Source of the DNA: an uncultured Oxalobacter sp.
GTDB lineage: Bacteria; Pseudomonadota; Gammaproteobacteria; Burkholderiales; Burkholderiaceae_D
Direction: 5' to 3'
NCBI GenBank assembly: GCA_964534155.1
Contig: CAZHQM010000002.1
Coordinates: 1 to 37,718, forward strand
DNA: 37,718 bases
Part shown: one piece after another, positions 1 through 37,718 of the stretch
Position numbering within the stretch: position 1 is the first letter of the stretch
Layout: each line of letters opens with the position of its first letter
Program-made: the position numbers and the translations under genes
The notes under the pieces: generated by a model
What the model was told of the DNA's origin: nothing
Databases searched by the model: none
What the model saw: the letters and a program-made list of their open reading frames with translations, nothing else

Positions 1-1074
1 CATTGTCTTCAACACGGTCAATGTGTCTGTCCATGCTGTTCATGCGCTGGTTGAACTGAGCCTCGGTTGCTTTCAACTGGGCGAAGTTGACTGCATCGGT
101 ATCTGCTGTACCTGCTGCAACGCCTTGAACTCGGTTGCCACCCATGTTGACATTGCCCTGTTGGAAGACAACAGATTTTGGACCAGAGCCAATCTTGACA
201 GATTTGACTTTGATGTCATCTTTCAAAGAGATAGTAGCCTCAGTGTCGCCAGTCTTTTTAATCTGGATATTGTTGCCAGCTTTAATATCGCCGTAACCTG
301 AAGGGTCTTTGGTTCCTTGTTGCTGTTTGAAAGTGATTTTATTATCGGTAACTTCCATTTTGCTTGTGGATTTTGTGGCGGAAGAAACATTAACAGTTTC
401 TGTAACAATATTGCCAGCAGTATCCTTTACTGTTACAGTCAAGTCCCCATTATCAGTGATAAAAAGAGCTTTGTAATCATCCTTATTTGGCTTAAGAGTG
501 TCATTGGTGTCGACAATTTTTTCAGTAACTCCGGTACCATCAACCTTGACCTGATATTCGTTGATAACACCAGGTTTGGTTCCTGCAGTTTTTGCAACCT
601 CAACGGTTGCATGGGTATCTTTATCTGTATCCCGCCAAGTACCTACAGGCGTAGCCCCATCATTGGGTTTTCCATCGGTGACATCTGATTTCTTATACAG
701 AGAGTAATCTTTTACAACATTGGCATCTGTACCATCCTGTGCGATAACAACATAATCCTGTACAGTACCTTGCACAAGACCAACATCAGACCAGCCCGGA
801 CTTTGGGAAGGATCAAAGACAGGCTTGTTTTCCATGCCTTGTTTATAGTTACTGGTATCAACTTTCCATAGGTGTCCATTACTATCGATGAAAACTGTTC
901 CAAGAGAAGTTGCCGCCAACGCCTCACCACTGATTGCCATCATTGACAGACCCTTCACAGCAGCCGCAGCAACTGCTTTCACACTTTTTTCTTGCCATTG
1001 GCTTTTGCTAGTTCACTGGTGGCAGTGAACACACCCAGCGCCTTGTTGAATACAACTTTAAAAATTCTGTTCAT
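1..1074 (-). pseudogene. YadA-like trimeric autotransporter adhesin with ESPR extended signal peptide; frameshifted at the T6/A6 tract 985-990; runs off the left edge
   Basis: Manual translation: ATG at 1074 gives MNRIFKVVFNKALGVFTATSELAKANGKKKV* (ESPR-type start, stop at 981-979). The adjacent frame is open from ~985 to the window edge (SVKAVAAAAVKGLSMMAISGEALAA...NMGGNRVQGVAAGTADTDAVNFAQLK...) and contains the YadA neck/stalk motif. One extra A joins the frames. Confidence 0.8.
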
Positions 1075-1428
1075 TTTTATTCCCGATTTCAAAACATAGC
1101 TGATCTCAAAAGTTCAGCTATGGATACTGATTATTGAAAGTTTATGTTTACATATAGGTGCATTCTGTAGCAGAAGCCATCGGGTATCTATATAGAAACA
1201 ATGAAGTGTTGTTTTGTTGCAAAGAGATTTATATATCTACTAACGGATATTGGGGGTTTGTCGCGGGGAATGGAGGTGTTTCTTGATTGAAAGTTTGGGT
1301 ATTTTATAAATACGCAAACTATACTTGTGGGTATATAAACGTATTAATACGCTTTATTTCTGTTATTCGAAAATGTTTTTCAATCCTGAAAAGAACTTTT
1401 TATAGAGGTATTGTAAGGTGGGAGTTGT

Positions 1429-1485
1429 TCTTGGGCGTTTCTTTTTAGAATCGCTTTAAGTTGTTTTGTTTGGAAACGCCCAAGA
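1429..1485. repeat. Perfect 13-bp inverted repeat (TCTTGGGCGTTTC / GAAACGCCCAAGA) with a 31-bp spacer
   Basis: Arms at 1429-1441 and 1473-1485, read directly. Confidence 0.85.
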
Positions 1486-1513
1486 GTCTGTGAAAGCGGT
1501 TCAACCGCTCGCT

Positions 1514-2230
1514 TTAGCGGATGCTGCTGATGGTCTGCTTGGTCGAGAAACTGCCGCTGCCCAGATACAGCTGGACGGGATAGTAATAGTTGTCTTTGGC
1601 AAACCAGATTTTCATGGTCTGGTTCTTGCCATTGCTGCCAGAAACGACCACGGTCTCAAACTTACCGGCTGGGGTGGACAGGGTTTCCTGCCCGACAGCA
1701 CGGAATGTCCAGTCCTTGACATGGCGATGACCGATGACAGGGATGGTGTAATAGCTTCCTGATGCAAAGGTTGCCTTGTTTGCGTTGGCGATGGAAGACA
1801 GATGCCAGACAACACTGCTGTGATCCTGTGCCCGGCTGTTGAAGGTTACGTAGTCATCGCCATCGGATGGCATGTACTGTCTTTTTGCCTGATTGATGGA
1901 AGCTGAGAATTTCTTGTGCATCTTGGTTTCAGCATAGTTTGATGGTGCCAGCCCTCGGTTGTCCACGGTGCCTGAGCTTGATGAGTTCAGGACATTGCCA
2001 AAAAAGTTGACGGTGCAGTTGTCCTGCAGGCTGTAGGTTCTCAGGTTGGTTTTCCAGTTTATGACAGAGGTGCCAGACAGGCTCATGCCGTTGTAGGTCG
2101 CTGTCACCTTGTACTTCAAGGTTGCGGAAGGTGGAATAGCGGCATTGTAAGCAGGAGCGGCAGATGCTGGTCCGCTGGCAAGGATGGTGCCGAGTGCCAG
2201 AGATGCGCAGAGGATTTTGGTGGTTTTCAT
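1514..2230 (-). CDS. Secreted DUF3108-family protein
   Basis: Signal peptide; PPSATLKY, GLAPSNY, AQD, ETLSTPAGKFET and IWFAKDNYYYPVQ pattern typical of DUF3108; GGAGG RBS. Confidence 0.75.
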   Translation of the reverse strand: MKTTKILCASLALGTILASGPASAAPAYNAAIPPSATLKYKVTATYNGMSLSGTSVINWKTNLRTYSLQDNCTVNFFGNVLNSSSSGTVDNRGLAPSNYAETKMHKKFSASINQAKRQYMPSDGDDYVTFNSRAQDHSSVVWHLSSIANANKATFASGSYYTIPVIGHRHVKDWTFRAVGQETLSTPAGKFETVVVSGSNGKNQTMKIWFAKDNYYYPVQLYLGSGSFSTKQTISSIR

Positions 2231-2336
2231 TTCGGATTCCTCCTGTCATATGATATAAACCACGATATGGTTTCAGTACGGTTAAGTCAATGACCATTTA
2301 CTGATTGTTACGTTTACCTGCATTGGGGGGAGAGCT

Positions 2337-2822
2337 ATGGCATCTTTTGAGGCAAAAATCTGTGACCGTTCGACTATTCTGGCAAAGGTTGCCTCCCTGC
2401 CCAAGCCGGTCGTGCTCACAAACGGGGTGTTCGATATCCTGCATCGTGGGCATGTCACTTATCTTGATCAGGCGCGTGCGTTGGGTGCCTCGCTGGTGGT
2501 TGCTGTGAATACCGATGCCTCAGTCAAACGGTTGGGCAAAGGCGATGACCGCCCGATCAACACCTGCGAGGACCGCATGGCAGTGCTGGCAGCACTGGAA
2601 TCGGTCAGTGCTGTTGTGCCTTTTGAAGAGGATACGGCAGAGGCTGTTGTGAAACTGTGTCAGCCTGATATCTATGCCAAAGGTGGTGATTACGATATGT
2701 ATGCGATTCCTGAGGGCAAGGCGGTGCTGGCTTATGGCGGTCAGGTGAAAGCGATTGATTTCGAGTTTGACCGGTCAACTACTGCGCTTCTGAAGAAGGT
2801 TCGCGAGACTTCAGGAAAGTGA
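2337..2822 (+). CDS. rfaE2: ADP-heptose synthase adenylyltransferase (RfaE domain II)
   Basis: [12 protein letters not shown] (HxGH), [21 protein letters not shown]. Confidence 0.9.
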
Positions 2823-3672
2823 CGGGATAGACATCATTGTCATCGGTGGATGGCAGGTCTGCCGTTTTCTTGTCCTGATGCAGATTGATGAAGTCGTATT
2901 GGTTTCTGTCCATCATGTGTGATGGCACCAGGGTAGAGAGGGCTGAGAAGATGGTCTCGACCCTGCCTCTATACTGTTTCTCCCAATCTTTGATCATCTG
3001 CTTGATCTGACCACGCTGCGGATTTTCCTGAGCGCCACAGAGTCCTTTCGGTGTGAGTGGATACTGCTTGATGTCTGAGAGTTTTTCGAGGTCGCTTTCC
3101 TTGATGTATGCCATCGGGCGGATGACGACATGGCGTCCATCATCGGTCTTGAGTTTAGGTGGCATGCCCTTGATCTTCGCGCTGTAGAACAGGTTCAGGA
3201 AGAAGGTCTCAAGGATGTCATCCCGATGATGGCCGAGTGCAATCTTGGTGGCACCAAGGTCATCGGCAAGGTTGTAGAGGATGCCGCGGCGCAGGCGGGA
3301 GCAGAGTGAGCAGATGGCCTTGTTTTCAGGAATCAGACGCTCGATGATGCTGAAGGCATCCTGTGTCTCGATGTGGAACGGAATGCCTTTTTCCTTGAGG
3401 TAGGTGGGCATCAGGTCTTTCGGATAACCTGGCAGATTCATGTCGAGGTTGACGGCAATCAGGTTAAAATGAATGGGCGCCCGTTTCTGCAGGATCATGA
3501 GAATGTCGAGGAGGGCGTAGCTGTCTTTGCCGCCAGACATGCAGACCATGATCCGGTCGCCTTCCTCTATCATGTTGTAATCCTTGACCGCTTTGCCGGC
3601 AAGACGCAGCAAGCGCTTGGAGAGTTTGTTGCTCTCATAGTCTGCCTTATGGAATTGCCGATAAGTGGTCAT
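2779..3672 (-). CDS. ttcA: tRNA 2-thiocytidine(32) synthetase
   Basis: SGGKDS PP-loop, [21 protein letters not shown]. Confidence 0.95.
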
Positions 3673-3686
3673 ATCTTCGCTTATTT

Positions 3687-4082
3687 TCAGTCTTCGTCTT
3701 TGAAGCGGAATGTCTCAACGCCAATGCTGTCGCAATCTTCGTAAGCGGCAGGTTTTTCTGACGAGATCCTGACCGCAACGACATCAGGATGAGCCAGCAG
3801 CATTTTGGCGACATCATCAATCAGGGTTTCCTGAAGGTTGATGTGTCCTTCTGATGTGCGCGAGGCAAGGGTCTCACGGATGAAATCATAGTCGATGACT
3901 TCATCGATGTTGTCATTGACCGGTGTGGAGCGTGACAGGGGACTAAACAGGTCGACATTGATCAGGACCTTTTGAGCCCCCTTTTTTTCAAAATCGTAAA
4001 TACCAATCTGGATCGGTACTTCAAAATTTCTCAGGAAGAAGCGTCGGCAGTTCCTGAGTTTCGGGTGAAGCAGTGCGTACAT
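3687..4082 (-). CDS. folB: Dihydroneopterin aldolase
   Basis: IGIYDFEK, IDYD, HINLQETL, EKP motifs; adjacent to ttcA. Confidence 0.85.
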   Translation of the reverse strand: MYALLHPKLRNCRRFFLRNFEVPIQIGIYDFEKKGAQKVLINVDLFSPLSRSTPVNDNIDEVIDYDFIRETLASRTSEGHINLQETLIDDVAKMLLAHPDVVAVRISSEKPAAYEDCDSIGVETFRFKDED

Positions 4083-4265
4083 AAAAGCCTTGTTGATGCG
4101 TTTGCCTTGGGGATCTGTTGTCCTGACAGGAGTATACGTCAGGTTTGTCTGGTCTATTCTTCCTGAAATACAGGGAGATTGTCTGTTTTACCACAGGCTT
4201 ATCGTGGTGTGGCGTCAGAGAAACGGCATTTTACTCCGAAGCAGACAGGAATAGGTGTGCAGGTG

Positions 4266-4664
4266 TCACCAGCTGGCTTTGACTTTGCGGATCTTGCGGG
4301 CATCCCGTTTGGTTGGACGGCCCTTTTCGATGGTCAGGGCTGGCTCATATGCCAGTCTGCGCATTTCAGCGGCGTGCTCGCGTTTTTCTTTTGATGCCTC
4401 TGTTTCAGCATAGAGCTGTTGAGCTACTGGCGCGGAACCCCGCACACTGGAGATACCGAGTACCTCAACTTCGTATCTGTCATCGCCCTGTTCAATCTGC
4501 AGCATATCGCCAGGCTTGACTTCACGTGCGGGTTTTACCTTCTGCCCATCAATGCGGACTCTGCCCAGATCAATAGCATCCTGTGCCAGTGAACGGGTCT
4601 TGAAGAAGCGTGCCGCCCAGAGCCATTTATCGATGCGGATGGAGGTGAGTTCCTGCTGTGCCAT
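4266..4664 (-). CDS. hslR: Ribosome-associated heat shock protein Hsp15 (S4 domain)
   Basis: RIDKWLWAARFFKTRSLA...GRPTKRDAR. Confidence 0.92.
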   Translation of the reverse strand: MAQQELTSIRIDKWLWAARFFKTRSLAQDAIDLGRVRIDGQKVKPAREVKPGDMLQIEQGDDRYEVEVLGISSVRGSAPVAQQLYAETEASKEKREHAAEMRRLAYEPALTIEKGRPTKRDARKIRKVKASW

Positions 4665-4740
4665 ACTGTGTGCCTGTTGGTGAAGATATCTGCGGTATTA
4701 TAAGGCTGTTTATTGATGGCTTCTGCTGAATCTGCTGAGA

Positions 4741-5904
4741 ATGACAATGATGGATTTTCCTGTGCCGGATGATGATGCCCAGTTGGTTTCTGACCGACTT
4801 CGGGCGTTGATTGCTGACCGCATTGCTGGTGTGGGCGGCAGGGTGTCATTTGCCGATTATATGCAGTGGGTGCTGTATGAGCCCGCACTCGGCTATTACA
4901 GTGGTGGCTCGCATAAGCTGGGAGCAGAGGGTGATTTTGTAACTGCGCCAGAGTTGGGCAATCTGTTTGGGCGGACGCTTGCTAGGGCGATTGTGCCATT
5001 GCTTGAACAGACAGAGGGGCAGATCCTGGAGTTCGGAGCAGGGACAGGACGGTTGGCACAGACCATCTTGGCTGAGTTGGATGCAATGGATGTTCCATTG
5101 GCTCGGTACAGCATTCTGGACCTGTCTGGCGAGTTGAGAGAGCGGCAGGCATCACTGCTTGGGCATGACAGTCGGGTGCAGTGGCTGTCTGCTCTGCCGG
5201 AATCTGTCTCGGGTGTGGTGGTTGCCAATGAGGTCCTTGATGCGATGCCGGTAAAGCTGGTCTGCTGGCGGAATGGGCAATGGATGGAGCGGTGTGTCGC
5301 CTGCGAGGGTGACAGCTTCTGCTTTGTGGATTGTACTGCTTCTGAAATGCTCCTGTCCGAGATAAAGGAGTCGCTGCCAACGGATTTTGATGTGTCAGCT
5401 TTGCCTGACGGGTATATGACTGAGATGCATCCGCATATGACAGGTTTTATCCGCAGTCTGGCAGGCATGATGGGGCAGGGGCGTTGTGCGGCTGTGTTGG
5501 TGGATTATGGGTTCCCTGCCCATGAATATTATCTGGCTGACCGTTCGGAAGGGACGTTGATGTGCCACTACCGCCATATGGCGCATGACGATCCGTTTTA
5601 TCTGCCAGGATTGCAGGATGTGACCTCCCATGTGAATTTCAGTGCCGTGGCAGAAGCGGCTTCTGTCTCTGGATTGGATGTGCTGTGTTACAGCAGTCAG
5701 GCGAATTTCCTGATGGCATCAGGGATGATGGACTTTCTGTCAGATGCCTGCCGGCCAGATGCTGAGCGGGCAAAGCTGATGCAGGAGGCGATGAAACTGC
5801 TTTCGCCTGCGGAGATGGGGGAGCTGTTCAAGGTGATGGTGCTTGGGCATGATATTGAACCGTCTGAAACGATGCTGCAGATAGACCGCAGTGGCAGGTT
5901 ATGA
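4741..5904 (+). CDS. MidA/NDUFAF7-family SAM-dependent methyltransferase
   Basis: GDFVTAPE, LEFGAGTG, NEVLDAMP, DYG, QDVTSHVNF, MGELFKV. Confidence 0.9.
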   Translation: MTMMDFPVPDDDAQLVSDRLRALIADRIAGVGGRVSFADYMQWVLYEPALGYYSGGSHKLGAEGDFVTAPELGNLFGRTLARAIVPLLEQTEGQILEFGAGTGRLAQTILAELDAMDVPLARYSILDLSGELRERQASLLGHDSRVQWLSALPESVSGVVVANEVLDAMPVKLVCWRNGQWMERCVACEGDSFCFVDCTASEMLLSEIKESLPTDFDVSALPDGYMTEMHPHMTGFIRSLAGMMGQGRCAAVLVDYGFPAHEYYLADRSEGTLMCHYRHMAHDDPFYLPGLQDVTSHVNFSAVAEAASVSGLDVLCYSSQANFLMASGMMDFLSDACRPDAERAKLMQEAMKLLSPAEMGELFKVMVLGHDIEPSETMLQIDRSGRL

Positions 5905-5959
5905 TGATGGAATGCGTGCTACACTGAATGCGTCGATTGGTAAACCATAGGAGACATTC

Positions 5960-6286
5960 ATGAAGAAAATCCTGGCAGGTCTGGCTGTTGCCTCGCTGGC
6001 TTTGGGCTGTGTATCTACATCAGTTGCTGGCAATGTGGATAGTCAGTGCCGGTTCAATGGCAAACGGCTTTATGGCAAGGTGAAGGTTGTTGATTCTTTT
6101 CCTGACATCAAGGTTCAGGTTGTCAGGTCTTTCCCTGACCTGAAAGTGAAGAAGGTCAGCAGTTTTCCTGACAGCTGTGGGAAATGGCAGTTTGTCGATT
6201 CTTTCCCGGACATCAAGGTCAAGTTTGTGGATTCGTTCCCTGATGTGAAGATCCAGTATGTGGATGCGTTTCCTGGGAAGCCATGA
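5960..6286 (+). CDS. Secreted small repeat protein (VxxVDSFPD units), resembles 7(1)-knot family
   Basis: Signal peptide, AGGAG RBS, six (D/R/S)(S/A)FP(D/G) repeats around a CGKWQFV centre. Confidence 0.75.
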   Translation: MKKILAGLAVASLALGCVSTSVAGNVDSQCRFNGKRLYGKVKVVDSFPDIKVQVVRSFPDLKVKKVSSFPDSCGKWQFVDSFPDIKVKFVDSFPDVKIQYVDAFPGKP

Positions 6287-6311
6287 TGTTTTAGGCAGGA
6301 TATGAAAACAG

Positions 6312-6337
6312 AAAAGCCGCCCATTGGACGGCTTTTT
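6312..6337. terminator. Bidirectional intrinsic terminator
   Basis: AAAAGCCG-loop-CGGCTTTTT between convergent genes. Confidence 0.75.
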
Positions 6338-6356
6338 GCATGTGGATGCCTGATGC

Positions 6357-6944
6357 TTATTTAAGCAGCATGGCTTTTTCGACAGGTTCAGACCAGATGA
6401 AGCCTTTGTCATTCTTGGTTGGGTCGAATTTGTCACGACGCATATCCATGCCCCAGCCACCACGGCCAGAGGAGGTTTCTGCCCAGCCGACGAGGCTGAT
6501 TGCGACAGGCAGTTTGACTTTGGTTGCCTTAGGGTCTTTCAGCTGTTCATAGCCCTTGACTGCGACCTGTTCAAGGATTCGCTGTGCAGGAGGAGAACAG
6601 TCTTCACGCAGGTAGTCACGTGCTTTCGGTGTTGCGAGGACTTTCTGCCAATCGGTTTGACCTGGTGCGGTTCTGTGCAGGCCTTTGAAGAACTGGTAGG
6701 CGCCAGTCTGTTCATCGTTGAAACGGATTTCGAATTCGTACTGGGCGATGTAGCTCCAGATGCCTGGCAGTGAGTCGGTCTTCTTGTATCCGTTGACTTT
6801 GACCCATTTACACTGGTATGCCTTGCTGAGCATTTCAGTCATATCGTCATCGTTTGGTCTTGCGCAGCCTGTCATGGAGATTGCGACAGGAGCAAGGCAG
6901 AGGCATAAGAGCGCTGATCTGTATTTCTTGAGGTTGAATTTCAT
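6357..6944 (-). CDS. Hypothetical lipoprotein
   Basis: Basic N-terminus, hydrophobic stretch, MTG-C lipobox-like site; 195 aa. Confidence 0.7.
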   Translation of the reverse strand: MKFNLKKYRSALLCLCLAPVAISMTGCARPNDDDMTEMLSKAYQCKWVKVNGYKKTDSLPGIWSYIAQYEFEIRFNDEQTGAYQFFKGLHRTAPGQTDWQKVLATPKARDYLREDCSPPAQRILEQVAVKGYEQLKDPKATKVKLPVAISLVGWAETSSGRGGWGMDMRRDKFDPTKNDKGFIWSEPVEKAMLLK

Positions 6945-7091
6945 GGGTATTCTCTGTCAGACGTGTTGGTCAGACCGTTAAATTGAAAAACTGTTCCATT
7001 TTACTGAAAAAAATCTTCAGGAAACAGTGAATCGGCAGGGATGATGTTTATCGTTGACCGTTTTTGCATCATCCCGTGCGGAATATGTGGG

Positions 7092-7454
7092 TCAGATGCC
7101 CCACATGATGTTCTTTTCTTCGCGGATGGCGGCTTTCAGCATCTGCAGGAAAGGATAACTCCGGGTTGCGAAGCCGATGCGTGGACCATCTTCTTTTTCT
7201 CTTTCCTCATTGCCATTGACAGGTTTCTTCGCTGCCTTCTGTTCCAGTTTCACCCGTTCGAGAGTGGTCATCTGTTCCAACTGTTTGAGTTTTTCAATCT
7301 GGTCTTCGATTTTCTTTGCTGCAGCTGGTGCCTCAGCTGCGGTGATGACGCCTTTTTTCAGATCCTTGCCGAGCAGGTCAAGGATTGGTTTTGCGTCTTT
7401 TTCAATCATCATGATGTCGGCTGCCGCACGGCATTTGAATACGATGAGTGCCAT
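7092..7454 (-). CDS. DUF1840-family protein
   Basis: LIVFKCRAAADIMM...LLGK...GVIT...RSYPFLQML...MWG pattern; AGGAG RBS. Confidence 0.75.
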   Translation of the reverse strand: MALIVFKCRAAADIMMIEKDAKPILDLLGKDLKKGVITAAEAPAAAKKIEDQIEKLKQLEQMTTLERVKLEQKAAKKPVNGNEEREKEDGPRIGFATRSYPFLQMLKAAIREEKNIMWGI

Positions 7455-7466
7455 TTTGTTCTCCTT

Positions 7467-8981
7467 TTAATATTCTTTCAGAGCTCTCCGATACTGGATG
7501 GCTTCTGCAATATGCTGCGGTGTAATCTGGGCGGATGCCTCAAGATCGGCAATGGTCCGGGCTATCCTGAGTACCCGGTGGTACGCCCTCGCAGACCACA
7601 TGAAACGGGTCATTGCTGTCTTGAGCAGGGTTTCGCCTGTCTTGTCTGGTTTGCAGAGCTGGTCAATCTCGCCCGCAGTGAGCAGGTTATTGGGCTTGCT
7701 CTGTCGTTCTATCTGGATACGGTAAGCTTTTTCGACCCGTTCGGCAATATCTTTCGATGGTTCGCCATCAGATTGCTGTGCCAGCTCTTCTTGGGTGAGT
7801 GAACCGATCTGGATCTGGATGTCGATGCGGTCCAGTAATGGTCCTGACAGTTTCCGCTGGTATCGGGCGATATTATCAGGTGTGCAGTGGCATTTGCCTG
7901 ATGGATGCCCCTGCCAACCGCATGGACAGGGGTTCATGGCGGCTATGAGCTGGAACTGGGCAGGAAATTCTGCCTGACGGGCAGCGCGCGAGATGACGAT
8001 GTGTCCGGATTCCAGGGGTTCACGCAGGACTTCAAGGACATGCCGGTCGAATTCAGGGAGCTCATCCAGAAACAGGACGCCATGATGTGCCAGTGAAATC
8101 TCGCCAGGGCGTGGATTGCCCCCTCCACCAATCAAGGCAACACCTGATGCGGTGTGATGCGGTGAACGGAATGGGCGGACTTTCCAGCGTTTGGGGGTGA
8201 AGCCCCCGTTCAGCGACTGGACGGCTGCAGACTCAATAGCTTCCTGTTCTGTCATCGGTGGCAGGATGCCGGGGAAGCGGGATGCCAGCATGGTTTTACC
8301 AGTGCCTGGAGGACCGCTCATCAGAACGCTGTGTCTGCCTGCTGCTGCGATTTCAAGTGCCCGCTTGGCTTTCAGCTGACCTTTGACCTCGCTGAAGTCT
8401 GGATAATGGGGTGCCTGTTGGGCTGCCTCAGGCTGATATGGCTGAAGCATCGGTGTCGATGATGCGGTATTCAGATGGGCGCAGATATCAAGCAGTGTCA
8501 GGGCTGGCAGGATGATGAGCCCTTTGACAAAGGCGGCTTCATCAGCATTGGCGGCAGGCAGGACAAAAGCTCGTGGTTTCTGATCTGACTGGCGGATTGC
8601 CCATGCCATTGCCAGCGCTCCCTTGATGGGTCTGAGTTCGCCTGACAGTGAGAGTTCGCCTGCAAATTCAAACTGGTCGAGACGGTCTGCCTGTATCTGG
8701 CCAGATGCGGCGAGGATGCCAAGCGCGATAGGCAGGTCAAAGCGGCCTGATTCCTTGGGGAGGTCTGCTGGTGCCAGATTGACGGTGATGCGTCTGGCTG
8801 GCATTTCAAAATTGGCATTCTGAATAGCCGCCCGAACCCTGTCCTTGGCTTCTTTGACCTCGGTGTCAGGAAGCCCAACGATAGTGAAGGCGGGCAGTCC
8901 GTTTGCGATATGTACCTCAACGGTGACTTCAGGGGCATCCATGCCTGCCAGTGCCCGGCTTTTCAGAATGGCAAGAGTCAT
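7467..8981 (-). CDS. comM: YifB/ComM Mg-chelatase-like AAA+ ATPase
   Basis: VNLAPADLPKESGRFDL, GPPGTGKT, PFRSPHH, LFLDELPEF, AAMNPCPCG. Confidence 0.92.
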   Translation of the reverse strand: MTLAILKSRALAGMDAPEVTVEVHIANGLPAFTIVGLPDTEVKEAKDRVRAAIQNANFEMPARRITVNLAPADLPKESGRFDLPIALGILAASGQIQADRLDQFEFAGELSLSGELRPIKGALAMAWAIRQSDQKPRAFVLPAANADEAAFVKGLIILPALTLLDICAHLNTASSTPMLQPYQPEAAQQAPHYPDFSEVKGQLKAKRALEIAAAGRHSVLMSGPPGTGKTMLASRFPGILPPMTEQEAIESAAVQSLNGGFTPKRWKVRPFRSPHHTASGVALIGGGGNPRPGEISLAHHGVLFLDELPEFDRHVLEVLREPLESGHIVISRAARQAEFPAQFQLIAAMNPCPCGWQGHPSGKCHCTPDNIARYQRKLSGPLLDRIDIQIQIGSLTQEELAQQSDGEPSKDIAERVEKAYRIQIERQSKPNNLLTAGEIDQLCKPDKTGETLLKTAMTRFMWSARAYHRVLRIARTIADLEASAQITPQHIAEAIQYRRALKEY

Positions 8982-9232
8982 TTTTCAGAATCCTGCTGGG
9001 ATGCCAGTTTTGCTTCAAGTTCTGCAACCCGTTTTTCCAGTGCCGCGACAGAAGCTCGCAGCTGGGTGAGGGTCAGTTTCTGGACTTCAAAGTCTTCGGT
9101 GGTGACAACATCCAGCTTTGCGACTGCCTGGGTCAGCATGGCACGGAAGTTCTGTTCCATATCTTTCAAAGGTGAATTTTCAATCAGGGGACCGATGGTT
9201 GCCTGAAGGTTGTCCAGAATGCTTTTGTTCAT
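8978..9232 (-). CDS. ubiK: Ubiquinone biosynthesis accessory factor UbiK (YqiC/BMFP family)
   Basis: KLDVVTTEDFEVQ plus C-terminal coiled coil; ATGA overlap with comM. Confidence 0.8.
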   Translation of the reverse strand: MNKSILDNLQATIGPLIENSPLKDMEQNFRAMLTQAVAKLDVVTTEDFEVQKLTLTQLRASVAALEKRVAELEAKLASQQDSEK

Positions 9233-9401
9233 GTCTTGTCCTTTGATGGTTGCATGGCATGGAATCGATTGCCTTTAAAGGTTATTTTATCAGCAGTTCT
9301 GCAAGGCTGGATTGCTGTTGCAGGAGAGATGTGTCCTGCTGACTTTTGATAAAATCATGGAATTGCAATGGCAACGGGATTGAAAGGGTGTGAGGCATAA
9401 A

Positions 9402-10694
9402 ATGATACCGAATGTGACGACTGAGATGGATAAGCCGATGCTTGAGCTGGAGAAGGCGCTGATTGGCTCTTCATCTACTGTGGAACGATGGTTCCGGATG
9501 GAATGGCAGGATCATACACCACCTTTCTATTGCTCAGTGGATCTGCGGAATGCAGGCTTCAAACTGGCGCCCGTCGATACGAACCTGTTCCCGGGAGGCT
9601 TCAACAATCTGTCACCCGATATGCTGCCTCTGGCTGTTCAGGCGGCGATGTCTGCGATTGAGAAATACTGTCCTGCAGCAAAGAACCTGTTGCTGATTCC
9701 TGAAAGCCATACCCGTAACCTGCCTTATCTCCAGTCGATTGTCCGCCTGCGTGAGATTCTTCAGCTGACAGGTCTTGATGTCCGTTTTGGGACACTGTCA
9801 GAGCAGATCACTGCCCCAACTCCAATGATCCTGCCAGATGGCAAGACAATCCTGCTGGAGCCTGTGAAGCGTATCAATAATGGACGGCGTGTGGGTGTTG
9901 GCGATTTCAATCCGTGTACCGTACTGCTGAACAACGACCTGAGCGCTGGGACTCCTGATGTGTTGAACGAGGTCTATGAGCAGAGTCTGTTCCCGCCTCT
10001 GCATGCAGGGTGGACGGTGCGTCGCAAGAGCAGTCATTTTGAGGCTTACGATGATGTCGCAAAGCGTTTTGCCCGGACAGTCGGGATTGATCCATGGTTG
10101 GTGAATCCTTATTTTGCCCATTGCGGTGATGTCAATTTCGAGGAGGGAACTGGCAAGGAATGTCTCGCTGCACAGGTGCATGCTGTGTTGACGAAGACCC
10201 GCCGGAAATACCGTGAATATGGCATCAAGGAAAAACCGTTTGTCATCATCAAGGCAGATGCGGGGACTTATGGCATGGGCATCATGACAGTAACAGATGC
10301 TAAAGAGGTCAGTGAACTGAACCGCAGGCAGCGTAATAAGATGTCCGTGATCAAGGATGGGCAACCTGTACGGGATGTGCTGATACAGGAAGGTGTCCAT
10401 TCCCTGGAGCGTGTGAATGATGCGGTTGCTGAGCCGGTCGTATATATGATTGACCGCTATGTCGTCGGTGGTTTCTATCGTGTGAATGAACGCCGTGATA
10501 TCAATGAGAACCTGAATGCACCGGGCGCACAGTTTGTGCCTTCGCCTTTCTCCCAGCAGCATACGTTGCCTGACCTGTCTGCAGAGCCGGGGACTTCTGA
10601 GCCAAACCGCTATTACATGTATGGTGTTGTTGCGCGGCTTGCGGCATTGGCGGCGGCAGTTGAGCTGGAAAAGACAGATCCTGATATGCAGTGA
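9402..10694 (+). CDS. gshA: Glutamate--cysteine ligase (betaproteobacterial type)
   Basis: PPFYCSVDLRNAGFKLAPVDTNLFPGGFNNL, KADAGTYGMG; ATG 9402 chosen for GAGG RBS. Confidence 0.93.
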   Translation: MIPNVTTEMDKPMLELEKALIGSSSTVERWFRMEWQDHTPPFYCSVDLRNAGFKLAPVDTNLFPGGFNNLSPDMLPLAVQAAMSAIEKYCPAAKNLLLIPESHTRNLPYLQSIVRLREILQLTGLDVRFGTLSEQITAPTPMILPDGKTILLEPVKRINNGRRVGVGDFNPCTVLLNNDLSAGTPDVLNEVYEQSLFPPLHAGWTVRRKSSHFEAYDDVAKRFARTVGIDPWLVNPYFAHCGDVNFEEGTGKECLAAQVHAVLTKTRRKYREYGIKEKPFVIIKADAGTYGMGIMTVTDAKEVSELNRRQRNKMSVIKDGQPVRDVLIQEGVHSLERVNDAVAEPVVYMIDRYVVGGFYRVNERRDINENLNAPGAQFVPSPFSQQHTLPDLSAEPGTSEPNRYYMYGVVARLAALAAAVELEKTDPDMQ

Positions 10695-10708
10695 CAAGAG
10701 GGGACGAG

Positions 10709-11659
10709 ATGAAGATAGCGTTTTTCGCAGATCCGTTGCAGTCATTCAATCTCAAGAAAGATTCCACCATGGCGATGATGGTGGAGGCGGCATCTCGAGG
10801 GCATACGGTCTATGCTTTCTGTGAACAGGATATTGTGCTGGATGCCGGCAGGGTGATTGCCCGTTGTGACCGTATCCAGCTGAAAGGGACTTATGACGCT
10901 GACTGGTATTCAGTTGCTGAGACAGCAGAGATACAGTTGGCTGATTTCGATGCGGTTATTGTCCGGAAAGATCCTCCGTTTGATATCCATTATGTGACGG
11001 CATTGTGGCTGCTGTCTTTGGCTGAAAAGCAGGGCGCGCGGGTGTTCAATACAGCGGACAGCCTGCTGACGCATAATGAGAAACTGACTGTCGGCCAGTT
11101 TCCGCAGTTTGTGAAGCCGACTCTGGTGACCTCGGACACAGAGCGGATCCTGCAGTTTCATGCACAGCATCAGGATGTGATTCTGAAACCTCTCATCGGT
11201 ATGGGGGGAATGGGCATTTTCCGTGTGAAAGCGGATGGGCTGAATCTCGGCACCATTATCGAGACGCTGACAGATAATGGAAAACAGCCGTTGATGGCAC
11301 AGGCCTATATTCCCGAGATTGCCCATGGGGATAAGCGTGTACTGCTGGTCAATGGCAGGGTGGTTCCATTTGCGTTGGCACGTATTCCCAAGATAGGCGA
11401 GATCCGTGGCAATCTGGCAGCAGGGGGCATTGGCAGGGCACAGCCTCTATCGGACCGTGACCGCGAGATTGCAGAAACCTTGGCACCTGAACTGGCTGCC
11501 AGAGGGCTTTTCCTGGTGGGGCTGGATATTATCGGTGACTGGCTGACTGAGGTGAATGTGACCAGTCCGACCTGTTTCCGTGAGATTACAGACCAGACAG
11601 GGTTCAATGTGGCAGGGCTGTTTATTGATGAGTTGGAAAAAACGCTTTTACCGCATTGA
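10709..11659 (+). CDS. gshB: Glutathione synthetase
   Basis: KKDST, RKDPPFD, GMGGMG, RGNLAAGG, EVNVTSPT. Confidence 0.95.
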   Translation: MKIAFFADPLQSFNLKKDSTMAMMVEAASRGHTVYAFCEQDIVLDAGRVIARCDRIQLKGTYDADWYSVAETAEIQLADFDAVIVRKDPPFDIHYVTALWLLSLAEKQGARVFNTADSLLTHNEKLTVGQFPQFVKPTLVTSDTERILQFHAQHQDVILKPLIGMGGMGIFRVKADGLNLGTIIETLTDNGKQPLMAQAYIPEIAHGDKRVLLVNGRVVPFALARIPKIGEIRGNLAAGGIGRAQPLSDRDREIAETLAPELAARGLFLVGLDIIGDWLTEVNVTSPTCFREITDQTGFNVAGLFIDELEKTLLPH

Positions 11660-11734
11660 ATGTATTGATTAAAATGGCTTTGCAGTATTGTTTATAAAGT
11701 TCATTTGAAGACAGCTCAAGGTGGATTGAGAGAT

Positions 11735-12133
11735 ATGGTTGGCATACTTCTTCTAATGCATGATCCTCTGGCGGGGGCATTCAAGGCAACAGTCAGGCAT
11801 CTGTTTGGGAACAGTCAGGAGCGGTTTGAGGCGATTGATGTTCAGGCAGATCAGGATATTGCCGAAGTCGAGGCTTTGGCCCGGGATGCGATAGCCCGTC
11901 TGGATGATGGCGCGGGTGTATTGGTCTTGACGGATATATTGGGTGGTACGCCTGCAAACTGCTGTGGACAGCTGAAGGTGGAGACATCTTCCGTTGAGGT
12001 CCTGACAGGTGTCAGCCTGCCGATGCTGCTACGTGCGTTGACTTACCGGAATACCGATCTTGAAACCATGATTGCCAAGGCACTGCTGGGGGGCAAGAAC
12101 GGTGCTGTCAGGATTGAGCCTGAGCTGAACTGA
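11735..12133 (+). CDS. PTS EIIA component, mannose/fructose family
   Basis: GILLLMH, VLVLTDILGGTP, GVSLPML; upstream of HPr. Confidence 0.88.
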   Translation: MVGILLLMHDPLAGAFKATVRHLFGNSQERFEAIDVQADQDIAEVEALARDAIARLDDGAGVLVLTDILGGTPANCCGQLKVETSSVEVLTGVSLPMLLRALTYRNTDLETMIAKALLGGKNGAVRIEPELN

Positions 12134-12207
12134 TACAGAAAGTATGGATCTGAGTGCTGGCCGGAAAGTCTACCAGCGGGGAATGAACAGGAAAACAGAT
12201 AAGAAAT

Positions 12208-12477
12208 ATGGTCAAAACAGAACTTGAAATCATCAATAAACTGGGGTTGCATGCCCGTGCATCTGCGAAACTGACCCAGCTGGCATCCAAGTTTGCCAGT
12301 GAAGTCTGGCTGTCATTCCGGAACCAGCGCATCAACGCAAAGTCCATTATGGGGGTGATGATGCTGGCAGCGGGAAAAGGGTCGGTTGTCACATTGGAAA
12401 CGGATGGGGTTGACGAAGAGGCATGCATGGAAGCCCTGACAGGATTGATCAACAACCGTTTTGGCGAATCAGAATAA
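12208..12477 (+). CDS. ptsH: Phosphocarrier protein HPr
   Basis: GLHARAS and NAKSIMG motifs. Confidence 0.95.
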   Translation: MVKTELEIINKLGLHARASAKLTQLASKFASEVWLSFRNQRINAKSIMGVMMLAAGKGSVVTLETDGVDEEACMEALTGLINNRFGESE

Positions 12478-12504
12478 AGTTCCGCTATGCAGTCCAGTAA
12501 CGAG

Positions 12505-14268
12505 ATGGCGTCTTTCACGCTTTTTGGCATTTCTGTCTCACAGGGGGTATCTATTGGCCGTGCCCATGTGATTGCCCATGCGGCGATGGAGGCGCGTCAT
12601 TATCTTGTTCCTGAGGAAAAGATCGAGGCAGAGGTTGAGCGTTTGGAGCTTGCCCTGCATACGGTCGGCGCTGAACTGACTATGTTCAGTGAGAATCTGC
12701 CAGAGGATGCACCACCCGAGCTGAGTGTGCTGATGGATGTGCATGCGATGCTGCTGGCAGATGACGAGATTTCAAAAGAGCCATTCAATATTATCCGCAC
12801 ACGCAGGTACAACGCTGAATGGGCGTTGATGACGAAGATTGAGGATCTGGTCTCCCGCTTCGACAATATGTCGGATCCTTATCTGCGTGAGCGCAAGGCG
12901 GATATCCAGCAGATCGGTGACCGTGTGCTCATGGTGCTGACGGGGACACAGACTGAAGTACCCGCAACCGATGCTGCCGATCAGGTCGATATGATTGTGG
13001 TTGCACATGACATCTCACCTGCGGATATGATCCAGTTCCGTGACAGCACGTTCAGTGGCTTTGTCTCAGAGATTGGCGGGCGGAATTCCCATGCGGCGAT
13101 TGTGGCGCGCAGTGTGGATACACCGGCGGTGTTTGGGCTGTCAGAAGCACTGTCCCTGATACGGCAGGACGACTGGCTGATTGTTGATGCGGATGCCGGT
13201 GTTGTCATTGTGAATCCGACCCAGCTGGTGATGGAGCAGTACCGGAACAAGCAGTCTGAACAGCAGAAGCTCAAGCGGAAACTGAACCGGCTCAAGAAAG
13301 TGCCTGCGGTGACTCAGGATGGCACAGCGGTGGAACTGCTGGCGAATATCGAGTTTCCTGATGACTGCCGGACGGTCATGGAACTGAATGCGACGGGGGT
13401 TGGGCTGTTCCGTTCGGAATTCCTTTTCATGGGACGGGGTGATGGTGTGGGTCGCCTGCCTGATGAAGAGGAGCAGTTTGAGGCATACAAGCAGGCAGTA
13501 ACCCTGATGAAGGGACGGCCTGTGACCATCCGTACCTTGGATATTGGTGCGGACAAGCAGCTTGATGATGAGACATTGTCCAAGAATGTGATGAATCCTG
13601 CATTGGGCAAGCGGGCAATCCGTTTCTGTCTGGCAGAGCCTGAGCTGTTTCTGACGCAGCTGCGGGCAATTCTCAGGGCATCAGCCTTCGGTCAGGTGAA
13701 ACTGCTGATACCGATGCTGGTGTATGGATTTGAGATTGACCAGGCATTGGGCTTTGTTGAAGAGGCAAAGGCGCAGTTGCGGGCACAGGGTCGCATGTTT
13801 GATGAATCGATTCAGGTTGGTGCCATGATCGAGGTGCCTGCGGCGGTGCTGTCGTTGCCGATGTTTACTTCCCGGATGGATTTCCTGTCGATTGGGTCGA
13901 ATGACCTGATCCAGTATGCATTGGCAGTTGACCGTGTGGATCCTGATGTGGCGCATCTTTATAATCCGCTGCATCCTGCCGTGTTGGCGATGATCCAGAT
14001 AACCGTTGAGCAGGCTGAGAAAGCGGATGTGCCGCTTTCTGTCTGCGGTGAGATGGCAGGGGATCCGCATCTGACACGTCTGCTGCTGGCTTTGGGTATC
14101 CGGCAGCTCTCCATGCATCCAACCCAGCTGCTGCAGGTCAAGCAGGAGGTGCTGCTGAGTGACCTGACTGTGCTGAAGTCGAAGGTGAAGCGGATTCTGT
14201 CGTTGATGGATGAGCAGGAAATTGAAGCAGCTGTTCAGGATCTGTATCAGGAAGAGCTGTCTGTTTGA
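12505..14268 (+). CDS. ptsI: PEP-protein phosphotransferase (enzyme I)
   Basis: SHAAIVAR, GLFRSEF, RTLDIGADK, SIGSNDLIQY, CGEMAG; alternative ATG at 12487. Confidence 0.93.
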   Translation: MASFTLFGISVSQGVSIGRAHVIAHAAMEARHYLVPEEKIEAEVERLELALHTVGAELTMFSENLPEDAPPELSVLMDVHAMLLADDEISKEPFNIIRTRRYNAEWALMTKIEDLVSRFDNMSDPYLRERKADIQQIGDRVLMVLTGTQTEVPATDAADQVDMIVVAHDISPADMIQFRDSTFSGFVSEIGGRNSHAAIVARSVDTPAVFGLSEALSLIRQDDWLIVDADAGVVIVNPTQLVMEQYRNKQSEQQKLKRKLNRLKKVPAVTQDGTAVELLANIEFPDDCRTVMELNATGVGLFRSEFLFMGRGDGVGRLPDEEEQFEAYKQAVTLMKGRPVTIRTLDIGADKQLDDETLSKNVMNPALGKRAIRFCLAEPELFLTQLRAILRASAFGQVKLLIPMLVYGFEIDQALGFVEEAKAQLRAQGRMFDESIQVGAMIEVPAAVLSLPMFTSRMDFLSIGSNDLIQYALAVDRVDPDVAHLYNPLHPAVLAMIQITVEQAEKADVPLSVCGEMAGDPHLTRLLLALGIRQLSMHPTQLLQVKQEVLLSDLTVLKSKVKRILSLMDEQEIEAAVQDLYQEELSV

Positions 14269-14301
14269 CGCTCAGTAGGGTTTTCGTTATCCTATCGAAA
14301 T

Positions 14302-14366
14302 TGCGCCGATTTGAGATGACAGCTTGCGGGCGCAGGGTTTTATTCCCGATAAATACGGCTAAAGCG
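14302..14366 (+). ncRNA. SAM-II riboswitch (long-loop-like variant)
   Basis: P1 TGCGCC/GGCGCA, GATTT after P1, 3' ATAAA...GCTAAA signature, directly upstream of metX. Confidence 0.8.
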
Positions 14367-14374
14367 CGCTTTTG

Positions 14375-14402
14375 AGAGCCCGAGCCGTATTCGGGCTTTT
14401 TT
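14375..14402 (+). terminator. Intrinsic terminator in the metX leader
   Basis: AGCCCGA-GCCGTAT-TCGGGCT followed by a T run. Confidence 0.8.
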
Positions 14403-14439
14403 CATTAGGGGTGGGTGTATCCCATCAGGATAGATTTTC

Positions 14440-15573
14440 ATGTCAACACCACATTACGTTTCGCCTAAGTCCATGCATTTCCCAGAGCCGCTGGTTCTGG
14501 AAAGCGGGGCAAGTATCGCAGACTATACGCTCGTTTATGAGACCTATGGCACCTTGAATGCAGACCATTCCAATGCGGTACTGGTCTGTCATGCGCTGAA
14601 TGCATCCCATCATGTCTCTGGCGTTGATAAAGAGACCGGTGAGGTTGGCTGGTGGGACAACATGGTTGGTCCTGGCAAGTCACTGGATACCAATAAATTC
14701 TTTGTGATCGGCGTCAACAATCTGGGGCACTGCTATGGTTCTACGGGACCAATGCATGACAATCCTGAGACAGGCAAGCCGTATGGTGCAGATTTCCCTG
14801 TCATGACCGTTCAGGACTGGGTCGATGCACAGGCAAGACTGGCTGATGGACTGGGTATCCGGAAGTTTGCGGCTGTTATGGGTGGCTCGCTCGGTGGTAT
14901 GCAGGCATTGACCTGGACGATGCGTTATCCTGACCGTGTGGCGAATGCAGTGATTGTGGCTTCGACTTCCCATCTTTCCGCACAGAATATCGCATTCAAT
15001 GAGGTGGCGAGAACGGCTATCCTGTCTGATCCTGATTTCCATGGCGGGGATTTCTATTCCCATGGCGTTGTGCCGAAGAATGGGCTCCGTGTTGCCCGCA
15101 TGGTCGGTCATATCACTTATCTGTCTGATGATGATATGTCTGAGAAATTCGGGCGTGAGCTGCGGACAGGCGAATACAAGTTCGGTTATGGGGTTGAGTT
15201 CGAGATTGAGTCCTACCTGCAGTATCAGGGCAACAAGTTCTCCACCTTCTTTGATGCGAATACCTATCTGCTGATTACCCGTGCATTGGATTACTTTGAT
15301 CCTGCGGCGAAGTTCGGCGGTGACCTGAGCAAGGCTTTTGAGAATACCCAGGCGAAATATCTGCTGATTTCCTTTACTACTGACTGGCGTTTTGCACCTG
15401 AATGCAGCCGCACGATTGTGGATGCGCTGATCAAGAACGGCAGACAGGTGTCTTATGCAGAGATCGATGCACCGCATGGTCACGATGCTTTCCTGCTGAA
15501 CGATGCCAAATATCATGAAACCGTACGCGCCTACTATGACCGTATCTGGCAGGATCTGACGGAGGGGAATTGA
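14440..15573 (+). CDS. metX: Homoserine O-acyltransferase
   Basis: [25 protein letters not shown] nucleophile elbow, HGHDAFL. Confidence 0.95.
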
Positions 15574-15574
15574 G

Positions 15575-16198
15575 ATGAATGCACCGACATTGAAAAAATA
15601 CCGTACCGATCTGGAGTTCATCGCTGATTGGGTCAAAGACAAGGCATATGTGCTGGATCTGGGCTGTGGCAGTGGTGCCTGGATGGAGTATCTCCAGACA
15701 ACCAAGGGCTGTACAGGGTATGGTGTTGAATACGATGAGCAGAAGATTCCTGCCTGCATCCGTCGGGGTGTGAATGTGATTCAGCATGACCTTGAGAATG
15801 GTCTGCCATATTTTGAGGATGACCGTTTTGATACGGTTTTCTGCCTGTTGGCATTGCAGATGCTGAAGAATGTCGAACCGCTGATGAAAGAAATCGCCCG
15901 TGTCGGCAAGGATGCTGTGGTCAGTTTTCCAAACTTTGCCTATCAGAAAAATCTGGATGCCCTGAATCAGGGCTGCCGGATGCCGATTTCTGAAGAGCTG
16001 CCTTTTGAATGGTATGACTCTCCGAACCTGCGGTTCGCAACCATACGGGATTTTGAGGATCTGATCGATCAGGTTGGTTTTGAGATTCTTGACCGTGTTG
16101 TCCTGCATGAGGGCAAGGTCGTGACAGAAGACCCTTACCACAACGGCAGTCTTGCTGTTTACAGACTGCAGAAGAAATCCGCAACTGTTTCTGACTGA
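15575..16198 (+). CDS. metW: Methionine biosynthesis protein MetW
   Basis: VLDLGCGSG, VSFPNF, LPFEWYDSPNL; follows metX. Confidence 0.92.
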   Translation: MNAPTLKKYRTDLEFIADWVKDKAYVLDLGCGSGAWMEYLQTTKGCTGYGVEYDEQKIPACIRRGVNVIQHDLENGLPYFEDDRFDTVFCLLALQMLKNVEPLMKEIARVGKDAVVSFPNFAYQKNLDALNQGCRMPISEELPFEWYDSPNLRFATIRDFEDLIDQVGFEILDRVVLHEGKVVTEDPYHNGSLAVYRLQKKSATVSD

Positions 16199-17433
16199 TG
16201 GCAACAACCAGCAAATGGAAGGCACTGCTTGACCCCCGTCTGTTGCCGTGTGTCTTCTTTGGATTCTCGTCAGGGCTTCCACTTTTCATCCTGCTGACGC
16301 TTGTTCAGGCGTGGCTGACGGATTCCGGGCTCAATGTGAAGGCATTGGGTCTCTTTGCGCTGGTGATGTTCCCCTACACCTGGAAGTTTCTCTGGGCACC
16401 GTTGATGGACCGTTATTCCATTACACGTCTGGGCAGGCGCCGTGGCTGGATGGCAGTGACCCAGTTTGCACTGTTTGTCACCGTCGGTGTGCTGGGTATG
16501 CTCGATCCCAAGAATCAGATGGTGCTGATTGGTGTGATGGCTGCGGTGATTGCCTTTCTTTCCGCGAGTCAGGATATTGTGGTGGATGCGTACCGCCGTG
16601 AGTCTCTGCCTGATTCGGAGCAGGGGCTTGGCAGTGCGATTCATGTGAATGCTTATCGTGTCGCAGGGATGGTGCCTGGGGCGCTGTCACTGATTCTGGC
16701 AGATATGATGAGCTGGCAGATGGTGTTCTGGATCACGGCGGCATTCATGCTGCCAGGTCTGGTCTGTACGCTTTTTGTGAAAGAACCTGAGGTTCTGGGG
16801 ACGACTCCCCGCACAATCCGTGATGCGGTTGTGCTGCCGTTTACTGAATTCATCAAGCGTGATGGCTGGAAGCAGGCGATCCTGATCCTGCTGTTCATCT
16901 TCCTCTATAAGCTGGGCGACAGTCTGGCGACAGCGCTTTCCATCAAGTTCTATCTGGATATGGGCTTCACGATGACCCAGATCGGTGTGGTTGCGAAAAC
17001 AACTGGGTTCTGGGCTAGCATTGCCGGGGCTTTATTAGGGGGTGTCTGGATTATCGGCTTGGGTATCAACCGAGGGCTCTGGATTTTCGGCGTCCTGCAG
17101 GCGGTGGCAATCCTTGGATTCTCATGGCTCGCACAGAGCGCTACACCTGATCCGCTGTTGCTGGCGGTGGTGATTGGTGCCGAGGCTTTTGGAACGGGGT
17201 TGGGGACTGCGGCGTTTGTTGCCTATATCGCCAAGACAACGGATCCCCGCTATACCGCAACACAGTTTGCACTGTTCACCAGTCTGGCTGCGGTGCCACG
17301 TACATTCATCAATGCTTCTGCCGGTTACATCATCGACATGACCGGTTGGTTCATGTTCTTCAATCTCTGTTTCCTGCTGGCAATTCCAGGGATGCTGCTT
17401 CTGCCGAAGATTGCGCCTTGGGGACAGAAATAA
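16198..17433 (+). CDS. ampG: Muropeptide MFS permease
   Basis: GFSSGLP, WKFLWAP, GRRRGW, SASQDIVVDAYR, TATQFAL. Confidence 0.92.
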   Translation: MATTSKWKALLDPRLLPCVFFGFSSGLPLFILLTLVQAWLTDSGLNVKALGLFALVMFPYTWKFLWAPLMDRYSITRLGRRRGWMAVTQFALFVTVGVLGMLDPKNQMVLIGVMAAVIAFLSASQDIVVDAYRRESLPDSEQGLGSAIHVNAYRVAGMVPGALSLILADMMSWQMVFWITAAFMLPGLVCTLFVKEPEVLGTTPRTIRDAVVLPFTEFIKRDGWKQAILILLFIFLYKLGDSLATALSIKFYLDMGFTMTQIGVVAKTTGFWASIAGALLGGVWIIGLGINRGLWIFGVLQAVAILGFSWLAQSATPDPLLLAVVIGAEAFGTGLGTAAFVAYIAKTTDPRYTATQFALFTSLAAVPRTFINASAGYIIDMTGWFMFFNLCFLLAIPGMLLLPKIAPWGQK

Positions 17434-17500
17434 AATACTAGCCTTTGCATCAACAGGCTAAAATAGCATTCATTACCATCTACTGACTTTTGAGGTTGAT

Positions 17501-18166
17501 ATGAGTGCATTAAGCGAAGATTTCATCCGTTTTTCCCTCGACTGTGGCGTACTGCGTTTTGGTGAGTTCATCACCAAGGCTGGTCGCAAGTCTCCTTATT
17601 TCTTCAACGCAGGCCTGTTCAATGACGGTCAGTCCCTGAACGAGCTGGCAGATTATTATGCGGAAACCCTGCTCCAGTCCGGTCTGGAATTCGATATGCT
17701 GTTCGGTCCTGCATACAAGGGGATTCCTCTGGCGGCATCTGTTGCTGTAGCACTGGCAAGAAAAGGGCGCAATGTTCCATTTGCCTACAACCGCAAGGAG
17801 GCGAAGGATCATGGCGAAGGTGGCATCATGGTCGGTGCACCGCTGAAAGGCAAGATTGTCATCATCGATGATGTGATTACTGCAGGGACATCCGTCAACG
17901 AATCTGTTGGCATCATTACCAGTGCTGGTGCAACACCAAGCATCGTCCTGATTGCACTGGACCGTATGGAACGTGCAGGCAAGGATGGTGTCCTGTCTGA
18001 ACTGTCTGCAGTTCAGGAAGTCCAGCAGAAACATGGCATGCCAGTACTTTCCATTGCCAACCTGAATGACCTGATGGGCTATCTCAACAAGGCCGGTTCT
18101 GACAGTGAACTGGCAAAATATCAGGATGCAGTCAAAGCGTACCGCGATATGTACGGCGCAAAATAA
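17501..18166 (+). CDS. pyrE: Orotate phosphoribosyltransferase
   Basis: [38 protein letters not shown]. Confidence 0.96.
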
Positions 18167-18200
18167 ATAAAAACCGTTTCAACTGACACAGGGGGTCACC

Positions 18201-18962
18201 ATGAAACCGAATCGTTTGGGCAAAGCCCTGATTTCAACACTTTTGATGACCGCCTGTGCGCTTCCATTTTCGGTACAGGCAGATTCTCCAGACAATCTGG
18301 ATATCATGTGGTGCCGTGCCAATCTCCAGAAAACACCTTTCTATAAGCAGAAGTCTGTCAATTCAGGTACCGTGAAGTATCTGGAAAAGAATGATCTCGT
18401 CTATATCGCCAGCCGCGAAACCGATAACACCGGCAATGGCTGGTTTGAGGTTGTCTGGCCATTCAAGGGTTGGATGCGCGAAAAGGATTCCTGGTTCCCA
18501 TACAACCGCACCTATAACCCGAACAATCTGCCGATTTATGAACGTATGTCTATCCGTCTGGCGACGGATATCGGGAATTATCCTAAAGCAACCATCAAAA
18601 AACTGGGGCAACCAAAAAAGCAGGAATACGCTGTTCAGAATTTTGCAGGCAGGGTTGTTGTCCAGACTCTGACCTGGAAGGGGATGGTCATCGAGTATAT
18701 GAATTCGTACCGCAAGGAGGAAGATGCCTGGATCAACAGGATTGCCGCTGGTCCCGGGGCAAAGATCAGTTTTGGTCCAATCCGTGTCGGAGACAGCTCG
18801 GCAAAGCTGGTTGAATATGGCATCAGTCAGGGTGAACCTCTGATTCATGGTGAGGTGCGGCTGGAAGAGGGAGCTGAAAAATTCCTGTTTATCATCCGTG
18901 AAAACCGGGTTGCGAGCATGCATTACCAGTTCGGGAATGATGGCTATCTGTGGTTACCTTGA
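18201..18962 (+). CDS. Secreted protein with SH3b-like N-terminal domain (paralog 1)
   Basis: Signal peptide ending VQA; SVNS...L...GWFEV...KGWM pattern. Confidence 0.65.
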   Translation: MKPNRLGKALISTLLMTACALPFSVQADSPDNLDIMWCRANLQKTPFYKQKSVNSGTVKYLEKNDLVYIASRETDNTGNGWFEVVWPFKGWMREKDSWFPYNRTYNPNNLPIYERMSIRLATDIGNYPKATIKKLGQPKKQEYAVQNFAGRVVVQTLTWKGMVIEYMNSYRKEEDAWINRIAAGPGAKISFGPIRVGDSSAKLVEYGISQGEPLIHGEVRLEEGAEKFLFIIRENRVASMHYQFGNDGYLWLP

Positions 18963-18995
18963 TAGGGTTGAAATCTAGAATGCAAGGGGATGTTT

Positions 18996-19742
18996 ATGAA
19001 ACTGAATCGATTGGGCAAAGCGTTTGCCAGTACTGTTCTTGCGGCATCATGTGTGTTGCCATTTGTGGCACAGGCAGACTCTCCAGATAATCTGGATATT
19101 GTCTGGGCACGGACTGCGGGAGAAAAAGCACCGATTTACAGCCAGAAATCGACTTCATCGCGGGTTGTTCAGCAGTATCCCAGCAAGTATACGGTTTACC
19201 TGACAGGTGAGGAAACCGATGCTAAAGGCAACGTCTGGTATGAGGTTTCCTGGCCAATGAAAGGATGGCTGAAGAAGAGTGACAGCTGGTTTGCGCCTCA
19301 GGTCAAGGGGTACTATCCCGACAATCTGGCATTGCCTGAGCGGTTGGCTGACCGCCTTGCGATTGATTTCGGGAATTATCCTCAGTCTTCTATTAAAAAA
19401 TTCGGCAAGCCGATGGCCCAGAAATATTGGACTGCTGGGGGCGTGATTTACCAGCAACTTAACTGGTCAGGACTGGAAATCCAGTACGAAAATTCATACA
19501 GGCGGGCTGAGGGGGCATGGATTTCTGCGTTGACTGTCAGCAAAGGTTCCAAATACAACTTTGGTCCTATCCATGTTGGAGATCCTGTCGAGAAGCTCGG
19601 TGAGTTCGGTATCGAGCGGCCTGCGGCTGATGGTGAGGTGACCATCGGTAATTATCAGGAGTTCCGTTTCATTATCAAGGGTGGAAAAGTCGATAGTATG
19701 AGTTACCGCTATGGCATTGAATTCCTGCCACCGAAGAAATAA
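18996..19742 (+). CDS. Secreted protein with SH3b-like N-terminal domain (paralog 2)
   Basis: Colinear similarity to the upstream gene (QADSPDNLDI, WPxKGW, NSYR, FGPI); ATG 18996 matches the paralog start. Confidence 0.65.
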   Translation: MKLNRLGKAFASTVLAASCVLPFVAQADSPDNLDIVWARTAGEKAPIYSQKSTSSRVVQQYPSKYTVYLTGEETDAKGNVWYEVSWPMKGWLKKSDSWFAPQVKGYYPDNLALPERLADRLAIDFGNYPQSSIKKFGKPMAQKYWTAGGVIYQQLNWSGLEIQYENSYRRAEGAWISALTVSKGSKYNFGPIHVGDPVEKLGEFGIERPAADGEVTIGNYQEFRFIIKGGKVDSMSYRYGIEFLPPKK

Positions 19743-20527
19743 TGACAGCATTTAAACAGTTCAGCCTTGATCTGGCATCTTGTTCTGCGACAGGGGAAAA
19801 ACATTTCCAACCTGTTGCAGAGGGCGTTGCTCCTGAAAAGGACACCATCTACCAGTTGCATGAGTTGGCATATCTGACCCAACAGTTGGGATATGAAGGT
19901 GAGATGACCGGGGTTGAGTTGAAACATTTTGGGGATTTTGGTGTTGGTGCACCTTATCTGTTGGGTGAGCTGAATGTACTTGATGATGAGGTTTATCAAG
20001 CACTCTATGATGGAATGCTCATTGAGACTGACCTGACCCAGACGGTGCCCTTTGCCCAGTTGACGCATTTCAAGACAGATTTCTCACATCAACTGGGGGC
20101 TGCTGTTGATATTGCAGATTTTGAATCGCAGCTTGACCGGTTGATTGAACCGTATGGCAAAGATGTTTTCTATGCGGTGAAGATTCATGGTCAGTTCCCG
20201 ATGATGCTGTGCCGCAGTGTCTATTTCCAGAAAAAGCCATTCAAGTCGATGGAAAGAATCATGGCGGAGGACCAGATCAAGACGACTTGGCATGATGTAT
20301 CGGGTACGCTGATTTCGATTTATGGGCCGGATTTCATGCATCCGGTTTCACCGACTGGCTGGCATTTCCATTTCATCTCTGATGATAAGAAACTGGGCGG
20401 TCATGTCTTGGGTCTGCAGGTAGCATCTGCTACAGCTGAATTTGATCGAGTATCCAGATTTGTACTGATGCTGCCATCTTTTGAGGAAAACAATACCGAG
20501 CTTGAAAAGCCAATCTTGATGAGCTGA
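19742..20527 (+). CDS. Alpha-acetolactate decarboxylase family protein
   Basis: GDFGVG, GE, PFA, FYAVKIHG, GWHFHFISDD...GGHVL zinc site. Confidence 0.85.
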   Translation: MTAFKQFSLDLASCSATGEKHFQPVAEGVAPEKDTIYQLHELAYLTQQLGYEGEMTGVELKHFGDFGVGAPYLLGELNVLDDEVYQALYDGMLIETDLTQTVPFAQLTHFKTDFSHQLGAAVDIADFESQLDRLIEPYGKDVFYAVKIHGQFPMMLCRSVYFQKKPFKSMERIMAEDQIKTTWHDVSGTLISIYGPDFMHPVSPTGWHFHFISDDKKLGGHVLGLQVASATAEFDRVSRFVLMLPSFEENNTELEKPILMS

Positions 20528-20552
20528 TAGGGTAGAGCGAAAAGGAGGAATA

Positions 20553-20897
20553 ATGAAAAAACTGATGTTGGGTGCTTTGTTGGGCGGTATGGCGCTGACC
20601 TGTCATGCAGCAGGTGCGGATTGGCAGTATCTTGGGGGTTATTCCGATGGCAGTCTCAAGATTTATGGTGATGCGAACAGCTTGAATAAACAGAAGCATA
20701 CGGGCATGACCCGTGAAGTCAGCAGTTATGCGAACGGCAAGCGCCTGAATACTGCTTACAAGATGTATCAGGCTGACTGTCAGCATAGCCGGTACCGTGT
20801 GACTGCTTTCAATGGTAAGCCTATTGATGGTGTCTGGAATGATGTGAATCCTGGTAGTACCGGGGATGCGACTTTCCGCTGGTTGTGTGGAAAGTAA
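20553..20897 (+). CDS. Small secreted protein, surface-adhesin E-like
   Basis: AGGAGG RBS, signal peptide, ADW start, ADC...W..V.PGS....LC pattern. Confidence 0.6.
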   Translation: MKKLMLGALLGGMALTCHAAGADWQYLGGYSDGSLKIYGDANSLNKQKHTGMTREVSSYANGKRLNTAYKMYQADCQHSRYRVTAFNGKPIDGVWNDVNPGSTGDATFRWLCGK

Positions 20898-20912
20898 ACG
20901 AATGAAGAAATG

Positions 20913-20941
20913 AAAAAAGCCTGACTGCGATCAGGCTTTTT
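20913..20941. terminator. Bidirectional intrinsic terminator
   Basis: AAAAAAGCCTGA-CTGCGA-TCAGGCTTTTT. Confidence 0.85.
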
Positions 20942-20956
20942 CGTTGATGGGATGGG

Positions 20957-21721
20957 TTATTTCCTGAAGATGTTCCGTTTTGAACAGACCGGGCAGTCAG
21001 GTGTGCGTTCCATCTGCAGTCTGGTCCATTCCATGCTGAGTCCGTCCAGCAGGAGCAGGCTGCCAGTCAGTGGTTTACCGAAACCACCGACAATCTTGAG
21101 GGCTTCTGCTGCTTGGGTGACACCAATCAGGCCGACAATCGGTGCAAAGACACCCACCTGTGCGGCTTTGATGTCGGTGAACTGCATATCCTCAGGATAC
21201 AGGCAGGCATAGCATGGGCAGTTTTCCTGCCGAGGGTCAAAGACGGAAATCTGACCGTCGAATCCGACAGCGGCTCCGGACACCAATGGTTTTCCCAACT
21301 GCATACAGGTGCGGTTGACAACGATGCGGGTGGCAAAGTTGTCGGTGCAGTCCAGAACGACATCCACATCTTTCATCAGGTCTGGCAGGGATTTCTCATC
21401 CATGCGGGTGGTGACTGTCTGGATGTCGATGGTTGGATTGATGCCAGTCAGCGCAGTCTTTGCAGATTTTGCCTTGAGTACACCCACACGGTCAGTGGTG
21501 TGGATGATCTGGCGCTGGAGATTGTGGATTTCAACTTCATCATCATCGACGATGATGATTCTGCCCATACCGCTGGATGCCAGATAAATGAGGGCTGAGG
21601 AGCCCAGACCACCGGCACCGATGACCAGTGCTGATGACCGGGCAATCTTTTCCTGCCCAGCTTCTCCCATCTCCTTCAGCAGGAGATGGCGGGAGTAGCG
21701 GAGTTTCTGCTCTTCATTCAT
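20957..21721 (-). CDS. moeB: MoeB/ThiF/HesA-family adenylyltransferase
   Basis: RYSRH, GAGGLG, NLQRQ, DCTDN, CYAC and CPVC. Confidence 0.88.
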   Translation of the reverse strand: MNEEQKLRYSRHLLLKEMGEAGQEKIARSSALVIGAGGLGSSALIYLASSGMGRIIIVDDDEVEIHNLQRQIIHTTDRVGVLKAKSAKTALTGINPTIDIQTVTTRMDEKSLPDLMKDVDVVLDCTDNFATRIVVNRTCMQLGKPLVSGAAVGFDGQISVFDPRQENCPCYACLYPEDMQFTDIKAAQVGVFAPIVGLIGVTQAAEALKIVGGFGKPLTGSLLLLDGLSMEWTRLQMERTPDCPVCSKRNIFRK

Positions 21722-21739
21722 CGCATCGCTCTTTGTTTA

Positions 21740-23155
21740 TCAGTTCTTTTTTGCAGTCTTTTCTGCCGGTTTTTTCTGGGTCTTGGACAGTTTGACTGGT
21801 TTGCCTTTCAGGTAGTTGAGTGCCTGCATCAGCTGGAAGTCTTTTGTTGTGCCATATTCAACCGGTTTGTAATTCTTGGCCTTTTCAATCAGCTTGCTTT
21901 CTTCTGCGGCGCTGAGTTCCTTGCTCTTTTCTTCGCCATCGTTTGACAGATGCTTGTCGAGATCAGCCTCGCGGATGCGCAGTTCATTGATGCCGTTACC
22001 GTCAGCGGTTTCATCAACAAGCAGGTCAGGGATGATGCCTTTAGCCTGAATGGATTTGCCGCTTGGCGTGTAATAACGTGCGGTGGTCAGTTTCAGGGCG
22101 GTATCTTCAGTCAGCTGACGGATGGTCTGGACAGAACCCTTGCCAAATGTCTGGCTGCCCATGATGATTGCACGTTTGTGATCCTGCAGGGCGCCGGCAA
22201 CGATTTCTGATGCAGAAGCGGAACCGATATTGACGAGGACAACAATAGGTACCTTCTTGATGGCTGCTGGCAGTTTTGCCAGTGGATCCTGAGAGGTACG
22301 GTTCATGTAGTACTCAGGGCGTGCGTAGAATTCAGCCTTGGATTCCGGCAGCTGTCCGTTTGTGGAGACAATGAGGGAATCTGCTGGCAGGAATGCGGAT
22401 GCAACACCGATTGCACCTGGCAGAACGCCGCCTGGGTCATTTCTCAGGTCAAGCACAAGCCCTTTGATGTTTGGATTCTGGGCATAGAGCTTGTTGATGT
22501 GGGTGACCAGATCCTCAACGGTTGGATCCTGGAACTGGGTGATGCGCAGCCAGATATAACCTGGTTCAATCATCTTGGACTTGACGCTTCTGACCTGGAT
22601 CATGTCACGGGTGATGGTGAGCACGATTGGTTTAAGAACGCCCTTTCTGGAGATGGTGAGGGTGATCTTGGTGCCAGGTTCGCCACGCATCTTCTTGACG
22701 GCTTCATTGAGGGTCATGCCTTTGACGGTGACACCATCCAGCTTGGTGACCAGATCACCTGGGCGGATACCGGCTTTATAGGCTGGGGTATCTTCGATTG
22801 GGGAAATGACCTTGACATAGCCGTCTTCCATACCGACTTCCATGCCAAGACCGCCGAATTTACCGCTGGTGCCTTCTTTCAGTTCCTGGAATTCTTTCTT
22901 GTCCAGATAGGCTGAATGTGGGTCAAGGGATGAGACCATGCCTGAGATGGCTTCTTTCAGCAGCTTATGCTCATCAACCTGTTCGACATAGTCTGATTTG
23001 ATCAGGCCAAAGACGTCTGAGAGCTGGCGGAGTTCTTCAACTGGCAGGTTGCCGGCTGGCTGTTTCTGCGCCATGGCGGTGCCGAATGCCCCCAGGATAA
23101 TCCCCAAGCTGAAAATCAGGGCGTTCCGTAATTTGTTACCCATTTTCTGAATCAC
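21740..23155 (-). CDS. ctpA: Carboxy-terminal processing protease (S41, PDZ)
   Basis: LDPHS, GGLG, DLRNDPGG, SASASEI, TFGKGSVQ, TTARYYTP. Confidence 0.93.
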   Translation of the reverse strand: MIQKMGNKLRNALIFSLGIILGAFGTAMAQKQPAGNLPVEELRQLSDVFGLIKSDYVEQVDEHKLLKEAISGMVSSLDPHSAYLDKKEFQELKEGTSGKFGGLGMEVGMEDGYVKVISPIEDTPAYKAGIRPGDLVTKLDGVTVKGMTLNEAVKKMRGEPGTKITLTISRKGVLKPIVLTITRDMIQVRSVKSKMIEPGYIWLRITQFQDPTVEDLVTHINKLYAQNPNIKGLVLDLRNDPGGVLPGAIGVASAFLPADSLIVSTNGQLPESKAEFYARPEYYMNRTSQDPLAKLPAAIKKVPIVVLVNIGSASASEIVAGALQDHKRAIIMGSQTFGKGSVQTIRQLTEDTALKLTTARYYTPSGKSIQAKGIIPDLLVDETADGNGINELRIREADLDKHLSNDGEEKSKELSAAEESKLIEKAKNYKPVEYGTTKDFQLMQALNYLKGKPVKLSKTQKKPAEKTAKKN

Positions 23156-23302
23156 CTATTTAAATATGGATAATGTTGGATATCTTGCTTGTGCAGGGTG
23201 TCAAAGCCCCTGCTGAAAAAAGAAGTATAACCCTGTTTGCAGAAATTTCATGTCAGGAGTGTTGCTGACGACGAATCTGTACAGGGAATCTCCTTGTTTC
23301 TT

Positions 23303-23335
23303 AAAAAAACAGGGCAGACACATAATGCCTGCCCT
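23303..23335 (-). terminator. Intrinsic terminator downstream of gpmA
   Basis: Minus strand AGGGCAGGCA-TTATG-TGTCTGCCCT-GTTTTTTT. Confidence 0.7.
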
Positions 23336-23358
23336 TGCCTTTCTATCTGCGGAAAGTC

Positions 23359-24105
23359 TTAGCGGGCACTGCCCTGAAGAATCACCGCTTTGGTTGCTGC
23401 AGCAATCTTTTCAGGATCGCCGAGGTAGTAATGGCGGATTGGCTTCAGGTCATCATCGAGCTCATAGACCAGTGGCTGACCGGTTGGAATGTTAAGCAGT
23501 GCGATGTCTTTGTCGCTGATGCCATCGAGTTCCTTGATCAGGGCACGCAGGCTGTTACCGTGTGCTGAGATCAGGATGGTCTTGTCTTTTTGCAGTTCAG
23601 GACAGATAACGGTGTCCCAGAATCCTTTGACACGGGCAACGGTGTCTTTCAGGCTTTCGGTCAGCGGAATCTGTTCTCTGCTCAATGCGGCATAGGCAGG
23701 ATTGCTGTAAGAGGTGCGTGGATCGTCTTCTGGAAGTGGGTCTGCAGCTCCTTCGTAGCTCCTGCGCAACAGGTGTACCTGATGTTCACCGAGGAGCTGT
23801 GCAGTCTCTGCTTTGTTCAGCCCCTGCAGGGAACCATAGTGACGTTCGTTCAGGCGCCAGTCGCAGATGGTTGGGGTCCACATGGCGTCCATTTCTTCGA
23901 GTGCAATCCACAGTGTCCGGATGGCTCTCTTGAGGACGGAAGTGTAGGCAATGTCGAACCTGAAGCCTGCTTCGCGCAGGATCTGACCAGCCATGGAGGC
24001 TTCTTTGCGCCCCTGTTCTGTCAGGTCAACATCAGTCCAACCAGTGAAACGGTTCTCAAAATTCCAGACAGATTGACCATGACGCATGAAAACGATTTTG
24101 TGCAT
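23359..24105 (-). CDS. gpmA: 2,3-BPG-dependent phosphoglycerate mutase
   Basis: RHGQS, FTGWTD, LNERHYG, AHGNSLR. Confidence 0.95.
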
Positions 24106-24199
24106 AATCGAAATGAAAGTAAGTTATCCCGATGTTCTGAGTCTTTCTATTTTATAATGTATTCAGTTTTTAATCTTTGACTTAAAGCAGGTTATTCCC

Positions 24200-24601
24200 G
24201 TGAATTTCATTCGAGACAACATTTTTCTTATCGGTGTCGTACTTTACTGTATCGGTGCACTGCTCTGGCCATATATCCGTACTACGGCAACCGTCAACAA
24301 TACCGAAGCGACAACCCTGATCAACAAGGGCAAAACCACCATTCTGGATATCCGCACCAAGAAGGAATTCCAGTCAGGTCATCTGCTGAATGCGATTTCT
24401 GTGCCTTTCCTGAGCCTGAAAGACCAGGTGGCGGAGCTTGATGAAAACTTCAAGAAACAGCCGGTTCTGCTGATTGACCATGAAGGCAAGGATTCCAAGG
24501 CGGCTGCAAAAATCCTGAAAGAATGCGGTTTTGGTAAGATCAACGTCCTGAAAGGTGGCATGGTTGCCTGGATGAAGGACAATCTGCCAACCAGTAAATA
24601 A
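24200..24601 (+). CDS. Rhodanese-like membrane-anchored protein (YibN-like)
   Basis: N-terminal TM, LDIR...GHL...LKGGMVAW; precedes grxC-secB-gpsA. Confidence 0.85.
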   Translation: MNFIRDNIFLIGVVLYCIGALLWPYIRTTATVNNTEATTLINKGKTTILDIRTKKEFQSGHLLNAISVPFLSLKDQVAELDENFKKQPVLLIDHEGKDSKAAAKILKECGFGKINVLKGGMVAWMKDNLPTSK

Positions 24602-24611
24602 GAGCGGAACA

Positions 24612-24875
24612 ATGACTGCCAGGGTTGTGATGTACAGTACAGCAACCTGTCCCTACTGCAGGATGGCAGAGCGTCTGCTGGCAGTGCGTGGTGTAGGACA
24701 TATTGAAAAAATACTGATTGATGGCAATGAGGCTTTGCGTGCAGAGATGATGGAGAAAACCCATCGGCGCACGGTTCCTCAGATCTTTATCGGCGATATA
24801 CACGTCGGTGGATTTGATGACTTGGCCGCATTGGATAAGGCAGGTGGACTGGTTCCCCTGCTGCAGTCAGCTTAA
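24612..24875 (+). CDS. grxC: Glutaredoxin 3
   Basis: CPYC, TVPQIFI, GGFDD. Confidence 0.93.
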   Translation: MTARVVMYSTATCPYCRMAERLLAVRGVGHIEKILIDGNEALRAEMMEKTHRRTVPQIFIGDIHVGGFDDLAALDKAGGLVPLLQSA

Positions 24876-24901
24876 GACATTAGATTTATATTGGAGAAAA
24901 C

Positions 24902-25375
24902 ATGACAGAAGAAGCTAAACAGCCTGTATTCCAGATTCAGTCTATCTATCTCAAGGATCTGTCCCTTGAACAGCCAAACTCCCCACAGATTTTCCTGGAA
25001 AAAGAGGCACCAGGTTTCGAGGTTTCCATCAATGTGGGCTACGATGAGCTGGGCAATGACTTCTATGAAGCTTCTGTGACTGCAACTGTGACCGCGAAAA
25101 TCGGTGACAAGATTGCATATCTGGTAGAAGGCAAGGAAGCAGGTATCTTCCAGATCAGCGGTCTGCCTGAAGGTGCGATGGATCCAGTTCTGGGCATCAA
25201 CTGTCCAACCGTGATTTATCCATATCTGCGTGCAAATATCGCTGATGCCATCACCAAGGCTGGTTTCCCTCCTATCCATCTGGCTGAAATCAACTTCGAG
25301 GCATATTTCCGTGATCGTCTCCAACAGGAAACTGCGGCTGCGAACAAGGCAGAAGCTCCTGTTGAAAACGCATAA
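24902..25375 (+). CDS. secB: Protein-export chaperone SecB
   Basis: YLKDLSLEQPNSP, CPTVIYPY, INFEA. Confidence 0.95.
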   Translation: MTEEAKQPVFQIQSIYLKDLSLEQPNSPQIFLEKEAPGFEVSINVGYDELGNDFYEASVTATVTAKIGDKIAYLVEGKEAGIFQISGLPEGAMDPVLGINCPTVIYPYLRANIADAITKAGFPPIHLAEINFEAYFRDRLQQETAAANKAEAPVENA

Positions 25376-25397
25376 GATCTGAATTTAACTGGAAAAG

Positions 25398-26414
25398 ATG
25401 AATATCACAATTCTTGGTGCTGGAGCTTGGGGAACCGCTATGGCAGTCAGCTTGGCTGGCCGTCATCAGGTGCTTCTCTGGGGACGCGAAACAGAACAGG
25501 TTGTCGAGGCAGAAAAAAGCCGTGTGAATACGATGGGACTGCCAGGCGTCAAACTGCCTGACTCCCTGCATCTGACGCCTGAATTTGAGCAGGCTGTCCA
25601 TCATGGCTGTGGTGATGCTGGATTGGTGATTGTGGCAACGGCAGTGGCTGGGCTTCGTCCTGTCCTGACCCAGCTCAAGTCTTATCCAGTGAAAAATATC
25701 ATCTGGCTCTGCAAGGGCTTTGAGCAGAAGACTGGTCTGCTACCAAGTCAGGTGGCAAAGGAAGTGCTGGGTGATGCCAATATCAATACCGGTGTACTGT
25801 CTGGTCCTTCTTTCGCACAGGAAGTGGCGGCAGGGATGCCTTGTGCATTGACCATTGCTTCACCATCTGAGGCGCTTCGTGGCATTGTTGTTGGAGCGAT
25901 GAATGCCGGTACGATGCGTATCTACTGCAGTGATGATGTCATCGGTGTCGAGGTTGGTGGCGCACTGAAGAATATCCTGGCTGTCGCAACCGGTATCGCT
26001 GACGGCCTGTCGATGGGGCTGAATGCCCGTGCGGCACTGGTTACCCGTGGTCTGGCTGAAATCACCCGTATGGGGGTTGCGCTGGGTGGGCGTCTTGAGA
26101 CTTTCCTGGGGCTGACAGGTGCCGGTGACTTGATCCTGACCTGTACAGGCGATCTTTCCCGTAACCGTCGGGTAGGTCTGGGGCTGGCTCAGGGCAAGAC
26201 CTTGGATCAGGTGGTTCAGGAACTGGGGCATGTCGCAGAGGGTGTTAACTGTGCGCATACGGTTCGGGAACTGGCGAAGAAGATGGGTGTCGAGATGCCA
26301 CTGACCAATGCTGTTGCCAGTGTGCTGTTTGATGGCATTACCATCAAGGAGGCAATTGCCCATCTGATGTCCCGCCATGTCCGGGATGAGACTGATGTGC
26401 TGTATCAGCGGTAA
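25398..26414 (+). CDS. gpsA: NAD(P)H glycerol-3-phosphate dehydrogenase
   Basis: GAGAWG, SGPSFA, GGALKN, GDLILTC...SRN. Confidence 0.95.
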   Translation: MNITILGAGAWGTAMAVSLAGRHQVLLWGRETEQVVEAEKSRVNTMGLPGVKLPDSLHLTPEFEQAVHHGCGDAGLVIVATAVAGLRPVLTQLKSYPVKNIIWLCKGFEQKTGLLPSQVAKEVLGDANINTGVLSGPSFAQEVAAGMPCALTIASPSEALRGIVVGAMNAGTMRIYCSDDVIGVEVGGALKNILAVATGIADGLSMGLNARAALVTRGLAEITRMGVALGGRLETFLGLTGAGDLILTCTGDLSRNRRVGLGLAQGKTLDQVVQELGHVAEGVNCAHTVRELAKKMGVEMPLTNAVASVLFDGITIKEAIAHLMSRHVRDETDVLYQR

Positions 26415-26433
26415 GCGCTGACCGAAACCAGAT

Positions 26434-26468
26434 AAAAACCTGATGCCTTGGTGGTGTCAGGTTTTTTT
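26434..26468 (+). terminator. Intrinsic terminator after gpsA
   Basis: AAAAACCTGATGCC-TTGGT-GGTGTCAGGTTTTTTT. Confidence 0.8.
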
Positions 26469-26498
26469 GAATCTACCGCAAGGATAAACAGGGTTGTT

Positions 26499-27167
26499 AT
26501 GGCGAAGAAAGACATTGTGTTCAGCTGTTCTGACTGTGCGGCATTGGGCTGCAAGGACAAGAATGAGAACAGATATCCAAAATTCTGTATGACTGACAAG
26601 CTCAGTGAAGAAGAGATTGCTCAGGTTCGCGATATTTATCTGCAGGATGAGAACAATACAGGTGAGATTTCTGTGCATTCTGCCTGCATTGAAAGTGAGT
26701 TCTACTGCCGGATGACCCGTGTCGAGGAGACCATCGAATTCATCAAACGGATGGGGTACAAGTACATCGGCATCGCAACCTGTGTTGGTCTGACTGCTGA
26801 GGCCCGTATGTTTGTGAAGATTCTGCGGGGTCTTGGTATCAAGAGTTTTACTGTTGGCTGCAAGGTCGGTGCTATCGACAAGAGTGAAGTCGGAGTACCT
26901 GAAGAAAAGAAACTGAACGGTGGTTCTGGTCATGAGTCCATGTGCAACCCGATCATGCAGGCGAAGGTGCTTGAGAAAGAAGGCACAGATTTCAATATTG
27001 TGATTGGGCTCTGTGTCGGGCACGATACGATGTTCCTGAAATATTCCCATGCACCGGTTACGGTGATGATTGTGAAAGACCGTGTACTTGGCCATAACCC
27101 TGTCGCGGCACTCTATGCGGCTGAGACTGGTTACTCACGGTTTAAGGATGCCCTGAAACTGAAATAA
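26499..27167 (+). CDS. DUF1847-family Cys-rich metal-binding protein
   Basis: CSDC, TRVEE, IATCVGL, CKVG, MCNP, GLCVGHD, VKDRVLGHNP; the upstream GTG lies inside the terminator. Confidence 0.85.
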   Translation: MAKKDIVFSCSDCAALGCKDKNENRYPKFCMTDKLSEEEIAQVRDIYLQDENNTGEISVHSACIESEFYCRMTRVEETIEFIKRMGYKYIGIATCVGLTAEARMFVKILRGLGIKSFTVGCKVGAIDKSEVGVPEEKKLNGGSGHESMCNPIMQAKVLEKEGTDFNIVIGLCVGHDTMFLKYSHAPVTVMIVKDRVLGHNPVAALYAAETGYSRFKDALKLK

Positions 27168-27182
27168 GGAATCGAGGTTGTT

Positions 27183-27509
27183 ATGACTCATGTGGTTGGC
27201 GATGCGTGTGTGTTCTGCAAGTTCACGGACTGTGTCGATGTTTGTCCTGTCGATGCTTTCCATGAAGGACCGAATACACTGGTGATTGATCCAGACGAAT
27301 GTATTGACTGTGCGGTCTGTGTGCCTGAATGCCCTGCAGAGGCGATTTTTGTCGAAGAAGATGTGCCTGCGGATCAGCAGGCATACATTGCCATCAATGC
27401 TGAGATGTCCAAGAAATGGCCTGTCATCACCCGTTCGAAGTCACCGATGCCTGATGCTGACAAGTGGAATGGTGTCGAGAACAAGATCATCCATCTCATC
27501 AAAGAATGA
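27183..27509 (+). CDS. fdxA: 7Fe-type ferredoxin
   Basis: [14 protein letters not shown] and [12 protein letters not shown]. Confidence 0.92.
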
Positions 27510-27544
27510 TTGCCAGAATCCTTCTGCTTTCTGGCAAAAAAGAG

Positions 27545-27573
27545 CCCCGTTGAGTTTTCCCAACGGGGTTTTG
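27545..27573. repeat. Left direct repeat (attL-like), also a terminator-like hairpin
   Basis: CCCCGTTGAGTTTTCCCAACGGGGTTTTG, identical to 35584-35612. Confidence 0.92.
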
Positions 27574-27587
27574 AGTTTATGTCGACA

Positions 27588-27797
27588 TTATTTAAGTAGA
27601 TATGGGTAATCTAGGTCCCTTTCTCCATTTTTAGGTCTGATTAAGAGATTGAAAAGATAGTGTTCTCTATCGAATGCCATCAGGCTAGTTCGACAGAAAT
27701 GCAGATGTTGGTGAAGTGTGTGTCGATATGCTCCATTCATGTTAAAAACTGCACCATGACAGCATATGAAGATAAGAGCGATTTGTAATTTTCCCAT
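27588..27797 (-). CDS. Possible small hypothetical protein (69 aa)
   Basis: CAGGAG RBS before ATG 27797; last in the leftward cluster; no recognisable motif. Confidence 0.35.
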   Translation of the reverse strand: MGKLQIALIFICCHGAVFNMNGAYRHTLHQHLHFCRTSLMAFDREHYLFNLLIRPKNGERDLDYPYLLK

Positions 27798-27892
27798 CAA
27801 TAACTCCTGTCTTGGTGGTTTCTTGGGTGTGTTTGAGAAGAGTGTTTGTTCTTGCAGGGAGGTTTCCTCTGTCCGCCTAGTTGGTTAATCAA

Positions 27893-28609
27893 TCAGTCCT
27901 GTACTTCTTCGTCTGAAGAAACCCACTTGCGGATGCTATATGCCACAGCACATGCAGCCCCAATGCCTCCAAGGACGGCCGCAACTGGGGCAAACGGTGA
28001 AACAGTTGCAATACCAAGAATGGCTTTTGCACCTAAACAGAGCTTTGCCCCGAGGGTCAGTTTCGTTGCCAACCCAAGAACAGAGGCGGCTCCACCAAAA
28101 AGAGATGTGGAACCAAACAGACCTGTTCCTGCCGCAATCTTGGAACCGAGGCCACAGAATGCAGAGAGCCCAGCTCCACCGAACAGCCATGCTCCAGCTG
28201 CTTTTCCTGAAACTCCGACACTCAGTGGAACGAGTCCAATTCCAACCTTGGCGATAGCACCAAGCCACCAGCCGATAAAGGCCATCAGCATCGTGACGAT
28301 CAGACCAGCTCCAACAATGGCAATCAGTTTCACCATCTGATAGAAAGCCACTGCCACAAAGATGTTGTAGATGAAATCGGCAACGAAAACGCCAGTGGCG
28401 ACTGAGAAAAATGCATTTGCCACTTTCCCAGCTCTGGTTCGGAGAAACTTCTTCATTTGTCTGATGGTTTCACGTCCATTCGTCCAGATTGCATCCATCA
28501 GCATCTTGATTTCCTTTGCCAGCTTTTTAAGTGCACCGAAGATGGCAGAGAAGATTCTGTCAAGGAGGCCCATGCCTTCGCCTTCACAGGAAATAATTTC
28601 AGTGTTCAT
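27893..28609 (-). CDS. Gly/Ala-rich multi-helix membrane protein of unknown function
   Basis: AAGGAG RBS; amphipathic basic N-terminus followed by ~160 aa of almost uninterrupted hydrophobic/small residues with GxxxG motifs. Confidence 0.75.
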   Translation of the reverse strand: MNTEIISCEGEGMGLLDRIFSAIFGALKKLAKEIKMLMDAIWTNGRETIRQMKKFLRTRAGKVANAFFSVATGVFVADFIYNIFVAVAFYQMVKLIAIVGAGLIVTMLMAFIGWWLGAIAKVGIGLVPLSVGVSGKAAGAWLFGGAGLSAFCGLGSKIAAGTGLFGSTSLFGGAASVLGLATKLTLGAKLCLGAKAILGIATVSPFAPVAAVLGGIGAACAVAYSIRKWVSSDEEVQD

Positions 28610-28750
28610 AATGAACTCCTTACATTAACTTGCCAGCGACATGGTCTTGCACTACCGCTGGCCATCGTTAAAACATCAGTCCGTGCTGGTGACATGAAAA
28701 TCAACCATGACCAGGACTATAATCGGGACAGGATTTGACCATCCTGATGC

Positions 28751-29929
28751 TCAGTTCCCTCCTTCCATATTGATTTGTTTTGATTTACGTTCTTTAATAG
28801 CCAGAGTGCGCAGATCATGGATGGTGACCATGTGGTTGAGGCGTTTGGTGAGATTCCGCATTTCCGTGTACTTGTTGACCAGTCCATGGAGGTTTCGTTC
28901 ACTGAGAATCTGGCGTTCGACGTACTGATCCAGCTTGATATCATCAGCCTCGGTCATCCGGGCAAGAATCTCTGCTTTCAATAAATGATCAGGGCGTTCG
29001 ATCAGCACTACCAATCCGGCTCTCAGACATTCCATTAACCGAGGTGTAATGCCAGGGATTTCATCGGGATACTGTTTGATGCTGAAAATGACAGGGATTT
29101 CTGCCTCAATATAAGCTCTGGCAATTACTTCCAATGCGTTCTGGGCTCCGTGTTTGCCAGCAAGCACATCAACATCTTCAACAATGAGGCAACGGAAAGT
29201 GCAGTATTGAATGATGAAATCCTCCTGTGCCCCTGCCCAAGCATCGAATGCCGCTGCAAAATCTTCACAATCGATATGACAGATTCGATATCCTTTTTCT
29301 GAGCTGAGCATGAAACCGCCATGCGCATGGACAAGATGGGTCTTGCCTGAACCTGACTCACCCCAGATGCAGACAGTCTTGTATTTAGCAATATTCTTTA
29401 AAGATTCATATGCCAGGCGGTTTGCGTCGCCCACTACATAATCCCGGTAAGAATGTGCAGGCATAAAGTTTGGCACTCCGTTATCCACAGAAACAGCTGA
29501 ATGTGTATCCTGAAGATTGTAAGAATCCTGCATTTCATGGAGACTTCTTACGCATTGTCGGTAATAGAGCCCCATCTTCCTGATTTCGGAATAGGTCTTG
29601 ACGGCGTCTTCAACCTCATAACGGGAACCTGATTTATTTTTTACAATCTGGCGAAAAAATTTCTCTTCTTTGTGCTCGACATTACGACTCTGACGCGCCA
29701 GCTCTTCATAATTGGCAAGCAATGCATTGAACTTTTGTTCGTCGAACAGCTTCCGACCATTGACGCAGACGGTTGTGCAGCTTTCCTCAAAGCCTTGACG
29801 GATTTCTGCCCTGATCTGACCCAGTGCCCGTTTGCCATCGGCAATCATGGACTTGGCTTTCAGAATCCGTTCAATTTGTTCATTCACTTCATCAGAAGTA
29901 GATTGCTGGAAAATGTTTTCTTTGTTCAT
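28751..29929 (-). CDS. DnaA-domain-III-like AAA+ protein with N-terminal coiled coil, no domain IV
   Basis: YVVGDANRLA, GESGSGKTHL (Walker A), LIVEDV (Walker B), YPDEI...RL...GLVVLIERPD; AGGAG RBS at ATG 29929 (frame open from 30076). Confidence 0.85.
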   Translation of the reverse strand: MNKENIFQQSTSDEVNEQIERILKAKSMIADGKRALGQIRAEIRQGFEESCTTVCVNGRKLFDEQKFNALLANYEELARQSRNVEHKEEKFFRQIVKNKSGSRYEVEDAVKTYSEIRKMGLYYRQCVRSLHEMQDSYNLQDTHSAVSVDNGVPNFMPAHSYRDYVVGDANRLAYESLKNIAKYKTVCIWGESGSGKTHLVHAHGGFMLSSEKGYRICHIDCEDFAAAFDAWAGAQEDFIIQYCTFRCLIVEDVDVLAGKHGAQNALEVIARAYIEAEIPVIFSIKQYPDEIPGITPRLMECLRAGLVVLIERPDHLLKAEILARMTEADDIKLDQYVERQILSERNLHGLVNKYTEMRNLTKRLNHMVTIHDLRTLAIKERKSKQINMEGGN

Positions 29930-30255
29930 TTCTTTCTCCTTCTTCTTGGAATCAATCTGGTCCATGGGAATCGCCAGATGAGTCCGATTACTACAACTGC
30001 CCAGAAGAACTTCGATGTGAAGACTCGGGCTAAGACAAACATGAGTGCTGTCATATGCTCTCCGATGTTTTTTCATCCCTTTGCTCAGTACTGCCTGTTG
30101 TTCATCCTTTCAGATTCACTGATCCACAATGTGCGTGAAACCCTCTGTTTCAACTGCCATTACCCGATTTCAGCGAAAACAATCCCCCTGACTGTGTTTC
30201 AGTCATATCAGATGGTTGGATGAATCCCTGCTAGTCGCGGGCAAGGGATGGTTGG

Positions 30256-30444
30256 TTAATGGATAGTGCGGCTTGCCTTATGCAGCTCATACAGAGGTCG
30301 GTCGCTGTCAGTCCGCTTGAAGTTGACTAAATCAAGGAATGACATCAGGGCAGCCATCAGGGCAGGATCAGGATTATCGTCCAGCACCTCTTCGAGGTTT
30401 TTCATGATTTCCTCTTTGGTAAGTTCGGTTGTGTCTATCTCCAT
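30256..30444 (-). CDS. Small acidic helical protein (62 aa)
   Basis: GAAGGA RBS; ATG 30444 lies ~10 bp after the upstream stop. Confidence 0.55.
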   Translation of the reverse strand: MEIDTTELTKEEIMKNLEEVLDDNPDPALMAALMSFLDLVNFKRTDSDRPLYELHKASRTIH

Positions 30445-30454
30445 GCTGAGTCCT

Positions 30455-31489
30455 TCACTTGGAATCTGTATGGCAGGATTGATGGGCATCAGTGAAGCCG
30501 GTCATGGATTCCATCAGATACATATCATGATGAAACTCTGGATCAATTGATCTTTGATGTGCAATGTCCTGAATCAATGCATGAACTTCCGTTCTTGTAT
30601 ATGCGGGAAATCGCGTGGCGATTTCAGTATTGTTCATGTTCAGCCCCTTGCTCATTAGGTACATTGCTGATCCGCGAATCTGCTGATGTCGGAACACCCT
30701 AGATCTGGACTGAAGAAGCTGTGGTCGCACATGATTGAAAGAACAAACTGCACTTTCAACGTGCAATGCACTTGCCTGTCCAATGCAAAGAGCATCTTTG
30801 ACTGTCTGGATGGAAACCGCGGTTCCCTCGCGTTTTGCAATGTTGATGGCAGGTGAAAGATGGCGTTCCAGTTCTCGGATATTCTCACTCCCAGTATGAG
30901 CAAGCAGATAGGCAGCGCCATGGTCAATCTTCACTCCCTGCTCTTTAGCTTTTTTCTGGATGATTTCAGCACGATGAGGAAGGCATGGAGTCAACATAGA
31001 CAGGATGTATCCAGACAGGAGAACTTCTTGGAATTCGGGGATGAAATTGGTAATTTCTTCCGATGTCATTGTGCCCGCGAAGATAAGCTGTTTCCCGTTC
31101 GCCAGAGAGTTGTCTGCAACCTTGGACAGAATCTGTTGGGCATGGGGCTGACCAATCAGGCCTTGGATGTCATCTACAATAAGGACGTCTTTACTGAAGC
31201 AGTCGTCATTATTGAGCTGTGCCTGCAGACCGCTGATATCAGCCCCAGAAAAAAGATGGATTCTTACTACTGGGTGATTTGCTCGGATCAGGTTTCCACT
31301 GGCATTCAAGAGGTGTGATTTCCCGCAGCCCTCAGGTCCCACGAGCACAAGCGGGCTGGCATAAGAGCCCAGAAGTGCGGCACAACAGATGCAAGCCGTG
31401 AATTCCGAGGCATCCAAGGAAGATGGCACGTAACTCTGGAATGTTTTGGTTGGATCAAGACCAGTTGTTATTGATTGTTTTTTTTGCAT
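30455..31489 (-). CDS. DnaA paralog (domains III+IV only, divergent)
   Basis: LDPTKTF, GPEGCGKSHL, LIVDDIQ, NIRELE; C-terminal LQSRSR...R..AMYL...EIATRF domain IV pattern; CAGGAG RBS. Confidence 0.85.
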   Translation of the reverse strand: MQKKQSITTGLDPTKTFQSYVPSSLDASEFTACICCAALLGSYASPLVLVGPEGCGKSHLLNASGNLIRANHPVVRIHLFSGADISGLQAQLNNDDCFSKDVLIVDDIQGLIGQPHAQQILSKVADNSLANGKQLIFAGTMTSEEITNFIPEFQEVLLSGYILSMLTPCLPHRAEIIQKKAKEQGVKIDHGAAYLLAHTGSENIRELERHLSPAINIAKREGTAVSIQTVKDALCIGQASALHVESAVCSFNHVRPQLLQSRSRVFRHQQIRGSAMYLMSKGLNMNNTEIATRFPAYTRTEVHALIQDIAHQRSIDPEFHHDMYLMESMTGFTDAHQSCHTDSK

Positions 31490-31522
31490 TTTGTATGTCT
31501 CCTGGATCAATGGATTTAATGA

Positions 31523-32179
31523 TTAGCCGATAAGCTCCTGATAGCCGATATCGTCATCCTCTGGATACCAGATGCAGTCGATTTCGAGTTTACGACAGCG
31601 ACGAAGACAGTCAGTGTAGGCATCGATGGTCAGGAAGTCAGACTTTAGATAGAGATGAAAGCCGACATCGCAGCAGATATTCCAGCCGTTATCGAAAACA
31701 ATACGACGCGCATGGAGTTTGTCGTCAAACTTCAGAATGCATTCAACGCCCTGCAGTCTGATGCTTTCAACCAATGTTTTCCAAGAGGCAAGATCCTGTT
31801 CAGGGGGAATCTCATAATCATGGCGAGTCAAAAAAGTAATACTGCTGAGAGATGGAACTTCCATCAGAAGCCGTGCGACTGTCTTGGCAAGCTCATATTT
31901 CACATATGGCTTACCAGCATGTGGCTCCTGGATAGTCATCTGAGTCGAGCCAATAGCTGCACGCAGAAGAATGCAATTGATAAAATCCAATCCTACTGAG
32001 CCCTCATCAATGGCCCAGTGGCATGGCCGGCACTCACGGAGGCATTCATCAGAGAGATAGTATTCAATCTTTTCATTACGGTCCTTAACAGGAGCGAACT
32101 CGACGGCATCGTTCTGTTTAGCACAAACTCCTGCACTAATCAGAGCAGACATCATTGCGGTTTCTGTATTTATTGACAT
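31523..32179 (-). CDS. MIT_C (MITD1 C-terminal) phospholipase-D-like domain protein
   Basis: IQEPH...ITFLT...LHARRIVFDNGWNICCDVGFHLY...LRRCR mirrors the family pattern DPY...HDREI.FDNGW.IK.GRGLD.F...LR.C (recalled). Confidence 0.7.
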   Translation of the reverse strand: MSINTETAMMSALISAGVCAKQNDAVEFAPVKDRNEKIEYYLSDECLRECRPCHWAIDEGSVGLDFINCILLRAAIGSTQMTIQEPHAGKPYVKYELAKTVARLLMEVPSLSSITFLTRHDYEIPPEQDLASWKTLVESIRLQGVECILKFDDKLHARRIVFDNGWNICCDVGFHLYLKSDFLTIDAYTDCLRRCRKLEIDCIWYPEDDDIGYQELIG

Positions 32180-32780
32180 GGTTAAATTTCTTTTCTATAA
32201 ATTCATGAATAGATGTACATCATGTTTATAAAGTACAGCCGCGGTGAAGATGATGCAAGCAAAAGAGAGGTAATTTTCTATGTTATTTCAATGACTTGAG
32301 CGGCATAAGGAGACGTAAACTGGCTGCTGAAAATGCACGGATTTTTGATGTTTTTGTGGAAATATTTTTTTCCGTTTGATAGAATTTTTCCTAATCAAGA
32401 CGCTTTGGCTTGTAAGACTAATTCAGCGTAAGTGTTTGCTTTAAAGTACGTTTAATAGTATGTTGTTCGGTATAGTTATTGACCTCTTCTCCTTCCCGTG
32501 TTGATTATTTAGGCTGTGGGTCTATGGCAACAGATTGAGTCGCAATTGACAGGAAAAATCGAAGATTACCGAGATGAAGACCGCGGGGAAAGTGAAAAAG
32601 TGACTATCCGAGGAATTGGAAGCATCAGAAACAGGCGGCACTGCCAAGACATGCAAGGCAGCGGACTACTTACGAACACATGTCGCAAGAGCCCGATGAT
32701 TGGATATAACAAATGATGCGAAAACACGGTTCATTAGTTGTCTACACTGAACCAACATTGAAAGTGAGGTAGGGATAATT

Positions 32781-33437
32781 ATGTATGATGAAATTGATTT
32801 TAGCATCAAGAAAAAATGGGCCAACAAAATCCGTAGAGACAAGTCAATCAATCCAGATTGGCAAGATTTCCGCATTCACGAAGAATTCGTAGATGGAGAC
32901 CATATTAATTTCAACAGTAAAATTGATGATGTGTATGAGGCAATAAGAATCATATTTACACATTTTTATGATTTTGGAACATTAATAAAATGGAAGGAAT
33001 TACAGGAATTCTTAGAAAAATGTTTAGAAACACAGATAAAACTGAAATTTGATGAACATTATTTTGATCGTAGAACAAAAATTGGACGCAAAATAACACC
33101 ATTAATATTAGCCTTTTACTCTTTGATTCCACTTATTAAGAATAAAAAAGACAAAGATATATTTGATTTAAAACACATATTAAAATCAGAACAAATTGAC
33201 TCGATATTGTTTTGTTGGGAAATAATCAGAAGAGCAGATTTATTTCAAAGAATAAATGGAAAAACGGGTTTTCTTGGACGCCCCAAAAACACCTTTTCGG
33301 TAAAGGAGGCAGAACTATTATCTGGATTCGGACATACCATAGTCTATAAGAAATTTCGTGCCCCCATCTCTCTAACCGCCCTGAAAGATTGGTTACAGGA
33401 AAAGAAAAGACTTCCGACATTTGAACCGTCTAAATAA
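32781..33437 (+). CDS. AT-rich hypothetical protein with C-terminal excisionase/AlpA-like HTH
   Basis: GAGGT/GGGA RBS; C-terminal TFSVKEAELLSGFGHTIVYK...ISLTALKDWL. Confidence 0.65.
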   Translation: MYDEIDFSIKKKWANKIRRDKSINPDWQDFRIHEEFVDGDHINFNSKIDDVYEAIRIIFTHFYDFGTLIKWKELQEFLEKCLETQIKLKFDEHYFDRRTKIGRKITPLILAFYSLIPLIKNKKDKDIFDLKHILKSEQIDSILFCWEIIRRADLFQRINGKTGFLGRPKNTFSVKEAELLSGFGHTIVYKKFRAPISLTALKDWLQEKKRLPTFEPSK

Positions 33438-33447
33438 GAAGCATAAT

Positions 33448-33960
33448 CTAATCAAAATTTAGGTCAGTTACTGGGCTGTCAACTTCAGCAACCCCCGCCA
33501 TCAGACACGTCGGTATTTCATATTCTGGTTTCACCCATTCAACACCGCATCGTTCTGACCAGCATTTCCATGCGACATAGAGTTCACGCATCTTGAGATC
33601 AATGCCAACAGCTCCATCTGGTCGATGATTAGATGGATGTCCTGTCGGTATTGATCCGGGATGTTCGCAGTTATGTGGATTTTCTCCCTTGTCCGCTCTA
33701 TGACTGTCAGGCATTCAACCAGATGCGTAGCAGTCATGTTCCACTTTGGAAAATGTCCATAATAAGAATGCATGATTTTCTCGCGGCCATGCCCCATAGC
33801 CTCACTAAGTTGCCGCAACTTTGCCTTCATGGTCTGTTTGTCCATTTGGTCCTTGATGCCGCCAAGGAATGAAGGTGCCACGCCAGTCTGGATTGCATGC
33901 TTCTCCGCATACTGGGCACGTAGCATGTGAGCATGGATCTGGAATCTGGTTCTATCGTTT
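33448..33960 (-). pseudogene. Truncated, frameshifted tyrosine integrase (catalytic C-terminal part)
   Basis: HMLRAQYA (H-x-L-R) and LSEAMGHGR...YYG; no N-terminal half; probable frame change near 33612. Confidence 0.7.
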
Positions 33961-34002
33961 GCCTTGTGGCTACAGTGAATCGGATTTGCCGCCACTAACC
34001 AT

Positions 34003-34034
34003 AAAAAAGCCATGCCAATTATATTGGCATGGCT
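34003..34034 (-). terminator. Intrinsic terminator of the toxin operon
   Basis: Minus strand AGCCATGCCAAT-ATA-ATTGGCATGGCT-TTTTT. Confidence 0.85.
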
Positions 34035-34067
34035 GGCATCAGCACGCATCGACCTGACTGCTATAAC

Positions 34068-34454
34068 TTAAAGCTCATAAGGACGGAGCAGATCATCTTC
34101 ATTGGATTCTCCAAGCAAGTAATCGATTGCTTTGATGTCGTCCTGAATTCTCTTCACAAGTTCCAGTTTATCTTTGCCTAAGACTAGCAGTCTCTGGAAT
34201 TTTTCCTGGAGCTTTTCCAATTTTTCGACATCGCCCCAAAATTTGCTCTTGGAATCATAGGAACTGTCGGTTCTGCTTTCGATTTCCCCGATGGTGTTTT
34301 TTGCCTTTCTTGCTTTAGCAGCCAGGTTAACCGCCTCTTCGATTTCATCCTTCATCTGATTGACTCTTTCAGCCCTAAGCTCGGATAGCGCCGCCATCTG
34401 AACTGGGCTCATCTCCAGTCGGTCTTTTGATTTGGTGTGACTTTCGTAGTCCAT
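34068..34454 (-). CDS. Charged coiled-coil hypothetical protein
   Basis: 128 aa, AGGA RBS, 17 bp downstream of the toxin gene. Confidence 0.7.
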   Translation of the reverse strand: MDYESHTKSKDRLEMSPVQMAALSELRAERVNQMKDEIEEAVNLAAKARKAKNTIGEIESRTDSSYDSKSKFWGDVEKLEKLQEKFQRLLVLGKDKLELVKRIQDDIKAIDYLLGESNEDDLLRPYEL

Positions 34455-34471
34455 TTTGATTTCCTATATTG

Positions 34472-34870
34472 TTAGTTGAACAAGCTTGCTGATGGAATGG
34501 ATGCATCAACAAGTTTCATGAGTGAATCTTTGCATTGGCGGGCAAGATCGCGGCAAAAGTGTGCATCGCGGGCCTGGGAGTCCTTACAACCGACCCTTAA
34601 GATATGCAGGATCTGATGTCCCAGCATCATGAAATAAACCCTGAGCCCAGGTTTCATCGACAGTATCATTTCGCTCACACCATCACCCAGTGGCCGGCAA
34701 TCGCCGAGATGACCATCAGCGGCTTGGTTCACACGTTTCTGGATACGAGCCTTACCACCCTGGACCGTGATTTTGTCCAACTGCTTTCTGACTTCGGGGT
34801 TGGCTGTTACCCGATATCCGCACTGAGATTCGCTGCCGTTTTTTCTAGGCTTTTCAAATTCTTCTACCAT
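34472..34870 (-). CDS. RelE/ParE-superfamily (Gp49/HigB-like) toxin
   Basis: KARIQKRV...GHLGDCRPLGDGVSEM...PGLRVYF...GCKDSQARD matches addiction-module killer proteins; AGGAGG RBS. Confidence 0.8.
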   Translation of the reverse strand: MVEEFEKPRKNGSESQCGYRVTANPEVRKQLDKITVQGGKARIQKRVNQAADGHLGDCRPLGDGVSEMILSMKPGLRVYFMMLGHQILHILRVGCKDSQARDAHFCRDLARQCKDSLMKLVDASIPSASLFN

Positions 34871-35578
34871 TCAATCCTCCTTAATATTACAGAAAGCATG
34901 GTAGCCCCAACGACAACATGTAATCAAGCAAAAATAAATAGTAACATATTGTTTTATATCGAAATGTTAAATTACGCTAGGTACATATAAAAGTACAGTT
35001 AAGAAAAGTATAAAATTTAAACTTATAAGCTGAAAGACATTAAAATAGGAAAGCCCTGCATTTATGGAAAAAAATTTTTCCGCAATATTTTGACACAACG
35101 CAGACGCTGATTGGGATTATTTATAAGTAAATATTGGTCGCAAAAAGTTGGTAAAAATCCAACAAGACCCGTATCAGGCGGCTCGCCAGCGAATCTGCCC
35201 CCCTCTACCCATGACGAAAAACAGGCTGTAGCTCACCCAGCTGGATCTCAGCATTGAACATCGACCTCACCATCCAGTACCTTCATGATGGCATGGTCGT
35301 TCTTCGTCAGTCCATCCAGCTTCGACTGCCAGTAATGCAGTGCTACTGGACGCTTATGGGTATGCCTCATGCGATTGATATCGCGTTCAGAATATCTTCT
35401 AGGCAGTCATCAGATGCTACTCATTCAGTTGCTATAACATGGACTGCGGGTGATGTGGCAGCATAAGCTAATGTTACTACTAAGGGTGGCAACTATTGGA
35501 CGATGAACTGCTTAATTTGTTCTGGTGAAATTTGGAATGATGAGAAGGCTGACGAGCGGAATATTTTCAAAGGCAAGG

Positions 35579-35612
35579 CAAAACCCCGTTGAGTTTTCCC
35601 AACGGGGTTTTG
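35579..35612. repeat. Right direct repeat (attR-like); perfect 13-8-13 inverted repeat, likely the glnE terminator
   Basis: CAAAACCCCGTTG-AGTTTTCC-CAACGGGGTTTTG, 15 bp beyond the glnE stop. Confidence 0.92.
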
Positions 35613-35627
35613 TGCATTTCAGGGAAG

Positions 35628-37718
35628 TCAGTCGGTATATTCCCTGCCGAAGACTTCTTTCCACAGTTTGCGGACTTCATCAGCCTCGCCTTCCACAGAG
35701 CCAAGGGCGATTTTTGCTTCGCTTGCCCCCTGCATACGGATCTGATGCTGCAGCCGTCTGAAGTGGCGGTAGATGGCGCCAACGGCCTCACCTGATACCT
35801 GAGAGAACAGTCCGAGTCTATCGCACATCTTGAGCAGGGCAATGTTGCCGAGGTTGCCGGTCAGTTCAGGGTGCTTGATGGAGTATTCAAGCACCAGATA
35901 CTGCACGATGAATTCGATATCCATCATGCCGCCTGCATCATGCTTGATGTCGAACAGTTCGGAATGGTTTGGATGGGCATCCAGAATACGGCGGCGCATC
36001 TTCACGATTTCGGTCTTCAGCTCTTCTGGGTCACGTTCACGGCGCAGGATTCTGTTGCGCAGTTCTTCAAAGCGCTCGCCGATAGAGGCATCACCACAGC
36101 AGAAGCGGGCACGGGTCAGTGCCTGGTGTTCCCAAGGCCATGCGGATTTTTCCTGATAGCGTTCAAATGAGTCGAAAGAGGAGACCATCAGACCGCTCGC
36201 GCCATCTGGGCGCAGGGCGATGTCGATATCGAAGAGGGTGCCTGCAGAGGTTGGACTGGTCATCCAGCTGATGAAGCGCTGTGCGAGGCGGGCATAGAGC
36301 ATCGGTGCCATCTGGTCATCATCGTCATAGAGGAAAACGATATCCAGATCGGATGCGTAGCCCAGTTCCTTACCGCCCAGTTTGCCATAGGCGATGATGG
36401 CGAATTTCGGTATTTCCCGATGGCGCTTGTTCATGGAGAGCCAGACCTCCCGCAGGGTGGCTTCTGCCATGATGTCGGCAAGGCGGGAGAGGTCATCTGC
36501 CAGTTCTTCAACCGTGAGCTCACCATTCAGGTCCTGTGCCAGCAGACGGAACTGCTGGGCATGATGGGTTTCTCGCAGGATATCCATCAGCTGTTCTGTA
36601 TCGCCTCGATGGGCTTCAAGCTGTGTGTTGAGGTCTTTGGTGAATTCATCCCAGTCGGGGCGTTCCATCAGGGTGCGTGCATCGAGCAGCTCGTCCAGCA
36701 GGATTGGGTGGCGGGTAAGATACTGTGCCGCCCAGTCACTGGTATCGAGCATATGCATCAGTCTGGATGTGGCGACCGGGAACTCGGTGAGCAGTGAGAT
36801 GTAGGATGTCCGCTTCGCAATGCTTTCGAGGAAGTTGAGCATGCGTTCCAAGGTCACCAGTGGCTTGTGGGCATACTCCAGCATATCTGCCATCGCAGTA
36901 TTGATCAGCGAGATGGTCTTGGTGCGGTATGCATCCGACAGGGTCTGTATGCGTGTCGAGCGCCAGAATGCCAGCAGGCGTTTGGCGGCGGCATCTGCTT
37001 CTGGAAAATCCATCTCATTGAGTTTGGTTTCCAGAATGGTCTTGAGTTCTTCATCGGACTGGCTGGATACCAATGGAGGAACGATGGTTCTTTCTGGATC
37101 CTGTGCCTCGGATTTTTCACCGAAGATGGCTTCAAACTGTTCAGAGACAAAGTCCCGATGGGTTTTCAGGGCATACATCAGGTCATCGATAGACTGCATG
37201 CCTGCCGCCTGTGCAATCAGCAGGCGGTCATCCTCACTGTTTGGAACCGAATGGGTCTGGGCATCTTCAAGGTATTGGATGCGATGTTCGATGTTTCTCA
37301 GGAATGTGTAGGAATCGAGGAGCTTGTTGACGGTTTCCTCATCCATCAGCCGTTTTTCCGGGAGCATCTGCAGGATTTTCCGGGTGGATTTGTCCTGCAG
37401 GGCAGGTTCACGTCCACCACGGATCAGCTGGAACATCTGGGCAAGGAACTCAATCTCGCGGATGCCGCCTTTACCGAGTTTGACATCGTTGACACGTTCG
37501 GGATGCAGTTTCTCACGGCGGACAACATCGGCACGGATCTGCTGGTGCATGCTGCGGATGGATTCGATGACGCTGAAGTCCAGATATTTCCGATAGACGA
37601 ACGGGAAAACAATTTTCCGCAGGGCTTCAATGTCCTCTGGGTTGCCGGTGATTGCCCGTGCCTTGATCCAAGCGTAGCGCTCCCATTCACGCCCCTGCAC
37701 AATGAAATACTGTTCCAC
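35628..37718 (-). CDS. glnE: Glutamine synthetase adenylyltransferase/adenylyl-removing enzyme, 3' part
   Basis: GREWERYAW, KLGKGGIREIEF, YGKLGGKELGYASDLD, LRPDGASG, WEHQALTRAR, GGMMDIEF; start lies outside the window. Confidence 0.95.
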   Translation of the reverse strand: MEQYFIVQGREWERYAWIKARAITGNPEDIEALRKIVFPFVYRKYLDFSVIESIRSMHQQIRADVVRREKLHPERVNDVKLGKGGIREIEFLAQMFQLIRGGREPALQDKSTRKILQMLPEKRLMDEETVNKLLDSYTFLRNIEHRIQYLEDAQTHSVPNSEDDRLLIAQAAGMQSIDDLMYALKTHRDFVSEQFEAIFGEKSEAQDPERTIVPPLVSSQSDEELKTILETKLNEMDFPEADAAAKRLLAFWRSTRIQTLSDAYRTKTISLINTAMADMLEYAHKPLVTLERMLNFLESIAKRTSYISLLTEFPVATSRLMHMLDTSDWAAQYLTRHPILLDELLDARTLMERPDWDEFTKDLNTQLEAHRGDTEQLMDILRETHHAQQFRLLAQDLNGELTVEELADDLSRLADIMAEATLREVWLSMNKRHREIPKFAIIAYGKLGGKELGYASDLDIVFLYDDDDQMAPMLYARLAQRFISWMTSPTSAGTLFDIDIALRPDGASGLMVSSFDSFERYQEKSAWPWEHQALTRARFCCGDASIGERFEELRNRILRRERDPEELKTEIVKMRRRILDAHPNHSELFDIKHDAGGMMDIEFIVQYLVLEYSIKHPELTGNLGNIALLKMCDRLGLFSQVSGEAVGAIYRHFRRLQHQIRMQGASEAKIALGSVEGEADEVRKLWKEVFGREYTD

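Follow-up and report, generated by a model that had tools for sequence, protein, structure and literature searches.

DnaA, the initiator of chromosomal replication, is a highly conserved protein whose gene is as a rule present once per genome; Hda is its well-known short paralog. In DnaA the arginine finger, R285, mediates head-to-tail oligomerization, as stated in PMC6868365, and Hda requires both its clamp-binding motif and its arginine finger, according to the relevant statement in PMC5397184. Elsewhere, the MIT_C domain (PF16565) occurs in fusions with BrxL, with dynamin or with S1 domains. Its only structurally solved relative is the human MITD1 (2YMB and 4A5Z; profile E values of 1e-62 to 5e-65), a membrane-binding protein whose C-terminal PLD-like domain belongs to the same family by profile and carries the HxR motif. 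In bacterial dynamin-MIT_C fusions (P0013, P0061) an NTPase accompanies the domain, which is probably associated with membranes as well. In Type-1 BREX BrxL (PADLOC PDLC02508), encoded in a mobile locus, this PLD-fold HxR domain occurs together with an AAA+ ATPase; PMC12839542 predicts that it acts as an endoDNase of the HKD type, with HRD as a variant of the motif.

The locus described here brings a stand-alone MIT_C protein together with two DnaA paralogs and membrane proteins. The window analysed is the 37,718-nucleotide stretch from position 1 of contig CAZHQM010000002.1 of an uncultured gut bacterium, Oxalobacter sp. (assembly GCA_964534155.1). Its minus strand encodes, in the direction of transcription, the MIT_C protein (32179-31523, 218 aa), a first DnaA paralog, DnaA1 (31489-30455, 344 aa), a 62-aa ORF (30444-30256), a 42-aa peptide with a single transmembrane (TM) segment and a basic tail (30054-29926, with a GGAG ribosome-binding site, RBS), a second paralog, DnaA2 (29929-28751, 392 aa), a Gly/Ala-rich protein predicted from hydropathy to be a multi-pass membrane protein (28609-27893, 238 aa) and a 70-aa ORF (27800-27588). 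The intergenic gaps between MIT_C and DnaA1 and between DnaA1 and the 62-aa ORF are exactly 33 bp and 10 bp, respectively, and the stop codon of the peptide gene overlaps the start codon of DnaA2 (ATGA), an arrangement that suggests a single operon. A Shine-Dalgarno-like site precedes every gene but that of MIT_C. The initial annotation had described five or six co-oriented minus-strand genes, most of them with an RBS; the genes, the strand and the 33-bp and 10-bp gaps were recovered as described, but the 42-aa peptide had been overlooked and the 70-aa ORF is a doubtful gene (it has an RBS and a GC3 of 0.32, is without family, and its exact sequence is missing from a 15-billion-sequence collection). 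The apparent 326-bp gap ahead of DnaA2 contains the peptide gene, so that the true gap is 201 bp. The 62-aa ORF has no significant family match and no match in 5 close genomes, and is a called gene in the sequence collection. Promoter-like sites occur at the chance level (14 versus 14.5), Rfam gave no match at the gathering level, and no RNA data set is among the listed matches to the region.

All these genes lie within an 8-kb island delimited by two copies of a perfect 29-bp direct repeat, the left one (27545-27573) a terminator-like hairpin after fdx and the right one (35584-35612) after glnE. A search at up to 5 mismatches confined the repeat to these two sites in the 1.77-Mb assembly, the GC content of the island is 0.444 versus 0.507 and 0.543 in the flanks, and in a close relative (G022), which is without the repeat sequence itself, a distance of about 0.5 kb separates fdx from glnE. 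The repeat-bounded island proposed on first inspection is thus borne out, and its flanking direct repeats together with the empty site in a relative are those of an integrative element. Besides the operon, the island carries a divergent low-GC orphan on the plus strand (32781-33437, 218 aa, GC 0.318, without family), a possible regulator, which does not significantly match the 329-aa gene found upstream of the MIT_C homolog in another genome of the genus, G005 (E 1.0). On the minus strand follow a 172-aa ORF (33531-34049), with no Pfam match at E 10 and not found in the other 31 genus genomes; a predicted coiled-coil orphan of 128 aa (34068-34454), with weak matches only; a RelE/ParE-family toxin-like gene (34472-34870, above the TIGR02683 cut-off); and a frameshifted C-terminal remnant (35214-35358) of an ATPase gene of type IV pili (PilQ-like, T2SSE), 73% identical in nucleotide sequence to a T2SSE gene of G003 that has pilO and a secretin gene as neighbours. 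The presence of the RelE-type toxin gene and of the pilus-ATPase relic in the same island was counted in favour of a defence module. The 172-aa ORF is the sole integrase candidate; it is without a profile match, and some of its motifs may resemble those of tyrosine recombinases in their C-terminal half. The island was found to contain neither a known defence system flanking the operon nor a gene for a helicase, primase or relaxase, no 9-11-mer is present three or more times in its non-coding DNA, as would be the case for iterons, and the one perfect DnaA box that it contains is located within a coding region.

The MIT_C protein belongs to the PLD/HKD superfamily, scoring 60.9 bits against PF16565 (E 1.6e-16; cut-off 25), and keeps the HxR(x4)D motif as H156-x-R158-x4-D163. 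H156 and R158, invariant in 39/39 homologs, are both present, and D163, G173, R193 and C195 are also retained. Three otherwise conserved residues, Q93 (37/39), R172 (35/39) and T198 (32/39), have been lost, so that the protein may be catalytically weak. Among 52 matches, only the G005 homolog shares with it a C-terminal PExxxIGYxE tail. With PADLOC the protein matches the C-terminal domain of BrxL (E 3.2e-12), covering profile positions 506-693 of 698. Unlike in BREX, however, the domain stands alone, without the fused N-terminal and ATPase domains of BrxL-HKD, the accompanying ATPases are of the DnaA clade rather than BrxL-type, membrane proteins are present, and brxA/B/C, pglX and pglZ are not matched by PADLOC. 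In contrast to MITD1, the protein is bacterial, lacks the MIT domain and is encoded in an operon with DnaA paralogs, and, in contrast to the dynamin-MIT_C fusions, the domains are on separate genes and no dynamin is encoded in the island.

DnaA1 and DnaA2 are each 26-28% identical to any DnaA (26% only to that of the host) and 20% identical to each other. Both match PF00308 (E 3.3e-13 and 9.1e-22, respectively), and the best Foldseek matches of the domain III fold are 8BTG and 1L8Q (E about 2e-12). They share with the chromosomal initiator this fold, Walker A and B, sensor II and, in DnaA1, domain IV, but they lack domain I, the arginine finger, sensor I and the DnaA signature, and score 134 and 116 bits with TIGR00362 against a cut-off of 343.9. 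The Walker A Lys, the Walker B Asp and the sensor II Arg (the equivalents of K178, D236 and R334) are retained in both, with ED rather than DD as the Walker B of DnaA2, whereas the R285 and D269 (sensor I) positions, occupied in canonical reference proteins by R in 75/75 and by D/E in 75/75, are V and T in DnaA1 and C and K in DnaA2. The equivalents of the single-stranded DNA-binding residues V211 and R245 are changed, and 23/57 and 26/57 of the near-invariant domain IIIa positions are retained in the two paralogs. DnaA1 consists of domains III and IV, the latter weakly matched (PF08299, E 1.5e-5); the equivalents of R399 and R407 are conserved, the DNA-binding helix is altered, and D433, H434, T436, H439 and A440, which we take to form the DnaA-box recognition signature, have been lost. 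DnaA2 has no domain IV; its domain III is preceded by a three-helix bundle (about residues 3-139, model pLDDT 64). Its structural matches are three-helix bundles of a generic kind (best Z 11.5, rmsd 2.4, 108 aligned), with no specific fold found, such as MIT or another named helical domain. As domain-III DnaA paralogs without domain I they resemble Hda, but neither has the clamp-binding motif or the arginine finger, and with TIGR03420 they reach 64 and 53 bits, the cut-off being 194.8. The host has its canonical dnaA beside dnaN and gyrB (on C44), not where the paralogs lie, and hda probably occupies a locus of its own (on C4). The highest scores of DnaA1 are with DnaA proteins from the genus and family of the host; a quick tree was uninformative on the origin of the paralogs, with both branches saturated at length 10.

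The MIT_C and the Gly/Ala proteins are each encoded in 2/32 genus genomes, the same two, namely the host and G005, which are also the only ones with a clear match to the 42-aa peptide. The Gly/Ala protein (29% G+A, with a basic N-terminal region and a hydrophobic part spanning roughly residues 60-225) is 30% identical to its G005 homolog (E 9e-19; 68.6 bits versus a window-shuffled maximum of 23.5), and the peptide is 55% identical (E 2e-17) to the one encoded directly 3' of MIT_C in G005. There, MIT_C and the peptide are on an island at a different site, with the Gly/Ala gene on a separate contig; an attempt to link the two contigs (C299 and C197) through a tRNA-Ser att copy failed, as the 16-nt match fell inside a housekeeping gene. 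The DnaA pair was not found in G005 nor in any other genome searched, and the single PF00308 match of G005 is its canonical dnaA. The full combination is therefore known from one lineage. The core may be able to function on its own, and the DnaA pair may be either an add-on of one lineage or located in a G005 assembly gap. The initial annotation had asked whether homologs ever co-occur elsewhere: they do for MIT_C, the peptide and the Gly/Ala protein, all found in G005, but not for the DnaA pair. Other extra DnaA-like matches were set aside as foreign canonical dnaA contigs (two, in G019), Hda (G022, G201 and G347), a dnaA split across two contigs (G340) and an ABC transporter (G016). Outside the genus, MIT_C as a single-protein query was not found in 150 family genomes, nor the Gly/Ala profile in 400 genomes of the family, a sample in which G005 was not included, and five viral and two metagenome scans found no relative. 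Word-index searches gave nothing beyond the query itself for MIT_C, for the Gly/Ala protein or for the N-terminal region of DnaA2; such searches are insensitive, since the real 30%-identical homolog of G005 was missed. Plasmid and phage searches with the paralogs gave matches at the level of DnaA only, which are dnaA where annotated. DnaA domain III occurs in other non-origin loci, with different neighbours, in 2/400 order genomes.

Copies at 85-90% identity are present in the metagenome runs X1, X3, X4 and X6, among them, in X6, a piece 85% identical to DnaA1; read matches of just 35 bp and the loose ends of the read searches were put down to chance. In diverged metagenome copies, 30/48 codon changes are synonymous versus about 24% expected (p 1.6e-8 pooled), distributed as 11/15 in the Gly/Ala gene, 16/29 in DnaA2, one stretch of which has 3 synonymous versus 6 non-synonymous changes, and 3/4 in the 62-aa ORF; the count covers these three genes, no coding differences being listed for DnaA1 or MIT_C. 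The Gly/Ala, DnaA2 and 62-aa genes are under purifying selection, which contradicts a dN/dS near 1, as envisaged for decaying genes. That the cluster is a decaying relic is accordingly hardly credible: the proteins are extremely diverged, with saturated branches, and a frameshifted pilus-ATPase remnant shares the island, but every frame is intact, synonymous changes are in excess in three genes and catalytic residues are selectively retained.

The reading that we tentatively prefer, at somewhat less than an even chance, is that the operon is an undescribed island-borne sensor-effector defence module. Its conserved core would consist of the PLD-fold HxR enzyme, the 42-aa membrane peptide and the Gly/Ala membrane protein, and the two DnaA-derived ATPase domains, extra in the host lineage, would act as switches. 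Both paralogs would bind ATP yet, having lost the arginine finger, fail to prolong a filament of the DnaA type; the altered domain IV of DnaA1 would make it bind DNA that is not a DnaA box, and DnaA2 would be kept near the membrane with the translationally coupled peptide. On sensing foreign replication or DnaA-like assemblies, the paralogs would set free the membrane protein and/or the MIT_C phosphodiesterase, leading to cell arrest; the latter is probably a nuclease, in line with the prediction for the HRD domain of BrxL. In a more specific and rather doubtful form of this proposal, finger-less decoys derived from a host-type initiator, domesticated twice by a mobile element, would dock on DnaA-type assemblies at the host oriC or at an invader origin, cap them and trigger the PLD-fold nuclease and the membrane effector, as an abortive defence that senses replication initiation. 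The paralogs might instead antagonize host DnaA, accepting its arginine finger and capping the oriC filament, so that initiation would stall and dormancy or an element-controlled arrest of the cell cycle would follow. Such a role, possible but with the odds clearly against it, is consistent with the retention of the nucleotide pocket and of sensor II along with the loss, in both paralogs, of the oligomerizing R285, with the closer match of DnaA1 to DnaA proteins from the genus and family of the host, and with an unrelated domain-III-only paralog beside a transposase in G335, which has also lost the arginine finger. However, the surfaces contacting host DnaA may have been lost too, given the 26% identity and the 23/57 and 26/57 positions conserved, and the MIT_C and membrane genes would be left unexplained.

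From its composition, mostly of membrane proteins, a lipid-related role of the core fits as well as a DNA-related one. The core might serve to remodel membranes or to act on lipids: MIT_C would bind or hydrolyse phospholipid, with the DnaA domains as accessory ATP-dependent scaffolds. Membrane proteins account for two of the three conserved gene products, the Gly/Ala gene of G005 has additional small TM and Ala/Gly-rich ORFs beside it, dynamin fusions are among the top MIT_C matches and the sole solved relative is the membrane-binding MITD1; no dynamin or PspA gene is present in the island, however, and domain IV of DnaA1, with its R399 and R407 equivalents, points to DNA, so that we regard this role as unlikely. 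We judge it similarly improbable that the paralogs are functional but independent cargo (DnaA1 being, for example, an ATP-sensing transcription regulator), inserted in an older MIT_C-peptide-membrane operon with which they would share no mechanism. Their apparent absence from G005 and the separate recruitment of domain III to non-origin loci would agree with it, but the paralogs are interleaved with the core genes, with short gaps and a stop-start overlap, and two distinct ones are found within one operon. Finally, the alternative already considered in the initial annotation, that the module replicates the element, would make the paralogs the initiator and the helicase loader of a now degenerate element. 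The altered DNA-recognition helix of DnaA1, the pilus-ATPase relic and possible recombinase remnant, and the reported existence of 'DnaA-like' plasmid replicons speak for it; the loss of the arginine finger, of the single-stranded DNA-binding residues and of domain I, together with the lack of iterons, weakens it, as do the lone DnaA box in a coding region and the failure to find a helicase, primase or relaxase, and it appears very unlikely.

With regard to known systems, PADLOC, applied to 10 island proteins and the peptide, found no listed system with its required gene set present; besides the partial BrxL match, the operon genes gave weak mad8 matches (E 5e-6 and 2e-4), due to the shared ATPase, in agreement with the initial annotation, to which no described system of this composition was known. 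No published description of it was found in the literature searched, mostly outside subscription journals. The general weight of the defence module is limited by its rarity, the full set being found in one lineage and the core in two species. If the proposal is correct, a selected finger-less DnaA pair in a conserved MIT_C-membrane operon would represent an initiator reused as a switch or inhibitor, and the arginine lost in both paralogs is precisely the one that Hda needs, as stated in PMC5397184. The minimal, stand-alone bacterial MIT_C protein would also offer a test case for the nuclease activity predicted for the HRD domain of BrxL and for the MITD1 family; the plasmid and phage search with MIT_C returned one brxL.

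The genes of interest lie in an 8 kb island between fdx and glnE, flanked by a perfect 29-bp direct repeat (copies at 27545-27573 and 35584-35612) for which no further copy was found elsewhere in the host assembly (1.77 Mb, 89% complete; the window is one entire contig), allowing up to 5 mismatches. The GC content of the island (0.444, versus 0.507 and 0.543 in the flanks) and the fdx-glnE distance of ~0.5 kb in the close relative G022 corroborate the repeat-bounded island of the initial annotation. The island also contains a RelE/ParE-type toxin gene (34472-34870), a frameshifted relic of a PilQ-like ATPase gene and a candidate recombinase remnant that lacks a confirming profile match, and appears to be what is left of a larger conjugative element. 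The gene after that of the toxin encodes a coiled-coil orphan, where a recognizable HTH antitoxin was not seen. Contigs of metagenome runs X1 and X2 match a low-GC 218-aa gene over 32992-33407 only and continue with unrelated sequence, so that this gene may occur in another context. Listed island holders come from animal gut metagenomes, where the habitat is stated.

On the minus strand the gene order is MIT_C (32179-31523), DnaA1 (31489-30455), a 62-aa protein (30444-30256), a 42-aa membrane peptide (29926-30054), DnaA2 (29929-28751), a Gly/Ala protein (28609-27893) and a doubtful 70-aa ORF. The gaps are of 33 bp (MIT_C-DnaA1), 10 bp (DnaA1-62-aa protein), 201 bp (62-aa protein-peptide), 141 bp (DnaA2-Gly/Ala protein) and 92 bp (Gly/Ala protein-70-aa ORF), and the peptide stop overlaps the DnaA2 start codon. 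The genes and the 33 and 10 bp spacing proposed earlier hold; the peptide, an uncalled gene also present at L099:5251-5373, had been overlooked. No other module gene is conserved as well (55% identity across species), and its exact sequence has no match in a 15-billion protein collection. The five main proteins are singletons among ~15 billion sequences, except for MIT_C, which belongs to a cluster of two.

MIT_C exceeds the PF16565 cut-off. Its match to the BrxL model is confined to the C-terminal part, in line with the initial remark on BREX BrxL proteins with MIT_C-like domains; for this domain of BrxL, PMC12839542 predicts an endoDNase of the HKD type whose motif is an HRD variant. Among 51 other representatives the best reach 22-39% identity, the relatives (30 scanned) include BrxL, dynamin and S1 fusions, and the sole solved one is human MITD1. 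H156 and R158 (39/39 homologs) are kept, as are D163, G173, R193 and C195, and the protein is altered at Q93, R172 and T198; catalytic activity is plausible and not assured.

The DnaA paralogs were scored against 75 canonical DnaAs, using E. coli numbering. The equivalents of K178, T/S179, D236 and R334 are kept in both, those of D269 and R285 (the latter, the arginine finger, found in 75/75 canonical DnaAs) are gone from both, and those of V211 and R245 are changed as well. In DnaA, D269 serves as sensor I and R334 as sensor II. In domain IV, DnaA1 keeps R399 and R407 and has lost D433, H434, T436, H439 and A440, residues of the DnaA-box signature. DnaA2 lacks domain IV, and its N-terminus is modelled by AlphaFold (pLDDT 76 overall) as a bundle of three long helices, which alone matched only generic bundles (best Z 11.5). 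The top Foldseek matches of the DnaA2 model are DnaA structures; the earlier assignment of two DnaA-derived ATPases holds. According to PMC6868365, DnaA oligomerizes head-to-tail through R285 and contacts single-stranded DNA through V211 and R245. A clamp-binding motif was found in neither paralog; both differ in this, and in the absence of the arginine finger, from Hda, which requires the two features (PMC5397184).

The identity of the paralogs is ~22-30% with each of the DnaA groups and 20% between the two. The top scores of DnaA1 are with DnaAs of the host genus and family, and the tree does not settle the origin of the pair because the branches are saturated. The 31 other genus genomes yielded no true additional DnaA paralog; Firmicutes-like dnaA regions on contigs C106 and C65 (L037, L038) of genome G019 are probably binning contamination rather than genus paralogs. 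A second DnaA match occurs in 5/400 order genomes, and two of these matches are real domain-III paralogs, located in other settings. That of G335 (contig C15, L134:1390-2202), a stand-alone 271-aa frame 36% identical to E. coli DnaA, adjoins a Mutator-family transposase and has lost the arginine finger, apparently as an independent case. That of G263 (contig C58, L137:778-2007) keeps the finger, adjoins a HAD_SAK_2 gene and carries ~250 novel N-terminal residues ahead of domain III, in a frame running off the contig. Neither is closer to DnaA1/DnaA2 than ordinary DnaA.

PF16565 and the Gly/Ala protein are each found in the same 2/32 genus genomes, the host (G000) and G005. The Gly/Ala homologs are 30% identical (E 9e-19; 68.6 bits versus a shuffle maximum of 23.5), and the gene directly after the G005 MIT_C is 55% identical to the peptide (E 2e-17), a profile of the two peptides giving only partial, chance-level matches in the other 30 genomes. 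The two MIT_C proteins alone have a common C-terminal tail; a sister relation between them is not resolved by the MIT_C tree. MIT_C and the peptide of G005 sit after tRNA-Ser near one end of contig C299, at a site different from that of the island in the window, and the Gly/Ala gene is near the start of another contig, amid further TM and Ala/Gly-rich ORFs; a single island would fit the orientations, and an attempt to link the contigs found no link. G005 (83% complete, ~440 contigs) yielded one PF00308 match in a search that also missed its hda. Co-occurrence, the lack of which was named at the outset as a refutation, is seen for MIT_C, the peptide and the Gly/Ala protein, but not for the DnaA pair, which was not found there. 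Two ORFs precede the Gly/Ala homolog on its contig (G005:C197), one of them membrane-like, rich in Ala/Gly/Pro and truncated, the other a TM ORF of 65 aa; cas1/cas2-like genes, identified by eye, lie ~4 kb downstream (these features at L111:1-850 and 5967-7285). The host copy of the tRNA-Ser site (G000:C120) adjoins a phage-type integrase-like ORF, also identified by eye, and the site is therefore probably a hotspot in the genus.

Island pieces, near-identical and ~85-93% identical, were present in six runs from four studies, at depths of 2-5 and with no piece spanning the whole island. Synonymous changes among those listed are 11/15 in the Gly/Ala protein, 16/29 in DnaA2 and 3/4 in the 62-aa protein; pooled, they are 30/48 versus ~24% expected (p 1.6e-8), with 33 and 21 further table rows outside the count and an expectation that omits transition bias. 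DnaA1 is represented by one 85% piece, outside the tally, and MIT_C has no coding difference among those listed. Decay, named at the outset as grounds against a functional system, is thus opposed by the synonymous excess in three genes, one DnaA2 stretch showing the reverse (3 synonymous versus 6 non-synonymous), and a relic is very improbable.

The conserved unit is island-borne and consists of MIT_C, the peptide and the Gly/Ala membrane protein; the DnaA pair, with DnaA2 under selection, is interleaved with it and known from one lineage. As the most likely function we tentatively propose a defence sensor-effector module, every functional step of which is inferred. That the paralogs, with the nucleotide site kept and R285 gone, cap host DnaA is rather unlikely. 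Still less probable, and equally so, are a lipid or membrane module, for which the two membrane proteins speak, and the carriage of the paralogs as independent cargo, with their occurrence in one lineage on one side and their interleaving on the other; replication of the element is quite improbable. No PADLOC system fits the operon, as the claim of a system outside those known had foreseen, and no description of the combination was found in the literature searched (PMC12839542, PMC6868365, PMC5397184, PMC10218098 and PMC12914056 included).

Elsewhere in the window, a 108-aa ORF (5960-6286) consists of 11-residue tandem repeats with a 33-bp period, tandem paralogs lie 795 bp apart at 18201-19742, and a DUF1847 gene (26448-27167) has a second, 74% identical copy on contig C64.
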